Sequence record: MH355584.1
From: Escherichia phage vB_EcoM_JB75
Reading direction: 5' to 3' (one strand)
Length of the DNA: 64,000 bases
Shown: positions 1 through 64,000 of the stretch, piece by piece
Layout of the letters: the number at the start of each line of letters is the position of its first letter
How positions within the stretch are numbered: position 1 is the stretch's first letter
Position numbers and translations under genes: made by a program
The notes under the pieces: model-generated
Database searches by the model: none
What the model was told of the DNA's origin: nothing
The model's input: only the letters and a program-made list of their open reading frames with translations

Positions 1-117
1 CGTATTATCATAAATGGTAAATATGCTTTAAGAATTATTTGTTATTATTAACTCATACCGCACTGATTAATACCCTCTATCATTAGGGGTTCTTGTTAGA
101 GAGCCTTTGTTAATAAT

Positions 118-190
118 TGGGAATTAGCCAAGTTGGTAAGGCATAGCACTTTGACTGCTAGATGCAAAGGTTCGAGTCCTTTATTCCCAG
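118..190 (+). tRNA. tRNA-Gln (anticodon UUG)
   Basis: Cloverleaf: 7-bp acceptor stem TGGGAAT/ATTCCCA, anticodon loop CUUUGAC, T-loop GGTTCGAGTCC; no encoded CCA. Confidence 0.85.
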
Positions 191-191
191 C

Positions 192-278
192 GCGAGAATG
201 GTCAAATTGGTAAAGGCACAGCACTTAAAATGCTGCGGAATGATTTCCTTGTGGGTTCGAGTCCCACTTCTCGCACCA
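192..278 (+). tRNA. tRNA-Leu (anticodon UAA), long variable arm
   Basis: Acceptor GCGAGAA/TTCTCGC, anticodon stem CAGCA/TGCTG with loop CUUAAAA, encoded CCA. Confidence 0.85.
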
Positions 279-283
279 AATTT

Positions 284-357
<74 letters not shown>

Positions 358-367
358 ATTTAATTTA

Positions 368-441
368 CTCCGTGTAGCTCAGTTTGGTAGAGCGTCTGCT
401 TTGGGAGCAGAATGTCGTAGGTTCAAATCCTGCCACGGAGA
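368..441 (+). tRNA. tRNA-Pro (anticodon UGG)
   Basis: Acceptor CTCCGTG/CACGGAG, anticodon loop UUUGGGA, T-loop GGTTCAAATCC; no encoded CCA. Confidence 0.85.
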
Positions 442-443
442 CT

Positions 444-533
444 GGAGGCGTGGCAGAGTGGTTTAATGCACCGGTCTTGAAAACCGGCAGTCGCTCCGGC
501 GACTCATAGGTTCAAATCCTATCGCCTCCGCCA
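444..533 (+). tRNA. tRNA-Ser (anticodon UGA), long variable arm
   Basis: Acceptor GGAGGCG/CGCCTCC, anticodon stem CCGGT/ACCGG with loop CUUGAAA, encoded CCA. Confidence 0.85.
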
Positions 534-538
534 GTTTT

Positions 539-614
539 GCTGATTTAGCTCAGTAGGTAGAGCACCTCACTTGTAATGAGGACGTCGGCGGTTCGATTCC
601 GTCAATCAGCACCA
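539..614 (+). tRNA. tRNA-Thr (anticodon UGU)
   Basis: Acceptor GCTGATT/AATCAGC, anticodon loop CUUGUAA, T-loop GGTTCGATTCC, encoded CCA. Confidence 0.85.
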
Positions 615-615
615 A

Positions 616-690
616 GGCCCTGTAGCTGGAAGGTTCAAGCAAGCGACTCATAATCGCCAGATGGTGGTTCAATTCCACCCAGGGCCACCA
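616..690 (+). tRNA. tRNA with CAU anticodon (Ile2-type AUA reader by analogy to T4 tRNA-Ile; Met not excluded)
   Basis: Acceptor GGCCCTG/CAGGGCC, anticodon loop CUCAUAA, encoded CCA; identity of CAU tRNAs cannot be decided from sequence alone. Confidence 0.75.
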
Positions 691-703
691 AATTAAGAAT
701 TAA

Positions 704-790
704 GGGGAGTTATCCCGTAGAGGTAGCGGTGTGGACTGTAAATCCATTGTCATTGCGACTCGGGTGGTTCGACTCCATCACTCCCCACCA
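704..790 (+). tRNA. tRNA-Tyr (anticodon GUA), long variable arm
   Basis: Acceptor GGGGAGT/ACTCCCC, anticodon loop CUGUAAA, T-loop GGTTCGACTCC, encoded CCA. Confidence 0.75.
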
Positions 791-794
791 ATTT

Positions 795-869
795 GGATGT
801 GTAGCTCAGTGGTAGAGCAGTTGACTGTTAATCAATTGGTCCATGGTTCGAATCCATGCATGTCCGCCA
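795..869 (+). tRNA. tRNA-Asn (anticodon GUU)
   Basis: Acceptor GGATGTG/CATGTCC (two G-U pairs), D-arm TAGCTCAGTGGTAGAGCA, anticodon loop CUGUUAA, encoded CCA. Confidence 0.75.
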
Positions 870-873
870 AATA

Positions 874-949
874 CGAGGCATAGCTCAGAAGGAAGAGCAA
901 GGACCTTCTAAGTCCTGGGTCGTAGGTTCGATCCCTACTGCCTCGACCA
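874..949 (+). tRNA. tRNA-Arg (anticodon UCU)
   Basis: Acceptor CGAGGCA/TGCCTCG, anticodon stem AGGAC/GTCCT with loop CUUCUAA, encoded CCA. Confidence 0.85.
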
Positions 950-1054
950 GACAAGAAGCCGGGTCGCTACCGGCAAGTCGTCGGACTGATGTTCCCTGTT
1001 TAAGGACTGGTATTAATAAATCTTTATGTTTTGTTAATGTCCCCTTATATCACA

Positions 1055-1216
1055 GCAGAAACGGCGCACCGAATTATCGATTCGAGGAAATATCTTTGCC
1101 GTAAGCCGAGTAGCGTTTTTGACGGAACGTTCGGATATGGTCGAGATATGGCCTTTTAAAAATATTGAGTAGCGTCAACTGCTTAATAACCGGGTTCGAA
1201 TCCCGGCGTTTCGTAC
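1055..1216 (+). ncRNA. Putative small stable RNA with tRNA-like T-arm (compare T4 species 1/2 RNAs downstream of the tRNA cluster)
   Basis: Non-coding stretch after tRNA-Arg with CCGGGTTCGAATCCCGG T-arm-like hairpin at about 1190-1208 and partially paired ends; boundaries approximate. Confidence 0.25.
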
Positions 1217-1262
1217 AAACACTTGCCTTAGCAGGTGGAACCCCGACAAGGTTGCCGCAAGG

Positions 1263-1296
1263 CTTAGCCCCGACCGAAAGGTTGGGGCTTTTTAGT
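1263..1296 (+). repeat. 34-bp direct repeat copy 1 (contains terminator hairpin)
   Basis: CTTAGCCCCGACCGAAAGGTTGGGGCTTTTTAGT, identical to 1818-1851. Confidence 0.9.
1266..1295 (+). terminator. Rho-independent terminator
   Basis: GC-rich stem AGCCCCGACC / GGTTGGGGCT, GAAA loop, T-run. Confidence 0.7.
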
Positions 1297-1303
1297 ATAA
1301 ATA
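1296..1303 (+). promoter_or_regulatory. T4-type late promoter TATAAATA
   Basis: Exact TATAAATA 37 nt upstream of the Ip-type gene start (1340). Confidence 0.5.
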
Positions 1304-1339
1304 AGTATATTAAAACCCCGAATTAAAACAGGAAATAAG

Positions 1340-1813
1340 ATGAAATCATATGCTCAATTTTTAAATGAAGCGGTGTTAAATGAAGCATCTAGCACCGAAA
1401 TTCAAGCTGTCGCAAAAGCAGCCATTGCAGCGGGTAAATATTCCTATAAAGATGCTTCTGACGAATCACGATTCCAATTTGCTCGCGACATGAAAGCAGA
1501 AGGATTTACGGGAAATGCAGTTAGTATGGCCTGGAAAAGTCTAGTTGCTACTGGCGCTGCTTTTGCAAAGGCTTCGGGTAAACCTGCTCCTAAAGCAGAT
1601 CCTAAAGCGGCACAAGAAAAAAATATCGTTAAAGGAATTATCGCTAAATATGAAGCTATCCTTAAAGAGCTTTTAGTAATCAAAACCGAAGGCCAAAAGT
1701 TAGCCCGTGCTTATAGTTTCAAAGATAATCCACATGTTCACTCTCTTGAGTATGTTGAAGACATCCAAAAAATTATTAAAGACCGCATTTGGTCTGCTAA
1801 ACAAATCAAATGA
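1340..1813 (+). CDS. Internal protein (Ip-type), N-terminal capsid-targeting sequence
   Basis: 157 aa; N-terminus MKSYAQFLNEA resembles the T4 IPI/II/III targeting sequence MKTYQEFIAE cut by the prohead protease; RBS AGGAAA. Confidence 0.7.
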   Translation: MKSYAQFLNEAVLNEASSTEIQAVAKAAIAAGKYSYKDASDESRFQFARDMKAEGFTGNAVSMAWKSLVATGAAFAKASGKPAPKADPKAAQEKNIVKGIIAKYEAILKELLVIKTEGQKLARAYSFKDNPHVHSLEYVEDIQKIIKDRIWSAKQIK

Positions 1814-1817
1814 CATT

Positions 1818-1851
1818 CTTAGCCCCGACCGAAAGGTTGGGGCTTTTTAGT
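1818..1851 (+). repeat. 34-bp direct repeat copy 2 (contains terminator hairpin)
   Basis: Perfect copy of 1263-1296. Confidence 0.9.
1821..1850 (+). terminator. Rho-independent terminator
   Basis: Same hairpin plus T-run as at 1266-1295. Confidence 0.7.
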
Positions 1852-1938
1852 TTGAATCACATAGAGAATGCTGCTACGGATAGTAACAAAGTAATAAATA
1901 ATTAATAACCAACCGATAAATTATTTCAAGGATTTTAA

Positions 1939-2502
1939 ATGAAAACCTATGCCGAATTTTTAACCGAAGCAGCAAAATTACCATCTGAAGCAGATCTTAC
2001 TAAAGTATTCTTCCAATTGGACCCAAAAGACCGCGGCGATTTTCTTAAGTGGAAAGCTAAAGCTATTGAAATGTACAACATCGATAATAGTTCTTTTACA
2101 ATGAGTCAAGAAAATAAATTCAATAAAGCATTTTTCAAAATTTCTAAGAAATTGGCATCTGGCGCTCAGGTTCCTAAATCTGTGTTAGCTACTCCTGAAC
2201 GCGCACCTGTTAAAATTTCTAAGAATATGTTCGACACTAAAAAATACGTTAATGCTTTGAATAAAGCTCTTGATGCATTGGATGATGCAAAGAAGGCAGC
2301 CCGCGATCTTCAAGACGTGTACACCGATTTTGACCGCAAAACTAAAGGTTCTATTTCAAATAGCGAACGCAATAGTGTAAGTGTTTATTCTGATAGCCTT
2401 GATGTTCTTGGCGATGCGTATACTGAAATTAAAAATCGTATTAACACTGCATCTAAGCTAAAAGCTGCTGCAGAAGCTATAATAACTAAACTAGGTAAAT
2501 AA
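1939..2502 (+). CDS. Internal protein (Ip-type), N-terminal capsid-targeting sequence
   Basis: 187 aa; N-terminus MKTYAEFLTEAA; lysine-rich. Confidence 0.7.
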   Translation: MKTYAEFLTEAAKLPSEADLTKVFFQLDPKDRGDFLKWKAKAIEMYNIDNSSFTMSQENKFNKAFFKISKKLASGAQVPKSVLATPERAPVKISKNMFDTKKYVNALNKALDALDDAKKAARDLQDVYTDFDRKTKGSISNSERNSVSVYSDSLDVLGDAYTEIKNRINTASKLKAAAEAIITKLGK

Positions 2503-2510
2503 TTTTAAAT

Positions 2511-2535
2511 CCCTATCTAAATGATAGGGCTTTTT
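2511..2535 (+). terminator. Rho-independent terminator
   Basis: Stem CCCTATC / GATAGGG followed by T-run. Confidence 0.6.
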
Positions 2536-2627
2536 GGTATCTAGGCCTTTCTGGACCTCTCTAGGCATCATTTAGTTTATACCCTTTATAATATATTATC
2601 CTATCCTTTAATTGCCCATCCCTGCCC

Positions 2628-2734
2628 TAGAATTCCCTAAAAATTTTTTCACAAAACTGTTTACATCTCTGTTCTTCCATGGTACTATACAACTATCAAC
2701 TACTGATACAGAAAACAACTTGGAGAATGAAATG
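2628..2734 (+). repeat. Promoter/5'UTR cassette copy A (near-identical to 45532-45631)
   Basis: About 100 nt shared, including early promoter, leader and RBS GGAGAATGAAATG. Confidence 0.85.
2659..2688 (+). promoter_or_regulatory. T4-type early promoter (sigma70-like)
   Basis: -35 GTTTAC, 18-bp spacer, -10 TACTAT, upstream A/T tract. Confidence 0.7.
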
Positions 2735-2995
2735 GATAATTACGGCGAACTGTTCAACTTCTTTATGAAATGCGTTTCAGAAGATTTCGGTCGTACAGTG
2801 AATGATATTAAAGTTATCGGTCCTGAACATCCGATGTTTGAAACTTACGCAGTAATGGGTAATGAAGACGGTCAGTGGTATACTGTAAAGGTTGTGATTA
2901 ACATGTTCACTGCTGAAAGTTATGTTAAACTGTCTTCTAAAGTTTACCATGATAACGACGAAATCGCTGAAGAATATTTCAATAATATGAAATAA
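2732..2995 (+). CDS. Hypothetical protein (87 aa)
   Basis: ORF-track frame 2612..2995 trimmed to the ATG after RBS GGAGA; the upstream part of the track ORF is the promoter. Confidence 0.55.
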   Translation: MDNYGELFNFFMKCVSEDFGRTVNDIKVIGPEHPMFETYAVMGNEDGQWYTVKVVINMFTAESYVKLSSKVYHDNDEIAEEYFNNMK

Positions 2996-3051
2996 GTTTA
3001 CATAGGTTCATGATTGAGATATTATGAGCCTATACAAATGAGGAAAACATT

Positions 3052-3387
3052 ATGAAACGTAACTTTAGTAAAGCTTTTTGTAATAGAAATAATTATCCTG
3101 AAGAGCTTTTTGAATCTAAGGACTTTAAAGAGTTTAACGAACGTTCTCAAAACATGCCTGTACAATGGGTGTTAGATTATGCCAAACGTATCTTTGAAGG
3201 CGTGCGGGATATTTGTCCTGATGATGAAGCTCCTTATTTTAAAAAGGCTTGGGAACTCGCCAACCAAGCATATATCAATGCTTTAGAATCTTCTAAAGGT
3301 ACTGACGATGATTTTATTTTATTGGCTATCAATGATGCCGTTATCGAGGCCATTGACGTCTTTATCGATGAGCTAGACGAAGAATAA
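3052..3387 (+). CDS. Hypothetical acidic protein (111 aa)
   Basis: ORF with RBS GAGGAAA; acidic C-terminus. Confidence 0.55.
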   Translation: MKRNFSKAFCNRNNYPEELFESKDFKEFNERSQNMPVQWVLDYAKRIFEGVRDICPDDEAPYFKKAWELANQAYINALESSKGTDDDFILLAINDAVIEAIDVFIDELDEE

Positions 3388-3443
3388 GTTTACAATCTAT
3401 TAAAACGTGATATTATCTAATTATACCAACCTAAGGAAATACT

Positions 3444-4037
3444 ATGAACACACTGAAGAAAATTGTTGAGTTTATTCGCACTAAACTTGGTTCTGCTATG
3501 GCTAAAAATCTATCTGTTGAAGAACAGTATACTGCTGCAGCAGCAAAACTGCTTGATAAAATTAAAGACCTAAAAACTGCTTCTGTTAAATCTATTAATG
3601 AAGAAAAACGTATTCGTGAACTTATTGTTGAAAAGAATAAGCAGGCCGAATCAAAAGAGCGTGAAATTCGCAAGCTTCTTTCTGAAGGTCAAGATGTAAC
3701 AATGCATGCTAAACTCGGTTTACTATATCGTCGAACAGCTGAGCAGTTGACTACTAAGGCTGACGGTTATGCTGAAATGCGAATTGAAATCGCCAAGAAA
3801 GTAGTTGAGTTAGATGATGCTCGTCAAGAACTTGCAGTTAAATTGGAATATATCCGTGAAACTCGTGCGGCAAATGCCCTTGGAATTAGTACTGCCGATG
3901 ATGTAGTTGAAATTGCAGCACTGACTAAGGTTGATATTGAAGATACCCTTGCTCGAGTTGAAACCTTTAATGGTAATATTTCTGGGGTTGAAACTACCTC
4001 TGCCGATGTTCAGGAATACATTAATTCTCTGAAATAA
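3444..4037 (+). CDS. Hypothetical alpha-helical coiled-coil protein (197 aa)
   Basis: Heptad-like charged helical sequence throughout; loosely PspA/IM30-like in composition. Confidence 0.6.
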
Positions 4038-4078
4038 TGATAAGGGGTTTCGGCCCCTTATACTTGGAGTAAATAGGA

Positions 4079-4693
4079 ATGAAAATGAAAATGCAAAGTG
4101 ATTTCAATTCAATGTTTGAAGAGTTCCAAAGACAGGTTGATGTTCCAGACCAATTACTAAATGCTCTTAAACGCATGGCAGAAGGACGTAATTACTATTG
4201 GGGGTCTTCATATGAAACTGATGAAAGCCTTTCCGGAAGATTTTCTAGAGGTAAAAAGTCTTTAATACGTCCTGGAATACTCATTAACAGTATTGAATCA
4301 ATTCATTCATTGACATGCGATTTTGATGTTGAATTTACTGATTTCATTTCTCCTGAATGGACGGTATGTTATTTAAACGACGATTTTGATTATCTCGGTG
4401 TTTATAGTTTAAGTGACGCATGGTTTAAACGTAATTTACAAAAGTCAAATTTATTCTATATTGATACTACAGTAAAATTTCAGGGAAAGAAATATTTCTT
4501 TACTCTTATAGTTGATTCTGAAACGAAGCATGAAAATAAACGTATTCTTAGTAAAAGAAATATCTTGAATATTGTTGATGATCTTTTTGATAAATTAGTG
4601 GAAAATCCTAATTTTGAAAGTGATTTATTACTAGAAAAATTTGTTAAGGAATGTAGAGAATATGTCAAAACCATCACTATACCTTCCAAGTAA
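4079..4693 (+). CDS. Hypothetical protein (204 aa)
   Basis: ORF with RBS GGAG; C-terminus KFVKECREYVK resembles the C-terminal motif of the three following ORFs. Confidence 0.6.
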   Translation: MKMKMQSDFNSMFEEFQRQVDVPDQLLNALKRMAEGRNYYWGSSYETDESLSGRFSRGKKSLIRPGILINSIESIHSLTCDFDVEFTDFISPEWTVCYLNDDFDYLGVYSLSDAWFKRNLQKSNLFYIDTTVKFQGKKYFFTLIVDSETKHENKRILSKRNILNIVDDLFDKLVENPNFESDLLLEKFVKECREYVKTITIPSK

Positions 4694-5054
4694 ACCGTTG
4701 AAGTATGAATTAAAGCGTCAGATAATTTCTACTGATGTGTTAATAGGTCCTGTTATACTCATATCATTTGTAATTCTATTGATTATTGGAGGTGTTTTAG
4801 ATGTTATGACTGATATTGATTCTGGCGAAATACTTGTGTTAATGCTAATTCTTCCATTAATAGTTCCACTTTTATTAGTACCCGTAAATTGGGTAGGATA
4901 CTGGTATCAAGGAAGGCATTATCGTAAACGCGTACGTGATTGGAAAGCACAGTGTAAAAAGATTAAAAAGGAACATCAGCTTAAACTTGCTGCGCATGAA
5001 TTTGATGAAATTATGAAATTTGTTAAGGAATCACGATGCAAAAGCCAAAACTAA
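4662..5054 (+). CDS. Small membrane protein, tandem paralog 1
   Basis: Two hydrophobic helices; C-terminal FVKESRCK motif; start chosen at internal ATG, uncertain. Confidence 0.5.
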   Translation: MSKPSLYLPSKPLKYELKRQIISTDVLIGPVILISFVILLIIGGVLDVMTDIDSGEILVLMLILPLIVPLLLVPVNWVGYWYQGRHYRKRVRDWKAQCKKIKKEHQLKLAAHEFDEIMKFVKESRCKSQN

Positions 5055-5398
5055 ATAAAGTCAAATATTCGTTTCCAGAGGCACTATTAATTCTTGCCGT
5101 ATCAGCATTTGCAGCTCTTGCAGGTAGTCTTATTGGATTGTTAATTGATTGTTTTATTTTAAACATCGACGGCACAGTAATTATAACAGAGGTTTGGAGT
5201 GAACTTCGTTTTACTATAGCGATTTCATTATTTTCATTCTTTGGTACCATGTTATATTTTCATTATGATAATTTTAAAATAAATTGGCAAAGAAAAAAGG
5301 ATTACAAAATACAATTAAAAGAATATAATAGCTACATGTCTTATATTGAAAATGAGTCAATGAAAGAGTTTGTGAGTGATTGTAGGAAAATTAAATGA
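5036..5398 (+). CDS. Small membrane protein, tandem paralog 2
   Basis: 120 aa; hydrophobic helices; C-terminal EFVSDCRKIK. Confidence 0.55.
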   Translation: MQKPKLNKVKYSFPEALLILAVSAFAALAGSLIGLLIDCFILNIDGTVIITEVWSELRFTIAISLFSFFGTMLYFHYDNFKINWQRKKDYKIQLKEYNSYMSYIENESMKEFVSDCRKIK

Positions 5399-5513
5399 TT
5401 TTAAAAACTCGCTGGTATGATTTAGATGATGGGGATGATGGCATTTCAGTTGATAGAGTTGACTGGAATGGTTGTTCCGAAGATATGAAAATTTGTTGAT
5501 TAGGGAGTTTAGA

Positions 5514-5878
5514 ATGGGATATCAAGCAGCTAAGCCATTTACTGTAACAGATGATAAGTTCGTATGTATTCAAAACGGTCGCGCTAAGTTAACGAATGCT
5601 GATTGGTTCACAGATAAGAAGGTTCTTCTGTGGTATATCATTAGTCTTCCTATATCATCGTTCGTATTTTACTTTTTTATAAAAAATCCAATGGACAGAA
5701 TAGGAGATTGGGTTCTTTTAACTATACTTGTTAATATTTTTACAGCAGCAGTATTATCAGGAATATGGCGTATGTTCATTGAAATGCCATGGCGTTTACG
5801 CAGACAACAAAAGATTTTTGATGAAAAGAAATATACTCAAAATTTAAATAACTTTATCACTGAATGCAGGAAATTAAA

Positions 5879-5882
<4 letters not shown>
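5514..5882 (+). CDS. Small membrane protein, tandem paralog 3
   Basis: Start at ATG after RBS GGGAG; hydrophobic helices; C-terminal NFITECRKLK. Confidence 0.55.
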
Positions 5883-6851
<969 letters not shown>

Positions 6852-6855
6852 AGTT

Positions 6856-6885
6856 GTTTACTTTCTCCTAGAATTGTGATAGTAT
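6856..6885 (+). promoter_or_regulatory. T4-type early promoter
   Basis: -35 GTTTAC, 18-bp spacer, -10 TAGTAT. Confidence 0.65.
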
Positions 6886-6939
6886 ATTCACAGTTGCTTG
6901 AAGAGACAAATTACTAATTAAAATATTTAAAGGAAACAT

Positions 6940-7413
6940 ATGAAAACATATCAAGAATTTATCACTGAAGCAGCTATTAATTCTCAAATTATTGCTGAAT
7001 CTTTTACTGATCTTTTGAAATTTAAAAAAGGTCAAAAAATTACTGCTGTATTGGATGATGGTACAGAAGTTGAGATGGATGTACAGGGATATAATTATGC
7101 AGTAGATGGAAAACTGTATAATAAATCTCATGCTAAATTTGATTCATTTGACGACTTTGTTAATACAGTTGAAGATGAAAAAACTCGTCGATCCATTGCA
7201 ACTGGTGATGCTAAGGTTCTTATGGCACATGGTCATGAACGCATTCGCGCTAAACAGAATAAAATGGGTGAAGATAATTTTGCATTAGTTGGTTATCAAT
7301 CTGGTAAACAAACTTATGGCTATCAACGTACTGCTACAATGTATAATAAAAATGGTAAAATTGCCTTTGTAAATAGTAAAGGTTCTATTCAGTACGTTAA
7401 ATCGTTCAAATAA
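6940..7413 (+). CDS. Internal protein (Ip-type), N-terminal capsid-targeting sequence
   Basis: 157 aa; N-terminus MKTYQEFITEAA; sits where T4 has ipIII, downstream of e. Confidence 0.7.
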   Translation: MKTYQEFITEAAINSQIIAESFTDLLKFKKGQKITAVLDDGTEVEMDVQGYNYAVDGKLYNKSHAKFDSFDDFVNTVEDEKTRRSIATGDAKVLMAHGHERIRAKQNKMGEDNFALVGYQSGKQTYGYQRTATMYNKNGKIAFVNSKGSIQYVKSFK

Positions 7414-7566
7414 GCAAATAAGAAATATGGGAACAAACTGGACCTCATGATTCTATGAGGGATTCCCGCCAACCTGTAATAAGGTCGAGCCTGAGTGCGG
7501 TAATGGGTAAATACAGAAATGGACAATTCATGCGCCATGGAATGGCCCAAATTTAGAGAGAATAAA

Positions 7567-8106
7567 ATGAGAACATTTTTAACTGGTCCTTATCTATCCC
7601 TGATGAATGCTTTTACACACCATTCTGATGCTAGAGTAGAAGAAATTTGTAAAAACGATTATATCCCACCATTTGAAGACTTACTTAAACAGTATTGCAC
7701 ACTTCGACTAGATGGTGGACGTCAATCCGGTAAATCAATTGCTGTGACTAACTTCGCTGCTAATTGGTTGTATGATGGCGGAACAGTTATTGTTCTTTCT
7801 AATACTTCAGCTTACGCTAAAATTTCTGCAAATAACATTAAAAAGGAATTTTCGCGTTATTCTAATGATGATATACGTTTTCGTTTATTTACTGATTCTG
7901 TGCGCAGTTTTATTGGTAATAAAGGAAGCAAGTTCAGAGGTTTATCGCTTTCACGAATTTTGTATATAATTGATGAGCCTGTTAAATCTCCTGATATGGA
8001 TAAAATTTACGATATTCATATTGAAACTGTGCAACACTGCTGCAATAGTAAATGTTGCATTGGTGGTATTACTCGTCCACAGTTTTTCGTAATCGGAATG
8101 CAATGA
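7567..8106 (+). CDS. Hypothetical P-loop protein
   Basis: Walker A-like GGRQSGKS; start ambiguous (ATGs at 7519, 7537, 7567). Confidence 0.5.
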   Translation: MRTFLTGPYLSLMNAFTHHSDARVEEICKNDYIPPFEDLLKQYCTLRLDGGRQSGKSIAVTNFAANWLYDGGTVIVLSNTSAYAKISANNIKKEFSRYSNDDIRFRLFTDSVRSFIGNKGSKFRGLSLSRILYIIDEPVKSPDMDKIYDIHIETVQHCCNSKCCIGGITRPQFFVIGMQ

Positions 8107-8432
8107 TGACAGACACTCAGCTTTTCGAATATCTTTATTTTTCGCCAAAAACTATTAAAAATAAATTGGTGAATCATTTTGAAATTTTAGCAAATAATAA
8201 CATTTTGAGCGAATTTTATCCCAAGCAATACAAATTACAAAAAGGTGTATTCAAAGGATGCAGAGTTTTGTGCACTGCTCCTAATGCAAGATTAATGAAT
8301 AAAATTCCGTATTTTACCATGGAATTTATTGATGGACCTTTTAAAGGATTAATTACGCAAAGTTTAATGGCATATGATTCTGAGCCGTTTTTAATTAAAG
8401 AACAATCTTGGATAAATTTATTTTCTAATTGA
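8103..8432 (+). CDS. Hypothetical protein (109 aa)
   Basis: ATG overlaps upstream stop codon. Confidence 0.5.
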
Positions 8433-8439
8433 GGTTTAT

Positions 8440-8802
8440 ATGAAAGCATATCAAATTCTTGAAGGCACACACAAAGGCACTATTTATTTTGAAGATGGTA
8501 TTCAAGCACGAATTATCGTTTCTAAAACCTTTAAAGAGGACTCTTTTGTAGACCCAGAAATTTTCTATGGTTTGCATGCCCGTGAAATTGAAATTGAGCA
8601 ACAGCCTACAGTTAAAATTGAAGGTGGTCAACACCTGAACGTTAACGTTCTGCGTCGTGAAACTCTGGAAGATGCAGTTAAGCATCCGGAAAAATATCCG
8701 CAGCTGACCATCCGTGTATCCGGTTATGCAGTTCGCTTTAACTCTCTGACTCCGGAACAGCAGCGCGACGTTATCGCTCGTACCTTTACCGAGAGTTTGT
8801 AA
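8440..8802 (+). CDS. Autonomous glycyl-radical cofactor, GrcA/YfiD-like
   Basis: C-terminal ~58 aa ([60 protein letters not shown]) match recalled E. coli GrcA, including the glycyl-radical motif RVSGY. Confidence 0.85.
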
Positions 8803-9023
8803 TGGCAAAGATAATTATTGAAGGTTCTGAAGATGTGCTAAATGCTTTCGCCGAGTGGTTTAGTAATTCAGGCGAACAGCAATTTAATGAAGCCTGGAAT
8901 ATGGGTGATATTGATGGAATTTATCCTACGACAGAAATTTCTGTTCAGGGATATGGCATTCATGAACCTATTCGTTTAGTTGAATACGATTTATGCACTG
9001 GTGAGGAAGTCAAATATGATTGA
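8802..9023 (+). CDS. Hypothetical protein (73 aa)
   Basis: ATG overlapping upstream stop (TAATG). Confidence 0.5.
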   Translation: MAKIIIEGSEDVLNAFAEWFSNSGEQQFNEAWNMGDIDGIYPTTEISVQGYGIHEPIRLVEYDLCTGEEVKYD

Positions 9024-9282
9024 AGATATTAAGGGTTATAAACCACATACCGACGAAAAAATCGGTAAAGTAAATGCTATTAAAGACGCTGAAGTTCGTT
9101 TAGGACTTATCTTTGATGCTTTATATGATGAATTCTGGGAAGCGTGGGACGATTGCGAAGACTTTGAACTCGCGAAGAATTATGCTGAAAGCCTCGATCA
9201 GTTAGCTATTGCTAAAACGAAACTCAAAGAAGCCAGTATGTGGGCTTGTCGTGCTGTGTTCCAACCAGAGGAAAAATACTAA
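9016..9282 (+). CDS. Hypothetical protein (88 aa)
   Basis: ATG after RBS GAGGA; acidic and aromatic-rich. Confidence 0.5.
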
Positions 9283-9560
9283 TGGCTCAATTAAGCGCAG
9301 GGTTTGGTTATGAGTATTATACTGCCCCTCGTCGTGTGTCTGCTGCTCCTAAGAAAATTCAAAGTCTTGATGACTTCCAGGAAGTAGTCCGTAACGCTTT
9401 CCAGGACTATGCACGGTATCTTAAAGAAGATTCACAGGACTGTCTCGAAGAAGATGAAATTGCTTACTATACGCAGCGTCTTGAACAGCTCAAAAATCTA
9501 CATGAGGTTCGTGCAGAAGTTTCAAAGTCTATGAATAAATTGATTAGATTTAAAGAATAA
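9282..9560 (+). CDS. Hypothetical protein (92 aa)
   Basis: ATG overlapping upstream stop; helical C-terminus. Confidence 0.5.
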
Positions 9561-9562
9561 CT

Positions 9563-9592
9563 GTTTACTTTTCCTCTTGACTGTGGTATAAT
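9563..9592 (+). promoter_or_regulatory. T4-type early promoter
   Basis: -35 GTTTAC, 18-bp spacer ending TGTGG, -10 TATAAT. Confidence 0.75.
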
Positions 9593-9619
9593 TTTTCTAT
9601 CAGTTAAGAGGAGAACAAC

Positions 9620-10081
9620 ATGACTATCAATACAGAAGTTTTTATCCGTCGAAATAAGCTTCGTCGTCACTTTGAGTCGGAGTTTCGTCAAATTAACAAT
9701 GAGATTCGTGAGGCATCAAAAGCAGCAGGAGTCTCATCGTTTCATCTAAAATATTCTCAACATCTTCTTGATCGTGCAATTCAACGGGAGATTGATGAGA
9801 CATATGTTTTTGAATTATTCCATAAAATAAAAGACCATGTTTTAGAAGTTAATGAATTCCTGAGTATGCCTCCGCGTCCTGACATTGACGAGGATTTTAT
9901 TGATGGGGTTGAATATCGTCCTGGACGTTTAGAAATCACAGATGGAAATCTTTGGCTTGGATTTACGGTTTGTAAGCCTAATGAGAAGTTCAAAAACCCG
10001 TCACTTCAATGCAGGATGGCAATTATCAACAGTCGTCGTTTACCAGGAAAGGCTTCTAAAGCAGTAATTAAAACTCAATGA
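9620..10081 (+). CDS. regB: Site-specific endoribonuclease RegB
   Basis: 153 aa, matches recalled T4 RegB sequence and position. Confidence 0.85.
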   Translation: MTINTEVFIRRNKLRRHFESEFRQINNEIREASKAAGVSSFHLKYSQHLLDRAIQREIDETYVFELFHKIKDHVLEVNEFLSMPPRPDIDEDFIDGVEYRPGRLEITDGNLWLGFTVCKPNEKFKNPSLQCRMAIINSRRLPGKASKAVIKTQ

Positions 10082-10088
10082 GGTAAGC

Positions 10089-10634
10089 ATGAGAAAAGCA
10101 CTACTCGCTGGTCTATTGGCCATTTCAATGATGGCACATAGCTCCGAGCATACTTTCAGTAATGTCCAACTCGATAACATGCGTTACGCGTATCAATTCG
10201 GGGAACAATTTTCTAAGGATGGAAAATATAAAACACACAAAAATATCCACAAGAGCGGATTAGGTCATATAATGGCTGCTATTTTATGGCAAGAAAGCTC
10301 TGGCGGAGTTAATTTAAAATCTAAACCAAAGCATCACGCTTATGGAATGTTCCAAAATTATTTGCCTACTATGCGAGCAAGAGTTAAGGAACTTGGTTAT
10401 AATATGACCGATGCTGAAATAAAAAGAATGTTGAATAAACGATCCAATTCAGCTTCCTGGGCGTACATTGAACTTTCTTATTGGTTAAATATACATAAGG
10501 GCGATATAAGAAAAGCAATATCATCTTATAATTCGGGATGGAATGTTAAAGCAGGTTCTAAATATGCTTCTGAAGTCCTAGAAAAGGCTAATTACCTTAA
10601 AAATAATAAACTTTTGGAAATAGTAAATGACTAA
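10089..10634 (+). CDS. Secreted lytic-transglycosylase-like protein
   Basis: N-terminal signal peptide; SLT-like motifs WQESSGG and AYGMFQ. Confidence 0.65.
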   Translation: MRKALLAGLLAISMMAHSSEHTFSNVQLDNMRYAYQFGEQFSKDGKYKTHKNIHKSGLGHIMAAILWQESSGGVNLKSKPKHHAYGMFQNYLPTMRARVKELGYNMTDAEIKRMLNKRSNSASWAYIELSYWLNIHKGDIRKAISSYNSGWNVKAGSKYASEVLEKANYLKNNKLLEIVND

Positions 10635-10974
10635 AATTTTGGTTTTATGTATAGGATTAATTTCATTTTCTGCTTCTGCGTCAGCAGATACATCATATAC
10701 TGAAATTAGAGAATATGTAAATCGCACTGCGGCAGATTATTGTGGGAAAAATAAAGCATGCCAAGCTGAATTTGCGCAGAAATTAATATATGCATATAAA
10801 GACGGAGAAAGAGATAAATCAAGCAGATACAAAAACGATACATTATTAAAACGATATGCTAAAAAGTGGAATACCTTAGAATGTTCAGTTGCGGAGGAGA
10901 AAGATAAAGCCGCTTGTCATTCAATGGTTGACCGTTTGGTAGATTCTTATAATCGAGGATTGAGTACTAGATGA
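10627..10974 (+). CDS. vs: Secreted small protein at the position of T4 vs
   Basis: 115 aa with signal peptide; size and position between regB and tk match T4 vs; sequence identity not verified. Confidence 0.5.
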   Translation: MTKILVLCIGLISFSASASADTSYTEIREYVNRTAADYCGKNKACQAEFAQKLIYAYKDGERDKSSRYKNDTLLKRYAKKWNTLECSVAEEKDKAACHSMVDRLVDSYNRGLSTR

Positions 10975-11438
10975 TTGTAAAATATATCAAGGGCGATATT
11001 GTCGCCCTTTTCGCTGAAGGTAAAAATATTGCGCATGGATGCAATTGTTTTCATACTATGGGTTCAGGCGTAGCGGGTCAATTAACCAAAGCTTTCCCTA
11101 AAATTTTGGAAGCTGATAAATTACAGACTGAATGGGGTGATGTAACTAAACTCGGTTCTTACTCAGTCTATGAAAAATACTTTAGGACTCATAAAGCGTA
11201 TTGCTTCAACCTTTATACTCAATTTCAACCAGGGCCAAATTTTGAGTATTCCGCTTTAATGAATTGTATGTTAGAATTAAATGAGTTTGGTGAAAATAAA
11301 CTGATTAAACCTACAATCTATATGCCTAGGATTGGTGCAGGCATAGGTAAAGGGAACTGGGATATTATTGAGGGGATTTTAGATACATATTCCTCTAAAT
11401 TAGAAATTGTGATTGTTGATTGGGAACCGTTATTATGA
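10971..11438 (+). CDS. Macro-domain protein (ADP-ribose binding / hydrolase fold)
   Basis: N-terminal GDIV...AHGCNCFHTMGSGVAGQL pattern typical of macro domains; glycine-rich loop IGAGIGKG. Confidence 0.65.
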   Translation: MIVKYIKGDIVALFAEGKNIAHGCNCFHTMGSGVAGQLTKAFPKILEADKLQTEWGDVTKLGSYSVYEKYFRTHKAYCFNLYTQFQPGPNFEYSALMNCMLELNEFGENKLIKPTIYMPRIGAGIGKGNWDIIEGILDTYSSKLEIVIVDWEPLL

Positions 11439-11647
11439 ATATACATTATCCACATCCATATGACCCAAAGAATAAGGCAGTAATTATTCGTCAATGGGAA
11501 CGCATTTGCCGTACTAAATGTCCAATTAATAGTCCGCATGATGTAGATAAAGACTACATTGGAACATTCGTTGAATATACCTTTATTGATAAGAAAGGTC
11601 GTAAACAGCATGTAGAAGAATACTGCTTAAAGGTTACATGGTTATGA
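11435..11647 (+). CDS. Hypothetical protein (70 aa)
   Basis: ATG overlaps upstream stop (ATGA). Confidence 0.45.
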   Translation: MNIHYPHPYDPKNKAVIIRQWERICRTKCPINSPHDVDKDYIGTFVEYTFIDKKGRKQHVEEYCLKVTWL

Positions 11648-11850
11648 GCCAAACTAGTATTCTTAAAAATGCCCATTGTGAAAGGTGTAAATGGCCAGTT
11701 GTTTTTGCTTTATGCAACGATGAAATGGCTTGTGATTTCGATTATTGGTGCTATTGTTCTAATAAAGGATGCATCAATCATAAAGGTGAAGGATTTTATT
11801 CGGGATTTTATCCTTATCCAGATTTCGTTAAAGAAGGTAAACCGAAATGA
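11638..11850 (+). CDS. Hypothetical Cys-rich protein
   Basis: 70 aa with 8 Cys (CxxC pairs), possible zinc binding. Confidence 0.5.
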   Translation: MVMSQTSILKNAHCERCKWPVVFALCNDEMACDFDYWCYCSNKGCINHKGEGFYSGFYPYPDFVKEGKPK

Positions 11851-12020
11851 ATAGTTTTGAGTTACAGTATGAAGTGTTACGTGAGCTTGATAATTTAATT
11901 GAACTCGCTGTCAATAAAGGTTTTGCCATTGGAATCGGTCAAAAAGATACTGGTCATTTAACTATGGAAATATTTAAGCAAAAGCGAATTATTTTAAAAC
12001 TCCTGGAAATTAATATATGA
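11847..12020 (+). CDS. Hypothetical small protein (57 aa)
   Basis: ATG overlaps upstream stop; fills an otherwise uncovered gap; not in ORF track (<60 aa). Confidence 0.35.
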   Translation: MNSFELQYEVLRELDNLIELAVNKGFAIGIGQKDTGHLTMEIFKQKRIILKLLEINI

Positions 12021-12202
12021 GTCTGAGTAAAGAACAAAAAGATAAATTGTTTGAGCTTATCCATGAACTTCTAGATGAGCATACAGAAGCAAACACCTTT
12101 TATGATGAATACGGCCCGTTATCTCCCGAACAGCAGGAAGAATTTGCTGATCGGTTTGATAAGAAAGAAAATGAATTAATAGCTTATGTGAATACGCTTT
12201 AA
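12017..12202 (+). CDS. Hypothetical acidic protein (61 aa)
   Basis: ATG overlaps upstream stop. Confidence 0.5.
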   Translation: MSLSKEQKDKLFELIHELLDEHTEANTFYDEYGPLSPEQQEEFADRFDKKENELIAYVNTL

Positions 12203-12211
12203 GAAGGTGAT

Positions 12212-12793
12212 ATGGCGAGTTTAATTTTTACTTATGCAGCAATGAATGCTGGAAAATCTGCTTCTCTTTTGACTGCCGCACATAATTATAAAGAACGTGG
12301 AATGAGTGTATTAGTTCTTAAACCCGCTATTGATACTCGCGATTCTGTCTGTGAAGTTGTTTCTCGCATTGGAATTAAACAGGAAGCGAATATTATTACA
12401 GATGATATGGATATTTTCGAGTTCTATAAATGGGCTGAAGCACAAAAAGATATTCATTGCGTATTTGTAGATGAAGCCCAGTTTTTAAAAACTGAACAGG
12501 TGCATCAATTAAGTCGAATTGTTGATACATATAATGTTCCTGTTATGGCTTATGGATTAAGGACTGATTTCGCTGGAAAATTGTTTGAAGGTTCTAAAGA
12601 ACTTTTAGCGATTGCAGATAAACTTATTGAACTAAAGGCGGTTTGTCATTGCGGTAAAAAAGCGATTATGACAGCTCGATTAACGGAAGATGGAACACCA
12701 GTTAAAGAAGGTAATCAAATCTGTATTGGTGATGAAATTTATGTTTCTTTGTGTAGAAAACATTGGAATGAATTAACTAAAAAGCTCGGTTAG
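12212..12793 (+). CDS. tk: Thymidine kinase
   Basis: 193 aa; P-loop GKSASLL; Zn-ribbon Cys pairs; matches T4 Tk. Confidence 0.95.
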   Translation: MASLIFTYAAMNAGKSASLLTAAHNYKERGMSVLVLKPAIDTRDSVCEVVSRIGIKQEANIITDDMDIFEFYKWAEAQKDIHCVFVDEAQFLKTEQVHQLSRIVDTYNVPVMAYGLRTDFAGKLFEGSKELLAIADKLIELKAVCHCGKKAIMTARLTEDGTPVKEGNQICIGDEIYVSLCRKHWNELTKKLG

Positions 12794-12802
12794 TGCAAAA
12801 GT

Positions 12803-12810
12803 TATAAATA
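12803..12810 (+). promoter_or_regulatory. T4-type late promoter TATAAATA
   Basis: Exact TATAAATA upstream of ORF 12836 and rI. Confidence 0.45.
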
Positions 12811-12835
12811 GGTTTATCTAACTAAAGGGGTATAT

Positions 12836-13048
12836 ATGCTACAATTAACTGAAAAGCAACTTCGCAATCTTACTGTTCTTCAATTAGATGAAATTCGTAG
12901 GGAAGTTGGAAATATCATTTCAGCTTTGCGTCGAGAAGTATCACTCAACCAATCTCCGGCAGACTATACTAGATTGCGAAATTTTGAAAAATACCTTGAT
13001 AAAGTTAAGGCCGTGCATCGGCATAAAGTAAATACAGGACAAAAATGA
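12836..13048 (+). CDS. Hypothetical protein (70 aa)
   Basis: RBS AAGGGG; basic helical protein. Confidence 0.5.
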
Positions 13049-13060
13049 TAGGAGGCCTTT

Positions 13061-13354
13061 ATGGCCTTAAAAGCAACGGCACTATTTGCCATGCTAGGAT
13101 TAGCGTTTGCTTTATCTCCACCAATTGAAGCGAATGTCGATCCTCATTTTGATAAATTTATGGAATCTGGTATTAGACACGTTTATATGCTTTTTGAAAA
13201 TAAAAGCGTAGAATCATCTGAACAGTTCTATAGTTTTATGCGAACGACTTATAAAAATGACCCGTGCTCTTCCGATTTTGAATGTATAGAGCGAGGCGCG
13301 GAGATGGCACAATCATACGCTAGAATTATGAACATTAAATTGGAGACTGAATGA
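13061..13354 (+). CDS. rI: Lysis-inhibition regulator rI (antiholin)
   Basis: 97 aa with signal-anchor; matches recalled T4 RI (MALKATALFAMLGL...). Confidence 0.8.
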   Translation: MALKATALFAMLGLAFALSPPIEANVDPHFDKFMESGIRHVYMLFENKSVESSEQFYSFMRTTYKNDPCSSDFECIERGAEMAQSYARIMNIKLETE

Positions 13355-13737
13355 AATTCAGCGACTTTTCACAAAGTGGAAAACCTTCAAAGGCAGATGA
13401 ATACTTAGGTTTATTAATGGCTGCACAAGCTTATTTTCATTCTGCGCATTTTGAAACTAAAAGTTATGCTAGACACAAAGCATACGATTTTATTTTCTCT
13501 GAGTTGCCAGATCTGATTGATAAATTTGGTGAGCAATATTTGGGGTATTCTGGTAGAAAATACACGCCTTCTATTCCAGATGCCAGTAAACTTCCTACCG
13601 ACACAATTAAAATGATTGATCGCATACTAGACCAATCTAACAGCATTTATAAAGAAATGCCTCCAGCCATTCAAAGCACGATAGATGATATTACTGGAAT
13701 GTTTTACCAGAGTAAGTATCTTCTTTCCCTCGAATAA
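13351..13737 (+). CDS. Hypothetical protein (128 aa)
   Basis: ATG overlaps rI stop; followed by terminator. Confidence 0.55.
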
Positions 13738-13741
13738 CATT

Positions 13742-13765
13742 AGTCTCCTTCGGGAGACTTTTTTC
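13742..13765 (+). terminator. Rho-independent terminator (UUCG tetraloop)
   Basis: AGTCTCC-TTCG-GGAGACT plus T6. Confidence 0.7.
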
Positions 13766-13774
13766 ATTTTGCCG

Positions 13775-13804
13775 GTTTACTTTCCGTTTGAGCTGTGGTA
13801 CTAT
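13775..13804 (+). promoter_or_regulatory. T4-type early promoter
   Basis: -35 GTTTAC, 18-bp spacer, -10 TACTAT. Confidence 0.7.
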
Positions 13805-13832
13805 ACAACTATCGGATAAAGAGGAGAACATC

Positions 13833-14021
13833 ATGAAAATTGAAGCACTTAATCAAGAAGGAAATATCTACGTCATCATTAATGGTGATTTTTTCGTCGA
13901 CATGGATGAAGTTACTAGTGAAGAACTTGTAGAACTTCTTAAGAAACGTTATGATATGTGTGATGAAGCTGCAACTCATATGGCGTGTGCAATATTCTCT
14001 CTTTCATATGTGGTGGAATAA
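13833..14021 (+). CDS. Hypothetical acidic protein (62 aa)
   Basis: ATG after RBS AGAGGAG. Confidence 0.5.
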
Positions 14022-14224
14022 TGACTAGAATTGAACAAGCAGATAAAATTAAAGAATTGGTAGCTTTAATTCGCAAAGCAGATGAGGAACTTAGTGACTT
14101 TGCTTGGTTTTCGGCAGGCATTGCAAATAAAGGTATTGAAAAATTTGAAGCTAAAGTTGATAATGCTTTAGAAGCGTTAGATATGTTTCTTGATGAAATT
14201 ATCGATCATAATACGAGAGTGTAA
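14021..14224 (+). CDS. Hypothetical protein (67 aa)
   Basis: ATG overlaps upstream stop. Confidence 0.5.
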   Translation: MTRIEQADKIKELVALIRKADEELSDFAWFSAGIANKGIEKFEAKVDNALEALDMFLDEIIDHNTRV

Positions 14225-14226
14225 GT

Positions 14227-14421
14227 ATGCTAACACGCGAACAGTTTGAAAAAATCATTAAATTAGCACGTGATATTGAAATAGATTCATATCAATTAGC
14301 AGTTGAGCATTGTGAAGGATATTCATACGATGGTATAGAAGCAGCTAAAAAGGATTTGGATAAATCTAAAGCTAAGTTAGTTCAATATCTTGAAATGATT
14401 AGGTGGAATAATGAAAACTGA
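14227..14421 (+). CDS. Hypothetical protein (64 aa)
   Basis: ATG after RBS; helical. Confidence 0.5.
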   Translation: MLTREQFEKIIKLARDIEIDSYQLAVEHCEGYSYDGIEAAKKDLDKSKAKLVQYLEMIRWNNEN

Positions 14422-14584
14422 AAAGCAGATGTTTTTAATGAAGCTAATTGAAGAATATGCTAATGCAGTTTCTGACTATGAATGTTCTTCTCGTGAAAGA
14501 GGTACAGCTTTCGCTAAAGAAGAATTGAAAATCATGGTTGATGCTCATACAAAGCTTCAGAATTTTATTGAAAACGTCATTTAA
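14411..14584 (+). CDS. Hypothetical small protein (57 aa)
   Basis: ATG after GGAATAATG; not in ORF track (<60 aa). Confidence 0.35.
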   Translation: MKTEKQMFLMKLIEEYANAVSDYECSSRERGTAFAKEELKIMVDAHTKLQNFIENVI

Positions 14585-14586
14585 TG

Positions 14587-14616
14587 GTTTACAAGTTGGC
14601 AAGGTTATGGTATAGT
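14587..14616 (+). promoter_or_regulatory. T4-type early promoter
   Basis: -35 GTTTAC, 18-bp spacer, -10 TATAGT; imperfect inverted repeat flanks the -10. Confidence 0.65.
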
Positions 14617-14751
14617 AATCTTGTCAACTGCCAAGGAGAAGAGAATGAAAATTTTGTTTGTTGTGTATGTGATGATTCAATATAATTACCCAATGTTTAC
14701 TTATAATCTAGTGAACAACATTATTGATATTATTCAAAGGAGTATGTAATT

Positions 14752-15309
14752 GTGAGTGAGTCGAAGAGAATCAATATGAAACGATTAGTATTAGAAGTTA
14801 GTCCGCTTTTTGGTGAATTGGCTATAGAAAAAGTAAATAACATGTATCGTTTGACACAAGAAGACGATATGCTGTATTTTACGCCTAGTGAAATCATTCA
14901 TTTAACCCAAATTGAATATCCTTATACTGATAAAATAGTAAGCATCAATGATGAGCACAAAATTCATTTTTATTCTTCATGCCCAGGATTTAATATTAAA
15001 AGTGAGTCAATGTGTTTATCAGTTATTCATTGGGATAGTTTTATAGCTAAGATTAAATATTTTTATTATTCTAATGAAAGAAAACATAGTTTAAAATGGC
15101 TCAAAAATTGCAATGCTATTATTACTAACGATTGCAATCAGAATGATGAAACTCTTTTAAATGTATCAAAATGTTATGAAGAGGGAGATGTCTTAACTAT
15201 TCGTCAAATTGATGATTTTCGATCACATATTGTCACATTTACCAAAGACGAAGCTATTGCGCTAAAGACTTATCTTGATTCTGTCATTCCAACTATGATT
15301 TCAAAGTGA
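14752..15309 (+). CDS. Hypothetical protein, tandem paralog A
   Basis: GTG start 9 nt after AAGGAG (alternative ATG at 14776); C-terminal motif shared with next ORF. Confidence 0.55.
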   Translation: MSESKRINMKRLVLEVSPLFGELAIEKVNNMYRLTQEDDMLYFTPSEIIHLTQIEYPYTDKIVSINDEHKIHFYSSCPGFNIKSESMCLSVIHWDSFIAKIKYFYYSNERKHSLKWLKNCNAIITNDCNQNDETLLNVSKCYEEGDVLTIRQIDDFRSHIVTFTKDEAIALKTYLDSVIPTMISK

Positions 15310-15315
15310 GGAAAT

Positions 15316-15837
15316 ATGTTTATTTCAAGTGAAAGTGGTTTAATTCGTGTTGAATTTAAAAATGACATCTTCCTTATTCAAGGAGATGATATTATTAAAA
15401 TGAGTTATGACGAAATCAAGAAAATTTGTCATGCTCTTGAAATCCGTGGAAAAGTAAATGCTACTATCGATATAGGTGATTTATGGGTGACACTTTATGA
15501 AGTATCCGAAGGATTTAACATTGAAGATGAAAACAACATCTTAGCTATTGATAAAAGAAGTGATTTGTTTGATGTGTTAAAAGTTTATGAACAGTCAAAC
15601 GGTGGAAGAAAAGCTGCATTGATTTATCAAAAACCACATTCATGTGGAACTGCTTCAATCGTTTCAAATATTGAAGATGAAACTGATACTTATATGTGTG
15701 TTTTAAAAGCTGGTGGTGACCGTCATCCGGATTTTATTTCTATTCGTCAAAACAATGGAGAAATTTCATTATCAAAATCAGAAGCTGAAGCTATGATTAA
15801 GTATTTAACAACTGTTACACCTTCAATGAAAGGATAA
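15316..15837 (+). CDS. Hypothetical protein, tandem paralog B
   Basis: 173 aa; C-terminus EAEAMIKYLTTVTPSM parallels EAIALKTYLDSVIPTM of paralog A. Confidence 0.55.
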   Translation: MFISSESGLIRVEFKNDIFLIQGDDIIKMSYDEIKKICHALEIRGKVNATIDIGDLWVTLYEVSEGFNIEDENNILAIDKRSDLFDVLKVYEQSNGGRKAALIYQKPHSCGTASIVSNIEDETDTYMCVLKAGGDRHPDFISIRQNNGEISLSKSEAEAMIKYLTTVTPSMKG

Positions 15838-15839
15838 TT

Positions 15840-16301
15840 ATGATTATTAATGAAAGCTCTTGGCATTATAAATTATTCAAAATGTTTAACGACGAATGGA
15901 AACGACCTAAGACACTGTGTGCGTATTTTTGGTCTATTGTTATTCCTACATTTTTTGTTTCTTTTTTCGGATGTACTATACTCGCAGGTCTAACTATTAT
16001 CTGCGCAGAAATCATGCAGAAATGGCTTATTTTCGGTAGTTTATGGACTCTTATTCCATCAGCATTTATACTTGCTATTTTGCTTGTTTTACTTATTATT
16101 GGTTCATTTGTTATTCCTGCACAACTACATGAAAAATATAAAGATTATAAATGGAAAAAGGATTATGCTTTACATGTAGAAAATATTGATAGGGCGTATA
16201 AAGGTTTACCTCCTATTCAACCCAAGAAATCTATTATCGTCGAATTTTTAAAAGCGCGTAAAGCTAAAGTATGTCCTGTTATTGAATATAAGGCTGAATG
16301 A
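15840..16301 (+). CDS. Integral membrane protein (153 aa)
   Basis: 3-4 predicted transmembrane helices. Confidence 0.55.
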   Translation: MIINESSWHYKLFKMFNDEWKRPKTLCAYFWSIVIPTFFVSFFGCTILAGLTIICAEIMQKWLIFGSLWTLIPSAFILAILLVLLIIGSFVIPAQLHEKYKDYKWKKDYALHVENIDRAYKGLPPIQPKKSIIVEFLKARKAKVCPVIEYKAE

Positions 16302-17311
16302 TGAAAACAGTAATGAAAAGCTATTTTGGTAGTCATCTTTATGGAACTTCTACTCCAGAATCTGATGTAGATTTTAAAGAAATCTTTGTTCCTCCTGCTC
16401 GTGATATTCTTATCGGAAATGTTAAAGAGCATATGAGTAAAAACACTAACAACACATCATCTAAAAACACTAAAGATGATATTGACCACGAATTGTATAG
16501 TCTTAAATATTTCTTTAAATTAGCAGCAGATGGTGAAACTGTAGCGTTAGATATGCTTCACACTCCACCTGAGTTAGTGGTTAAATCTGATTTGCCTGAT
16601 GTGTGGAAGTTTATTCAAGACAACCGTTCTCGTTTTTATACGACTAACATGAAATCCTATTTAGGATATGTCCGTAAGCAAGCTTCTAAATACGGCGTTA
16701 AGGGTTCTCGTTTGGCTGCATTACGCGATGTATTGAAAGTAGTTAATCAAATCCCTGAGCAATGGGTTGATTACCAAGAAGATGGTTCTATTAAGCAACG
16801 TCGCACTAAAGTTGAAGATATTAAGCATCGTCTTCCAGAAAACGAGTTCTGTGAATGGGTGTTCCATAATCATGAGAAAACAGGCCCACAAACGTTCTAC
16901 ACTGTGTTGGGTCGTAAATATCAGACAACACTTTCTCTTATTGAGCTTAAGCAGTCTTTGAATAAACTTGATGCCGAATACGGTGAACGCGCTCGTAAGG
17001 CTGAAGCGAATGAGGGCATTGACTGGAAAGCTTTGAGTCATGCTTGTCGTGGTGGACTCCAACTATTGGAAATTTACAAAACTGGTGACTTAGTCTATCC
17101 ACTTCAAGACGCTCCATTTATTCTCGACGTGAAGTTGGGTAAACATCCATTTAAAACTGTTCAAGAGTTTTTGGAAGATGTGGTCGATCAAGTAGAAGCA
17201 GCATCTACTGAAGCTTCTAAGAACGGTATGCAGCAAAAAGTAGACATGGGTTTCTGGGATGACTTCCTTGAGAAGGTCTATCTCGAAAACCATCGAAGTT
17301 ATTATAAATGA
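16298..17311 (+). CDS. Nucleotidyltransferase-fold protein (Pol-beta superfamily minimal NTase motif)
   Basis: N-terminal GS-x9-SDVDF matches the hG[GS]x9-13Dh[DE]h NTase signature; 337 aa with helical C-terminal domain. Confidence 0.6.
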   Translation: MMKTVMKSYFGSHLYGTSTPESDVDFKEIFVPPARDILIGNVKEHMSKNTNNTSSKNTKDDIDHELYSLKYFFKLAADGETVALDMLHTPPELVVKSDLPDVWKFIQDNRSRFYTTNMKSYLGYVRKQASKYGVKGSRLAALRDVLKVVNQIPEQWVDYQEDGSIKQRRTKVEDIKHRLPENEFCEWVFHNHEKTGPQTFYTVLGRKYQTTLSLIELKQSLNKLDAEYGERARKAEANEGIDWKALSHACRGGLQLLEIYKTGDLVYPLQDAPFILDVKLGKHPFKTVQEFLEDVVDQVEAASTEASKNGMQQKVDMGFWDDFLEKVYLENHRSYYK

Positions 17312-17313
17312 TA

Positions 17314-17337
17314 GGGAGCCTTCGGGCTCCCTTTTTT
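17314..17337 (+). terminator. Rho-independent terminator (UUCG tetraloop)
   Basis: GGGAGCC-TTCG-GGCTCCC plus T6. Confidence 0.75.
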
Positions 17338-17361
17338 ATTTAAAAATTTTTTCACAAAATT

Positions 17362-17391
17362 GTTTACAAGCATAAAGCTTTATGGTACTAT
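17362..17391 (+). promoter_or_regulatory. T4-type early promoter
   Basis: -35 GTTTAC, 18-bp spacer, -10 TACTAT; diverged copy of the cassette at 2628. Confidence 0.7.
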
Positions 17392-17428
17392 ACAACTATC
17401 AAAACAAACACTTAAACGGAAAAACAAA

Positions 17429-17578
17429 ATGAAAATTACACCAATTGAAGTAAAAAAGTTGATTGACACAGAAGAAATTTCAGAGTGTTTTGAAAGTTTC
17501 TTAGAAGATGCAACTGAAGATAATGCAGTTTATCTCGCTCAGAAAATTATCGAAACTTATTTGGAGAAGAATCAATGA
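17429..17578 (+). CDS. Hypothetical small protein (49 aa)
   Basis: ATG downstream of promoter; the track ORF 17360 start lies inside the promoter. Confidence 0.4.
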   Translation: MKITPIEVKKLIDTEEISECFESFLEDATEDNAVYLAQKIIETYLEKNQ

Positions 17579-17838
17579 CAGTTTACGTAGATGTTTTAAT
17601 GAATCATGGATGGAAACTTCGCGGTCATCCAACTAAAAATTGTCATATGTTCACTGATGGAGATATTGAAGAGCTTCATGAAATGGCAGAAGCAATAGGA
17701 ATGAAACGTTTTTGGTTTCAAGATAAACGCATTAAACATTATGACTTACACGCTCGCCGACGCCAAAAAGCTGTAGAACTTGGAGCTGTAGAAGTATCTC
17801 GCCGTGAAGCGGTAAAAATTTGGCGAACGTTAAAATAA
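17575..17838 (+). CDS. Hypothetical protein (87 aa)
   Basis: ATG overlaps upstream stop. Confidence 0.5.
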   Translation: MTVYVDVLMNHGWKLRGHPTKNCHMFTDGDIEELHEMAEAIGMKRFWFQDKRIKHYDLHARRRQKAVELGAVEVSRREAVKIWRTLK

Positions 17839-17841
17839 ATT

Positions 17842-17871
17842 GTTTACAGAAGGGTAGTAGTGTGATACTAT
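17842..17871 (+). promoter_or_regulatory. T4-type early promoter
   Basis: -35 GTTTAC, 18-bp spacer, -10 TACTAT; inverted repeat AGGGTAGTAGT/ACTATTACCCT spans the -10. Confidence 0.65.
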
Positions 17872-17907
17872 TACCCTATCAAAACAAATGTGAGATTGGA
17901 GAATAAA

Positions 17908-18876
17908 ATGAAAACTGTAACTATCAATAAGGGTATCTACTTCGGTAAAGAAATCTCTGGAACTTTTGAGCTCTTAGGTGAATGGTTCCCAGATAATGCT
18001 CCGGTAGATGCACAAGGAGATGGTAAAGTTTTTGTTGAAATTGACGGTAAGCGTCGCGGTGTTTGGGTTTACAAATCAGACATTTCATATGATGGTGTAA
18101 AAGTTGAAGAAGTTAAAGAATCATATGAAGATATGAAAACCCGCATTAATAAAAGATTTAATGTTATGGGAATGATGACGAATGGTATTATTAACGGAAA
18201 CATTCGTTCATTAATTATCTCGGGAGCAGCAGGTATTGGTAAAACGTATTCTTTAGATAAAGCTTTAAATAAAGCAAATGATATTGGATACATTGAATAT
18301 AAAAGCATTAACGGTAAAATCTCTGGTATCGGTCTTTATGAACAGCTCTGGAATAATCGTGAAGAGAATTCTGTCCTTTTGATTGATGATGTGGATGTTT
18401 TCTCTGATATGGACATTCTTAATCTTCTGAAAGCTGCTCTGGACACTGGAGAGACCCGTAAAGTCTGCTGGAGCACTGCATCTTCTTACTTAGAAGAAAA
18501 AGGCATTGAGCGTGAGTTTGAATTTAAAGGAACGATTGTTTTTATCACAAACGTTGATATTGACCGCGAATTAGACCGTGGTACTAAACTTGCTCCACAT
18601 TTACAAGCATTAGTGTCCCGCTCAGTTTATTTAGATTTGGGTGTTCACACTAATGAAGAAATTATGGTCAGGGTTGAAGATGTTATTCTTTCAACCGACA
18701 TGATGCAAAAGCGCGGTCTTTCTGATGAAGAAACTTATAAAGCATTATCATGGATGAAAGTTAATGTTAATCGTTTACGCAATGTTTCACTGCGTACTGC
18801 TCTTTATCTTGCTGACTTTATTATGACCGACAAAAACGGTTGGGAAGAAATCGCTGAGGTTACTCTTCTGAAATAA
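17908..18876 (+). CDS. AAA+ family ATPase
   Basis: Walker A GAAGIGKT, Walker B LLIDDVD; 322 aa. Confidence 0.7.
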   Translation: MKTVTINKGIYFGKEISGTFELLGEWFPDNAPVDAQGDGKVFVEIDGKRRGVWVYKSDISYDGVKVEEVKESYEDMKTRINKRFNVMGMMTNGIINGNIRSLIISGAAGIGKTYSLDKALNKANDIGYIEYKSINGKISGIGLYEQLWNNREENSVLLIDDVDVFSDMDILNLLKAALDTGETRKVCWSTASSYLEEKGIEREFEFKGTIVFITNVDIDRELDRGTKLAPHLQALVSRSVYLDLGVHTNEEIMVRVEDVILSTDMMQKRGLSDEETYKALSWMKVNVNRLRNVSLRTALYLADFIMTDKNGWEEIAEVTLLK

Positions 18877-18975
18877 ATTCATAAGAGGACTTCTATGACA
18901 AAAAGGCAGTTCAGAAATAGATTATATGGACTGCCATTAAAAAGATGACTAGAATTAAACTGGTGAATGGAGGTA

Positions 18976-19281
18976 ATGATGTTATACTCAAAGGCTCGTG
19001 AAATTTACGAAACTAAAATTAAAGAAGCAGTATTTAAGTTCGCAACGACAATGCGATGGACAAATGACTGGGAGTATTCAAAAAATCATAAGAAGCCCAT
19101 GGTGACAAGAAAGGCTCATATGTTAGTGTTAATAGACCGTGAGCAGATTAAAGCCCGAGAAGCCCTCCAGAATCATAAAAAGGCTGCCTTTGAATGGTTT
19201 ATGGATAACACTGCTCCTGAGACTAAGAAAGCGGTAAGCGCATGGTTCAGTGGAAAAAATTGTGAAAGAAGTTTCTTTTAG
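18976..19281 (+). CDS. Hypothetical protein (~101 aa)
   Basis: RBS GGAGG; start ambiguous among ATGs at 18967, 18976, 18979. Confidence 0.45.
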   Translation: MMLYSKAREIYETKIKEAVFKFATTMRWTNDWEYSKNHKKPMVTRKAHMLVLIDREQIKAREALQNHKKAAFEWFMDNTAPETKKAVSAWFSGKNCERSFF

Positions 19282-19283
19282 TG

Positions 19284-19313
19284 GTTTACAAGACTGTTCC
19301 TCTGTGGTACTAT
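19284..19313 (+). promoter_or_regulatory. T4-type early promoter
   Basis: -35 GTTTAC, 18-bp spacer, -10 TACTAT. Confidence 0.7.
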
Positions 19314-19340
19314 ACAACTATCAACTACGGAGGAACAAAA

Positions 19341-19868
19341 ATGAATGCTAAAGATATTTTCAACTTGGTAAACTACAATGATGGTAAATTTAAATCTGAA
19401 GCTCAAAGCAAGTTCTTTAATGATGTCTCAATCGGTGGTGAAATCACGGTTGATGGAGGACAAATTTACAAATCCCGTTGGAATTGGATCGTTATTATTG
19501 ATGAGATTGGTATTGTAGAAATTTACAAGAATACGAATAAAAATCGTACATTACACTGGTCTCGTGATACTAACGAACAGTACAAAAAGGATAAAGCATC
19601 TAAATTATCTCGTGTAACTCAAGAAGATATTGAGTTCATCAAGAAAGATATTTTGATGTATGATAACTTAATTGCTGAAGAGCAAGCTGTTATTGATAAA
19701 TTTGATGAGATTAAAGCTTCTCGTGAAATTCCTGATTTTATGAAAGAATCAGTAAATGAACGATACACTCTCATTTCAGAGCGTATTGAAACTTACAAAA
19801 AGCAAAGAGCTGAACGCCAGAATACTCTTCGGAAGTTTGAAGAACGGTTAAAGACGGTACTCGCATAA
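19341..19868 (+). CDS. Hypothetical protein (175 aa)
   Basis: ATG after RBS GGAGGAA; helical C-terminus. Confidence 0.55.
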   Translation: MNAKDIFNLVNYNDGKFKSEAQSKFFNDVSIGGEITVDGGQIYKSRWNWIVIIDEIGIVEIYKNTNKNRTLHWSRDTNEQYKKDKASKLSRVTQEDIEFIKKDILMYDNLIAEEQAVIDKFDEIKASREIPDFMKESVNERYTLISERIETYKKQRAERQNTLRKFEERLKTVLA

Positions 19869-19923
19869 CCGCTTTATACCAAGGATGGTATAATGGTTCT
19901 AAGCCCTTTTAATTGAGATTATT

Positions 19924-20328
19924 ATGAAACAGTTGATAATTAAAAGATTGAATTTATTGATATGTTGTTTATGTGTAGTAGTTGCATATGGTTATTATGC
20001 AATTAATGATTATATGCATTATAAAGATTATGATGTTACTGTAGTTAATACCCTTACAGGAACTCAAGGAAAGGGGTCTAGTTTATCGTTTATTGCCGTA
20101 TATGAACTCAAAGACGGTTATAGATTTAGTGAATATATTTCACCAGAGATGTATTCATCAATAGAAAAAGGCGATAATATTACTGTAAGTTTACGTCCTT
20201 TCGACGTAAAACAGACATTGTTTGATAATATTGTTTGGTTCTTTGGAATGGTATTAGTTCAATCTGTATGCGGTGCTTATATAGTCTTTTCCATCATATT
20301 CTGTGTATTTAGTAAAATTGAAAATTGA
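19924..20328 (+). CDS. Membrane protein (134 aa)
   Basis: N- and C-terminal hydrophobic helices. Confidence 0.55.
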   Translation: MKQLIIKRLNLLICCLCVVVAYGYYAINDYMHYKDYDVTVVNTLTGTQGKGSSLSFIAVYELKDGYRFSEYISPEMYSSIEKGDNITVSLRPFDVKQTLFDNIVWFFGMVLVQSVCGAYIVFSIIFCVFSKIEN

Positions 20329-20339
20329 GTGAGGAAAAT

Positions 20340-21230
20340 ATGTCAGTAGTAATTAATAATGTCAATGCAGTAATTAAATCTTTAGTTAATAAAAAAATGA
20401 TGAATGAATGGACTGTACTTCGTCGTGGAGAGCCAGATAAATTTTTTCATAGATTTAACCCAACTTTGGATTTGAATGTTATTGACAGAGATGTTCATGC
20501 CAAAATTTTAGATAAATTTAAAGTTGATATTGGATTTGGATTAGAAAAACATTTACAGCGAACAAACGGGTCTGGAATGAGTTTATCTAATCGCATCATG
20601 AAAGCCCTTAATAAAATTGGAGCGTTGTCTCGTATTAACGCGAGTGAAATCCTTCGCAATTATAATAAAGGATATGACCTTTATGGTCGACTAATGCCGA
20701 AATTATCATTTGACCAAATGATTGCGGATTTGTGGGAAAATCAACGACGATTATTAGCATTAGGCGCTCGATTAGCTAAAGGTCTAGATAAACAAATGAT
20801 TTTTAAGACCAATAATACAGAAGACCTTAAATGCTTTAAATTTAGTACTCGTGGAGATGATTATTACATCAGAGCTCACTCTACAGATTATGTCAATATG
20901 GGGCATCATCTCTGTTTAGCTTTTGAAGTTTTAAAAGAAGCTGGAACATTAGAATATTCATCTGGTGCTAAATGTCCGATTGGTTCAAGTTGTATTTTAA
21001 TTTATCGCCCGGATGAATCCAGTTCATCTAAATTACCTACAAAACCTGTACCAGTTCGCAGTAATGAAAAACATTCTGAACAAATTGCTTATTTTAATAA
21101 GCAGATTGAAGAGCTAAATATTTCTATTCAGCAATATGATGATGAAATTTTCAGACTATCTGGATTGAGTAGTAAAGCTAAATCTGAGCGTGAAAAATTA
21201 ATTAAAATCGTTGATTTACTTAAATCTTAA
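20340..21230 (+). CDS. Coiled-coil-tailed paralog family member 1
   Basis: 296 aa; variable N-domain, K-P-x-P linker, ~45-aa C-terminal amphipathic helix. Confidence 0.6.
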   Translation: MSVVINNVNAVIKSLVNKKMMNEWTVLRRGEPDKFFHRFNPTLDLNVIDRDVHAKILDKFKVDIGFGLEKHLQRTNGSGMSLSNRIMKALNKIGALSRINASEILRNYNKGYDLYGRLMPKLSFDQMIADLWENQRRLLALGARLAKGLDKQMIFKTNNTEDLKCFKFSTRGDDYYIRAHSTDYVNMGHHLCLAFEVLKEAGTLEYSSGAKCPIGSSCILIYRPDESSSSKLPTKPVPVRSNEKHSEQIAYFNKQIEELNISIQQYDDEIFRLSGLSSKAKSEREKLIKIVDLLKS

Positions 21231-21238
21231 GGAACACC

Positions 21239-22267
21239 ATGAAAACTCGTTCTCAAATTGAAGATATGGTTCGTAATGCCAGCTATACTCGTGATGTTAT
21301 GACATTTTTGTGTGAAAATAATTTAGACCCTGATAAAGTTAATCGTGTTATTCATCACTTTAAGTATACGAATAGCAGTGAATGGGTGCGTAATTTTAGT
21401 AAAGCAGGGTATATTACACAAATGACTGCTCGTGAACAGCTCACCGATTTCTGTAAAACTATTGATTATAAAAATCCTTTGATTGTTCAAGGCGTTGGTC
21501 AAAGTAAGGTCGATTTATCATCTGGATTTTTCAATCCAAATCATTATCGAATTGAATGGAGATTTATTGCTCTGTTCCGTAGACAATTAAAGCAAATTTT
21601 GTCGACGGCTAGTCGATTAAAAGGTTCTGACATTAACTTAAAGAACCTGAAATTTGATGGTTATACTCTTCAGATGGAAGTAAGACCGTTAAAAGAAAAT
21701 AATAGAACTGCACGAATTAGCTTTAAGCCTAATACTAAAAATTCTCTTTCAATTTGTGAATGTCTTAAATCACAGCTGACAGAAGCATTTAAGTATATGG
21801 ATGTTGTTGCTGCTGTTCAATCTAAGATTTTACCTCGTTTTGAGCGAAATTGGGAACATACAACAACATATGAACTTGATATGATCGTTTCATTTAAATA
21901 TGAATTTTTGAGAAAGGATGAAATTGTTCAAGAGAAAAAGCAGGAAGTGCAAGATACCTTAAATTTAAATTTATCCAATTACTTATCAAACGATCCTAAA
22001 TGTTGGATGTACAGTTCAAGTAACATAGATGCATGTAAACTTAATAAAGTGAGTTTTCTTCCTACTGAAAATTCAAATTTTAAACCTGTAGAAAAATGGC
22101 ACGCTGATGCGATTGAAAAGTCTCTTAAGGCAGTAGATGATGAACTCGTTAAAGCGACCAATGAAATGCTAGAAGCTGAAAAGGCGTTAGAACAAGCTCA
22201 GTCAAGGGTTCAAAATCTGGCAAAGCAACGTTCTAAACTGAACAATGCACTAAATGCACTGAACTAG
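21239..22267 (+). CDS. Coiled-coil-tailed paralog family member 2
   Basis: 342 aa; same architecture, C-terminal helix ...LEAEKALEQAQSRVQNLAKQRSKLNNALNALN. Confidence 0.6.
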   Translation: MKTRSQIEDMVRNASYTRDVMTFLCENNLDPDKVNRVIHHFKYTNSSEWVRNFSKAGYITQMTAREQLTDFCKTIDYKNPLIVQGVGQSKVDLSSGFFNPNHYRIEWRFIALFRRQLKQILSTASRLKGSDINLKNLKFDGYTLQMEVRPLKENNRTARISFKPNTKNSLSICECLKSQLTEAFKYMDVVAAVQSKILPRFERNWEHTTTYELDMIVSFKYEFLRKDEIVQEKKQEVQDTLNLNLSNYLSNDPKCWMYSSSNIDACKLNKVSFLPTENSNFKPVEKWHADAIEKSLKAVDDELVKATNEMLEAEKALEQAQSRVQNLAKQRSKLNNALNALN

Positions 22268-22296
22268 TTTACTTTGCCACAAGGATGTGGTATAAT
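22267..22296 (+). promoter_or_regulatory. T4-type early promoter
   Basis: -35 GTTTAC, 18-bp spacer ending TGTGG, -10 TATAAT. Confidence 0.7.
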
Positions 22297-22324
22297 GTTT
22301 TTACTTTCTACTGAGGAGATTATT

Positions 22325-23326
22325 ATGACTCGTAACGAATATATCAAATCATTCAATAGCGTTATTGATGATAAAGCTATACCGATGTTTGGCCAAAATA
22401 GCGTTCTTTCTATTATCAATCAATGGCTCAATAGTGTTGATGCAAGTATTGTTTCTTCTACTAAATTTATTCATGAAATTCGTAAAATTTCTAGCCGTGT
22501 AGATAAAGATGTTATCAAGAAAACCTTTAAAGAGTCTCGTCTTCTTTCATATTTGGTTAATCGGGATATTCTTGGTAATTTTGGGAAAGAAATTAAACGA
22601 ACTAAAGATGTAGTAGGATACAATTGGTTCGGTGATGTTAATTCTTATCATCTTAATATTAAAGAAGACCCTGAGAATATTTTTACTCGTCGTTGGATCA
22701 GTAATTTCAGACTTTTTAAGAAACAAATTCTAAAATCAGCTTCTAAATTATGTTATGGCGATTATCGTCAAATTCATCCTTTGGCTTCTGATATGATTAT
22801 CATAAAAGAATATGAACTTGATAAAAATAAAGTATCTATTTTTGTGAATTATGGATTTTTTACACCAGAAACTAACCAAAAGAATATTAATAAATTTTTC
22901 TCAATTGCTAGCACTATAACTCGTCAATTAGAGACCGCATTACTTTGTATGGAAACAGTAGAAAATATTCATACATATCCTTTTAAGAATATATGCGGTT
23001 GGGAAGGATATAAACTCGTAATTAGCCTTCGTGAAGTGAAATGTGCTTATTCACCTACTGATAAAGAAATTTACCAACAAAAATGTGATGAAATTGTGAA
23101 TACTCCTAAAGAAGAAACTACCCTTGAGGAACTAATGGAATGTCTTGATGATTCACCTGAACCGATAGAAATTCGTCCAGAAGTTATTGCACTAGAAAAA
23201 GCTTATAAAGAAGTTCTAGAAATTTCTAATAAAGCGCAGAAAGAATATGAGCAGGCTAAAAGGATTTGGGAAGAATCTGTTAATCGTCTTGATCGTCTGG
23301 AACAAGCTTTACAGTTAATTAAGTAA
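22325..23326 (+). CDS. Coiled-coil-tailed paralog family member 3
   Basis: 333 aa; start at ATG after RBS GAGGAG downstream of promoter. Confidence 0.6.
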   Translation: MTRNEYIKSFNSVIDDKAIPMFGQNSVLSIINQWLNSVDASIVSSTKFIHEIRKISSRVDKDVIKKTFKESRLLSYLVNRDILGNFGKEIKRTKDVVGYNWFGDVNSYHLNIKEDPENIFTRRWISNFRLFKKQILKSASKLCYGDYRQIHPLASDMIIIKEYELDKNKVSIFVNYGFFTPETNQKNINKFFSIASTITRQLETALLCMETVENIHTYPFKNICGWEGYKLVISLREVKCAYSPTDKEIYQQKCDEIVNTPKEETTLEELMECLDDSPEPIEIRPEVIALEKAYKEVLEISNKAQKEYEQAKRIWEESVNRLDRLEQALQLIK

Positions 23327-23378
23327 TTTAAAGCCAAGGATGGCTCGGAGTATAAATCATTAACCAAGTGAGAAGAAC

Positions 23379-24305
23379 ATGAAAACTCGTAAACATTATA
23401 TTGATTATTTTGACAGTCTTATTACTAAACATCGTAATTATCAGATAGGACACAGAGCAGTAATCAATAATATTCTTCGTGATTTTTTAGACTATATTGG
23501 ATGGGAAAACCATATTTGTAAAGATACACAAAATGCGTATTCACATTCTCTTGGTTCTTTGCTCGAGTGGTTCAAACGTTCCCGATTACTATCTTCTGTG
23601 ATAGCTGTTAATAATGTTAAAAAATTTATGTATCCAAGCTACATTGAGACTAATGTATCAAATGCTAGTGTTGTTACATTTAATATTATTAACGACGTGA
23701 AAAGAACTTATTTAGAAGAATGGTTTTCTAAAGATAGTAAAGAAAAATTTGCTAGTGAATTTTCACACGAATTCAATAATAACGTGAATATGCTTTTTAA
23801 GCATTCTCGTAGACTGTTTTGTCATGGTGATAACCGTACTATTAATGTGAATGTAAAAGACTGGGTTACGGCTAAATTCACTCCATCGTCCCAGAATGGG
23901 CAATTTGAATTGTCAATTATCATTTGTGCTCCGCACGAGATATATAAAAATCTTCCGTATATGAAACCACGCGAAGCTAATAAACACAATGAAACTATTA
24001 GTTCTTTGGCTTATAATTTACGCGTGTTATTATCTGATATGGATGTAGTCAAATCCTTTGATGATAATACGAATTATGGTCTTTCGCTGTTTGAAACTAA
24101 ATTTGTTATTAAATTAAAGGACCCTAGTGAATTTAAACCTACCCCAAAATCCAATCATGGAAATGATACTATGAAAGAAGAACGCGAATATCTCAGTGCC
24201 CGTTTGATTGAAGTTGAAAAACAGATTGAAGAGCATACTAAAGTTCTTAAGGCTTTAACCGCCAAAGCAAATGGTTTACGTAATGCTATTGAGGTATTGA
24301 AATGA
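23379..24305 (+). CDS. Coiled-coil-tailed paralog family member 4
   Basis: 308 aa; begins MKTR like member 2; C-terminal helix. Confidence 0.6.
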   Translation: MKTRKHYIDYFDSLITKHRNYQIGHRAVINNILRDFLDYIGWENHICKDTQNAYSHSLGSLLEWFKRSRLLSSVIAVNNVKKFMYPSYIETNVSNASVVTFNIINDVKRTYLEEWFSKDSKEKFASEFSHEFNNNVNMLFKHSRRLFCHGDNRTINVNVKDWVTAKFTPSSQNGQFELSIIICAPHEIYKNLPYMKPREANKHNETISSLAYNLRVLLSDMDVVKSFDDNTNYGLSLFETKFVIKLKDPSEFKPTPKSNHGNDTMKEEREYLSARLIEVEKQIEEHTKVLKALTAKANGLRNAIEVLK

Positions 24306-24691
24306 AAAAGCGTTTATTAGAAGACATTGCAGCTTCAAGTAATTCCAGTTTAATTAAAATTATTATGGCTGGTGAGGAAGATGATATGGAAATGCGTGGA
24401 AAGATTCACGGCTGCGACGATTTAGATTTTAAACCTCCAGCATGGGATGCTATTATGGCTATGGTTGAACGACGTGAAAGAGCTTCTAAAAACGTTCCTA
24501 ATTGCCCTGAATGCGGTACTGAACAAGTTCAATTGATTAACTGGCGTAAACCAGAGCTTGAATATAAATGCCGTCAATGTAAACATAAATTCAGTAAGCA
24601 TGCTCCGGAAATGGTTAAATTGCCTGACTCTACTGAGTTCTTTAAAGAACTTGTGAGTGTTCAACCAATGCCTAATAATATTTTGGATTAA
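24302..24691 (+). CDS. Hypothetical zinc-ribbon protein
   Basis: CPECG...CRQC four-Cys motif. Confidence 0.55.
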
Positions 24692-24693
24692 AA

Positions 24694-24936
24694 ATGACCA
24701 AGCGTAAAGAATATATGGAGGCTGCTGAAAAGGCAGTCCGTGAATTAGCAATAGCTTATTATAATGAACATGGTAAATTTCCTGATAGATACAGCGTGCT
24801 TAAATCTGCTTTAACTCGTTCATATAAAAATATGCTATCAGAAGTAAGTGATATTATATACAAACATAAAGAACAAACGGGCCAAAGTCTTGATTACGAC
24901 GAGACTTTTAAACAAGTACTAGGAATTAAGGAATAA
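24694..24936 (+). CDS. Hypothetical protein (80 aa)
   Basis: ORF immediately upstream of nrdC. Confidence 0.5.
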
Positions 24937-24937
24937 T

Positions 24938-25201
24938 ATGTTTAAAGTATATGGTTATGATAGCAACATTCATAAATGTGTGTATTGCGATAATGCAAAA
25001 CGTCTTTTGACCGTGAAGAAACAGCCGTTTGAATTTATCAACATTATGCCGGAAAAAGGTGTTTTTGATGATGAGAAAATTGCTGAGCTTCTGACTAAAC
25101 TAGGTCGTGATACTCAAATCGGCTTGACAATGCCCCAGGTATTTGCTCCTGATGGAAGTCATATTGGTGGATTTGACCAACTGCGAGAATATTTTAAATG
25201 A
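24938..25201 (+). CDS. nrdC: Glutaredoxin/thioredoxin NrdC
   Basis: 87 aa; CVYC active site; matches recalled T4 NrdC. Confidence 0.9.
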   Translation: MFKVYGYDSNIHKCVYCDNAKRLLTVKKQPFEFINIMPEKGVFDDEKIAELLTKLGRDTQIGLTMPQVFAPDGSHIGGFDQLREYFK

Positions 25202-25413
25202 TGCTCGAAGGAACTGACTATATTCATGATTACCGCGGAAGCGCGGTATATGTAGGTGATGAAGTTGCAGTTTATTATGGGTATGGAACTTTGATGACAG
25301 CCAAGGTTATTCAAATTAAAAATAATCGTGCTAAACTCGAAGTTTATTATTCTAATGGTGAAAAGTCTATTTCTAAGTGGAAATACGGCGATTGTATGGT
25401 TAAATTGGGGTAA
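25198..25413 (+). CDS. Hypothetical protein (71 aa)
   Basis: ATG overlaps nrdC stop. Confidence 0.5.
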   Translation: MMLEGTDYIHDYRGSAVYVGDEVAVYYGYGTLMTAKVIQIKNNRAKLEVYYSNGEKSISKWKYGDCMVKLG

Positions 25414-25415
25414 AT

Positions 25416-25586
25416 ATGATTTACGATATTAATGTATCAAGAACTCCGTCAATGGTTACTATTCCAGCCGAAGAACTAGATCGTCTTCAGAAAATTGAAG
25501 AGCTTCTTTGGGAAATTGAATCTGATTTGCCATCAGGATTAGAATCCTGGATTGATTATGAAGAACTTAATAAGCTTCGGGGTTAA
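25416..25586 (+). CDS. Hypothetical small protein (56 aa)
   Basis: ATG 2 nt after upstream stop; not in ORF track (<60 aa). Confidence 0.35.
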   Translation: MIYDINVSRTPSMVTIPAEELDRLQKIEELLWEIESDLPSGLESWIDYEELNKLRG

Positions 25587-25708
25587 ACCTTGGTGGGCGG
25601 CTAGATGGGAAACTGTAGAGCCAGAGCCGGAAGAACCGGTTTACACTGATGAAGAAACAGTATATAATGAACCAACGATAAATGACTTAATTGATATGGA
25701 GATGGGAC

Positions 25709-26194
25709 ATGATTACAGTAGATAAGTGGTTTAGAATTAATCGTGTTGATACAGGGCTATGTAATTACTGGCCGGAACTTAGTGCAGGTACTGTCTTTAA
25801 AGTTCGTGAACTTGCAAAAGAATGTGAAGATGATATAGAACCTGATACTGGAATTATTGAAATTGAACTTTCCGACGGAAAGATTATTAACATCTATGAT
25901 AAGCCAATTACATACTGGTGTTTGTGGAATACTGAATCCGTTGAAAATGGCGAAATTGAAGAAGTTGTAGAGAGAACTAGCCAAGATGTTCAGAAGCCTA
26001 AAGCCGCTTTTCAAGGTGAACGTATTTCATACGCATTAGCTAAATTAGCTGCGCAAGAAAATAATGATGGCTATGAAGGTAACCTGATGCAAGCTGCCGC
26101 AGAGTACATTGAATGGCTTGAAACTCAAATTTCTTTTTCTGACCAAAAGATTCGGCAATATAAGCGATTGCATCAAATGTTTTACAATACTTGA
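25709..26194 (+). CDS. pin: Protease inhibitor Pin-like protein
   Basis: 161 aa; position between nrdC and gene 49 and size match T4 pin; sequence not verified. Confidence 0.6.
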   Translation: MITVDKWFRINRVDTGLCNYWPELSAGTVFKVRELAKECEDDIEPDTGIIEIELSDGKIINIYDKPITYWCLWNTESVENGEIEEVVERTSQDVQKPKAAFQGERISYALAKLAAQENNDGYEGNLMQAAAEYIEWLETQISFSDQKIRQYKRLHQMFYNT

Positions 26195-26195
26195 A
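26149..26195 (+). repeat. Direct repeat copy a (3' end of pin)
   Basis: About 46 nt, ~90% identical to 26362-26408. Confidence 0.7.
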
Positions 26196-26230
26196 AAAAC
26201 TCAAAATTCTTTTTCTGACAGGACATTTTA

Positions 26231-26407
26231 ATGAAAACCGAATTGGTTTATACTGAAAAGTTAAATGGCGGTAAGGTTTGGAAACTTTTTATTAAAGGAC
26301 ATTCTACGGACCCTCATATGACCACTTGCGTAGGAACCTATTCTCGTCCTACTAAAAAGATGATTCGACAGTATAAACGATTGCATCGAATGTTTTACAA
26401 TACTTAA
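26231..26407 (+). CDS. Hypothetical small protein whose C-terminus duplicates the Pin C-terminus
   Basis: 58 aa; last 16 aa KKMIRQYKRLHRMFYNT versus Pin QKIRQYKRLHQMFYNT; followed by terminator-like hairpin. Confidence 0.4.
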   Translation: MKTELVYTEKLNGGKVWKLFIKGHSTDPHMTTCVGTYSRPTKKMIRQYKRLHRMFYNT

Positions 26408-26408
26408 A
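26362..26408 (+). repeat. Direct repeat copy b
   Basis: Imperfect copy of 26149-26195. Confidence 0.7.
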
Positions 26409-26449
26409 AATAATAAATACCCTTATCTATTTAAGGTAAGGGTTTTATT

Positions 26450-26923
26450 ATGTTATTGACTGGCAAATTATACAAAGAAGAAAAACAGAAATTTTATAAT
26501 GCACAAAACGGTAAATGCTTAATTTGCCAACGAGAACTAAATCCTGATGTTCAAGCTAATCACCTCGACCATGACCATGAATTAAATGGACCAAAAGCAG
26601 GAAAGATACGTGGATTGCTTTGTAATCTCTGCAATGCCGCAGAAGGTCAAATGAAGCATAAATTTAATCGTTCTGGCTTAAAGGGACAAGGTGTTGATTA
26701 TCTTGAATGGTTAGAAAATTTACTTACTTATTTAAAATCCGATTACACCCAAAATAATATTCACCCTAACTTTGTTGGAGATAAATCAAAGGAATTTTCT
26801 CGTTTAGGAAAAGAGGAAATGATGGCCGAGATGCTTCAAAGAGGATTTGAATATAATGAATCTGACACCAAAACACAGTTAATAGCTTCATTTAAGAAGC
26901 AGCTTAGAAAGAGTTTAAAATGA
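26450..26923 (+). CDS. 49: Endonuclease VII (Holliday junction resolvase)
   Basis: 157 aa; near-identical to recalled T4 gp49 (MLLTGKLYKEEKQKFY...). Confidence 0.95.
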   Translation: MLLTGKLYKEEKQKFYNAQNGKCLICQRELNPDVQANHLDHDHELNGPKAGKIRGLLCNLCNAAEGQMKHKFNRSGLKGQGVDYLEWLENLLTYLKSDYTQNNIHPNFVGDKSKEFSRLGKEEMMAEMLQRGFEYNESDTKTQLIASFKKQLRKSLK

Positions 26924-27457
26924 CAATTGAAAAAGAAATTGAAGGATTGATTCATAAAACTAATAAAGACCTTTTAAACGAGAATGCTAATAAAGATTCT
27001 CGTGTTTTTCCAACTCAACGGGACCTTATGGCTGGTATTGTGTCTAAACACATTGCCAAAAATATGGTCCCGTCTTTTATTATGAAAGCGCATGAAAGCG
27101 GAATTATTCATTTCCATGATATTGATTATTCCCCTGCTCTTCCATTTACTAATTGCTGTTTAGTAGATTTAAAAGGAATGCTTGAGAACGGATTTAAGCT
27201 TGGTAATGCACAGATTGAAACTCCTAAATCAATTGGCGTTGCTACTGCAATTATGGCACAAATTACTGCACAGGTTGCTTCTCACCAATACGGCGGAACT
27301 ACATTTGCTAATGTCGATAAAGTACTTTCTCCTTATGTTAAACGCACCTACGCAAAACATATTGAGGATGCAGAAAAATGGCAAATCGCTGATGCGTTGA
27401 ATTATGCTCAATCTAAAACAGAAAAAGACGTATACGATGCATTCCAAGCTTATGAGT
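26920..27457 (+). CDS. nrdD: Anaerobic ribonucleotide reductase NrdD, exon 1
   Basis: N-terminal NrdD sequence; frame interrupted by group I intron; 3' boundary inferred. Confidence 0.8.
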
Positions 27458-28490
27458 TAATTTAATTCAGGCTCATGTAAAACCGGTCTAAACGGGGAAC
27501 CTCTCTAGTAGACAATCCCGTGCTAAATGTTCTTTTGAACTAAATGCCTAACGACTAACCGTGATGAATGTAGCGGTGTAGAATAGAAGCTAATGCTATT
27601 CGAAACGGCCGGCATCGAAAGATGAAGATATAGTCTAATCTGCATGGCGACATGCAGCAGTCATCTTGTATAAATAAGATTATCTTATGAATACGAGGTG
27701 AAACAATGAAATGGATAAAAAGACGTTGTACTAAAATAAAAGATAAAGACGCATTTACATACTTAGTTAAGTTTTCTAATGGCGACATTTATATCGGTTA
27801 TAAAAAATTTAGAACAATTAAAAACAAGCCCACAAACTGGAAAACTTACACAACGTCATCTAAGTATATAAATGAACGCTTAAAAACTGATACACCTACT
27901 AAATGGATAATTTTAAAAACATTTGATAGTTATAAAGATGCATTAAAACATGAAGAAGAGGTCATACGTAAGTATTTTTATAGCAAAAAATGTTTAAATA
28001 AATCCATAGGCGGTAAAAAGTTTTATAAGCATCCGGATACTGAAGAACATATTCAAAAATTAAGAGATGCTCATAAGGGTAAAGTGTTATCCGAATCTCA
28101 TAAAAACAATATAAAATCTTCTGTAGCTGAATATTATGCTAAAAACGGAAGATCTAAGGAACATGTGCAAAATAATATCAATAGTCGAAAAAGTAAAAAA
28201 CAAGTATCGATAAAGCTTAAAAATAAAACTTTTAGAAGTTTTAAAAAAGCAGCGGAATATTTAAATTGCACTGAAAGTGAAGTCGAAACTCATCCTCTTG
28301 TTTTGAGTATTAAGACTACTATTCATAAAGTTCCTGAATATGTGGTTGTTGACGGTATTAAGTATACGTCTTATATAGAAGCAGCTAAAGCGCTAAATTT
28401 TCATCCTAGCACTATAAAAGAACGTTGCATATCTATGGACTATCCAAATTTTGTTGTTTCATATAAACGGGCATGAATTTGCGACTCATG
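27458..28490 (+). mobile_element. Group I intron in nrdD carrying a homing endonuclease ORF
   Basis: Boundaries inferred: if the intron is 1033 nt as recalled for T4, this is the only placement with U before the 5' splice site and terminal G that restores the frame. Confidence 0.6.
27706..28476 (+). CDS. Intron-encoded homing endonuclease, I-TevII-like
   Basis: 256-aa basic ORF entirely inside the nrdD interruption, as for T4 I-TevII. Confidence 0.8.
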   Translation: MKWIKRRCTKIKDKDAFTYLVKFSNGDIYIGYKKFRTIKNKPTNWKTYTTSSKYINERLKTDTPTKWIILKTFDSYKDALKHEEEVIRKYFYSKKCLNKSIGGKKFYKHPDTEEHIQKLRDAHKGKVLSESHKNNIKSSVAEYYAKNGRSKEHVQNNINSRKSKKQVSIKLKNKTFRSFKKAAEYLNCTESEVETHPLVLSIKTTIHKVPEYVVVDGIKYTSYIEAAKALNFHPSTIKERCISMDYPNFVVSYKRA

Positions 28491-29782
28491 CTGAATATAA
28501 TGATGAAGTAAATACACTTTTCAGCTCTAATGGACAAACGCCTTTTGTAACAATTACATTTGGTACGGGAACTGACTGGACTGAACGAATGATTCAGAAA
28601 GCAATTCTGAAAAATCGTATTAAAGGTCTTGGTCGTGATGGGATAACTCCTATTTTCCCTAAGCTTGTTATGTTTGTTGAAGAAGGTGTTAATCTTTATA
28701 AAGACGATCCGAACTATGATATTAAGCAGCTTGCTCTAGAGTGCGCAAGCAAAAGAATGTATCCTGATATTATTTCAGCTAAGAACAATAAAGCTATCAC
28801 CGGCTCATCTATTCCTGTTTCTCCAATGGGTTGCCGCAGTTTCTTGAGTGTGTGGAAAGATTCAACCGGTAATGAAATTCTTGATGGACGTAATAATCTT
28901 GGTGTTGTAACACTGAATCTTCCTCGTATCGCATTAGATTCTTATATTGGAACACAGTTCAATGAACAGAAATTTATCGAATTGTTCAATGAGCGAATGG
29001 ATTTATGTTTTGAAGCTTTGATGTGTAGAATTAGTTCCTTAAAAGGAGTTAAAGCTACTGTTGCTCCTATTCTTTATCAAGAAGGTGCATTCGGGGTTCG
29101 TCTTAAACCTGATGACGATATAATTGAGTTATTTAAAAACGGCAGAAGTTCAGTGTCTTTAGGATACATTGGTATTCACGAATTGAATATTCTTGTCGGT
29201 CGTGATATTGGACGAGAAATTTTAACTAAAATGAATGCTCATCTTAAACAGTGGACTGAAAGAACCGGATTTGCTTTTAGTTTATATTCGACTCCTGCTG
29301 AAAACCTTTGTTATCGCTTCTGTAAACTTGATACAGAAAAATATGGAAGTGTAAAAGATGTTACCGATAAAGGCTGGTACACTAACAGTTTCCATGTTTC
29401 AGTAGAAGAAAATATTACTCCGTTTGAAAAGATTTCTCGTGAAGCGCCATATCATTTCATTGCGACAGGTGGTCACATTTCTTATGTTGAACTTCCTGAT
29501 ATGAAAAATAACTTGAAAGGTCTTGAGGCCGTATGGGATTATGCTGCACAACATTTAGATTATTTTGGTGTTAACATGCCGGTAGATAAATGTTTTACAT
29601 GCGGAAGTACCCATGAAATGACTCCTACTGAAAACGGATTTGTTTGTTCTATTTGTGGAGAAACTGATCCTAAAAAGATGAATACCATAAGAAGAACGTG
29701 TGGTTATTTGGGAAATCCTAACGAACGCGGATTTAATCTCGGTAAAAATAAAGAAATCATGCATAGGGTTAAACACCAATGA
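28491..29782 (+). CDS. nrdD: Anaerobic ribonucleotide reductase NrdD, exon 2
   Basis: C-terminal glycyl-radical domain (RTCGYLG) and Zn-ribbon CxxC...CxxC; 5' boundary inferred. Confidence 0.8.
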
Positions 29783-30249
29783 ATTATGATAGATTTTATC
29801 CTTGCGATTTTGTGAATGGCCCTGGTTGCAGGGTCGTTCTTTTCGTTACAGGTTGTTTGCATAAATGCGAAGGGTGTTATAATAAATCAACATGGAATGC
29901 TAGAAATGGTATTCCATTCACTGGTGAAACACTAGAACAATTAATTGAATGTTTGAATAATGATTATATAGAAGGATTAACTATAACTGGAGGAGACCCT
30001 CTCTATCCTGATAATCGAGATGTTATTCATTGCATCGTTCAAACAGTAAAAAATCTTTATCCCAATAAAAGCATTTGGTTGTGGACAGGATATAAGTTTG
30101 AAGATATTAAACAACTAGAAATGCTTAAATATGTTGATGTTATTATTGATGGGAAGTATGAGAAAAATCTTCCGACTAAAAAGCTATGGAGAGGATCAGA
30201 TAATCAGCGGCTTTGGTCAAATACCGATGGGGTGTGGAAACATGATTAA
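29779..30249 (+). CDS. nrdG: Anaerobic RNR activating enzyme NrdG (radical SAM)
   Basis: 156 aa; CxxxCxxC cluster (CLHKCEGC). Confidence 0.9.
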   Translation: MNYDRFYPCDFVNGPGCRVVLFVTGCLHKCEGCYNKSTWNARNGIPFTGETLEQLIECLNNDYIEGLTITGGDPLYPDNRDVIHCIVQTVKNLYPNKSIWLWTGYKFEDIKQLEMLKYVDVIIDGKYEKNLPTKKLWRGSDNQRLWSNTDGVWKHD

Positions 30250-30364
30250 ATTGAATTACATTATGGATACTATAAATGATATGATTTTTCATTTTGGTCC
30301 AGAATTTTATTCGCAGTATAGTTTAGTGCTTATCAATGCTTGGTTAATTAATTAAGGGTAAAAT

Positions 30365-30580
30365 ATGTATAAATTTCGTAAAGGTTTAGCTGATTTTCTT
30401 ACAACTGTAACATTCTTTCTGTTTATGGCAGTTGGAGCTATTTTCCTTATTCCTTTTATTGCTATATTTTTCGTGATTAGTTTGATTTCTCCAGAAAAGG
30501 GCTTATCTTCTAGTGAGTTCAATGAGCGTCTGGATAAAATTACTAACAAGCTGAATTCTGTTCTTGATAAAAAGGCTTAA
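30365..30580 (+). CDS. Small membrane protein (71 aa)
   Basis: Central transmembrane segment. Confidence 0.5.
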   Translation: MYKFRKGLADFLTTVTFFLFMAVGAIFLIPFIAIFFVISLISPEKGLSSSEFNERLDKITNKLNSVLDKKA

Positions 30581-30582
30581 TT

Positions 30583-30894
30583 ATGATTAGTTTTGAGCGG
30601 TATGTGGTAGAGAGTTGGAAGGGTTTTGACATGTTCGGTAATGACTATTATTTTTACGAATGTAGTCTAAATCCTAGTTTTTGGGCTGGACGTGAACGAG
30701 ATCTCGAAGAAATTAATGCTCGTGCCGAATTGTTAGGTGAACTGCCTACGGTTTATTTTACCTTTGATGCGTCTGGATTTGTTATCCAGGTTTATTTTCC
30801 TGAAGAAAACTCTGGTGAGGATTCTGTTAATCCTCCTTATTGGGCTTACCAAGGAATTATTTCTCGTGGAACAAAACTCGAACTTAAAGAATAA
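30583..30894 (+). CDS. Hypothetical protein (103 aa)
   Basis: ATG 2 nt after upstream stop. Confidence 0.5.
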   Translation: MISFERYVVESWKGFDMFGNDYYFYECSLNPSFWAGRERDLEEINARAELLGELPTVYFTFDASGFVIQVYFPEENSGEDSVNPPYWAYQGIISRGTKLELKE

Positions 30895-31189
30895 GATTGA
30901 AGTCTATGGAATTCCAGATGAAGTAGGTCGTTGTCCTGGATGTCAATCAGTTACAAAACTTCTAAAGGAGCTCAATGCTCCTTTTACTTTCTATAAAGTT
31001 CTTACAAATAACGGTAAGATTGAGTATGATCGTCCACTGATTGTATCTCTTGCTAAACGCGCTGGATTCACATCTCTTAACATTCGTTATCCAGTCATTT
31101 TCATTAATGATTCTAGACAAAAGAACATTAAACACTTCAAAGAAACTCTCATTTCACTTGGATATGATAGAGATATCATAGAAGACTAA
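30866..31189 (+). CDS. Glutaredoxin-like protein (NrdH-like)
   Basis: CPGC active-site motif; no in-frame ATG, likely GTG start at 30866 (10 nt after AAGGA) overlapping the upstream ORF. Confidence 0.55.
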   Translation: MEQNSNLKNKIEVYGIPDEVGRCPGCQSVTKLLKELNAPFTFYKVLTNNGKIEYDRPLIVSLAKRAGFTSLNIRYPVIFINDSRQKNIKHFKETLISLGYDRDIIED

Positions 31190-31192
31190 GAC

Positions 31193-31215
31193 AGGCCCTC
31201 TGGGCCTTTCTTTCT
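31193..31215 (+). terminator. Terminator-like hairpin
   Basis: AGGCCC-TCTG-GGCCT followed by T-rich run. Confidence 0.5.
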
Positions 31216-31287
31216 CACATTCTGTATATTACCATTCTAAGCTATCGTTCCTTTCTTATCATTCCCTAAAATAATTTTCACAAAGTT

Positions 31288-31317
31288 GTTTACAAGAAGT
31301 TCAAACTGTGGTATTAT
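31288..31317 (+). promoter_or_regulatory. T4-type early promoter
   Basis: -35 GTTTAC, 18-bp spacer, -10 TATTAT. Confidence 0.65.
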
Positions 31318-31347
31318 TAACATATGAATTACCTTTGAGGATTTGAT

Positions 31348-31530
31348 ATGGTTATGATTGATAAAGAAATTAAAAAGGGACAGTATTATCTTATTAATGG
31401 TAATGCTGTTCGCGTTACTTACGTAAATGGTTATGATGTTTATTATCTTATACTTAAGTTACATAAACACATGATTTGCGATCGTGCTGCATTTAGTTCA
31501 GTTGCTAAGGAAATTAAACTCCATGGGTAA
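31348..31530 (+). CDS. Hypothetical protein (60 aa)
   Basis: ATG after RBS GAGGA. Confidence 0.45.
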   Translation: MVMIDKEIKKGQYYLINGNAVRVTYVNGYDVYYLILKLHKHMICDRAAFSSVAKEIKLHG

Positions 31531-31816
31531 AACGTATCGTCGTAAAGACTTGAAAGTTCGTGATTATGACTATTTCGGAAAGCGTAAAGCTCCTGATGGT
31601 GTAAGTCATAAAGATATGGTTGAAAACATTTTTCGCTCAGATAAATGGCGTAGAATGAAAGGTATTGATTCAGAAGTTAAAGATGAGTTAAATCGTCAAT
31701 TACGCGGTGAAGTAAGAAAGTTGAAAAAATCAGTTTACATTGACGATGATTTTGATTATAATACTTCTCAACGAGTTGCTAAACGTAAATCAAACGAGTG
31801 TTATCGTTATAGCTGA
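31523..31816 (+). CDS. Hypothetical basic protein (97 aa)
   Basis: ATG overlapping upstream ORF end. Confidence 0.5.
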   Translation: MGKTYRRKDLKVRDYDYFGKRKAPDGVSHKDMVENIFRSDKWRRMKGIDSEVKDELNRQLRGEVRKLKKSVYIDDDFDYNTSQRVAKRKSNECYRYS

Positions 31817-31823
31817 GGAAAAT

Positions 31824-31955
31824 ATGAATATCAAACGAATGCTTTTTAAGCAGGGGTTATATACTTTAAATGTTACTCCAAAAGGCGATACAACTAAGTG
31901 GTCAGTAAATGACTGGATTAAATTTATTGATGAAAATGGCAATTGGGAAATTTAA
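31824..31955 (+). CDS. Hypothetical small protein (43 aa)
   Basis: ATG after RBS GAGGAAAA. Confidence 0.4.
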   Translation: MNIKRMLFKQGLYTLNVTPKGDTTKWSVNDWIKFIDENGNWEI

Positions 31956-32156
31956 ATGAATCCTGAATCTAAATTATCGCAGCGAATTGCTGAAGAACGC
32001 GCCAAATTTTTCCAGAACATGAAACACAATGGTATTGAGGATGAAGTTTTTCTAAATTGGTTCTGGAATAATAAGTATGCAGCATGTGAAGGAGCTTTGT
32101 CATTGTCAGTCGCAATGATGTACGAAGGCTGGAAGGGTGCCAAAAAGTTTAGCTAA
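31956..32156 (+). CDS. Hypothetical protein (66 aa)
   Basis: ATG directly after upstream stop. Confidence 0.5.
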   Translation: MNPESKLSQRIAEERAKFFQNMKHNGIEDEVFLNWFWNNKYAACEGALSLSVAMMYEGWKGAKKFS

Positions 32157-32174
32157 GGGCTTCGGCCCTTTTTG
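32155..32174 (+). terminator. Rho-independent terminator (UUCG tetraloop)
   Basis: AAGGGC-TTCG-GCCCTT plus T-run. Confidence 0.65.
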
Positions 32175-32208
32175 GATAATAAAATTTTAACGTAATTGAG
32201 GATAATGT

Positions 32209-32535
32209 ATGACTATTCAAATTAAAAACGTCATTAATTCTTACGCATATGATAAAGTAGTTTCTTTGCTAGAAAAAGGCGATATTGTAACTCCTCAAAT
32301 TTTGGATAAATGGGAAAAAGAGCTTCATCAGACGATGAAACAGAATGATCAGAAGATTGGACGCAATACTGTCCGTGAATTGTTGGTTCAATATATCTTG
32401 TCAGAATTTGATGTTAAAGCTTTTGGTGTAGAATCTAAAGCTTATCAAAAGCATGAAATTTCCGATAAAACTATTCGTCGCATGAAAAATCAACGCAAGA
32501 AAAAATTTGCAGACCTGAAAATTACTAAGGTATAA
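32209..32535 (+). CDS. Hypothetical protein (108 aa)
   Basis: ATG after RBS GAGGA. Confidence 0.55.
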   Translation: MTIQIKNVINSYAYDKVVSLLEKGDIVTPQILDKWEKELHQTMKQNDQKIGRNTVRELLVQYILSEFDVKAFGVESKAYQKHEISDKTIRRMKNQRKKKFADLKITKV

Positions 32536-32537
32536 TT

Positions 32538-32753
32538 ATGAACGAAGCTCTTATTAACGATTTACGTCTTGCTGGGTATGAAGTAAATACAAATGGCATT
32601 GGTTTAACTCAAATTGAAGGAAACGGATTCATCCTTGAGTATGAATTTAGCCAATGGTGGTTATATGCTAATTATGGCGAATTGATTGAATATGTTGATC
32701 AATTTGATTCACTAGATGCAGCTCTTGAAGCGGCTAAGTTGATGAATGTATGA
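32538..32753 (+). CDS. Hypothetical protein (71 aa)
   Basis: ATG 2 nt after upstream stop. Confidence 0.5.
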   Translation: MNEALINDLRLAGYEVNTNGIGLTQIEGNGFILEYEFSQWWLYANYGELIEYVDQFDSLDAALEAAKLMNV

Positions 32754-33019
32754 AATTTATTAATATTTCTATTACTATTGAAAATTATGGCATTTTCTAT
32801 GTTGACCAATACATGAAAATTTCATTTTTCCCAAATAAGACTGGTGTTGGATATTGGGAAAGCCATGTTTCTGAATTAAATGAAAGTGAATATGTTAGTA
32901 CACATGAAAAGTTTTTAGACTTTTTATATCATGCTGATTTAACTAGTCATTACATAGATATTCATGAATTTAAAAAGATGATGGAAAAAGTGTTCCAAGC
33001 ATACTGTTTACTTAGATAA
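32750..33019 (+). CDS. Hypothetical protein (89 aa)
   Basis: ATG overlaps upstream stop. Confidence 0.5.
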   Translation: MKFINISITIENYGIFYVDQYMKISFFPNKTGVGYWESHVSELNESEYVSTHEKFLDFLYHADLTSHYIDIHEFKKMMEKVFQAYCLLR

Positions 33020-33097
33020 CTGATATCCTCTATGCTTTAAGATAGATCTTCAAATATTATGATATAATAGATCTATGAATTGAGCTAAGAGGTGAAA

Positions 33098-33655
33098 ATG
33101 TCAGAAACTAAGCCTAAATATAATTACGTAAACAATAAAGAGCTTTTACAAGCTATTATTGATTGGAAAACAGAATTAGCAAATAATAAAGACCCAAATA
33201 AAGTAGTTCGTCAGAATGATACTATCGGATTAGCCATTATGCTTATTGCAGAAGGCTTATCTAAACGTTTCAACTTTTCAGGATACACCCAGTCTTGGAA
33301 ACAAGAAATGATTGCAGATGGTATAGAAGCTTCTATTAAGGGGCTTCACAATTTTGATGAAACGAAATATAAAAACCCGCATGCATATATAACTCAAGCT
33401 TGTTTTAATGCATTCGTCCAACGTATTAAAAAAGAACGTAAGGAAGTTGCAAAGAAATACAGTTACTTCGTTCACAATGTCTATGACAGCCGTGACGACG
33501 ATATGGTTGCGTTAGTAGATGAAACTTTTATTCAAGACATCTACGATAAAATGACGCATTACGAAGAATCAACCTATAGAACACCGGGGGCTGAAAAGAA
33601 AAGTGTTGTAGACGATTCTCCTAGTTTGGATTTTTTATATGAGGCTAACGATTAA
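33098..33655 (+). CDS. 55: Late-transcription sigma factor gp55
   Basis: 185 aa beginning [17 protein letters not shown], matches recalled T4 gp55. Confidence 0.95.
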
Positions 33656-33857
33656 CCTCTCCGGATTCTTGGAAGAAATACCTGAAGTTGAAGCTATTCC
33701 CTATTTACTTAAAATGTATCTCAGGGAAGTTTTAGCTCTTGACATTGATATTGATCCAGAAAATCCGTATGATACCGCTTTTAAATCTAATGGTGTAGAA
33801 TTAAATTACAGGTATCATTTAACAGATGATGATTTTTATTTTATATTAGAGAAATAA
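33639..33857 (+). CDS. Hypothetical protein (72 aa)
   Basis: ORF overlapping the gene 55 end. Confidence 0.45.
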
Positions 33858-33858
33858 T

Positions 33859-34176
33859 ATGACTGATAAACCCGAAATTAATGATGAAGTGGAAAAGCTT
33901 ATTTCTTCTATTGAAGAAAAGAACCGTCTTGAAGCAGAAAGAAAAGCAAATAAGTTATTGTCTAAAAACAAACGCGAACTGAATCGTCTTTATAAGCACG
34001 CTCAGATCGCAGCTGAAAACAATAATTTTGCTCAATACGAATATGCTATCAAGAAAAGTCGGGATATTCTGAAACAGCCATATAACGATGAACTCATCAG
34101 TATTCTTTGGAAGACTACTAGGTCGCAGATTGAGGATATGATTGATGCTTACACACGTAAAATTCAAGCGTCTTAA
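33859..34176 (+). CDS. Hypothetical protein (105 aa)
   Basis: ATG 1 nt after upstream stop. Confidence 0.5.
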   Translation: MTDKPEINDEVEKLISSIEEKNRLEAERKANKLLSKNKRELNRLYKHAQIAAENNNFAQYEYAIKKSRDILKQPYNDELISILWKTTRSQIEDMIDAYTRKIQAS

Positions 34177-34348
34177 AATTAATGCAGGATTTACTGAATC
34201 TTTGAATGGTCATCTTTGTGTGAAAATTTCTGAAAAAGAATACCATGATAGTTCAATTAAAGAAGTTAATCCTCCTATTGTAAGAGCAGACCCCAATATG
34301 AAAGTGTGGGTTGATTCTTATCAAGTCAAAAAATGGTGGCAGTTATGA
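34145..34348 (+). CDS. Hypothetical protein (67 aa)
   Basis: Overlaps upstream ORF; start uncertain. Confidence 0.4.
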   Translation: MLTHVKFKRLKINAGFTESLNGHLCVKISEKEYHDSSIKEVNPPIVRADPNMKVWVDSYQVKKWWQL

Positions 34349-34524
34349 AAGATGAACACCAGACTTCTGAAATAGATTATAATAAAATTCGTTCCTCTCA
34401 AGAGGAAATGATGAGACGCTTTAAAGAGTCTCATGATAAAGCTAAAGCAGAAGGAACTATAAAATATAAGCGCATAAAATTTAAAAGTTCTAACGAGCCT
34501 CTGTATGGCGTATTATGTGGATAG
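34345..34524 (+). CDS. Hypothetical protein (59 aa)
   Basis: ATG overlaps upstream stop (ATGA). Confidence 0.4.
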   Translation: MKDEHQTSEIDYNKIRSSQEEMMRRFKESHDKAKAEGTIKYKRIKFKSSNEPLYGVLCG

Positions 34525-34590
34525 GAGCTTCGGCTCCTATATTGCTTTATAAATTTTTGGTAAAATAAACCAAAACAAAGAGGATATTAA

Positions 34591-35793
34591 ATGAAAGTAT
34601 GTATTTTTATGGCTCGAGGTCTTGAAGGTTGTGGTGTAACAAAATTCTCACTCGAGCAACGTGATTGGTTTATTAAAAATGGTCATGAAGTAACTTTGGT
34701 TTATGCTAAAGATAAATCATTTACTCGTAATTGCGCGCATGATTATAAATCATTTTCAATTCCGGTTTTATTGGCAAAAGAATATGATAAAACACTTAAG
34801 CTGGTAAATGATTGTGATATTCTAATTATTAATTCAGTTCCTGCTACTTCGGTTGAAGAAGACACTATTAATAACTATAAAAAAATTATTGATAACATTA
34901 AACCTTCTGTTCGTGTTGTAGTTTATCAACATGACCATTCTTCTCTTTCTTTGCGTCGAAATTTGGGATTAGAAGAAACTGTTCGTCGAGCTGATGTTAT
35001 TTTTAGCCATTCTGATAATGGTGATTTTAATAAAGTTCTGATGAAAGAATGGTATCCAGAAACAGTTTCTCTGTTTGATGATATTGAAGAAGCGCCGACT
35101 GTATATAACTTTCAGCCTCCTATGGATATTGCGAAGGTTCGGTCAACCTACTGGAAAGATGTTTCTGAAATTAACATGAATATCAACCGTTGGATTGGTC
35201 GTACGACTACATGGAAAGGTTTTTATCAGATGTTTGATTTTCATGAAAAGCATCTTAAACCTGCAGGACTAAGTACTATTATGGAAGGTCTGGAACGTTC
35301 TCCAGCGTTCATTCCTATTAAAGAAAAAGGAATTCCATACGAGTATTATCGTCTTCATCAAGTAGACCAAATTAAAATTGCTCCTAATTTGCCAACGCAA
35401 ATTCTTGACCGTTATGTAAATAGCGAAATGCTTGAACGCATGAGTAAATCCGGATTTGGTTATCAGTTGAGTAAGTTGGATAAAAAATATCTGCAACGTT
35501 CTTTAGAATATACTCATCTCGAGCTTGGTGCATGTGGAACAATTCCGGTATTTTGGAAATCTACTGGCGAAAATTTAAAATTCCGTGTTGATAATACTCC
35601 TTTGACCTCGCATGATAGCGGTATCATTTGGTTTGATGAAAATGATATGGAATCAACGTTTGAACGTATTAAAGAACTGTCATCTGACCGAGCTCTTTAT
35701 GACCGTGAGCGAGAAAAAGCATATGAATTTTTGTATCAGCATCAAGATTCAAGCTTCTGCTTTAAAGAACAGTTTGACATTATTACAAAATAA
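34591..35793 (+). CDS. agt: DNA alpha-glucosyltransferase
   Basis: 400 aa, near-identical to recalled T4 alpha-gt (…CIFMARGLEGCGVTKFSLEQRDWFIKNGHEV…). Confidence 0.95.
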   Translation: MKVCIFMARGLEGCGVTKFSLEQRDWFIKNGHEVTLVYAKDKSFTRNCAHDYKSFSIPVLLAKEYDKTLKLVNDCDILIINSVPATSVEEDTINNYKKIIDNIKPSVRVVVYQHDHSSLSLRRNLGLEETVRRADVIFSHSDNGDFNKVLMKEWYPETVSLFDDIEEAPTVYNFQPPMDIAKVRSTYWKDVSEINMNINRWIGRTTTWKGFYQMFDFHEKHLKPAGLSTIMEGLERSPAFIPIKEKGIPYEYYRLHQVDQIKIAPNLPTQILDRYVNSEMLERMSKSGFGYQLSKLDKKYLQRSLEYTHLELGACGTIPVFWKSTGENLKFRVDNTPLTSHDSGIIWFDENDMESTFERIKELSSDRALYDREREKAYEFLYQHQDSSFCFKEQFDIITK

Positions 35794-35832
35794 AGGGCTT
35801 CGGCCCTTTAGCTTTATACGGAGTTTGATATA

Positions 35833-35973
35833 ATGATATTTCTTGGATATGTGATACTTTTTCTTGCATTTTATCTATTCACTAGAGCATGCTGGATTGG
35901 TTTCTTTAGCACACCAGATGGGTTTATTTCAATAATTTTATTTTGCATTTCAATGACGGTTCTTGATATATGA
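35833..35973 (+). CDS. Small hydrophobic protein (46 aa)
   Basis: Two hydrophobic segments; not in ORF track (<60 aa). Confidence 0.35.
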   Translation: MIFLGYVILFLAFYLFTRACWIGFFSTPDGFISIILFCISMTVLDI

Positions 35974-36989
35974 AAATTTTAAATTTAGGTGATTGGCATT
36001 TAGGCGTTAAAGCTGATGATGAGTGGATTCGCGGTATTCAAATTGATGGAATTAAGCAAGCGATAGAATATTCTAAGAAAAATGGAATTACTGTATGGAT
36101 TCAATATGGTGATATTTTTGATGTGCGAAAAGCAATCACGCATAAAACTATGGAGTTTGCCCGTGAAATAGTTCAAATGCTTGATGGTGCTGGAATCACA
36201 TTACATACTATTGTAGGAAATCACGATCTCCACTATAAAAATGTAATGCATCCAAATGCCTCTACTGAGCTTTTGGCTAAATATCCTAATGTTAAAGTAT
36301 ATGATAAGCCTACTACAGTAGATTTTGACGGATGTTTAATTGATTTAATTCCTTGGATGTGTGAAGAAAATACTGGTGAAATTCTTGAGCATATCAAAAC
36401 TTCATCTGCTTCTTTTTGTGTTGGTCACTGGGAACTGAATGGATTTTATTTTTATAAAGGAATGAAATCTCATGGTCTTGAACCTGATTTCCTTAAGACT
36501 TATAAAGAAGTGTGGTCTGGTCACTTCCATACTATTTCTGAGGCTGCTAACGTCAGATATATTGGGACACCATGGACACTAACAGCAGGTGACGAGAATG
36601 ACCCTCGTGGGTTCTGGATGTTTGATACAGAAACAGAACGAATGGAATTTATTCCAAATAATACTACCTGGCATCGTAGAATTCATTATCCATTTAAAGG
36701 AAAAATTGACTATAAAGATTTTACAAATCTATCAGTACGTGTTATAGTAACTGAAGTAGACAAAAATCTGACGAAGTTCGAATCTGAACTAGAGAAAGTT
36801 GTGCATTCATTACGAGTTGTGTCAAAGATTGATAACTCTGTCGAGTCAGATGACAGTGAAGAAGTTGAAGTTCAATCGCTTCAGACATTGATGGAAGAAT
36901 ACATTAATGCAATTCCAGACATCACCGATTCTGACCGTGAAGCACTTATTCAATATGCAAATCAGCTATATGTAGAGGCAACACAATGA
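35970..36989 (+). CDS. 47: Recombination nuclease subunit gp47 (Mre11-like)
   Basis: 339 aa; phosphoesterase motifs GDWH, GNHD, GHFH. Confidence 0.95.
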   Translation: MKILNLGDWHLGVKADDEWIRGIQIDGIKQAIEYSKKNGITVWIQYGDIFDVRKAITHKTMEFAREIVQMLDGAGITLHTIVGNHDLHYKNVMHPNASTELLAKYPNVKVYDKPTTVDFDGCLIDLIPWMCEENTGEILEHIKTSSASFCVGHWELNGFYFYKGMKSHGLEPDFLKTYKEVWSGHFHTISEAANVRYIGTPWTLTAGDENDPRGFWMFDTETERMEFIPNNTTWHRRIHYPFKGKIDYKDFTNLSVRVIVTEVDKNLTKFESELEKVVHSLRVVSKIDNSVESDDSEEVEVQSLQTLMEEYINAIPDITDSDREALIQYANQLYVEATQ

Positions 36990-37249
36990 CTTTTGATGAA
37001 TTTAAAAATGTTATGATGAGTCAGCATTTTGAATGCGAAGTAAAAGATGATATTGGGCATAAAGAAATTATTGAATATTGGTTTGAACCGCTAGAGGTTG
37101 AAGATAATTGTATTAAAAAGGTTACGGTCTGCACTGACTGGGCTGTATCCTTTAACTTCAACATTTTAGATAATGACACACCTAAATCATTACGAGATAT
37201 GGCCGTATCTTGTATTAAGGATGCATACTGTGAAGTTTTCGACATTTGA
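36986..37249 (+). CDS. Hypothetical protein (87 aa)
   Basis: ATG overlaps gene 47 stop. Confidence 0.55.
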   Translation: MTFDEFKNVMMSQHFECEVKDDIGHKEIIEYWFEPLEVEDNCIKKVTVCTDWAVSFNFNILDNDTPKSLRDMAVSCIKDAYCEVFDI

Positions 37250-37436
37250 CATTAATGATGAATTCATAGCAAACATTGATTATACCGAAGAAGATTCTAG
37301 ATATGTTGGAATAATTTATATTACATCAAAAACAGCACAAGGCGTTGTTTGCATGGCTGAATTTGATGAATACTTTTTAGATTATGATGATATGATAGAA
37401 TGGTCTAAAAGATACATTAAAAGGAATCTTTTGTGA
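37221..37436 (+). CDS. Hypothetical protein (71 aa)
   Basis: ATG after RBS AAGGA, overlaps upstream ORF end. Confidence 0.45.
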   Translation: MHTVKFSTFDINDEFIANIDYTEEDSRYVGIIYITSKTAQGVVCMAEFDEYFLDYDDMIEWSKRYIKRNLL

Positions 37437-39115
37437 AGAATTTTAAACTAAACCGAGTTAGGTATCAAAATATAATGTCAGTAGGTGGAAATCCTATTGA
37501 CATTCAATTAGATAAGGTTCAAAAAACTCTTATTACTGGACGAAATGGCGGTGGTAAGTCTACTATGTTAGAAGCCATCACATTTGGGCTTTTTGGCAAG
37601 CCATTTCGTGATGTAAAGAAAGGCCAATTAATAAACAGCACAAATAAGAAAGAACTTTTAGTTGAACTGTGGATGGAATATGATGAGAAAAAGTACTATA
37701 TCAAAAGAGGACAAAAACCGAACGTTTTTGAAATCACCGTTAACGGTACACGTCTTAATGAATCTGCCAGCAGTAAAGATTTCCAAGCAGAATTTGAACA
37801 GCTTATCGGAATGTCATATGCCAGTTTCAAGCAGATTGTTGTCCTTGGTACAGCAGGGTATACCCCTTTCATGGGTTTGTCGACCCCTGCGCGAAGAAAG
37901 CTTGTGGAAGACCTGCTTGAGGTAGGAACATTAGCTGAAATGGATAAGCTTAATAAAGCACTAATACGTGAATTAAATTCACAAAACCAAGTGCTTGACG
38001 TTAAAAAAGATAGTATTATCCAACAAATTAAAATATATAATGATAACGTTGAACGCCAGAAAAAATTAACGGGTGACAATCTTACTCGTCTGCAAAATAT
38101 GTATGATGATTTGGCAAAAGAAGCTAGAACGCTAAAATCGGAAATAGAAGAAGCTAATGAAAGATTAGTTAATATTGTTTTAGATGAAGACCCGACTGAT
38201 GCATTTAATAAAATCGGTCAAGAAGCAGTTTTAATTAAATCAAAAATTGACTCGTATAATAAAGTCATTAATATGTATCACGAAGGTGGATTATGTCCAA
38301 CCTGTTTGTCACAATTGAGTTCCGGTGATAAAGTTGTTTCTAAAATTAAAGATAAAGTTTCTGAATGTACGCATTCGTTTGAACAGCTTTCAACACATCA
38401 TGATAATTTAAAAGTTCTTGTTGATGAATACCGAGATAATATTAAAACCCAACAGTCGTTGGCAAATGATATTCGCAATAAAAAGCAATCTCTGATCGCA
38501 GCAGTAGATAAAGCTAAAAAGGTTAAAGCGGCTATAGAAAAAGCATCTTCTGAGTTTATTGACCATGCTGATGAAATAGCACTGCTTCAAGAAGAACTTG
38601 ATAAAATTGTTAAGACAAAAACTAATTTAGTAATGGAAAAATACCACCGAGGAATTTTGACTGATATGCTCAAAGATTCTGGTATTAAAGGTGCTATTAT
38701 TAAAAAGTACATTCCATTATTTAATAAGCAGATTAACCATTATCTTAAAATAATGGAAGCGGATTATGTGTTTACATTAGATGAAGAATTTAATGAGACA
38801 ATTAAATCCCGTGGTCGCGAAGATTTTAGTTATGCTTCATTCAGTCAAGGTGAAAAAGCACGAATTGATATTGCTCTTTTATTTACTTGGCGTGATATTG
38901 CTGAAAAAGTTTCAGGTGTTAAAATAAACACGTTAATTCTTGACGAAGTTTTTGATTCAGCGACCGACGTTGAAGGTGTAAAAGCTATTTCAACTATTTT
39001 AGATAGTTTAAAAAATACTAACGTTTTTGTTATTTCACATAGAGACCATGACCCGCAAGCATACGGTCAGCATCTTCAAATGAAGAAAGTTGGTCGATTT
39101 ACTGTAATGGTTTAA
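37433..39115 (+). CDS. 46: Recombination ATPase gp46 (Rad50/SbcC-like)
   Basis: 560 aa; Walker A GRNGGGKST; zinc hook CPTC; GTG start overlapping upstream stop. Confidence 0.95.
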   Translation: MKNFKLNRVRYQNIMSVGGNPIDIQLDKVQKTLITGRNGGGKSTMLEAITFGLFGKPFRDVKKGQLINSTNKKELLVELWMEYDEKKYYIKRGQKPNVFEITVNGTRLNESASSKDFQAEFEQLIGMSYASFKQIVVLGTAGYTPFMGLSTPARRKLVEDLLEVGTLAEMDKLNKALIRELNSQNQVLDVKKDSIIQQIKIYNDNVERQKKLTGDNLTRLQNMYDDLAKEARTLKSEIEEANERLVNIVLDEDPTDAFNKIGQEAVLIKSKIDSYNKVINMYHEGGLCPTCLSQLSSGDKVVSKIKDKVSECTHSFEQLSTHHDNLKVLVDEYRDNIKTQQSLANDIRNKKQSLIAAVDKAKKVKAAIEKASSEFIDHADEIALLQEELDKIVKTKTNLVMEKYHRGILTDMLKDSGIKGAIIKKYIPLFNKQINHYLKIMEADYVFTLDEEFNETIKSRGREDFSYASFSQGEKARIDIALLFTWRDIAEKVSGVKINTLILDEVFDSATDVEGVKAISTILDSLKNTNVFVISHRDHDPQAYGQHLQMKKVGRFTVMV

Positions 39116-39170
39116 TTTATAAGAGATTATGCTTTAATTTATTAGAGTATAATCTCTATGGAGGAAAAAC

Positions 39171-39359
39171 ATGGAATATTCAACCGGACAGCATCTATTA
39201 ACTATTCCTGAAATAAAACGATATATTCTGAGAAATAATTTTTCTAATGAAGAGCATATAGTTACTGAATCTATGCTTAGGAATGCATTTAAAGCAGAAT
39301 ATACAAAAATAATGTCCAATAGAAATGAAGCTTGGACTGTTACTGATTATTATGACTAA
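39171..39359 (+). CDS. Hypothetical protein (62 aa)
   Basis: ATG after RBS GGAGGAAAA. Confidence 0.5.
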   Translation: MEYSTGQHLLTIPEIKRYILRNNFSNEEHIVTESMLRNAFKAEYTKIMSNRNEAWTVTDYYD

Positions 39360-39368
39360 AGGTGTATT

Positions 39369-39758
39369 ATGACTAAAATTACTGTGAATTATACTGTTGA
39401 TGTAAAAGATATTCAGCCAAAACACGTGCGTTCTGAATCAAATCCACAAAACCAAAATAAAATTCGTCGAGCATGGGTTTTGTCTCTTTCTGATAACGCA
39501 ATGGAAGTTATTCAGAACAAAATTAAATCTGCACCTGCTCGTCATGCGTATTATGAAGCTATCGATCGTGAAGTAAGTAATAAATGGATTGAACTAATGC
39601 GCAAACATACTACAGAATCCCTAAACGCCGGTGCTAAATTTATTATGACTTCATGTGGTGAACGTCTTGAAGATGATTATTGCGGTAATGCAGATGAACG
39701 TCTAATTGTTGCTGCTCAAATTGTTGCGGAAACAATTGCGGCTGATTTTAATCGTTAA
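39369..39758 (+). CDS. rpbA: RNA polymerase binding protein RpbA
   Basis: 129 aa immediately upstream of gene 45, as T4 rpbA. Confidence 0.75.
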
Positions 39759-39784
39759 TTGCTTTATTAAATTAGTTATAAAAT
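39758..39784 (+). promoter_or_regulatory. Putative MotA-dependent middle promoter for gene 45
   Basis: MotA-box-like TTGCTTTA about 12 nt upstream of -10 TATAAA/TAAAAT. Confidence 0.45.
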
Positions 39785-39813
39785 TAAATCTCATTTGAAT
39801 TGAAGGAAATTAC

Positions 39814-40500
39814 ATGAAACTGTCTAAAGATACTACTGCTCTGCTTAAAAATTTCGCTACTATTAACTCTGGCATTATGCTTAAATCCGGTCAATTTATT
39901 ATGACTCGCGCAGTTAATGGTACAACTTACGCGGAAGCAAATATTTCTGACGTTATTGATTTTGATGTAGCAATTTACGATTTGAACGGTTTTCTCGGTA
40001 TTCTGTCGCTAGTTAATGATGATGCAGAAATTTCCCAGTCAGAAGATGGAAATATTAAAATTGCTGATGCCCGTTCAACAATTTTTTGGCCAGCAGCCGA
40101 TCCGAGTACAGTAGTTGCTCCTAATAAACCAATTCCATTCCCGGTAGCATCTGTTGTTACCGAAATTAAAGCTGAAGACCTTCAACAGTTGTTGCGTGTA
40201 TCTCGCGGTCTGCAGATTGATACAATTGCTATCACAGTAAAAGAAGGTAAAATCGTAATTAACGGTTTTAATAAAGTAGAAGATTCTGCTTTGACTCGTG
40301 TTAAATATTCTTTGACTCTTGGTGATTATGATGGTGAAAACACATTTAATTTCATTATCAATATGGCAAATATGAAAATGCAACCAGGAAATTATAAACT
40401 TCTGCTTTGGGCAAAAGGTAAACAAGGCGCTGCTAAATTTGAAGGTGAACATGCGAATTATGTAGTAGCTCTTGAAGCTGATTCTACCCATGATTTTTAA
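39814..40500 (+). CDS. 45: Sliding clamp gp45
   Basis: 228 aa, matches recalled T4 gp45. Confidence 0.97.
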   Translation: MKLSKDTTALLKNFATINSGIMLKSGQFIMTRAVNGTTYAEANISDVIDFDVAIYDLNGFLGILSLVNDDAEISQSEDGNIKIADARSTIFWPAADPSTVVAPNKPIPFPVASVVTEIKAEDLQQLLRVSRGLQIDTIAITVKEGKIVINGFNKVEDSALTRVKYSLTLGDYDGENTFNFIINMANMKMQPGNYKLLLWAKGKQGAAKFEGEHANYVVALEADSTHDF

Positions 40501-40551
40501 TAGAGGGCTTCGGCCCTTTATAATTTACACTAAAACTTGAATGAGGAAATT

Positions 40552-41511
40552 ATGATTACCGTAAATGAAAAAGAACACATTCTTGAACAGAAATATCGTC
40601 CATCTACTATCGATGAATGTATTCTTCCCGCCTTTGATAAAGAAACCTTTAAATCTATTACAAGTAAAGGTAAGATTCCACATATTATTCTTCATTCTCC
40701 TTCTCCAGGAACAGGTAAAACAACTGTAGCAAAAGCATTGTGTCATGATGTAAATGCTGATATGATGTTTGTGAATGGTTCAGATTGTAAAATTGATTTC
40801 GTTCGTGGTCCTTTGACTAATTTTGCCAGCGCCGCTTCATTTGATGGTCGTCAAAAAGTAATCGTTATTGATGAATTTGACCGTTCAGGTTTAGCAGAAT
40901 CTCAGCGACATCTTCGTTCCTTTATGGAAGCTTATAGTTCAAACTGTAGTATTATTATTACTGCTAACAATATTGATGGTATTATTAAACCACTTCAGTC
41001 ACGCTGCCGAGTTATTACGTTCGGTCAACCGACCGATGAAGATAAAATTGAAATGATGAAGCAGATGATTCGTCGATTGACTGAAATCTGTAAGCATGAA
41101 GGAATTGCTATAGCTGATATGAAAGTTGTAGCAGCTTTGGTTAAAAAGAATTTTCCTGATTTTCGTAAAACTATTGGCGAGCTCGATAGTTATTCATCTA
41201 AAGGTGTTTTGGATGCTGGTATTTTATCACTGGTTACTAACGATCGTGGTGCTATTGATGATGTTCTTGAGTCTCTCAAAAATAAAGATGTTAAACAACT
41301 CAGAGCTTTAGCACCAAAATATGCAGCTGATTATTCGTGGTTCGTTGGTAAACTTGCCGAAGAAATCTATTCACGTGTAACTCCGCAGAGTATTATTCGT
41401 ATGTACGAAATTGTAGGCGAAAATAATCAGTATCATGGTATTGCAGCTAATACTGAATTGCATTTAGCTTATCTTTTCATTCAATTAGCATGCGAAATGC
41501 AGTGGAAGTGA
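40552..41511 (+). CDS. 44: Clamp loader large subunit gp44
   Basis: 319 aa from ATG (MITVNEKEH) after GAGGAA; Walker A GTGKTT. Confidence 0.97.
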
Positions 41512-41512
41512 T

Positions 41513-42076
41513 ATGAGCTTATTTGAAGATGATATTCAATTAAACGAGCATCAAGTTGCTTGGTATTCAAAAGATTGGACAGCTGTCCAATCCGCTGCTG
41601 ATTCTTTTAAAGAAAAAGCTGAAAATGAATTTTTTGAAATAATTGGAGCTATTAATAATAAAACTAAATGCTCTATTGCTCAAAAAGATTATTCAAAATT
41701 CATGGTTGAAAATGCATTATCACAATTTCCAGAGTGCATGCCAGCTGTATATGCTATGAATTTAATCGGTTCTGGATTAAGTGATGAAGCTCATTTTAAT
41801 TATCTAATGGCTGCAGTTCCTCGTGGTAAAAGATATGGTAAATGGGCAAAACTGGTTGAAGATTCCACCGAAGTATTGATTATTAAGTTACTTGCTAAGC
41901 GGTATCAAGTTAATACAAATGATGCAATTAACTATAAATCAATTCTTACTAAAAATGGAAAACTTCCTTTAGTATTAAAAGAACTAAAAGGTTTAGTCAC
42001 GGATGATTTTTTGAAAGAAGTGACTAAGAACGTAAAAGAACAGAAACAACTCAAAAAACTAGCATTGGAATGGTAA
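41513..42076 (+). CDS. 62: Clamp loader small subunit gp62
   Basis: 187 aa directly after gene 44. Confidence 0.9.
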
Positions 42077-42077
42077 A

Positions 42078-42446
42078 ATGATTGAAATTACTCTTAAAAA
42101 ACCTGAAGATTTTCTGAAAGTAAAAGAAACTTTGACTCGTATGGGAATTGCTAATAATAAAGATAAAGTTCTGTATCAGTCCTGTCATATTCTTCAGAAA
42201 AAAGGACTATACTATATCGTTCATTTTAAAGAAATGCTTCGTATGGATGGTCGCCAGGTTGAAATGACAGAAGAAGATGAAGTTCGTCGTGATTCGATTG
42301 CATGGCTATTAGAAGATTGGGGACTGATTGAAATCGTTCCTGGTCAAAGAACTTTTATGAAAGATTTAACTAATAACTTCCGAGTTATTTCTTTTAAACA
42401 AAAACATGAATGGAAACTCGTTCCTAAATATACGATTGGTAATTAA
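42078..42446 (+). CDS. regA: Translational repressor RegA
   Basis: 122 aa directly after gene 62. Confidence 0.9.
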   Translation: MIEITLKKPEDFLKVKETLTRMGIANNKDKVLYQSCHILQKKGLYYIVHFKEMLRMDGRQVEMTEEDEVRRDSIAWLLEDWGLIEIVPGQRTFMKDLTNNFRVISFKQKHEWKLVPKYTIGN

Positions 42447-42447
42447 T

Positions 42448-42615
42448 ATGACTGCTATAACTCCGCAAGAATACATGGCGTCTCTTAAAGAAAAATATAA
42501 TCTTTCTGCAACAGAAACACTTTTCGATTTACCAGAAAACCTTCAACTAAAATTTCAGGTAGAATTTCAAAAAATTAGTTCACCCAGAACAAAAACACTT
42601 TACTGCAGTCGTTAA
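42448..42615 (+). CDS. Hypothetical small protein (55 aa)
   Basis: ATG 2 nt after regA stop. Confidence 0.45.
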   Translation: MTAITPQEYMASLKEKYNLSATETLFDLPENLQLKFQVEFQKISSPRTKTLYCSR

Positions 42616-42673
42616 GTCAATTAATGCAGATGGATTGACAATTTTCACCCGACAAATAGTACTAATTTAAGCA

Positions 42674-42693
42674 AGGGGCTTCGGCCCCTTATT
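42674..42693 (+). terminator. UUCG-tetraloop hairpin (attenuator or processing site upstream of gene 43)
   Basis: AGGGGC-TTCG-GCCCCT, weak T-run. Confidence 0.45.
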
Positions 42694-42748
42694 TGGAGTA
42701 TAATATATCAAGAGCCTAATAACTCGGGCTATAAACTAAGGAATATCT

Positions 42749-45445
42749 ATGAAAGAATTTTATATCTCTATCGAAACAGTCGGAAATAACATTGTTGAAC
42801 GTTATATTGATGAAAATGGAAAGGAACGTACTCGCGAAGTAGAATATCTTCCAACTATGTTTAGACATTGTAAGGAAGAGTCAAAGTACAAAGACATCTA
42901 TGGTAAAAATTGCGCTCCTCAAAAATTTCCATCAATGAAAGATGCTCGAGATTGGATGAAGCGAATGGAAGACATCGGTCTCGAAGCTCTTGGTATGAAC
43001 GATTTTAAACTCGCTTATATCAGTGATACGTATGGTTCAGAAATTGTTTATGACCGAAAATTTGTTCGTGTAGCTAACTGTGACATTGAGGTTACTGGTG
43101 ATAAATTTCCTGATCCAATGAAAGCTGAATATGAAATTGATGCTATCACTCATTATGATTCAATTGATGATCGTTTTTATGTTTTCGACCTTTTGAATTC
43201 AATGTACGGTTCAGTATCAAAATGGGATGCAAAGTTAGCTGCTAAGCTTGACTGTGAAGGTGGTGATGAAGTTCCTCAAGAAATTCTTGACCGAGTAATT
43301 TATATGCCATTCGATAATGAGCGTGATATGCTCATGGAATATATCAATCTCTGGGAACAGAAACGACCTGCTATTTTTACTGGTTGGAATATTGAGGGAT
43401 TTGACGTTCCGTATATCATGAATCGTGTTAAAATGGTTCTCGGTGAACGTAGTATGAAACGCTTCTCTCCAATCGGTCGAGTAAAATCTAAACTAATTCA
43501 AAATATGTACGGTAGCAAAGAAATTTATTCTATTGATGGCGTATCTATTCTTGATTATTTAGATTTGTACAAGAAATTCGCTTTTACTAATTTGCCGTCA
43601 TTCTCTTTGGAATCAGTTGCTCAACATGAAACCAAAAAAGGTAAATTACCGTATGATGGTCCTATTAATAAACTTCGTGAGACTAATCATCAACGATACA
43701 TTAGTTATAACATCATTGACGTAGAATCAGTTCAAGCAATTGATAAAATTCGCGGGTTTATCGATCTAGTTTTAAGTATGTCTTATTATGCTAAAATGCC
43801 TTTTTCTGGTGTAATGAGTCCTATTAAAACTTGGGATGCTATTATTTTTAACTCATTGAAAGGTGAACATAAGGTTATTCCTCAACAGGGTTCGCACGTT
43901 AAACAGAGTTTTCCGGGTGCATTCGTATTTGAACCTAAACCAATTGCTCGTCGATATATTATGAGTTTTGACTTGACGTCTCTGTATCCGAGCATTATTC
44001 GTCAGGTTAACATTAGTCCTGAGACTATTCGTGGTCAGTTTAAAGTTCATCCAATTCATGAATATATTGCAGGAACAGCTCCTAAACCGAGTGATGAATA
44101 TTCTTGTTCTCCGAATGGATGGATGTATGATAAGCATCAAGAAGGTATCATTCCAAAGGAAATCGCTAAAGTATTTTTCCAGCGTAAAGACTGGAAAAAG
44201 AAAATGTTCGCTGAAGAAATGAATGCCGAAGCTATTAAAAAGATTATTATGAAAGGCGCAGGGTCTTGTTCAACTAAACCAGAAGTTGAACGATATGTTA
44301 AGTTCAGTGATGATTTCTTAAATGAACTGTCGAATTATACTGAATCTGTTCTCAATAGTCTGATTGAGGAATGTGAAAAAGCTGCTACACTTGCTAATAC
44401 AAATCAGCTGAACCGTAAAATTCTTATTAACAGTCTTTATGGTGCTCTTGGTAATATTCATTTCCGTTACTATGATTTGCGAAATGCTACTGCTATCACA
44501 ATTTTCGGCCAAGTTGGTATTCAGTGGATTGCTCGTAAAATTAATGAGTATCTGAATAAAGTATGTGGAACTAATGGCGAAGATTTCATCGCAGCAGGTG
44601 ATACTGATTCGGTATATGTTTGTGTAGATAAAGTTATTGAAAAAGTTGGTCTTGACCGATTCAAAGAGCAGAACGATTTGGTTGAATTTATGAATCAGTT
44701 CGGTAAGAAAAAGATGGAACCTATGATTGATGTTGCATATCGTGAGTTATGTGATTATATGAATAACCGCGAGCATCTGATGCATATGGACCGTGAAGCT
44801 ATTTCTTGCCCTCCACTTGGTTCAAAGGGTATTGGTGGATTTTGGAAAGCGAAAAAGCGTTATGCTCTGAACGTTTATGATATGGAAGATAAACGATTTG
44901 CTGAACCGCATCTAAAAATCATGGGTATGGAAACTCAGCAGAGTTCAACGCCTAAAGCGGTCCAAGAAGCTCTCGAAGAAAGTATTCGTCGTATTCTTCA
45001 AGAAGGTGAAGAGTCTGTCCAAGAATACTACAAGAACTTCGAGAAAGAATATCGTCAACTTGACTATAAAGTTATTGCTGAAGTAAAAACTGCGAACGAT
45101 ATAGCGAAATATGATGATAAAGGTTGGCCAGGATTTAAATGCCCGTTCCATATTCGCGGTGTGCTAACTTATCGTCGAGCTGTTAGCGGTTTAGGTGTAG
45201 CTCCAATTTTGGATGGAAATAAAGTAATGGTTCTTCCATTGCGTGAAGGAAATCCATTTGGTGACAAATGCATTGCTTGGCCGTCGGGTACAGAACTTCC
45301 AAAAGAAATTCGTTCTGACGTACTGTCTTGGATTGACTACTCAACTTTGTTCCAAAAATCGTTTGTTAAACCGCTTGCGGGCATGTGTGAATCGGCTGGT
45401 ATGGACTATGAAGAAAAAGCTTCGTTAGACTTCCTGTTTGGCTGA
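42749..45445 (+). CDS. 43: DNA polymerase gp43 (family B)
   Basis: 898 aa; exonuclease and polymerase motifs (YGDTDS); matches T4 gp43 length. Confidence 0.98.
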   Translation: MKEFYISIETVGNNIVERYIDENGKERTREVEYLPTMFRHCKEESKYKDIYGKNCAPQKFPSMKDARDWMKRMEDIGLEALGMNDFKLAYISDTYGSEIVYDRKFVRVANCDIEVTGDKFPDPMKAEYEIDAITHYDSIDDRFYVFDLLNSMYGSVSKWDAKLAAKLDCEGGDEVPQEILDRVIYMPFDNERDMLMEYINLWEQKRPAIFTGWNIEGFDVPYIMNRVKMVLGERSMKRFSPIGRVKSKLIQNMYGSKEIYSIDGVSILDYLDLYKKFAFTNLPSFSLESVAQHETKKGKLPYDGPINKLRETNHQRYISYNIIDVESVQAIDKIRGFIDLVLSMSYYAKMPFSGVMSPIKTWDAIIFNSLKGEHKVIPQQGSHVKQSFPGAFVFEPKPIARRYIMSFDLTSLYPSIIRQVNISPETIRGQFKVHPIHEYIAGTAPKPSDEYSCSPNGWMYDKHQEGIIPKEIAKVFFQRKDWKKKMFAEEMNAEAIKKIIMKGAGSCSTKPEVERYVKFSDDFLNELSNYTESVLNSLIEECEKAATLANTNQLNRKILINSLYGALGNIHFRYYDLRNATAITIFGQVGIQWIARKINEYLNKVCGTNGEDFIAAGDTDSVYVCVDKVIEKVGLDRFKEQNDLVEFMNQFGKKKMEPMIDVAYRELCDYMNNREHLMHMDREAISCPPLGSKGIGGFWKAKKRYALNVYDMEDKRFAEPHLKIMGMETQQSSTPKAVQEALEESIRRILQEGEESVQEYYKNFEKEYRQLDYKVIAEVKTANDIAKYDDKGWPGFKCPFHIRGVLTYRRAVSGLGVAPILDGNKVMVLPLREGNPFGDKCIAWPSGTELPKEIRSDVLSWIDYSTLFQKSFVKPLAGMCESAGMDYEEKASLDFLFG

Positions 45446-45458
45446 TAGAATAAATCTA

Positions 45459-45479
45459 GGGACCTCCGGGTCCCTTTTT
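45459..45479 (+). terminator. Rho-independent terminator
   Basis: GGGACC-TCCG-GGTCCC plus T5. Confidence 0.75.
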
Positions 45480-45531
45480 CATACAAGTAATATAAATCTA
45501 TACTTATGAAAAACAGATGATTCTGGACATT

Positions 45532-45631
45532 TAGAATTCCCTAAAAAATTTTCACAAAACTGTTTACATCTCTGTTCTTCCATGGTACTATACAACTATC
45601 AACTACTGATACGGATTTGGAGAATGAAATG
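45532..45631 (+). repeat. Promoter/5'UTR cassette copy B (near-identical to 2628-2734)
   Basis: First ~80 nt differ from copy A by about 2 changes; shared RBS/ATG context. Confidence 0.85.
45562..45591 (+). promoter_or_regulatory. T4-type early promoter
   Basis: -35 GTTTAC, 18-bp spacer, -10 TACTAT. Confidence 0.7.
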
Positions 45632-45865
45632 AAAATTGTTATGGGATGCTTAGCAGTTTGTTTAGTTGCATTAGCAGCAGTTCCATTTGTTAGTGTTGAA
45701 AATGATACTCAACCTGTGATTGAATCTAGCACCGTTATTCACACTAATGGTAAAATATCAGTTAAAATTGATGATAATCTTCATGTGAATACAAATGGAT
45801 CTTTAGGTGTGCAAATGGGTAATACCTGCATAAGCACTACTGGAGTAATTACTACTTGCATTTGA
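45629..45865 (+). CDS. Small secreted/membrane protein (78 aa)
   Basis: N-terminal hydrophobic signal-like segment; start at ATG after cassette RBS. Confidence 0.5.
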   Translation: MKIVMGCLAVCLVALAAVPFVSVENDTQPVIESSTVIHTNGKISVKIDDNLHVNTNGSLGVQMGNTCISTTGVITTCI

Positions 45866-45875
45866 GGAAATTATT

Positions 45876-46256
45876 ATGAAAATCGCTATTTTGGTTATTG
45901 CATTAGGTCTTACTGGTTGTGTAGCTCAAGGACCGGTAGTAAATCAGTCTGATGTAGGAAAAATTGTAAACTGTTCAAGCAAATTTTATAATCCTAATGT
46001 CAAGTGTTATAAAGAAGCTCCAAAGCAAACAGTCGAACAAATGCAGGCGAATTTTGACGAAGCTATTCGTCCAGATGAATCTGCTCAAGCATATCGTAAT
46101 TCTGATGTAATTACACACGAAGAAAAAATTGAAAACTACTGCGCCGAAATTTGGGCTAATTGGGCTAATAATTACCAATGGCGTACTGGTAAAAATGCTC
46201 CGATGGAGTATGTAGTGAATTCTTATAATTCATGTGTAAAAAATTTGACTAAGTGA
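45876..46256 (+). CDS. Putative lipoprotein (126 aa)
   Basis: Signal peptide with lipobox LTGC; RBS GAGGAAA. Confidence 0.6.
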   Translation: MKIAILVIALGLTGCVAQGPVVNQSDVGKIVNCSSKFYNPNVKCYKEAPKQTVEQMQANFDEAIRPDESAQAYRNSDVITHEEKIENYCAEIWANWANNYQWRTGKNAPMEYVVNSYNSCVKNLTK

Positions 46257-46263
46257 GGAAAAC

Positions 46264-46515
46264 ATGGAAACTTTAGTAGCAGGTTCAATTTTTATGGTTT
46301 TAGTTTCAGGTGTGTTGGCTATTATTATATACATGCTTCCATGGTTTATTGCTTTGATGCGTGGGTCAAAATCGACAGTAGGAATCTTTTTCACATCTTT
46401 ACTGTTTAACTGGTCAATTATTGGTTGGTTTATTACATTTATTTGGTCAATTGCGGGTGAAACTAAAAAGTCTGCACAACCAAATCAGGTAATTATCATC
46501 AGAGAGAAGGAATGA
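46264..46515 (+). CDS. imm: Immunity (superinfection exclusion) membrane protein Imm
   Basis: 83 aa, two TM helices; position between 43 and 42 as T4 imm. Confidence 0.8.
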   Translation: METLVAGSIFMVLVSGVLAIIIYMLPWFIALMRGSKSTVGIFFTSLLFNWSIIGWFITFIWSIAGETKKSAQPNQVIIIREKE

Positions 46516-46661
46516 AAAGCAAAATTATAGCAGTGTTGCTTTTAATCTTGATGATTATAATAAGTATATACTATAGTGTAACGGTTCCTCTTATGATTCC
46601 AACTATTATTTTAGGTTGGAGTTTATTACTGTTACAAGTTAAATATGAATGTATCAATTGA
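46512..46661 (+). CDS. Small hydrophobic protein (49 aa)
   Basis: ATG overlaps imm stop; not in ORF track (<60 aa). Confidence 0.4.
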   Translation: MKSKIIAVLLLILMIIISIYYSVTVPLMIPTIILGWSLLLLQVKYECIN

Positions 46662-46668
46662 GGTTTAA

Positions 46669-47409
46669 ATGATTAGTGACTCTATGACAGTTGAAGAAAT
46701 CCGTCTTCATTTGGGGCTTGCATTAAAAGAAAAAGATTTCGTAGTTGATAAAACTGGTGTTAAAACTATTGAAATTATTGGCGCATCATTTGTAGCAGAT
46801 GAACCGTTTATTTTTGGCGCTCTTAATGATGAATACATTCAGCGTGAACTTGAATGGTATAAATCTAAGAGTTTGTTTGTTAAAGATATTCCAGGTGAAA
46901 CACCAAAGATTTGGCAGCAGGTAGCATCTTCTAAAGGCGAAATTAACTCGAATTATGGTTGGGCTATTTGGTCAGAAGATAACTATGCCCAGTATGATAT
47001 GTGTTTAGCTGAACTTGGTCAAAATCCTGATTCTCGACGTGGTATCATGATTTATACTCGTCCATCTATGCAGTTTGACTACAATAAAGATGGTATGTCA
47101 GATTTCATGTGTACTAATACAGTACAGTACTTGATTCGTGATAAGAAAGTCAATGCGGTAGTAAGCATGCGCTCAAATGACGTGGTCTTCGGATTCCGTA
47201 ATGATTATGCATGGCAAAAATACGTATTAGATAAATTAGTATCTGATTTGAATGCAGGCGATTCAACTCGTCAGTATAAAGCAGGTTCTATTATATGGAA
47301 TGTTGGAAGTCTTCATGTATATTCTCGTCATTTTTATTTGGTTGATCATTGGTGGAATACTGGCGAAACTCATATTGTGAAAAAAGACTATAAAGGTGAG
47401 TGGAAATGA
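46669..47409 (+). CDS. 42: dCMP hydroxymethylase gp42
   Basis: 246 aa, near-identical to recalled T4 gp42. Confidence 0.97.
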   Translation: MISDSMTVEEIRLHLGLALKEKDFVVDKTGVKTIEIIGASFVADEPFIFGALNDEYIQRELEWYKSKSLFVKDIPGETPKIWQQVASSKGEINSNYGWAIWSEDNYAQYDMCLAELGQNPDSRRGIMIYTRPSMQFDYNKDGMSDFMCTNTVQYLIRDKKVNAVVSMRSNDVVFGFRNDYAWQKYVLDKLVSDLNAGDSTRQYKAGSIIWNVGSLHVYSRHFYLVDHWWNTGETHIVKKDYKGEWK

Positions 47410-48248
47410 TTCAATTCGTAATTCCAAGTTATCAACGTGTCGGGGCAGTTTCTGCCCTTGATATGTTTCCGACTGATTATGAACCGCATATTATAGTGCG
47501 TGAACACGAAGAAAAAGCTTATTATGATGCCTATGGGTCTAGAGCTAAAATTATAACTATTCCTGATGATGTAAACGGAATTGCCGGTACTCGTAAAGCA
47601 ATTACTGATATGTATGCAGGTCAACGAATCTGGATGATTGACGATGATACTACTATTCGTATGAGTTCAATACGAAAGAGAGACGATAAACGGCGCGTAG
47701 ATAAAATTAATCAATTAACTCGTGAACAGTTCTATGAATTGATTCAATACGTTGAGGATGCCATGGATTGCGGGTATTATCATGGTCATGCTCGTCTACC
47801 AATTTTTAAAATTACTTCATCTTGGGGTAATTATCGTGAAAACTCATATGGATTCACGAATACATGGTATGACCTCGGAAAACTTACGACAGAACAAATT
47901 GGGTATGGAAAAATTGATTTGTGCGAAGATATGTATGCATTTCTCAATTTAATTAATCAAGGTTATCCGCATTTGGCCTTGTTCAAATATCTGGTTGTAT
48001 CTGGAAAAGCACAAGCTCCTGGCGGGTGCAGTTCAATTCGTAGTAATTCTAAACATAATAGAGCGCTTGAGCAAATCAATAGAGAGTTTCCAGAGCAAGC
48101 TCGTTGGAAAACTTCTAATATTGAAAAACGAAAATCGTTGGGTGAAGAAGATGAGCCATTAAAGGTTCTTCGCATGTGTGTTTCGCGTAAAGAAAAATCA
48201 GAAGCATTTCATAAGTTTAATGCTATTCATCCAATAGCAGTTGATTAA
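47406..48248 (+). CDS. GT-A fold glycosyltransferase in the beta-gt locus
   Basis: 280 aa; DXD-like WMIDDDT; differs in length and sequence from recalled T4 beta-gt (351 aa). Confidence 0.65.
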   Translation: MIQFVIPSYQRVGAVSALDMFPTDYEPHIIVREHEEKAYYDAYGSRAKIITIPDDVNGIAGTRKAITDMYAGQRIWMIDDDTTIRMSSIRKRDDKRRVDKINQLTREQFYELIQYVEDAMDCGYYHGHARLPIFKITSSWGNYRENSYGFTNTWYDLGKLTTEQIGYGKIDLCEDMYAFLNLINQGYPHLALFKYLVVSGKAQAPGGCSSIRSNSKHNRALEQINREFPEQARWKTSNIEKRKSLGEEDEPLKVLRMCVSRKEKSEAFHKFNAIHPIAVD

Positions 48249-48325
48249 TGCCTAAATTTATTGTGTTATAATTACTTTATCTTTAACCAGTGAGGAAAAT
48301 ATAATGATGCCTATGGAAAAAATGA

Positions 48326-49507
48326 ATGTCTATTGCAGATTTAAAATCCCGTTTGATTAAAGCTTCCACTTCTAAAATGACTGCTGAACTGACTACATCT
48401 AAATTCTTTAATGAAAAGGATGTAATCCGTACAAAAATCCCAATGCTTAATATTGCTATTTCTGGTGCGATTGATGGCGGTATGCAGTCTGGTTTAACTA
48501 TTTTCGCAGGGCCTTCTAAACACTTTAAATCAAATATGTCTTTGACTATGGTTGCGGCATATTTAAACAAATATCCTGACGCGGTTTGTCTATTCTATGA
48601 TAGTGAATTTGGTATTACTCCAGCTTATTTGCGATCCATGGGAGTTGACCCGGAACGAGTAATTCATACGCCAATTCAGTCAGTTGAACAGCTGAAAATT
48701 GATATGGTGAACCAGCTTGAAGCTATTGAGCGTGGTGAAAAGGTTATTGTATTCATCGACTCAATTGGTAATATGGCTTCTAAGAAAGAAACGGAAGATG
48801 CCTTGAATGAAAAATCTGTGGCAGATATGACTCGTGCTAAATCACTGAAGTCATTATTCCGTATTGTTACTCCTTATTTTAGCATTAAAAATATTCCATG
48901 TGTTGCGGTTAACCATACAATTGAAACCATTGAAATGTTTAGTAAAACCGTGATGACAGGTGGTACAGGCGTAATGTATTCGGCTGATACTGTATTCATT
49001 ATCGGTAAGCGTCAGATTAAAGATGGTTCTGATCTTCAGGGGTATCAATTTGTTCTAAATGTAGAAAAATCTCGTACCGTTAAAGAAAAAAGTAAATTCT
49101 TTATTGATGTTAAATTTGACGGTGGTATCGATCCTTATTCTGGATTGTTAGATATGGCTCTAGAATTAGGATTTGTAGTAAAACCTAAAAATGGTTGGTA
49201 TGCTCGTGAATTTCTTGACGAAGAAACTGGCGAGATGATTCGCGAAGAAAAATCTTGGCGTGCAAAAGATACCAACTGCACTACATTCTGGGGTCCTTTA
49301 TTTAAGCATCAACCATTCCGAGATGCTATTAAACGTGCTTATCAGTTAGGTGCTATTGATAGTAATGAAATTGTTGAAGCTGAAGTTGATGAATTGATTA
49401 ACTCAAAGGTTGAAAAATTTAAATCTCCAGAAAGTAAAAGTAAATCAGCTGCTGATTTAGAAACTGACCTCGAACAGTTAAGTGATATGGAAGAATTTAA
49501 TGAATAA
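48326..49507 (+). CDS. uvsX: Recombinase UvsX (RecA-like)
   Basis: 393 aa, near-identical to recalled T4 UvsX; Walker A GPSKHFKS. Confidence 0.97.
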   Translation: MSIADLKSRLIKASTSKMTAELTTSKFFNEKDVIRTKIPMLNIAISGAIDGGMQSGLTIFAGPSKHFKSNMSLTMVAAYLNKYPDAVCLFYDSEFGITPAYLRSMGVDPERVIHTPIQSVEQLKIDMVNQLEAIERGEKVIVFIDSIGNMASKKETEDALNEKSVADMTRAKSLKSLFRIVTPYFSIKNIPCVAVNHTIETIEMFSKTVMTGGTGVMYSADTVFIIGKRQIKDGSDLQGYQFVLNVEKSRTVKEKSKFFIDVKFDGGIDPYSGLLDMALELGFVVKPKNGWYAREFLDEETGEMIREEKSWRAKDTNCTTFWGPLFKHQPFRDAIKRAYQLGAIDSNEIVEAEVDELINSKVEKFKSPESKSKSAADLETDLEQLSDMEEFNE

Positions 49508-49844
49508 AGATGATTTAGATTTAGATCTAGAAATTATCGATGAATCCCCCTCTTCGGAGGGGGAAGAAGAAAGAAAAGAACGTCTTTTTAATGAGTCTCT
49601 TAAGATAATTAAATCCGCTATGGAAAATGTTATCCAGGAGATTGTCATTAAACTAGAAGATGGTTCTACACATATAGTGTATGTAACTAAACTGGATTGG
49701 GTTGATGGAAAGGTTGTAATGGACTTTGCTGTTCTTGACCAAGAAAGAAAAGCTGAGTTAGCTCCTCATGTAGAAAAATGTATTACAATGCAACTGCAAG
49801 ATGCATTCAATAAAAGGTCAAAGAAAAAGTTTAAATTCTTTTAA
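49500..49844 (+). CDS. 40: Head assembly protein gp40
   Basis: 114 aa between uvsX and 41 as T4 gene 40; start overlaps uvsX end. Confidence 0.7.
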   Translation: MNKDDLDLDLEIIDESPSSEGEEERKERLFNESLKIIKSAMENVIQEIVIKLEDGSTHIVYVTKLDWVDGKVVMDFAVLDQERKAELAPHVEKCITMQLQDAFNKRSKKKFKFF

Positions 49845-49853
49845 GGAGTAAGT

Positions 49854-51281
49854 GTGGTAGAAATTATTCTTTCTCATCTCATATTTGATCAAGCTTATTT
49901 TTCAAAAGTTTGGCCATATATGGATTCAGAATATTTTGAAAGTGGTCCAGCTAAAAATACATTCAAATTAATTAAATCTCATGTTAATGAGTATCATAGC
50001 GTTCCATCTATTAATGCGTTAAATGTTGCATTAGAAAATAGTTCATTTACTGAAACAGAATATTCTGGTGTAAAAACACTTATTTCAAAACTGGCTGATT
50101 CTCCGGAAGACCACAGTTGGTTAATAAAAGAAACAGAAAAATATGTTCAGCAAAGGGCGATGTTTAATGCTACGTCTAAAATAATCGAAATTCAAACTAA
50201 TGCTGAGCTTCCTCCGGAAAAACGAAATAAGAAAATGCCAGATGTAGGTGCTATTCCTGACATCATGCGCCAAGCATTATCAATTTCATTTGATAGTTAC
50301 GTTGGTCATGATTGGATGGATGACTACGAAGCACGTTGGCTATCTTATATGAATAAAGCTCGTAAGGTTCCATTTAGACTCAAAATTCTAAATAAAATTA
50401 CTAAAGGTGGAGCTGAAACTGGAACACTGAACGTTTTAATGGCTGGCGTTAACGTTGGTAAGTCATTAGGTCTGTGTTCATTGGCAGCAGATTATTTGCA
50501 GCTCGGACATAATGTTCTTTATATCTCCATGGAAATGGCAGAAGAAGTCTGTGCTAAGCGTATTGATGCTAATATGCTTGATGTTTCTCTTGATGACATT
50601 GATGATGGACATATTTCTTACGCTGAGTATAAAGGAAAAATGGAAAAATGGCGTGAGAAATCTACTCTCGGTCGTTTAATCGTTAAACAATATCCTACTG
50701 GTGGGGCAGATGCTAACACATTCAGGTCTCTCTTGAATGAATTGAAGCTCAAAAAGAATTTTGTTCCAACAATCATTATTGTCGACTATCTGGGTATTTG
50801 TAAATCTTGTCGCATCAGAGTTTATTCAGAAAATAGTTACACAACTGTTAAAGCTATTGCAGAGGAATTGCGTGCTCTTGCTGTTGAAACAGAAACTGTT
50901 CTTTGGACTGCAGCACAGGTTGGTAAACAAGCTTGGGACTCTTCCGATGTTAACATGAGCGATATTGCAGAATCTGCCGGTCTTCCAGCAACAGCTGATT
51001 TTATGCTTGCGGTCATTGAAACCGAGGAGCTAGCAGCTGCTGAACAACAACTCATTAAGCAAATCAAATCACGATATGGTGATAAGAATAAGTGGAATAA
51101 GTTTTTGATGGGTGTTCAAAAAGGAAACCAAAAATGGGTAGAAATTGAACAAGATTCTACTCCAACTGAAGTGAACGAAGTAGCAGGTTCACAGCAAATT
51201 CAGGCTGAACAGAATCGCTATCAAAGAAACGAATCCGCTCGAGCTCAGTTAGATGCTTTGGCAAATGAATTAAAATTTTAG
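49854..51281 (+). CDS. 41: Replicative helicase gp41 (DnaB-like)
   Basis: 475 aa; GTG start 6 nt after AAGGAG; Walker A GVNVGKS; near-identical to recalled T4 gp41. Confidence 0.97.
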   Translation: MVEIILSHLIFDQAYFSKVWPYMDSEYFESGPAKNTFKLIKSHVNEYHSVPSINALNVALENSSFTETEYSGVKTLISKLADSPEDHSWLIKETEKYVQQRAMFNATSKIIEIQTNAELPPEKRNKKMPDVGAIPDIMRQALSISFDSYVGHDWMDDYEARWLSYMNKARKVPFRLKILNKITKGGAETGTLNVLMAGVNVGKSLGLCSLAADYLQLGHNVLYISMEMAEEVCAKRIDANMLDVSLDDIDDGHISYAEYKGKMEKWREKSTLGRLIVKQYPTGGADANTFRSLLNELKLKKNFVPTIIIVDYLGICKSCRIRVYSENSYTTVKAIAEELRALAVETETVLWTAAQVGKQAWDSSDVNMSDIAESAGLPATADFMLAVIETEELAAAEQQLIKQIKSRYGDKNKWNKFLMGVQKGNQKWVEIEQDSTPTEVNEVAGSQQIQAEQNRYQRNESARAQLDALANELKF

Positions 51282-51311
51282 TTTACAAGCTGACAAGACT
51301 ATGGTATAGTA
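51282..51311 (+). promoter_or_regulatory. T4-type early promoter
   Basis: -35 GTTTAC, 18-bp spacer, -10 TATAGT; perfect 8-bp inverted repeat ACAAGACT/AGTCTTGT flanks it. Confidence 0.65.
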
Positions 51312-51339
51312 GTCTTGTTGGTTAAATGAGGAGATTGTT

Positions 51340-51522
51340 ATGGAATTGGTAAAGGTAGTTTTTATGGGGTGGTTTAAGAACGAAAGCATGTTTACTAAAG
51401 AGATCACAATGATGAAAGATGACGTTCAATGGGCTACTACTCAATATGCTGAAGTTAATAAAGCACTAGTTAAAGCTTTCATTGATGACAAGAAGGTATG
51501 TGAAGTGGATTGCCGAGGATAA
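51340..51522 (+). CDS. dmd: Dmd-like protein
   Basis: 60 aa, first ORF after gene 41; size and position match T4 dmd (61.5); sequence not verified. Confidence 0.55.
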   Translation: MELVKVVFMGWFKNESMFTKEITMMKDDVQWATTQYAEVNKALVKAFIDDKKVCEVDCRG

Positions 51523-51523
51523 T

Positions 51524-51781
51524 ATGCATATCGTTTTATTTAAACCTACTCCGTATAATGTCAGGAAAAATACTCAATTCAAAGCACTTATTGCAGATAC
51601 GTGGGAATTAGTATTAGATATTCCGGCAGAAGAAAGCCCTCCATTTGGTCGAGTGGAATTTATTAAGTTTGCTGTGCGCCCTACAAAGCGACAGATTCGT
51701 CAATGCAAAAGATACTTTCGTAAAATCGCCAAGTTAGAGAAACAGTTTGTAACATGTGATTATGCAGAAGTTTTAAAATAA
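51524..51781 (+). CDS. Hypothetical basic protein (85 aa; T4 61.4 position)
   Basis: ATG after RBS GAGGA, 2 nt after upstream stop. Confidence 0.5.
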   Translation: MHIVLFKPTPYNVRKNTQFKALIADTWELVLDIPAEESPPFGRVEFIKFAVRPTKRQIRQCKRYFRKIAKLEKQFVTCDYAEVLK

Positions 51782-51783
51782 CT

Positions 51784-51813
51784 GTTTACTTTTATTGGAA
51801 ATTGAGATACTAT
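51784..51813 (+). promoter_or_regulatory. T4-type early promoter
   Basis: -35 GTTTAC, 18-bp spacer, -10 TACTAT. Confidence 0.65.
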
Positions 51814-51841
51814 ATAAACATAAACTACTGAGGAGATTATC

Positions 51842-52135
51842 ATGAAAAAATTTATCTTTGCTGCAATTTTTGCTTTATCTTCTTGCGCTGCTCAGCCTGC
51901 TATGGCGGGTTATGACAAAGATTTGTGCGAATGGTCTATGACTGCAGATCAGACTGAAGTTGAAATTCAAATTGAAGCGGATATTATGAATATCGTTGAA
52001 CGTGATCGTCCTGAAATGAAAGCTGAAGTGCAAAAACAACTTAAATCTGGTGGTGTAATGCAGTATAATTATGTTCTGTATTGCGATAAAAACTTTAATA
52101 ATAAAAATATCATCGCTGAAGTGGTAGGTGAGTAA
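51842..52135 (+). CDS. sp: Spackle-like periplasmic protein
   Basis: 97 aa with signal peptide MKKFIFAAIFALSSCAA; size and position match T4 sp (61.3). Confidence 0.6.
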   Translation: MKKFIFAAIFALSSCAAQPAMAGYDKDLCEWSMTADQTEVEIQIEADIMNIVERDRPEMKAEVQKQLKSGGVMQYNYVLYCDKNFNNKNIIAEVVGE

Positions 52136-52147
52136 TTAGAGGTTAGT

Positions 52148-52504
52148 ATGTATAGTTCTGAATTTTCATATTTAAAAATGGAAAAAATTTCATACGATTT
52201 TATAGATGAAAAGGTTTATTACAGTTTCCATGAACCACGTTTTAATAGTGAGGTTGGGTTTATTGTAGTAAAAGACAATTTTATTTTAAAAATATATTCA
52301 GCATTAAAGGATTTTCATTACGAAAATATTAACCTAAAATTTAATAAAGAAAACGTTCGTAATTGCGCAGTAACAATTACAGGAAATAAAGGTACATGTG
52401 TTATGCTATCTGATGAAATTAATGATTTGCTAAATGATGCAGAAAATATTACTGCGCCATCTATTGATGACCAAATTTTTAATGCTTTTATGAATAGAGG
52501 TTAA
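52148..52504 (+). CDS. Hypothetical protein (118 aa; T4 61.2 position)
   Basis: ATG after RBS AGAGG. Confidence 0.55.
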   Translation: MYSSEFSYLKMEKISYDFIDEKVYYSFHEPRFNSEVGFIVVKDNFILKIYSALKDFHYENINLKFNKENVRNCAVTITGNKGTCVMLSDEINDLLNDAENITAPSIDDQIFNAFMNRG

Positions 52505-52505
52505 T

Positions 52506-52670
52506 ATGAAAACATATAAAGAATTTATTAAAGAAGATATGGTCGCTGGAGATTCAGGTGGTAATCCTGAAAATATCTCTACTGGAACAACGTCAGGTGC
52601 TGTAGTAAATAAAGGTCCTGAACAGATTCCTAAAAAGAAAAAAGAGGAATCTAAAGAAAAAGAAGAGTAA
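52506..52670 (+). CDS. Small protein with capsid-targeting-like N-terminus (54 aa; T4 61.1 position)
   Basis: N-terminus MKTYKEFIKE resembles the Ip targeting sequence; rest is Gly/Ser/Lys-rich low complexity; RBS AGAGG. Confidence 0.5.
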   Translation: MKTYKEFIKEDMVAGDSGGNPENISTGTTSGAVVNKGPEQIPKKKKEESKEKEE

Positions 52671-52672
52671 AA

Positions 52673-53701
52673 ATGTCATCAATACCTTGGATTGATAATG
52701 AGTTTGCGTATCGTGCATTAGCTCATTTACCTAAATTCACACAAGTAAATAATAGTTCAACTTTTAAATTGCGGTTTAGATGCCCTGTTTGTGGAGATTC
52801 AAAAACCGACCAGAATAAAGCTCGTGGATGGTATTATGGTGATAATAATGAAGGAAATATTCATTGTTATAACTGTAACTATCATGCACCAATCGGAATA
52901 TATCTAAAGGAGTTTGAACCTGATTTATATCGTGAGTATATCTTTGAAATAAGAAAAGAAAAAGGTAAAAGTCGTCCAGTAGAAAAACCTAAAGAACTTC
53001 CTAAACAACCTGAGAAGAAAATAATTAAATCTCTTCCGTCATGCGTTAGATTAGATAAACTGGCGGAAGACCATCCAATTATAAAATACGTAAAAGCTCG
53101 TTGTATTCCAAAGGATAAATGGAAATATCTTTGGTTTACAACTGAATGGCCTAAATTAGTTAATAGCATAGCACCGGGAACATACAAAAAGGAAATTTCT
53201 GAGCCTCGTCTTGTTATTCCAATTTATAATGCTAATGGAAAAGCTGAGTCTTTTCAAGGACGTGCATTAAAGAAAGATGCTCCTCAAAAATATATCACCA
53301 TTAAAGCTTATCCTGAGGCAACAAAAATCTATGGAGTCGAACGAGTTAAAGATGGTGATGTATATGTTCTAGAAGGACCTATAGATTCGCTTTTTATTGA
53401 AAATGGTATAGCTATTACGGGTGGTCAATTAGACCTAGAAGTTGTTCCATTTAAAGATAGACGCGTGTGGGTTTTAGATAATGAACCTCGTCATCCTGAC
53501 ACTATTAAGCGAATGACTAAATTAGTTGATGCAGGAGAAAGGGTTATGTTTTGGGATAAATCTCCCTGGAAATCAAAAGATGTTAATGATATGATTAGAA
53601 AGGAAGGTGCAACCCCTGAACAAATTATGGAATATATGAAAAATAATATTGCCCAGGGGTTAATGGCTAAAATGCGGTTATCTAAATATGCCAAGATTTA
53701 A
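52673..53701 (+). CDS. 61: DNA primase gp61
   Basis: 342 aa; N-terminal zinc ribbon CPVCGDS...CYNC; near-identical to recalled T4 gp61. Confidence 0.97.
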   Translation: MSSIPWIDNEFAYRALAHLPKFTQVNNSSTFKLRFRCPVCGDSKTDQNKARGWYYGDNNEGNIHCYNCNYHAPIGIYLKEFEPDLYREYIFEIRKEKGKSRPVEKPKELPKQPEKKIIKSLPSCVRLDKLAEDHPIIKYVKARCIPKDKWKYLWFTTEWPKLVNSIAPGTYKKEISEPRLVIPIYNANGKAESFQGRALKKDAPQKYITIKAYPEATKIYGVERVKDGDVYVLEGPIDSLFIENGIAITGGQLDLEVVPFKDRRVWVLDNEPRHPDTIKRMTKLVDAGERVMFWDKSPWKSKDVNDMIRKEGATPEQIMEYMKNNIAQGLMAKMRLSKYAKI

Positions 53702-53898
53702 ATTAACCCAACTAAAGCAAATGCTAGATCTACGAATGTATCAAGAGTAACTACTGGAATATTAACACCATGCGCAATTGCAATTGGTGATAAAATAAAG
53801 TTCCAGAGTAAAATTCCTACCATAGCAGAAATAGTAAAAGCTATACGTTTTTTATTACCTTTTATGGCATTAACAAGTGCCATTAATTTTTGTGCCAT
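53698..53898 (-). CDS. Small membrane protein on the minus strand (66 aa)
   Basis: Strong SD AAGGAGGA 3 nt before ATG; two hydrophobic helices; convergent with gene 61, stop codons overlap; no + strand ORF covers this interval. Confidence 0.55.
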   Translation of the reverse strand: MAQKLMALVNAIKGNKKRIAFTISAMVGILLWNFILSPIAIAHGVNIPVVTLDTFVDLAFALVGLI

Positions 53899-53942
53899 AT
53901 GTCCTCCTTTAAATTAATATTTATCACAAATTTCATAAATTT

Positions 53943-53972
53943 GTTTACTTTCTCAGCTTGTTATGGTATTAT
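53943..53972 (+). promoter_or_regulatory. T4-type early promoter
   Basis: -35 GTTTAC, 18-bp spacer, -10 TATTAT; drives ORF 53998. Confidence 0.65.
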
Positions 53973-53997
53973 AAAATAAATTGCTGAGGATGATATA

Positions 53998-55337
<1,340 letters not shown>

Positions 55338-55397
55338 TTGCTTACATACTCAAATGATATAATTATTTAACTTATTGATGAATTGAAAGGAAAAATA

Positions 55398-55916
55398 ATG
55401 GCTTACTTTAACGAATGTAGTCAACTGATCGAAGGCGCTGATAAAGCTCAAAATGAATATTGGGATATTCTCGGTGATGAAAAAGACCCGCTGCAGGTAA
55501 TGCTTGACATGCAGAAATCTCTGCAGATTCGTTTAGCTAAAGATAAACCTGAATATAACCGTCATCCTGATGATTTGGCTACTGCAGGTGAAGTTGTTGA
55601 TTGGCTGCGTAATCAGAAAGATTATATTGATGATGAATTCCGCGAACTTCTGACTTCTCTTGGTGGTATGAGCAATGGTGAAAAAGATGCATCTGCTGTA
55701 TGGAAGCCTTGGAAAGCTCAACATGGTGAACGACGTGAAACTCTGATTACTGATTTGTCTCCACAAGACCAGTTGGAAATTAAATTCGAAATGATTGATA
55801 TTCTTCATTTCGTTCTGAACATGTTCCAAGGCCTCGGTCTTACGGCTGAAGAAATCTTTAAACTTTATTATCTGAAAAATGCTGAAAATTTCGCTCGTCA
55901 AGACCGAGGTTATTAA
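55398..55916 (+). CDS. 56: dCTP pyrophosphatase gp56
   Basis: Starts MAYFNECSQLIEG; position between dam and soc. Confidence 0.9.
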   Translation: MAYFNECSQLIEGADKAQNEYWDILGDEKDPLQVMLDMQKSLQIRLAKDKPEYNRHPDDLATAGEVVDWLRNQKDYIDDEFRELLTSLGGMSNGEKDASAVWKPWKAQHGERRETLITDLSPQDQLEIKFEMIDILHFVLNMFQGLGLTAEEIFKLYYLKNAENFARQDRGY

Positions 55917-55946
55917 CAGCTCGTCTTAAAAGCCGCGAGAATTTAT

Positions 55947-55954
55947 TATAAATA
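55947..55954 (+). promoter_or_regulatory. T4-type late promoter TATAAATA (soc)
   Basis: Exact TATAAATA 31 nt upstream of the soc start. Confidence 0.6.
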
Positions 55955-55984
55955 ATCATGTAATTTAAATAAAAGGAGAATTAC

Positions 55985-56230
55985 ATGGCTAGTACTCGCG
56001 GTTATGTTAATATCAAAACATTTGAGCAGAAATTAGATGGAAATAAGAAAATTGAAGGAAAGGAAATTTCAGTAGCTTTCCCTCTTTATTCTGACGTTCA
56101 CAAAATTTCTGGTGCTCATTACCAGACGTTCCCTTCAGAAAAAGCAGCATATACTACTGTATATGAAGAAAATCAGCGTACTGAATGGATTGCTGCAAAC
56201 GAAGATTTGTGGAAAGTAACTGGTGGTTAA
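55985..56230 (+). CDS. soc: Small outer capsid protein Soc
   Basis: 81 aa beginning MASTRGYVNIKTFEQKLDG, matches recalled T4 Soc. Confidence 0.9.
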   Translation: MASTRGYVNIKTFEQKLDGNKKIEGKEISVAFPLYSDVHKISGAHYQTFPSEKAAYTTVYEENQRTEWIAANEDLWKVTGG

Positions 56231-56238
56231 TAATTCAA

Positions 56239-56262
56239 GGACTCCTTCGGGAGTCCTTTTTT
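56239..56262 (+). terminator. Rho-independent terminator (UUCG tetraloop)
   Basis: GGACTCC-TTCG-GGAGTCC plus T6. Confidence 0.75.
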
Positions 56263-56272
56263 CATTTAAATG

Positions 56273-56302
56273 GTTTACTTTCCAAAATGAGTATGGTATA
56301 AT
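56273..56302 (+). promoter_or_regulatory. T4-type early promoter
   Basis: -35 GTTTAC, 18-bp spacer, -10 TATAAT. Confidence 0.7.
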
Positions 56303-56328
56303 AGAATTATCTTATAGAGGAGAGCGCT

Positions 56329-56535
56329 ATGTTAAATCGTTGGATTAAACCGAATGAAGATTTAGATATTATCATTTCACGACACGTAATGAAGAAATAT
56401 GAACTACAACCATGGTCTACAGAAGTTGTTGTGCATTCATTTATGATGTACGCAGATGGTTCTGTCGAATTTAATGCAGAAATTCGATATGATTATGGTG
56501 AGAAGCAAGTCGAATTCAAGAAAGGCTTTTTGTAA
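56329..56535 (+). CDS. Hypothetical protein (68 aa)
   Basis: ATG after RBS AGAGGAGAG. Confidence 0.5.
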   Translation: MLNRWIKPNEDLDIIISRHVMKKYELQPWSTEVVVHSFMMYADGSVEFNAEIRYDYGEKQVEFKKGFL

Positions 56536-56876
56536 TGTTTATCTTTAATTGGTTTAAAAGTTTCTTTACAGATTTTTTCTCTACAACTCCCGGAGAAGGT
56601 GTAGTTCCTATTTCAAATGACTACCTTCCTTTAACTGTAGTTGAGTATGTTTATATGGGAGATGGAACAGTAGAAGCAGTTACTATGACTTATGAAGAAG
56701 CCCAAGAATATTATAAAAATCCTTGGCGCTGGTCAACACCTACTACATCATCTAATGCACAGAAAACACAGTCTAGTTCTGATTCATATGATACAAATGT
56801 TCCTGTTCACGTATGGGCAGGTGATTCATGTGGAAGTTCTTGTGATTCTAGTTGTTCATCTACATCTTGTGATTGA
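56535..56876 (+). CDS. Hypothetical protein with Cys/Ser-rich C-terminus
   Basis: 113 aa; N-terminal hydrophobic segment; tail [18 protein letters not shown]. Confidence 0.5.
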
Positions 56877-56884
56877 GGAAAATT

Positions 56885-57370
56885 ATGGAAGCAATTTTGT
56901 TTGAAATGTTTATCAATAGTATTAGTATGGCGTTTGTCAAGGATGTTCCAATTACCGTAGCAGTAATGATTGATAAAAGATATGACAATAACATGTATCT
57001 AGTAGAAGATTTTATTTCAATGCCAATTCCAGAAGATGTTGAAATAAAACTTAAAAAGATCGGAATTATTGAAACTGTACAAAATTCTCCATTTATGGCA
57101 ATTCAAGCATTTACTAAATCTAACTATATTGATGTTAGTGAAGCATATTATAATAATAAACCGTTATCCTTCTATTCATATGATTCAATATATGATTGGA
57201 AAATAGATAAAGGAAATAAATTTATAATTACGGACGAAAGTGCGCTATCATATTTTATTACCTCTTTATGGAATAAGTTAAATCCAAATTTACTAAAAAT
57301 TCATAAATTTGACGATGCTCCTACTATTGTTTTAGGTAAAATAAATGAAAGCTCCCAAGAAGATTCTTGA
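56885..57370 (+). CDS. Hypothetical protein (161 aa)
   Basis: ATG after RBS GAGGAAAA. Confidence 0.5.
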
Positions 57371-57548
57371 ATGGTTCAATAGACCAAACTCAATGTATAT
57401 TGATGATGGCTGGGTTGAACAAGCAAATAAAGAAATGCAGAACGAATCGGAAGAATGGATGAAATCAATGATTAGTGCTGAGAAAGAAAAGAAATTAGAA
57501 CGCTCAGCGCTTAAATTGATGAGAGACATCTATGGGGATAAATCGTGA
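57345..57548 (+). CDS. Hypothetical protein (67 aa)
   Basis: Overlaps upstream ORF end; weak RBS. Confidence 0.4.
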
Positions 57549-57556
57549 ACAAAGAT

Positions 57557-57709
57557 ATGACGCTGGAAGAGGCTAAAGCTAAAGCAAATGAAGCACTGGA
57601 TTTGCTTCTTAAAATTGGCAGTAAAATGATGGAAGAAAATGAGAAATATATCCAGGAAAACAAAATTCCCGATGGTCCATTAGTAGGCAAAAGGAAATCA
57701 CATGATTGA
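57557..57709 (+). CDS. Hypothetical small protein (50 aa)
   Basis: Fills gap; alternative GTG start at 57545; not in ORF track. Confidence 0.3.
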
Positions 57710-58172
57710 AGTAGCAAAACATTATTCAGTAGAATTCATGTCTAAAGAAGGTAAATCAGTAAATACTCTTGGTAAAAAATGCTCATTAATTATTCCTTTA
57801 GCAGAAAATCCGGATTTTTTAATTAAAGATATAAAAGAAAGAAAATATCCAGAAAATGTTATTCTAATTATAAAGCATACTGAAGATATTTTGCAGAATA
57901 CTGATTCACCGTTTTCTTCTTCTGAAGCTTTAACTATTAAAGGCTATAAAAGAGCTCATGAATATGGTCTTTTTGACCTGTTTGAAGATGATAAAGTTAA
58001 ATTAGCGAGTCAACCTTCGAAAAGTAAAACATTCATTATTGAAGATATTAAAGATATAAATGCATTTGTTAAGATGGTCTGGGCTCATTTTGACGTTGGA
58101 CTACGCTGGAGAATGTCCGAAGAAGAAAGAAAGATTATTGAAGCTAATCGTCAATTTGGTTTTTATCGCTAG
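57702..58172 (+). CDS. Hypothetical protein (156 aa)
   Basis: ATG overlaps upstream stop. Confidence 0.55.
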
Positions 58173-58180
58173 GAATTAAT

Positions 58181-58363
58181 ATGGATTTATTTGAGATGTT
58201 AGAAGATAATCATTCTACGAATAACCAGAATGATTCTAGTGATTATAAGAAAGAGTACCGTATAGTATTACAGAATTATGGAATTGAAGCCCCAGATGCT
58301 CTTCTAGAAGAACTAGCTTCATACCATCTTGACCCTCCGCCTTGGGCTCCCTGGGCAAAATAA
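58181..58363 (+). CDS. Hypothetical acidic protein (60 aa)
   Basis: ORF from track. Confidence 0.45.
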   Translation: MDLFEMLEDNHSTNNQNDSSDYKKEYRIVLQNYGIEAPDALLEELASYHLDPPPWAPWAK

Positions 58364-58374
58364 TTCAAAAAGTT

Positions 58375-58404
58375 GTTTACTTTCCTTTCTAACGATGATA
58401 TGAT
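58375..58404 (+). promoter_or_regulatory. T4-type early promoter
   Basis: -35 GTTTAC, 18-bp spacer, -10 TATGAT. Confidence 0.6.
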
Positions 58405-58430
58405 AGCTTCTGAAGTATACGGAGGCTATC

Positions 58431-59054
58431 ATGATTATTAATCTTGCAGATGTTGAACAGTTATCTATAAAAGCTGAAAGCGTTGATTTTCAACATGATA
58501 TGTATAAAAAGGTCTGTGAAAAATTTACTGACTTTGAACAATCAGTTCTTTGGCAATGTATGGAAGCCAAAAAGAATGAAGCTCTTCATCGGCAGTTGAA
58601 TAAAATCATTAAAAAGCATTTAACTGAATCACCTTATCAGTTATATCGTGGTATATCAAAATCGACAAAAGAACTCATTAAAGATTTACAAGTTGGAGAA
58701 GTGTTTTCAACGAATAGGGTAGATTCATTTACTACTAGTTTGCACACAGCATGTGGTTTTTCTTATGTTGAGTATTTCACTGAAATAATATTTCGCTTAA
58801 AAACTGATAAAGCTTTTAATTATTCTGACCATATCAGCGATATTATACTTTCTTCTCCTAATACTGAGTTTAAGTACACGTATGAAGATACTGATGGGCT
58901 AGATTCAGAGCGTACTGATAACTTAATGATGATTGTGCGTGAACAAGAATGGATGATTCCAATTGGAAAGTATAGAATAACTTCTATTTCAAAAGAAAAA
59001 TTACACGATTCATTTGGAACATTTAAAGTTTATGATATTGAGGTAGTTGAATGA
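58431..59054 (+). CDS. modB: ADP-ribosyltransferase, ModB-like
   Basis: 207 aa; ART fold motifs (YRG, S-T-x, catalytic EQEWMIP); size matches T4 ModB. Confidence 0.75.
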   Translation: MIINLADVEQLSIKAESVDFQHDMYKKVCEKFTDFEQSVLWQCMEAKKNEALHRQLNKIIKKHLTESPYQLYRGISKSTKELIKDLQVGEVFSTNRVDSFTTSLHTACGFSYVEYFTEIIFRLKTDKAFNYSDHISDIILSSPNTEFKYTYEDTDGLDSERTDNLMMIVREQEWMIPIGKYRITSISKEKLHDSFGTFKVYDIEVVE

Positions 59055-59653
59055 AATACTCAGTAATGCAACTAAAAGATTTTAAAATAAAATCAATGGA
59101 TGCATCGGTGCGTGCTTCTATTCGTGAAGAATTACTTTCTGAAGGGTTTAATTTATCTGAAATTGAACTTTTAATTCATTGTATTACTAATAAACCAGAT
59201 GACCATACTTGGTTAAATGAAATAATCAAATCTCGTTTGGAACCAAACGATAAACCTCTTTGGAGAGGTGTTCCAGCTGAGACTAAGCAAGTATTAAATC
59301 AAGGAATTGATATTATTACATTTGATAAAGTCGTATCAGCTTCATATGATAAAAATATAGCTCTACATTTTGCTTCCGGTTTAGAGTATAACACACAAGT
59401 TATTTTTGAATTCAAAGCTCCTATGGTATTCAATTTCCAGGAGTATGCTATAAAAGCTCTACGTTGTAAAGAATACAATCCAAACTTTAAGTTTCCGGAT
59501 AGCCATCGTTATCGTAATATGGAATTAGTTTCAGATGAACAAGAAGTAATGATACCAGCTGGAAGTGTATTTAGAATTGCAGATAGATATGAGTACAAAA
59601 AGTATTCAACATACACTATCTATACTCTTGATTTTGAAGGATTTAATCTATAA
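59051..59653 (+). CDS. modA: ADP-ribosyltransferase, ModA-like
   Basis: 200 aa; paralog of previous (WRG, S-x-S, EQEVMIP). Confidence 0.75.
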   Translation: MKYSVMQLKDFKIKSMDASVRASIREELLSEGFNLSEIELLIHCITNKPDDHTWLNEIIKSRLEPNDKPLWRGVPAETKQVLNQGIDIITFDKVVSASYDKNIALHFASGLEYNTQVIFEFKAPMVFNFQEYAIKALRCKEYNPNFKFPDSHRYRNMELVSDEQEVMIPAGSVFRIADRYEYKKYSTYTIYTLDFEGFNL

Positions 59654-59709
59654 TGGAAGGACTTAGATTCATTATACCATGAAAGTTTTAAAGCATTTTT
59701 ACATAAAGT

Positions 59710-59739
59710 TGTTTACAAGTTAAGGTAAAAATGTTATAG
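59710..59739 (+). promoter_or_regulatory. T4-type early promoter
   Basis: -35 GTTTAC, 18-bp spacer, -10 TATAGT. Confidence 0.65.
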
Positions 59740-59776
59740 TATAAGTAGTTAACCGTCCGTAAGATGTGAGAAAAAT

Positions 59777-60523
59777 ATGAAGCTGTCTAATAACCAAATT
59801 CGTAAAATTAAACGTCGTCTAGAGCATACTCAGGCATCTGCAAAAAGACGTTCTAAAGATTTTAACTTAGACTTCAATTATATTAAGAATATTTTAGAAC
59901 AAAAAGTTTGTGCCTATTCAGGAGAACCTTTTGATAATCGTATTGAAGGAGAGAAATTATCATTAGAACGTTTTGATAATAACGTTGGATACATTAAAGG
60001 GAATGTTATTGCAGTAAAGAAAAAGTATAATACATTTCGTTCTGATTATACTTTAGAGGAGTTGATTGAAAAGCGTGATTTATTTGCTTTGCGAATTGGT
60101 CGTTCATCTGCGAAAAAAGTTCATAAACTAAATTTAGATGAAAAGAAATGGGCTAAAATCAAAAAGACTTATAATCAAATTAAAGCTATACAGAAAAAAC
60201 GTGAAAACCGAATTGAACACATTTCTCAGCTTTCTAAATCAAAACAGACCTCTGACATTAAGCTAAGGATTATAGCACTTAAAGCTCGTATTGATGGTTC
60301 TCACATAGCAGAAGGCGCTGAAGTTGTTAAATTGAACGTTCTTCTTAAAGGCTCGGATTGGAAAATTGTGAAAAAGTTGTCAGAGGCAGAAATGCAATAT
60401 GATATGTGTGATAAAATTATTCAAGGTGTAGAGCGGTATCAAAACTTGTCTTTTATTGATAAACTTAAACTGAAAAGAGGATATCCGCTAAATTGTTCAA
60501 TTTTTAAACTTATCCGAGGATAA
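59777..60523 (+). CDS. srd: Srd-like protein
   Basis: 248-aa basic protein at the T4 srd position between modA and dda. Confidence 0.5.
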   Translation: MKLSNNQIRKIKRRLEHTQASAKRRSKDFNLDFNYIKNILEQKVCAYSGEPFDNRIEGEKLSLERFDNNVGYIKGNVIAVKKKYNTFRSDYTLEELIEKRDLFALRIGRSSAKKVHKLNLDEKKWAKIKKTYNQIKAIQKKRENRIEHISQLSKSKQTSDIKLRIIALKARIDGSHIAEGAEVVKLNVLLKGSDWKIVKKLSEAEMQYDMCDKIIQGVERYQNLSFIDKLKLKRGYPLNCSIFKLIRG

Positions 60524-60524
60524 T

Positions 60525-60836
60525 ATGGTTTATGTATATGCGATAGTTTACCGAGACAAAGACGGATTTACGGCGCCAGTTCCGCTTGATGAACATCGTC
60601 CTGCTGTATTTTTTGAATGGAATATTGCTGATAAAGTATTTACTACTCTTAAAGAGCAGTATCGATTAGCTTTAGGTAAGGGAATTCCAAGATTAGTTGA
60701 GACTCCACGCAAGTTTTGGTTTAATAAAATAGAAGTTAAACATGTTAAGCCTGACGTAGACACACAAAGATTATATCAGCGAATTTTAGATACTGGGCGT
60801 ATTGTTAGTATACCAATTGCAGGGAATTTACGATGA
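60525..60836 (+). CDS. Hypothetical protein (103 aa)
   Basis: ATG 2 nt after upstream stop. Confidence 0.5.
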   Translation: MVYVYAIVYRDKDGFTAPVPLDEHRPAVFFEWNIADKVFTTLKEQYRLALGKGIPRLVETPRKFWFNKIEVKHVKPDVDTQRLYQRILDTGRIVSIPIAGNLR

Positions 60837-62152
60837 CATTTGATGATTTGACCGAAGGCCAGAAAAATGCCTTTAACATCGTTATGAGGGCTATTAAAGA
60901 AAAGAAACATCATGTAACTATTAATGGACCTGCTGGTACTGGTAAGACTACTCTTACTAAGTTCATCATTGAAGCTTTAATATCAACAGGCGAAACTGGT
61001 ATCATTTTGGCAGCTCCTACACATGCAGCTAAAAAGATTCTTTCAAAACTGTCGGGGAAAGAAGCGAGTACTATTCACAGTATTCTTAAAATTAACCCAG
61101 TTACGTATGAAGAAAACGTTCTTTTTGAACAGAAGGAAGTACCAGATTTAGCTAAATGCAGGGTATTAATCTGCGACGAAGTGTCAATGTATGATAGAAA
61201 GCTATTTAAAATTCTGCTTTCAACTATTCCACCTTGGTGTACTATAATTGGAATAGGTGATAATAAGCAAATTAGACCTGTTGATCCAGGAGAAAATACT
61301 GCTTATATCAGTCCATTCTTTACACACAAAGATTTTTATCAGTGTGAACTTACTGAAGTTAAACGCAGTAATGCTCCTATTATTGATGTAGCTACTGACG
61401 TTCGTAACGGTAAGTGGATTTATGATAAAGTTGTTGACGGGCATGGAGTACGTGGATTTACTGGTGATACCGCTTTACGCGATTTTATGGTAAATTATTT
61501 TTCAATCGTCAAATCTCTAGATGATTTGTTTGAAAATCGCGTAATGGCATTTACGAATAAATCTGTTGACAAGTTAAATAGCATTATTCGTAAAAAGATT
61601 TTTGAAACTGATAAAGATTTTATTGTCGGTGAAATTATTGTAATGCAGGAACCATTAATTAAAACATATAAAATTGATGGAAAGCCTGTGTCAGAAATTA
61701 TTTTTAATAACGGACAATTAGTTCGTATCATAGAAGCAGAGTATACATCAACGTTTGTTAAAGCTCGTGGTGTTTCTGGAGAATATTTAATTCGTCATTG
61801 GGATTTAACAGTAGAAACTTACGGCGATGATGAATATTATCGTGAAAAGATTAAAATAATTTCATCTGATGAAGAGCTATATAAGTTTAATTTATTTTTA
61901 GGTAAAACGGCAGAAACTTATAAAAATTGGAACAAAGGCGGAAAAGCTCCGTGGAGTGATTTTTGGGATGCTAAATCACAGTTCAGTAAAGTGAAAGCAC
62001 TTCCTGCATCAACATTCCATAAAGCGCAAGGTATGTCTGTAGACCGTGCTTTCATTTATACGCCTTGTATTCATTATGCAGATGCTGAATTAGCTCAACA
62101 ACTTCTTTATGTTGGTGTTACCCGTGGTCGTTATGATGTGTTTTATGTGTGA
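60833..62152 (+). CDS. dda: DNA helicase Dda (SF1B)
   Basis: 439 aa; Walker A GPAGTGKT; near-identical to recalled T4 Dda. Confidence 0.97.
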   Translation: MTFDDLTEGQKNAFNIVMRAIKEKKHHVTINGPAGTGKTTLTKFIIEALISTGETGIILAAPTHAAKKILSKLSGKEASTIHSILKINPVTYEENVLFEQKEVPDLAKCRVLICDEVSMYDRKLFKILLSTIPPWCTIIGIGDNKQIRPVDPGENTAYISPFFTHKDFYQCELTEVKRSNAPIIDVATDVRNGKWIYDKVVDGHGVRGFTGDTALRDFMVNYFSIVKSLDDLFENRVMAFTNKSVDKLNSIIRKKIFETDKDFIVGEIIVMQEPLIKTYKIDGKPVSEIIFNNGQLVRIIEAEYTSTFVKARGVSGEYLIRHWDLTVETYGDDEYYREKIKIISSDEELYKFNLFLGKTAETYKNWNKGGKAPWSDFWDAKSQFSKVKALPASTFHKAQGMSVDRAFIYTPCIHYADAELAQQLLYVGVTRGRYDVFYV

Positions 62153-62158
62153 GGATAT

Positions 62159-62419
62159 ATGATTAACATCAATTCAAAATATTTAAATCGTCTAATAGAT
62201 GGTATAAGGAAGCATACTAATAAGCAAGACAATCTTAATGTTATGGTAACAGGAGCTGAGCTCCTTCATAAGCTTTATCTTATAAGTGATACTATATTAG
62301 CAATTAAACGAATTGAAAAACAATCATATCACAGTAATACAGATACGGTAATTACACTAGATGAAAGTGTCTGTAAATTACTAATTAAATTTGAGGAAGC
62401 TATTCGTGGAAATAACTAA
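62159..62419 (+). CDS. Hypothetical protein (86 aa)
   Basis: ORF from track. Confidence 0.5.
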   Translation: MININSKYLNRLIDGIRKHTNKQDNLNVMVTGAELLHKLYLISDTILAIKRIEKQSYHSNTDTVITLDESVCKLLIKFEEAIRGNN

Positions 62420-62651
62420 AGATCAGTTTTATCTTCTTCAAGATAAAGTAAGCGAAATTTATGAAATAGCTTATAGCAAAAATCGTGAAACTGTAAAAAT
62501 TGAATCTGGTAAGTTAATGCTTCAATTGGAAGAAATTGAACGAGATTTGATTGCGTTAGAATTCTTTTGTGGTGAAGTTAAAACTGTTACAATCAGTGAT
62601 TATGTTTTAGGCGAAATTAGCTATCTTTATAAGGCGATTATTAATGATTGA
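62406..62651 (+). CDS. Hypothetical protein (81 aa)
   Basis: GTG start 6 nt after GAGGAAG; C-terminal half resembles next ORF. Confidence 0.45.
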   Translation: MEITKDQFYLLQDKVSEIYEIAYSKNRETVKIESGKLMLQLEEIERDLIALEFFCGEVKTVTISDYVLGEISYLYKAIIND

Positions 62652-62886
62652 ATTAAGTTGGTACCAGTTTAAATCTCTTATGACAAATGTTAAAGCTGTC
62701 ATTAAAGAAAATCCAGGTCCTAATAATGTTACTATTCGCGAAAAAGCTTCAAAGATAGTATACAGTCTTGAAGAGATACAAAAAGATATTGAATCTATGG
62801 CAAAATTTATTGATGAACCTATTAATAAAGTTTATATTCAAGATTATACTGTAGGCCAAATTCGCGATCTAGCGAGGAAAATTTAA
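62644..62886 (+). CDS. Hypothetical protein (80 aa)
   Basis: Shares ...TV(T)I.DYT.GEI... pattern with previous ORF. Confidence 0.5.
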   Translation: MIELSWYQFKSLMTNVKAVIKENPGPNNVTIREKASKIVYSLEEIQKDIESMAKFIDEPINKVYIQDYTVGQIRDLARKI

Positions 62887-63569
62887 TGTTTGATTTTATT
62901 ATAGATTTTGAAACAATGGGAAGCGGTGAAAAAGCAGCTGTTATTGATTTGGCTGTAATTGCTTTTGACCCTAATCCGGAAGTCGTTGAAACGTTTGATG
63001 AATTAGTTTCACGTGGCATTAAAATCAAATTTGATTTAAAAAGCCAAAAAGGACATCGTCTTTTTACTAAAAGCACTATTGAATGGTGGAAAAATCAATC
63101 ACCTGAAGCTAGAAAAAATATTGCACCATCAGATGAAGATGTAAGCACTATTGACGGTATTGCAAAATTTAATGATTACATCAATGCACATAATATCGAT
63201 CCTTGGAAATCTCAAGGCTGGTGCCGTGGAATGTCGTTTGATTTTCCAATTTTAGTCGATCTTATTCGTGATATTCAACGTTTTAATGGTGTTTCTGAGA
63301 ATGAGCTTGACACATTTAAGTTAGAACCATGTAAATTCTGGAATCAGCGTGATATTCGTACCAGAATTGAAGCACTTCTGCTTGTTCGTGATATGACCAC
63401 ATGCCCTCTTCCAAAGGGAACTTTAGATGGATTCGTTGCGCATGATTCTATTCATGACTGTGCGAAAGATATTCTGATGATGAAGTATGCTTTGCGATAT
63501 GCTATGGGTCTTGAAGATGCTCCATCAGAGGAAGATTGCGATCCTCTATCTCTTCCAACAAAACGATAA
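62886..63569 (+). CDS. dexA: Exonuclease A (DexA, DEDD 3'-5' exonuclease)
   Basis: 227 aa; near-identical to recalled T4 DexA; DFETMG motif. Confidence 0.95.
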   Translation: MFDFIIDFETMGSGEKAAVIDLAVIAFDPNPEVVETFDELVSRGIKIKFDLKSQKGHRLFTKSTIEWWKNQSPEARKNIAPSDEDVSTIDGIAKFNDYINAHNIDPWKSQGWCRGMSFDFPILVDLIRDIQRFNGVSENELDTFKLEPCKFWNQRDIRTRIEALLLVRDMTTCPLPKGTLDGFVAHDSIHDCAKDILMMKYALRYAMGLEDAPSEEDCDPLSLPTKR

Positions 63570-63575
63570 AAAGTT

Positions 63576-63605
63576 GTTTACTTCCTCGGTTAGTTGTGGT
63601 ATTAT
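63576..63605 (+). promoter_or_regulatory. T4-type early promoter
   Basis: -35 GTTTAC, 18-bp spacer ending TGTGG, -10 TATTAT. Confidence 0.65.
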
Positions 63606-63632
63606 AACACCATAGCTACTGAGGATAATAAA

Positions 63633-64000
63633 ATGAAAATTTATCGTGTTGAATCATCGTTTAGTATTCTTGATTATGAAGATGCTATAACAATACGTCG
63701 AAATCTTTGTGTTCAAATAACGCCGTACAGGAGTATAATAGATTCATGGAGCGAAGAGTGGCTATTACACGTAGGTTATGACAGACCTAATTTTATGCAT
63801 CATAGCGATAATAATAATAAAAGAATTCCTTTACCACACGAAGATAAACTATTAGTTAAAAACGCTAATATAGTAATTAATACTAAGTTCAAGAAAGATT
63901 ATGTTGGAGTAGAATATCATATTCCAGGATGGTTTATAGGTCTTTATCATTTTGCTTTCGCTAGTGAATATGATATGATGAGATGGTTCACACGAGAAGA
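63633..64000 (+). CDS. motB: MotB-position protein, 5' partial (runs off window end)
   Basis: ATG after RBS GAGGATAA; open frame to window end; T4 has motB after dexA. Confidence 0.55.
   Translation, partial: MKIYRVESSFSILDYEDAITIRRNLCVQITPYRSIIDSWSEEWLLHVGYDRPNFMHHSDNNNKRIPLPHEDKLLVKNANIVINTKFKKDYVGVEYHIPGWFIGLYHFAFASEYDMMRWFTRE

Follow-up and report, generated by a model that had tools for sequence, protein, structure and literature searches.

Escherichia phage vB_EcoM_JB75 very probably encodes a T2/T6-type beta-glucosyl-HMC-alpha-glucosyltransferase between gene 42 and uvsX

In Escherichia phage vB_EcoM_JB75 (MH355584.1; hereafter JB75), the open reading frame lying between gene 42 and uvsX very probably encodes a beta-glucosyl-HMC-alpha-glucosyltransferase of the T2/T6 type (ba-gt, also named ggt or TAGT), an assignment to which we give a probability of about 0.93. 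It is based, in this analysis, on the identity and intactness of the gene, its predicted fold, its gene order, and the finding of both alpha-gt and gene 42 in the window. The window analysed is a stretch of 64,000 nt, i.e., 64 kb out of a genome of ~168 kb, and the relevant features are listed in Table 1. A first-pass annotation of this window had described a 280-aa protein with a WMIDDDT motif in the slot where T4 encodes its 351-aa beta-glucosyltransferase (b-gt), and had proposed a replacement of the kind known from T2 and T6. The description was found to be accurate in each of its factual elements, and the proposed replacement is supported by the comparisons reported below.

Table 1. Positions of ba-gt, its motifs, and the associated genes in the JB75 window.
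Feature	Position	Strand	Basis
ba-gt / ggt / TAGT, beta-glucosyl-HMC-alpha-glucosyltransferase, 280 aa, GT-A fold (predicted)	47406..48248	+	
WMIDDDT, residues 76-82	47631..47651	+	read from sequence
D79-D80-D81, predicted DXD-type metal and UDP-sugar binding motif	47640-47648	+	invariant in 49/49 family members
R11 codon, N-terminal IPSYQR motif	47436..47438	+	Arg in 49/49 family members; kept in JB75
gene 42, dCMP hydroxymethylase, hmC precursor	46669..47409	+	Pfam Thymidylat_synt 1.1e-15; gp42 in T6, T2, and T4 annotations
uvsX recombinase, downstream of ba-gt	48326..49507	+	ORF and synteny
alpha-gt, DNA alpha-glucosyltransferase, 400 aa, supplies the alpha-glucosyl-hmC acceptor	34591..35793	+	Pfam AGT 1.8e-237
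gene 56, probable dCTPase/dUTPase (true start likely internal)	55383..55916	+	partial Pfam dUTPase_2 match 1.7e-6

The start of ba-gt was taken as the ATG at 47406, as in annotated relatives, rather than as the GTG at 47400, which opens the same frame two codons earlier (282 aa) in the mechanical ORF list. From this ATG, the frame runs to a stop codon ending at 48248. The ATG and the TGA of gene 42 overlap as ATGA (47406-47409), and a Shine-Dalgarno-like stretch, AAGGTGAG, precedes the ATG; this arrangement suggests that the translation of ba-gt may be coupled to that of gene 42. A scan for sigma-70 promoters between 45400 and 48400 returned 18 sites versus 12.8 ± 3.7 expected, the T4 middle and late promoters being outside the coverage of the tool. 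Within codons 13-18 of ba-gt, a G+C-rich hairpin (GGGGCAG-TTT-CTGCCCT, 47442-47458) followed by a T-rich stretch was scored as terminator-like by the scanner, which reported four such sites in the region versus 1.2 expected; T6 has the same hairpin. Downstream, neither a segA nor a beta-gt-like gene was found between ba-gt and uvsX (48249-48325), unlike the equivalent interval of T4, which contains the 351-aa b-gt followed by the homing endonuclease segA.

The encoded protein was compared with its T2 and T6 counterparts using GenBank records; the original cloning of the T2 and T6 genes is reportedly that of Winkler and Rüger, in NAR in 1993. It shares 273 of 280 residues with T2 ggt (7 differences, 98%, in two independent T2 records) and 271 of 280 with T6 ggt (MH550421; 9 differences, 97%, an amber codon at position 10 of that record being counted as one). 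Five substitutions, V30I, M89I, R95K, C97R, and V101I, separate it from both enzymes, and all of these except V30I are common to the Durham phage EL, from which JB75 ba-gt differs at only 4 of 280 residues, as compared to 6 of 280 for phage QOTSP. The changes R11H and P251S of T2, and Y40N, D55G, and R106H of T6, are all absent from JB75. In agreement with these comparisons, the Pfam family PF20691 (TET-associated glycosyltransferase, TAGT) was matched with 40 bits against a gathering cut-off of 27.5, over positions 2-205 of a 205-position profile, and PHROG 842, named beta-glucosyl-HMC-alpha-glucosyltransferase, was matched at 4.7e-88. The protein also keeps R63, which, like R11 and D79-81, is invariant in all 49 aligned relatives, together with the PGGCS/R212 motif. 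The genomic context is that expected of a ba-gt, with gene 42 and uvsX on either side and an alpha-gt encoded in the same genome.

Homologs of beta-gt were always located, in the relatives examined (T4, G3F6, and others), in the slot downstream of gene 42 that is occupied here by ba-gt. Only this location, and loose names such as "putative beta-glucosyltransferase" in some records, favor reading the JB75 ORF as a diverged beta-glucosyltransferase of the T4 type, which would add one beta-glucose to hmC. However, BLASTP of JB75 ba-gt against T4 b-gt returned only chance fragments (E 4.2), so that the full-length alignment with the T4 enzyme named in advance as contrary evidence did not appear, and the T4-Gluco-transf family (PF09198) gave no match even at E up to 1. 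A genuinely diverged b-gt behaves differently, that of vB_EcoM-G3F6, 55% identical to T4's, matching T4-Gluco-transf at 2e-61. Moreover, the model of JB75 ba-gt is of the GT-A type, and T4 b-gt is ascribed a two-domain GT-B fold (PMC13216743). BLASTP, Pfam, and the fold search are thus all contrary to a T4-type identity, which we consider refuted, its residual likelihood being negligible. In parallel, no trace of T4 segA, T4 b-gt, or the b-gt-like protein of G3F6 was detected by tblastn in the 64-kb window.

The GT-A-like nature ascribed to the protein in the first-pass annotation was borne out by structure prediction. AlphaFold2 run on the single sequence gave an unusable model (pLDDT 36), and an alignment of 49 sequences was used instead, yielding a model with a pLDDT of 92 and a pTM of 0.90. 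As modelled, the fold is a single-domain, GT2-like GT-A, and the nearest structures retrieved by the fold search were transferases of the GT-A/GT2 type, among them TarS and TarP, which transfer GlcNAc to wall teichoic acid. No phage alpha-gt or beta-gt structure was present among the best structural matches listed. A sequence search of the PDB with JB75 ba-gt returned no glucosyltransferase and only two pyridoxamine-phosphate-oxidase-like chains at chance level (E 1.6-2), and no solved structure of a TAGT member was found by this search. The predicted fold agrees with the description of T6 TAGT as a GT-A enzyme belonging to a sister group of GT2 (2026 NAR; PMC13216743).

The chemistry, DNA composition, and defence consequences considered below are extrapolated from the literature on T2, T6, and near-identical phages. 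In the proposed pathway, gp42 would make hm-dCMP, the source of hmC in DNA, and the gene 56 product would probably deplete dCTP, hmdCTP being incorporated in its place. The candidate for gene 56 adjoins dam, as in the T2 arrangement, and its identification is probable, being weaker than that of the other pathway genes. The intact JB75 alpha-gt, found to be T4-like (91.5% identity to the T4 protein) as the first-pass annotation had stated, would then transfer glucose from UDP-glucose, in alpha linkage, to a fraction of the hmC residues. Finally, ba-gt would extend this glucose by another one, taken from UDP-alpha-glucose and joined through a beta-1,6 linkage, to give gentiobiosyl-hmC. A beta product formed from UDP-alpha-glucose implies an inverting mechanism, which is consistent with the GT2-like fold. 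D79-D80-D81 would bind a divalent metal and the UDP diphosphate, and a candidate for the catalytic base, proposed by comparison with inverting enzymes of the GT2 family, is D175, which 43 of the 49 aligned proteins share.

Previous studies have shown that the homologous ba-GTs of T2 and T6 act after alpha-gt, ~25% of hmC remaining bare, and that gentiobiosyl-hmC (beta-1,6-glucosyl-alpha-glucosyl) accounts for ~5% of hmC in T2 and ~72% in T6 (PMC6024577; PMC13160076), while the DNA of T6 delta-ba-gt contains alpha-glucosyl-hmC only (PMC11078745; PMC13160076). In Tequatroviruses carrying alpha-gt and ba-gt, LC-MS detected hmC, alpha-glucosyl-hmC, and gentiobiosyl-hmC, and beta-glucosyl-hmC was absent (PMC13390438). 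In the same study, EL, BGP, and Geo showed ratios of hmC, alpha-glucosyl-hmC, and gentiobiosyl-hmC of ~1:2:2, and QOTSP and six other phages contained about one-third hmC and two-thirds gentiobiosyl-hmC; this Durham Collection paper of 2026 likewise argues from synteny that TAGT stands in the T4 beta-GT position (PMC13390438). By analogy, JB75 DNA is expected to contain ~25-35% bare hmC, the remainder being alpha-glucosyl- and gentiobiosyl-hmC. Beta-monoglucosyl-hmC is not expected, a beta-gt being absent from the 64 kb, out of ~168 kb, that were examined. The suggestion made earlier for this DNA, that its glucosylation pattern is not that of T4, thus receives support from the LC-MS data on near-identical phages.

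A TAGT enzyme with a specificity other than that of T2 and T6 (another sugar donor, bare hmC as acceptor, or another linkage) was also considered. The TAGT family is broad, its members being paired with an alpha-GT or a beta-GT, and TAGT homologs occur alone in some phages (PMC13216743), so that specificities must differ somewhere within the family. For JB75, such a difference appears very unlikely, as the protein is 97-98% identical to its T2 and T6 counterparts and shares with them both the gene order and the alpha-gt partner. In addition, the residues specific to JB75 (I30, I89, K95, R97, and I101) all fall outside the positions reported as invariant or nearly invariant in the family.

If JB75 ba-gt is of the T2/T6 type, the extent of the second glucosylation is a separate matter. 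Gentiobiosylation ranges from 5% in T2 to ~72% in T6 among enzymes that are >96% identical, which indicates that only the kinds of modified base, and not the ratio of hmC, alpha-glucosyl-hmC, and gentiobiosyl-hmC, can be predicted from sequence. We therefore rejected an assignment of JB75 to a T2-like or a T6-like extent on the basis of its alleles, as neither the alpha-gt class nor ba-gt similarity tracks the LC-MS groups. T6 and EL have one alpha-gt allele but different patterns, and T2 and QOTSP, with the other allele, also differ in their patterns.

These two alpha-gt allele classes are ~8% apart. JB75 alpha-gt is identical to that of QOTSP and 2 aa from that of T2, and these three form one class, whereas 32-33 aa separate it from the T6/EL class (32 for EL); the alpha-gt of T4 is about as distant from that of JB75 as this second class. 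The differences between classes are concentrated at residues 47-118 and 221-298, a pattern resembling mosaic recombination, and the class showed no correlation with either the ba-gt allele or the modification patterns in the literature. In JB75, a ba-gt resembling that of EL is thus paired with an alpha-gt of the QOTSP/T2 class.

The close relationship with T2 raises the possibility that JB75 has the gene but a T2-like phenotype, i.e., a poor enzyme and mostly alpha-monoglucosylated DNA with a few percent of gentiobiosyl-hmC. Besides the proximity of the alpha-gt proteins, the Dam methyltransferase of JB75 (54558-55337) is 100% identical to T2 Dam, and the ba-gt of T2, although 98% identical to that of JB75, is associated with only ~5% gentiobiosyl-hmC (PMC6024577; PMC13390438; PMC13160076). 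However, R11H and P251S, the only ba-gt changes specific to T2, are not found in JB75. Furthermore, QOTSP, with an alpha-gt identical to that of JB75, has about two-thirds gentiobiosyl-hmC, and EL, with the closest ba-gt, ~40% (PMC13390438). A T2-like phenotype is thus unlikely, and our best guess for a T2/T6-type enzyme retaining R11, a residue changed to His in T2 alone, is that the gentiobiosyl fraction of JB75 DNA would be substantial.

Residue 11 of ba-gt is His in both independent T2 records and Arg in the 49 aligned members, T6 included. R11H, along with P251S, is a candidate hypomorphic mutation, because T2 was reported with so little gentiobiosyl-hmC; no mention of it was found in the literature examined. 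It may also be envisaged, tentatively and with a low probability, that a few allelic residues of ba-gt set the extent of the second glucosylation, in which case the combination found in JB75 could give a distinct intermediate ratio and its own sensitivity profile toward glycosylases directed at hmC and glucosyl-hmC. As for T6, codon 10 of ggt is TAG (amber) in record MH550421, CAG in the other T6 record (AP018814), and CAA in JB75. The coding sequence in MH550421 is annotated from Met20, and the product starting there would be devoid of the first beta-strand and of the invariant R11. This amber codon stems either from a mutant stock or from an error in sequencing.

The distribution of ba-gt was analyzed by tblastn. 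Homologs were found in 688 phage records; identity was at least 95% in 471, T6 ggt (96.8%) included, and at least 90% in 472, and many among the matches listed carry the name beta-glucosyl-HMC-alpha-glucosyltransferase. More distant homologs (63-65% identity) occur in T4-like phages of Klebsiella, Enterobacter, and Salmonella, and one at 48% in Serratia phage SP1. By comparison, a T4-type b-gt at at least 90% identity was present in only 29 records. These results are consistent with previous reports that 12 of the 14 sequenced T4-like RB phages have alpha-gt and a T2-type ba-gt, only RB55 and RB59 having the T4 pair (Thomas et al. 2018; PMC6024577), and that most GT-encoding phages pair an alpha-GT or a beta-GT with TAGT, alpha-GT plus TAGT being the usual combination and the alpha plus beta pair of T4 a rare state (2026 NAR; PMC13216743). 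The genotype of JB75 is thus that of the majority among the close relatives of T4, and the finding is correct but ordinary. Over the region 30000-54000, JB75 has ~99% identity to numerous Tequatrovirus genomes of Escherichia, Shigella, and Yersinia, vB_EcoM-PM105 and PM133 among them, and the 1.8 kb around ba-gt are 99.2% identical to JK08, PYps35T, and vB_EcoM_112, in which the ORF is annotated as "beta-glucosyl-HMC-alpha-glucosyl-transferase" or "glucosyl transferase".

Names are inconsistent in other records. In RB55 and RB59, the T4-type b-gt bears the name "beta-glucosyl-HMC-alpha-glucosyl-transferase", Ge15 labels its TAGT gene "alpha-glucosyl-transferase", and the TAGT genes of Sf21 and teqskov are the source of the name "putative beta-glucosyltransferase" mentioned above; a type of glucosylation inferred by name would be wrong in these cases. 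The record PV654520.1 (142 kb), entered as "Pseudomonas phage vB_PSGBLB0006" with P. aeruginosa as host, shares 98.6% identity with the JB75 ba-gt region, a probable case of mislabelling or contamination.

In at least 12 Tequatrovirus records, the TAGT gene is immediately followed, with overlap of its stop codon, by the gene of a 358-aa T4 b-gt homolog, and then by a 37-aa ORF. These records include G3F6/8/9 (the G3F6 protein cited above is from MZ234034), G3G6/7, CHD2BS1, CHD16UKE1, PM123, PM136, KMB26, UPWr_E2, and G2540, and some of them, also matching the region 30000-54000, are ~99% identical to JB75. The insert of ~1.29 kb is absent from JB75, with a breakpoint at ~48229-48275. Genomes of the G3F6 and CHD type align across the JB75 alpha-gt region and would thus encode all three of alpha-gt, TAGT, and a diverged beta-gt, a state described as very rare (2026 NAR; PMC13216743).

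A change in susceptibility to modification-dependent restriction had also been anticipated for this DNA, and this holds only in part. As to defences of the glycosylase type, T6 delta-ba-gt shows increased sensitivity to the Brig1 glycosylase (PMC11078745), and BapA, which does not deglucosylate gentiobiosyl-hmC, frees glucose from delta-g-gt DNA and not from that of wild-type T6 (PMC13160076). In contrast, enzymes of the GmrSD/BrxU type cut all these forms of hmC (PMC13390438; PMC13216743). The literature already covers the enzyme and its fold class, as well as its distribution and its role in counter-defence, and the value of the assignment lies in annotation, as it predicts gentiobiosyl-, alpha-glucosyl-, and bare hmC without beta-glucosyl-hmC. 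The expected hypermodification bears on whether Brig1-type glycosylases, BapA, hmC glycosylases, and GmrSD/BrxU act on JB75, and on the behaviour of its DNA with restriction enzymes and in sequencing. This may be of use for phage therapy or host-range prediction, and adds no new biology.

When compared to known systems, JB75 ba-gt resembles T4 b-gt (PF09198; PDB 1JG7) in its slot downstream of gene 42 and, according to the literature, in its UDP-glucose donor and its beta linkage on modified phage DNA, but it is unrelated in sequence, shorter, and of another predicted fold, and the acceptor of b-gt is bare hmC whereas that of ba-gt is alpha-glucosyl-hmC. The cellular GT2-family GT-A transferases TarS, TarP, K4CP, SpsA, and WrtF have only 8-15% sequence identity to it, and act on polysaccharides or teichoic acids as opposed to the glucosylated DNA used by TAGT. 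Among phages with a measured DNA composition, EL has the nearest ba-gt, yet its alpha-gt is of the T6/T4-like class, and QOTSP has the same gene pair and synteny. In its length of 280 aa, its place between gene 42 and uvsX, its invariant residues, its GT-A fold as predicted, and its alpha-gt partner, JB75 ba-gt agrees with the T2 and T6 enzymes.

Follow-up and report, generated by a model that had tools for sequence, protein, structure and literature searches.

The window analysed in this work is a stretch of 64,000 nt from Escherichia phage vB_EcoM_JB75 (MH355584.1). We studied the genes lying between those encoding the replicative helicase (gene 41) and the primase (gene 61), where a preliminary description had placed five ORFs of 60, 85, 97, 118, and 54 aa. 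All five are present between these borders, on the + strand (Table 1). The description had also matched them by size to dmd, 61.4, sp, 61.2, and 61.1 of phage T4. These gene identities hold when the proteins are aligned with those of T4, but the size given for 61.2 does not: 61.2 of T4 has 208 aa, and the 118-aa ORF is a T2-type gene in the 61.2 position.

Table 1. Features of the region between genes 41 and 61 (positions in the window).
Feature	Position	Strand	Remarks
Gene 41, replicative helicase	49854..51281	+	left border of the block; 475 aa, few substitutions relative to T4 gp41
Early-type promoter-like site, 5' of dmd	51282..51310	+	TTTACA, 17-nt spacer, TATAGT, with TG
dmd (61.5), antitoxin against RnlA/LsoA	51340..51522	+	60 aa
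61.4 = tifA, ToxN inhibitor by identity to T4	51524..51781	+	85 aa counted from the ATG
sp (61.3), Spackle periplasmic protein	51842..52135	+	97 aa, signal peptide
118-aa gene in the 61.2 position, T2-type allele	52148..52504	+	C-terminal half of AdfA, distant
GAGG ribosome-binding site for 61.1	52497..52500	+	read from the sequence
Gene 61.1	52506..52670	+	54 aa and stop; MKTYKEFIKEDMVAGDSGGNPENISTGTTSGAVVNKGPEQIPKKKKEESKEKEE
61.1 codons 1-10, MKTYKEFIKE	52506..52535	+	CTS-like pro-segment, ends in gp21-type site I-K-E
61.1 codons 11-38, DMVAGDSGGNPENISTGTTSGAVVNKGP	52536..52619	+	conserved core, homologous to the gp23* N-fist segment (gp23 66-93)
61.1 codons 39-54, EQIPKKKKEESKEKEE	52620..52667	+	variable Lys-rich tail
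Gene 61, primase	52673..53701	+	right border of the block; 342 aa, few substitutions relative to T4 gp61

The profile matches agree with these assignments. Dmd matches Pfam PF17587 over its full length (156.9 bits for a cut-off of 27) and is identical to T4 Dmd at 60/60 positions. The product of 61.4 matches Pfam DUF7279 (72.7 bits, cut-off 24.5) and shares 83 of its 85 residues with T4 gp61.4/TifA. Its start is coupled to the stop codon of dmd; a longer version, with a TTG start, figures in the mechanical ORF list. The 97-aa ORF, for which a signal peptide had been noted, encodes Spackle: residues 1-96 cover positions 1-96 of the 96 in the Pfam profile T4_Spackle (PF25676, 150.9 bits), and 93/97 residues are identical to T4. 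Finally, gp61.1 is identical to its T4 counterpart at 52 of 54 positions, the N-terminus of the latter being MKTFKEFIKE. The promoter-like site upstream of dmd fits the consensus at 10 of 12 positions and scores highest in the region. In T4, dmd and tifA are driven by an early promoter upstream of dmd (PMC9391042). The anti-toxin roles that the preliminary description gave for the T4 counterparts are published, with dmd acting against RnlA/LsoA, 61.4/tifA against ToxN, and 61.2/adfA against DarT1 (PMC9391042). The block, with its dmd, tifA, sp, and T2-type 61.2, is the known early "anti-toxin island" of Tequatroviruses. Compared with its counterpart in T4, the anti-TA island (Srikant et al. 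2022, PMC9391042), the block keeps the gene order, the early promoter, and near-identical copies of dmd, tifA, and sp, whereas the 61.2 position is occupied by the 118-aa T2-type gene.

The 118-aa protein matches the Pfam family AdfA (PF23813) with 32.2 bits (cut-off 27), its residues 22-118 corresponding to positions 113-211 of the 211 in the profile. It lacks the N-terminal half of AdfA and fails to match the profile at full length (around 210 aa). A match to phrog_4122 spans the whole protein, and the gene of T2 is 98% identical. Relative to the 208-aa gp61.2 of T4, the identical stretch is restricted to the last 14 residues. In RB69, the histidine at residue 164 of AdfA enables the neutralisation of DarT1 (PMC11257639). 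The histidine of T4 gp61.2 (in NHIAS) pairs with an asparagine in the 118-aa protein, a pairing made uncertain by the low local identity. A preprint of the LeRoux lab describes T2 as naturally lacking an adfA homologue (PMC11257639).

Gene 61.1 is tightly packed between its neighbours. The stop codon of 61.2 (52502-52504) ends 1 nt ahead of its ATG, its own stop codon lies 2 nt ahead of the ATG of gene 61, and the ribosome-binding region of gene 61 sits in the purine-rich DNA of the 61.1 tail. Its translation is coupled to that of 61.2 on the upstream side and to that of the primase gene on the downstream side. The body of the protein had been regarded as low-complexity, which proved incorrect: 14 of the 16 invariant columns of the short 61.1 family fall within residues 10-39, and the K/E tail alone varies, differing among homologues and being frameshifted in a T6-type variant (P0002).

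The observation that MKTYKEFIKE fits the capsid-targeting consensus (CTS) of the internal proteins (Ip) was borne out. With a CTS score of 8/10, 61.1 ranks second among the 956 ATG-initiated ORFs of the window, after a true Ip-like ORF, and the only others to reach 5/10 are the Ip-like ORFs at 1340, 1939, and 6940. The N-termini of the Ip-like ORFs of the window are MKTYQEFITE, MKTYAEFLTE, and MKSYAQFLNE, and the CTS of the ORF at 6940 shares 8/10 residues and 26/30 nucleotides with the N-terminus of 61.1. Mutagenesis of the CTS assigned positions 4 and 7 to targeting and positions 8 and 10 to processing, and gp21 is known to cleave after L/I-x-E (PMC9026906). All four determinants are present in 61.1 (Y4, F7, I8, and E10), I8-K9-E10 is the sole [LI]-x-E site of the protein, and Glu10 is invariant in the short 61.1 family. 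The resemblance of the N-terminus of 61.1 to a CTS exceeds chance. The DNA was also compared for signs that this segment was acquired from an ip gene: the 26/30 identity is found inside the CTS, with no match upstream or downstream, and codon bias may suffice to produce it.

The likeness to T4 IPI, IPII, and IPIII thus comprises an aromatic position 4, Phe7, Ile/Leu8, Glu10, and the L/I-x-E site. In contrast to the Ips, 61.1 lacks a late promoter: the + strand from 27669 to 55947 contains no late-promoter motif TATAAATA, whereas this motif does precede the Ip-like ORF at 1340, by 44 nt. P1', the residue that follows the site, is Asp in 61.1 and Ala in gp23 and in the Ip-like ORFs. The part remaining after cleavage at Glu10 is predicted to have 44 aa, to be slightly acidic (net charge of -2 in the window and in T4), and is near-invariant, whereas the Ips are diverse folded proteins. 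In RB69, CkP1, and T6-type relatives the charge of the post-cleavage peptide is +4 to +6. True Ips are generally basic, as are the DNA-associated internal proteins. Lastly, 61.1 differs from the Ips in its descent from a longer, primase-adjacent gene without CTS (see below), and its packaging is putative. The peptide predicted for the cleaved form is DMVAGDSGGNPENIS(T/I)GTTSGAVVNK, and that for the uncleaved form is EDMVAGD....

The similarity of 61.1 to the major capsid protein (MCP), gp23, extends over a larger segment. Residues 3-40 align with residues 58-95 of gp23 over 38 ungapped positions, of which 16 are identical, and Glu10 falls exactly on gp23 Glu65, the gp21 maturation site, with the MKTYKEFIKE segment facing AFGSFLTE (gp23 58-65). 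Using published N-fist coordinates (PMC7136217), the matched segment of gp23 takes in the last part of the propeptide, the position where gp21 cleaves (LTE65↓A66), and the N-fist (66-91). When searched against 1616 ORFs, the HMM of the 61.1 family matched gp23 with E=1.3e-7. Reciprocally, the MCP profile had a single match among 938 ORFs of the window, which was 61.1 (E=3.4e-8, the next best being at 0.65). The comparison of the 61.1 family with gp23 by hhalign gave a probability of 96%, with E values of 4.6e-9 (short family) and 1.7e-9 (long family). Among 177,635 PDB sequences, gp23 chains were the only ones below E=0.2 with the 61.1 profiles (E=1.4e-5 and 1.1e-6). The short-family profile retrieved only relatives of 50-251 aa from a library of 1.84 billion proteins, and no capsid protein at significance. 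61.1 does not have the HK97-fold body: it has 54 residues, no Pfam match, and a homology confined to gp23 58-95. Where gp23 enters its N-arm and the Gol/P-domain region, 61.1 has instead its Lys-rich tail.

The two genes share 50% of nucleotides in this segment and have common third-codon positions at 5 of the 16 identical residues. Judging from these values, the similarity is at the protein level and ancient. The 61.1 of RB16 matches its own MCP at 16/30 positions and other MCPs at 14/30, a weak signal of co-variation. Among phage records, the 61.1 module was found in 1485 and the N-fist segment in 1496, with near-identical counts per genus, a match that reflects clade-level co-occurrence and in which each query can cross-hit the targets of the other. 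The adjacent conserved region of the MCP was found in 2560 records, around 450 of them from cyanophage. The tblastn matches of 61.1 to a "major capsid protein" in Serratia WSPA and Klebsiella VAC13 were rejected as independent proof of the relation to the capsid. They are long-form 61.1 genes (139 aa and 162 aa, respectively), mis-annotated because of the similarity between 61.1 and gp23, and other genes labelled "major capsid domain-containing protein" probably owe this name to the same cause.

These comparisons show that 61.1 reproduces, as a free-standing and conserved gene, the gp23 segment that is cut by the head protease. We hold the identities of the genes of the block and the homology of 61.1 with high confidence. 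A precedent exists in alt.-1 and alt.-2 of T4, small ORFs that arose by partial 5' duplication of the gene of a packaged head protein (according to a note in the T4 record). Unlike these, which lie beside their parent and look decayed, 61.1 is around 86 kb from gene 23, ancient, and conserved.

The family of 61.1 includes longer proteins. While 61.1 matches phrog_1823 over its full length, its residues 8-53 also correspond to positions 109-154 of the 156 in phrog_2086 (E=2.6e-16), and neither Pfam nor NCBIfam holds a family for the short or the long form. The long forms (RB16, KVP40-like, Acinetobacter, and Aeromonas phages) have a C-terminal module of the type E↓(D/E)MVAGD...NIASG.T.G...GP followed by a basic tail. 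The window protein shares this module, as E↓DMVAGD...NIASGTTTGAVVNKGP...KKRK, and the position before the primase gene. It differs in having a CTS-like start instead of the helical N-terminal domain of about 100 aa (YAYRFIRLMQK..W.A...IID..G.VLKRP). The N-terminal domain of the long forms is unrelated, and these have Pro at P4 in place of a CTS. In the AlphaFold model of one long form, the N-terminal domain is helical and confident and the module is disordered (core pLDDT <50); a Foldseek search of this model against the PDB returned no structural relative. These alignments show 61.1 to be the C-terminal remnant of a primase-adjacent protein of 120-165 aa of distant T4-like phages.

The putative cleavage site is conserved across the family. 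P1 is Glu in 87 of 90 distinct sequence contexts, a count slightly inflated by a choice of P1 that favoured Glu with a hydrophobic P3. At P3, 59 of these 87 have Leu or Ile, and the rest chiefly Met, Phe, or Val. Divergent short forms also start with MKxFxEF...E right before the core, and one of them, P0101, lies just upstream of a primase gene. The core has a dN/dS of 0.13-0.33, with dS up to around 2.5 and synonymous sites near saturation. Gene 61.1 thus encodes a translated peptide whose core is under purifying selection.

The reading that we favour, tentatively and with somewhat less than even confidence, is that gp61.1 is a substrate of gp21 in the prohead. The prohead would recognise gp61.1 as it does the propeptides of gp23 and of the Ips, with gp61.1 docking on the scaffolding core via Y4, F7, and I8. 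The gp21 prohead protease would cut it after Glu10, and this cleavage would free a 44-residue N-fist peptide inside the head. This reading draws on the CTS match, the homology to gp23 with Glu10 on Glu65, the conserved cleavage-type site, the selection on the core, and the near-equal distributions of the 61.1 module and the N-fist segment. It also draws on the state of gp23 in the unexpanded prohead, where residues 66-105 are disordered on the inside and probably touch the scaffolding core (PMC9546572). The 61.1 transcript is early in T4, which is compatible with a role in the head because the true ip genes (IPI-III) also belong to the "early RNA, late protein" class in T4 omics data. Against this reading stand the lack of a late promoter, the Asp at P1', the absence of a CTS from the long forms, the small size and net charge of the predicted mature peptide, and the lack of significant matches to capsid proteins in the library of 1.84 billion proteins. 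Likewise, the protein was not detected in the proteome of T4-infected cells (up to 85% coverage), although a search restricted to fully tryptic peptides would overlook the N-terminal peptide of cleaved gp61.1, which is semi-tryptic. In the literature searched, we found gp61.1 in annotation tables only, with no functional statement and no report of it in virions. The least certain step is the last one, and we think it improbable that the 44-residue peptide is kept in the virion and injected. The capsomers have openings of 14-17 Å through which core fragments probably exit (PMC9546572). The 44-aa peptide could escape by the same openings.

A broader proposal, which we regard as unlikely, is that the gp61.1 family forms an unrecognised "free N-fist" class, made of stand-alone copies of the maturation site and N-fist, with a role in assembly or as a decoy. 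In assembly, the peptide cleaved by gp21 might fill unpartnered N-fist docking sites around the portal, fill the sites at the gp24 vertices, if these are free, or time the action of the protease or the expansion. As a molecular decoy, it might shield the capsid segment from immune sensors of the host.

Among the alternatives to processing in the prohead, the one that survives best, which we nevertheless consider rather unlikely, is that the peptide is a cytoplasmic mimic: produced early, it would imitate the N-terminal segment of gp23 and never enter the head. The peptide could divert a host immune sensor of this segment, as a decoy, or compete for a partner of gp23 (gp21, the gp22 core, or a chaperone), in which case head assembly would be delayed or tuned. 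Such a role is in line with the transcription of 61.1 together with an early block in which three genes are proven anti-toxin factors, with the early T4 transcript and the lack of a late promoter, and with a similarity to gp23 that is ancient and at the protein level. The predicted disorder of the core in the long-form model is what one expects of a motif that folds on binding. Host sensing of gp23 has a precedent in the 29-residue Gol segment, which lies within its first quarter (PMC3014915). However, 61.1 stands outside the variable island: Aeromonas phage 65 has genes 41, 61.1, and 61 side by side, without dmd, tifA, sp, or 61.2. Such conservation is more in keeping with a housekeeping function than with an accessory one in anti-defence. 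Mimicry also leaves unexplained the family-wide Glu at P1 with a hydrophobic P3, as well as the recurrent CTS-like N-termini of the short forms, and we know of no sensor of the 61.1-like segment of gp23. A decoy aimed at Lit was considered and set aside: Gol, which we take to span approximately residues 93-122 of gp23, lies just beyond the 61.1-like segment, and hence 61.1 would not contain it.

We give little credence to the idea that 61.1 is a leader ORF delivering ribosomes to gene 61, or a small accessory factor of the replisome, whose likeness to the capsid protein is incidental. The arrangement of the genes is what suggests it. The gene immediately before that of the primase is a short or long form of 61.1 in T4, the window, RB69, Aeromonas 65, Vibrio VH7D, Acinetobacter Apostate, Serratia WSPA, and a metagenomic contig; the short distance to gene 61, the ribosome-binding region held by the tail, and the tolerance of the tail to frameshifts (as in P0002) point in the same direction. 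Yet, the amino acids of the core are under selection while synonymous sites are near saturation, which disfavours a pure leader. In addition, some homologues (P0102 and that of VAC13) are not adjacent to a primase gene, RB16 has a 73-aa ORF between 61.1 and gene 61, and a role of this kind does not account for the statistically specific match to gp23.

A full Ip-type role, along the lines of the virion-delivered peptide of the preliminary description, also seems to us quite unlikely. Here, the 44-aa peptide would stay in the mature head until it is injected along with the DNA to act, like IPI*, against host defences. It has the same support as the gp21-substrate reading up to the cleavage, and the post-cleavage peptides of many relatives are strongly basic, as noted above for RB69, CkP1, and T6-type phages. 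Moreover, foreign proteins tagged with a CTS are packaged and delivered to the host (PMC9026906). Against it, the peptide of the window and T4 is negatively charged and small enough to exit through the capsomer openings, gp61.1 was not detected in infected-cell proteomics, and decades of work on T4 head proteins and internal peptides are not known to have listed it. The Ip effectors are highly diverse (PMC3012670), whereas the core of 61.1 is near-invariant, which points to one conserved partner. Finally, a decaying, non-functional remnant of the long gene with a coincidental CTS-like start is very improbable: RB69 does have an intermediate, where the long gene is split into ORFs of 63 and 92 aa, but hundreds of Tequatrovirus genomes carry the short form near-unchanged, its ribosome-binding site is good, its core shows purifying selection, and very divergent short forms retain the same architecture.

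The genes dmd, tifA, sp, and 61.2 are textbook or recently published knowledge, and we add nothing new on them. The novelty lies in 61.1, listed as "hypothetical" in T4 annotations, which is a conserved, selected copy of the segment of gp23 that is cut by gp21 and forms the N-fist. Because it copies a protease-cut segment, its proposed processing and packaging are now testable. If gp61.1 is processed, the well-studied head of T4 would gain an unlisted component or regulator, and the CTS would be one version of a general "gp23 propeptide-end" signal. If its action is cytoplasmic, gp61.1 may represent a novel type of structural-protein epitope mimic. Should either of the free N-fist options be true, the replication cluster of T4-like phages would conceal a gene that serves head morphogenesis or the evasion of capsid sensing.

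The gene content of the block between helicase gene 41 and primase gene 61 largely follows that of T4. All five small ORFs announced in the preliminary description are present on the plus strand where it had placed them, and the order uvsX, 40, 41, dmd, 61.4, sp, 61.2, 61.1, 61, dam is kept. The claim that their sizes are T4-like holds for dmd, 61.4, sp and 61.1, which also align closely with their T4 counterparts; it fails for 61.2, whose T4 product has 208 aa, not 118. Over 1.6 kb, the block shares 99.3% identity with Tequatrovirus genomes, vB_EcoM-CHD2BS1 among them, and 509 phage records match it at an identity of at least 90%. In T4, 61.4 is tifA, encoding a protein inhibitor of ToxN, and an early promoter upstream of dmd drives dmd-tifA; the region, with adfA (61.2), has been proposed to form an "anti-TA island", and its remaining genes to be "attractive anti-toxin candidates" (Srikant et al., PMC9391042). 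Time-resolved omics of T4 class dmd, 61.4, sp and 61.2 as early at the RNA and the protein level alike. The identification of anti-toxin genes in this block is correct and ordinary, and the block as a whole was already known.

The 118-aa gene is a different allele from T4 61.2, 98% identical to the T2 gene and found in 336 phage records. Its product matches the AdfA profile in the C-terminal half only (Pfam 32.2 bits, cut-off 27). This T2-type protein passes the Pfam threshold although T2 is described as naturally lacking an adfA homologue (LeRoux-lab preprint, PMC11257639), and the functionally critical His of AdfA apparently aligns with an Asn. Two further ORFs lie past gene 61. The first (66 aa, hydrophobic, on the opposite strand right after gene 61) has the position and strand of RB69ORF029w and lacks annotation in the T4 RefSeq record. 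The second (186 aa), whose stop overlaps the dam start (54558), matches the restriction endonucleases DpnII (E=0.0045) and BanI weakly and below the Pfam threshold, and carries a PD-(D/E)xK-like stretch; T4 has only a gap of ~310 bp at this position, and of 503 matching phage records, 145 contain the region in full.

Features of the window and long-form relatives of 61.1 (CTS, capsid-targeting sequence; Ip, internal protein; L017 and L018, loci of the named phages)
Feature	Position	Strand	Description
Late-promoter motifs TATAAATA	1296 and 6323		
Ip-like ORF	1340-1813	+	CTS N-terminus MKSYAQFLNE
Ip-like ORF	1939-2502	+	CTS N-terminus MKTYAEFLTE
Ip-like ORF	6940-7413	+	CTS N-terminus MKTYQEFITE; matches Pfam DUF7412
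Early-type promoter-like site, strong	51282-51310		
dmd	51340-51522	+	60 aa; T4 identity 60/60; Pfam Dmd 156.9 bits
61.4	51524-51781	+	85 aa; T4 identity 83/85; Pfam DUF7279 72.7 bits
sp	51842-52135	+	97 aa; T4 identity 93/97; Pfam Spackle 150.9 bits
61.2-position gene	52148-52504	+	118 aa; identical to T4 in last 14 residues only
61.1	52506-52670	+	54 aa; T4 identity 52/54
66-aa ORF	53698-53898	-	phrog_2024
186-aa ORF	53998-54558	+	phrog_8706
Long-form 61.1, RB16			163 aa; module C-terminal; 73-aa ORF between 61.1 and primase gene
Long-form 61.1, Aeromonas phage 65			121 aa; module C-terminal; directly upstream of primase gene
Long-form 61.1, Vibrio phage VH7D			159 aa; module C-terminal; directly upstream of primase gene
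Long-form 61.1, Acinetobacter phage Apostate			158 aa; module C-terminal; directly upstream of primase gene
Long-form 61.1, Serratia phage WSPA	L017, 134-553		deposited as "major capsid protein"; directly upstream of primase gene
Long-form 61.1, Klebsiella phage VAC13	L018, 44-532		deposited as "major capsid protein"

The last gene of the block, 61.1, had been credited with a low-complexity body. Its conservation contradicts this: when 16 short homologues are aligned, 16 columns are invariant, 14 of them between Glu10 and Glu39, and the K/E tail varies. For the 30-codon core, comparison of the window, T4, RB69, RB16, Aeromonas phage 65 and Acinetobacter phage Apostate gives a dN/dS of 0.13-0.33 with synonymous sites near saturation, which indicates that the peptide is translated and that its sequence is under selection. 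A GAGG ribosome-binding site lies 5 nt before the ATG; 1 nt separates the gene from the upstream 61.2 stop and 2 nt from the downstream gene 61 ATG. In T6-type phages (P0002, 62 aa), a frameshift alters the 61.1 tail beyond the KKKK run (…KKKKRNLKKKKSKNVINTLD), in the part corresponding to window 52632-52670, so that this ORF must extend into the start of gene 61; the A-rich run there appears slippage-prone.

Because some databases name the homologues "major capsid domain-containing protein", we tested capsid homology directly. The profile of the short family finds the major capsid protein, gp23, with E=1.3e-7 among 1616 six-frame ORFs from the window and 50 kb of T4, and gp23 residues 58-95 align without gaps to 61.1 residues 3-40. 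The reciprocal profile (capsid-protein residues 50-105) has 61.1 as its sole hit among 938 window ORFs (E=3.4e-8; next best 0.65). Profile-profile comparison with the capsid segment gives a 96% probability for the short and the long family alike, and gp23 chains are the only hits below E=0.2 among 177,635 distinct PDB sequences (1.4e-5 for the short family, 1.1e-6 for the long one). Identical residues number 16 of 38, with a nucleotide identity of only 50% and agreement of third-codon positions at 5 of these 16, which points to an old similarity maintained at the protein level. In this register, gp23 Glu65 pairs with 61.1 Glu10, and the N-fist (66-91) with residues 11-36. The prohead protease gp21 removes the 65-residue gp23 propeptide after Glu65 (PMC9546572), and residues 66-91 form the N-fist (PMC7136217). 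The gp23 segment is disordered inside the unexpanded prohead, probably touching the scaffolding core (PMC9546572); expansion brings it to the outside, where it touches four subunits and makes up part of the Soc-binding site. On these alignments, we regard the 61.1 module as a copy of the capsid-protein segment.

The Ip-type targeting N-terminus attributed to 61.1 is real. We scored the first ten residues of the 956 ATG-ORFs of the whole window against MKTYQEFIAE, which we take to be the T4 CTS and with which the window's own Ip-like ORFs agree. The Ip-like ORF at 6940 scores best (9/10), 61.1 ranks second (8/10), and the Ip-like ORFs at 1939 (7/10) and 1340 (5/10) come next; all others score at most 4. 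The first 30 nt of 61.1 and of the ORF at 6940 are identical at 26 positions with no match on either flank, which is no proof for or against transfer of a CTS module. For incorporation into the head, the first 10 IPIII residues are enough; within the CTS, targeting depends mostly on positions 4 and 7 and processing on 8 and 10, and the gp21 cut follows the Glu of L/I-x-E (review of L. W. Black's work, PMC9026906). 61.1 carries Tyr4, Phe7, Ile8 and Glu10, its I-K-E is the sole L/I-x-E site in the protein, and these key positions are those it has in common with gp23 (F59, F62, L63, E65).

The same module ends longer proteins: in PHROGs, a family of 156 positions matches 61.1 residues 8-53 at its C-terminal end. 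The long family (24 sequences) has a conserved N-domain predicted to be helical (pLDDT 80-90) and a module predicted to be disordered; neither Pfam nor NCBIfam has a family for the long form, and the PDB contains no structural relative. Aeromonas phage 65 has gene 61.1 immediately between 41 and 61, without dmd, tifA, sp and 61.2, which places 61.1 in the conserved replication cluster and not in the variable island. The long gene of RB69 (locus L003, 2199-2665) is split into ORF032c (63 aa, N-domain, frameshifted end) and a 92-aa gp61.1, an apparent intermediate between long and short forms; in T4 and in the window, the last 54 codons are all that remain. Judged by these comparisons, a longer gene was truncated to give 61.1. 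Two tblastn hits read as capsid genes, those in WSPA and VAC13, turned out, once examined, to be mis-annotated long-form 61.1 genes and were excluded as evidence. Their "major capsid protein" label is an annotation error, with the N-fist-like module as its probable cause, and Klebsiella phage Roth21 may hold another mislabelled long form.

Glu occupies P1 in 87 of 90 distinct sequence contexts of the 61.1 family, and Leu or Ile stands at P3 in 59 of the 87 (mostly Met, Phe or Val in the remainder), a count slightly inflated by a choice of P1 that favoured hydrophobic P3. P4 is Pro in long forms (PLFE) and Phe in short forms, which with an aromatic P7 have the CTS pattern. Very divergent metagenomic short forms again begin MKTFNEFLKEAE/VSGD, MIKFKDFVES/MVAGD or MINFKKFVEN/MTAGD, and one such form lies directly upstream of a primase gene. 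Another, a 52-aa short-form relative (MKIKTFDEFVEAMVAGD…) in metagenomic T4-like contigs (L010-L012, 4001-4159), is not primase-adjacent; it sits between topoisomerase and DNA ligase genes, overlapping each by 11 nt. We found 61.1 in 1485 phage records and gp23 segment 58-95 in 1496, with almost equal genus counts, so the N-fist and the 61.1 module co-occur at clade level. Cross-hits between the two queries can occur, and the pattern does not consist of independent events. The neighbouring conserved capsid region 96-140 is present in 2560 records, including 388 Synechococcus and 61 Cyanophage. The co-occurrence weakly supports a functional link.

The best-supported reading, which we hold tentatively, is that gp61.1 is a gp21 substrate in the prohead. 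It would be handled like the propeptide of gp23 or of an Ip: once docked on the scaffolding core, it would undergo gp21 cleavage after Glu10, yielding a 44-residue free N-fist peptide; that this peptide is then retained in the head and injected seems improbable. Several observations count against the gp21-substrate reading. The Ip-like ORF at 1340 has a late-promoter motif 44 nt before it, whereas there is none anywhere near 61.1; T4 gp61.1 protein escaped detection in a proteome whose coverage reached up to 85%; P1' is Asp, not Ala; and the predicted mature peptide is small, with a net charge of -2. It could escape through the capsomer openings of 14-17 A, the probable exit of core fragments (PMC9546572). 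The promoter objection is softened by the classification of the true ip genes as "early RNA, late protein" in the T4 omics data set, and the non-detection by the fact that a fully tryptic search would overlook the N-terminus that cleavage of 61.1 creates. That 61.1 is a cytoplasmic mimic or decoy is conceivable, if rather doubtful. A role as primase-linked leader or replisome factor is unlikely. That the gene is a decaying remnant is very hard to credit.

We found no functional statement on 61.1 in the literature that we searched, where the homology with the maturation site and N-fist of the capsid protein shows up only as odd database names. Judged by its sequence, 61.1 is a peptide with a CTS-like start and a gp21-type site; it duplicates the N-terminal arm of the capsid protein itself and derives from a conserved primase-adjacent gene. 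The idea is specific, and the phage head in which it can be tested cheaply is the best studied of all.
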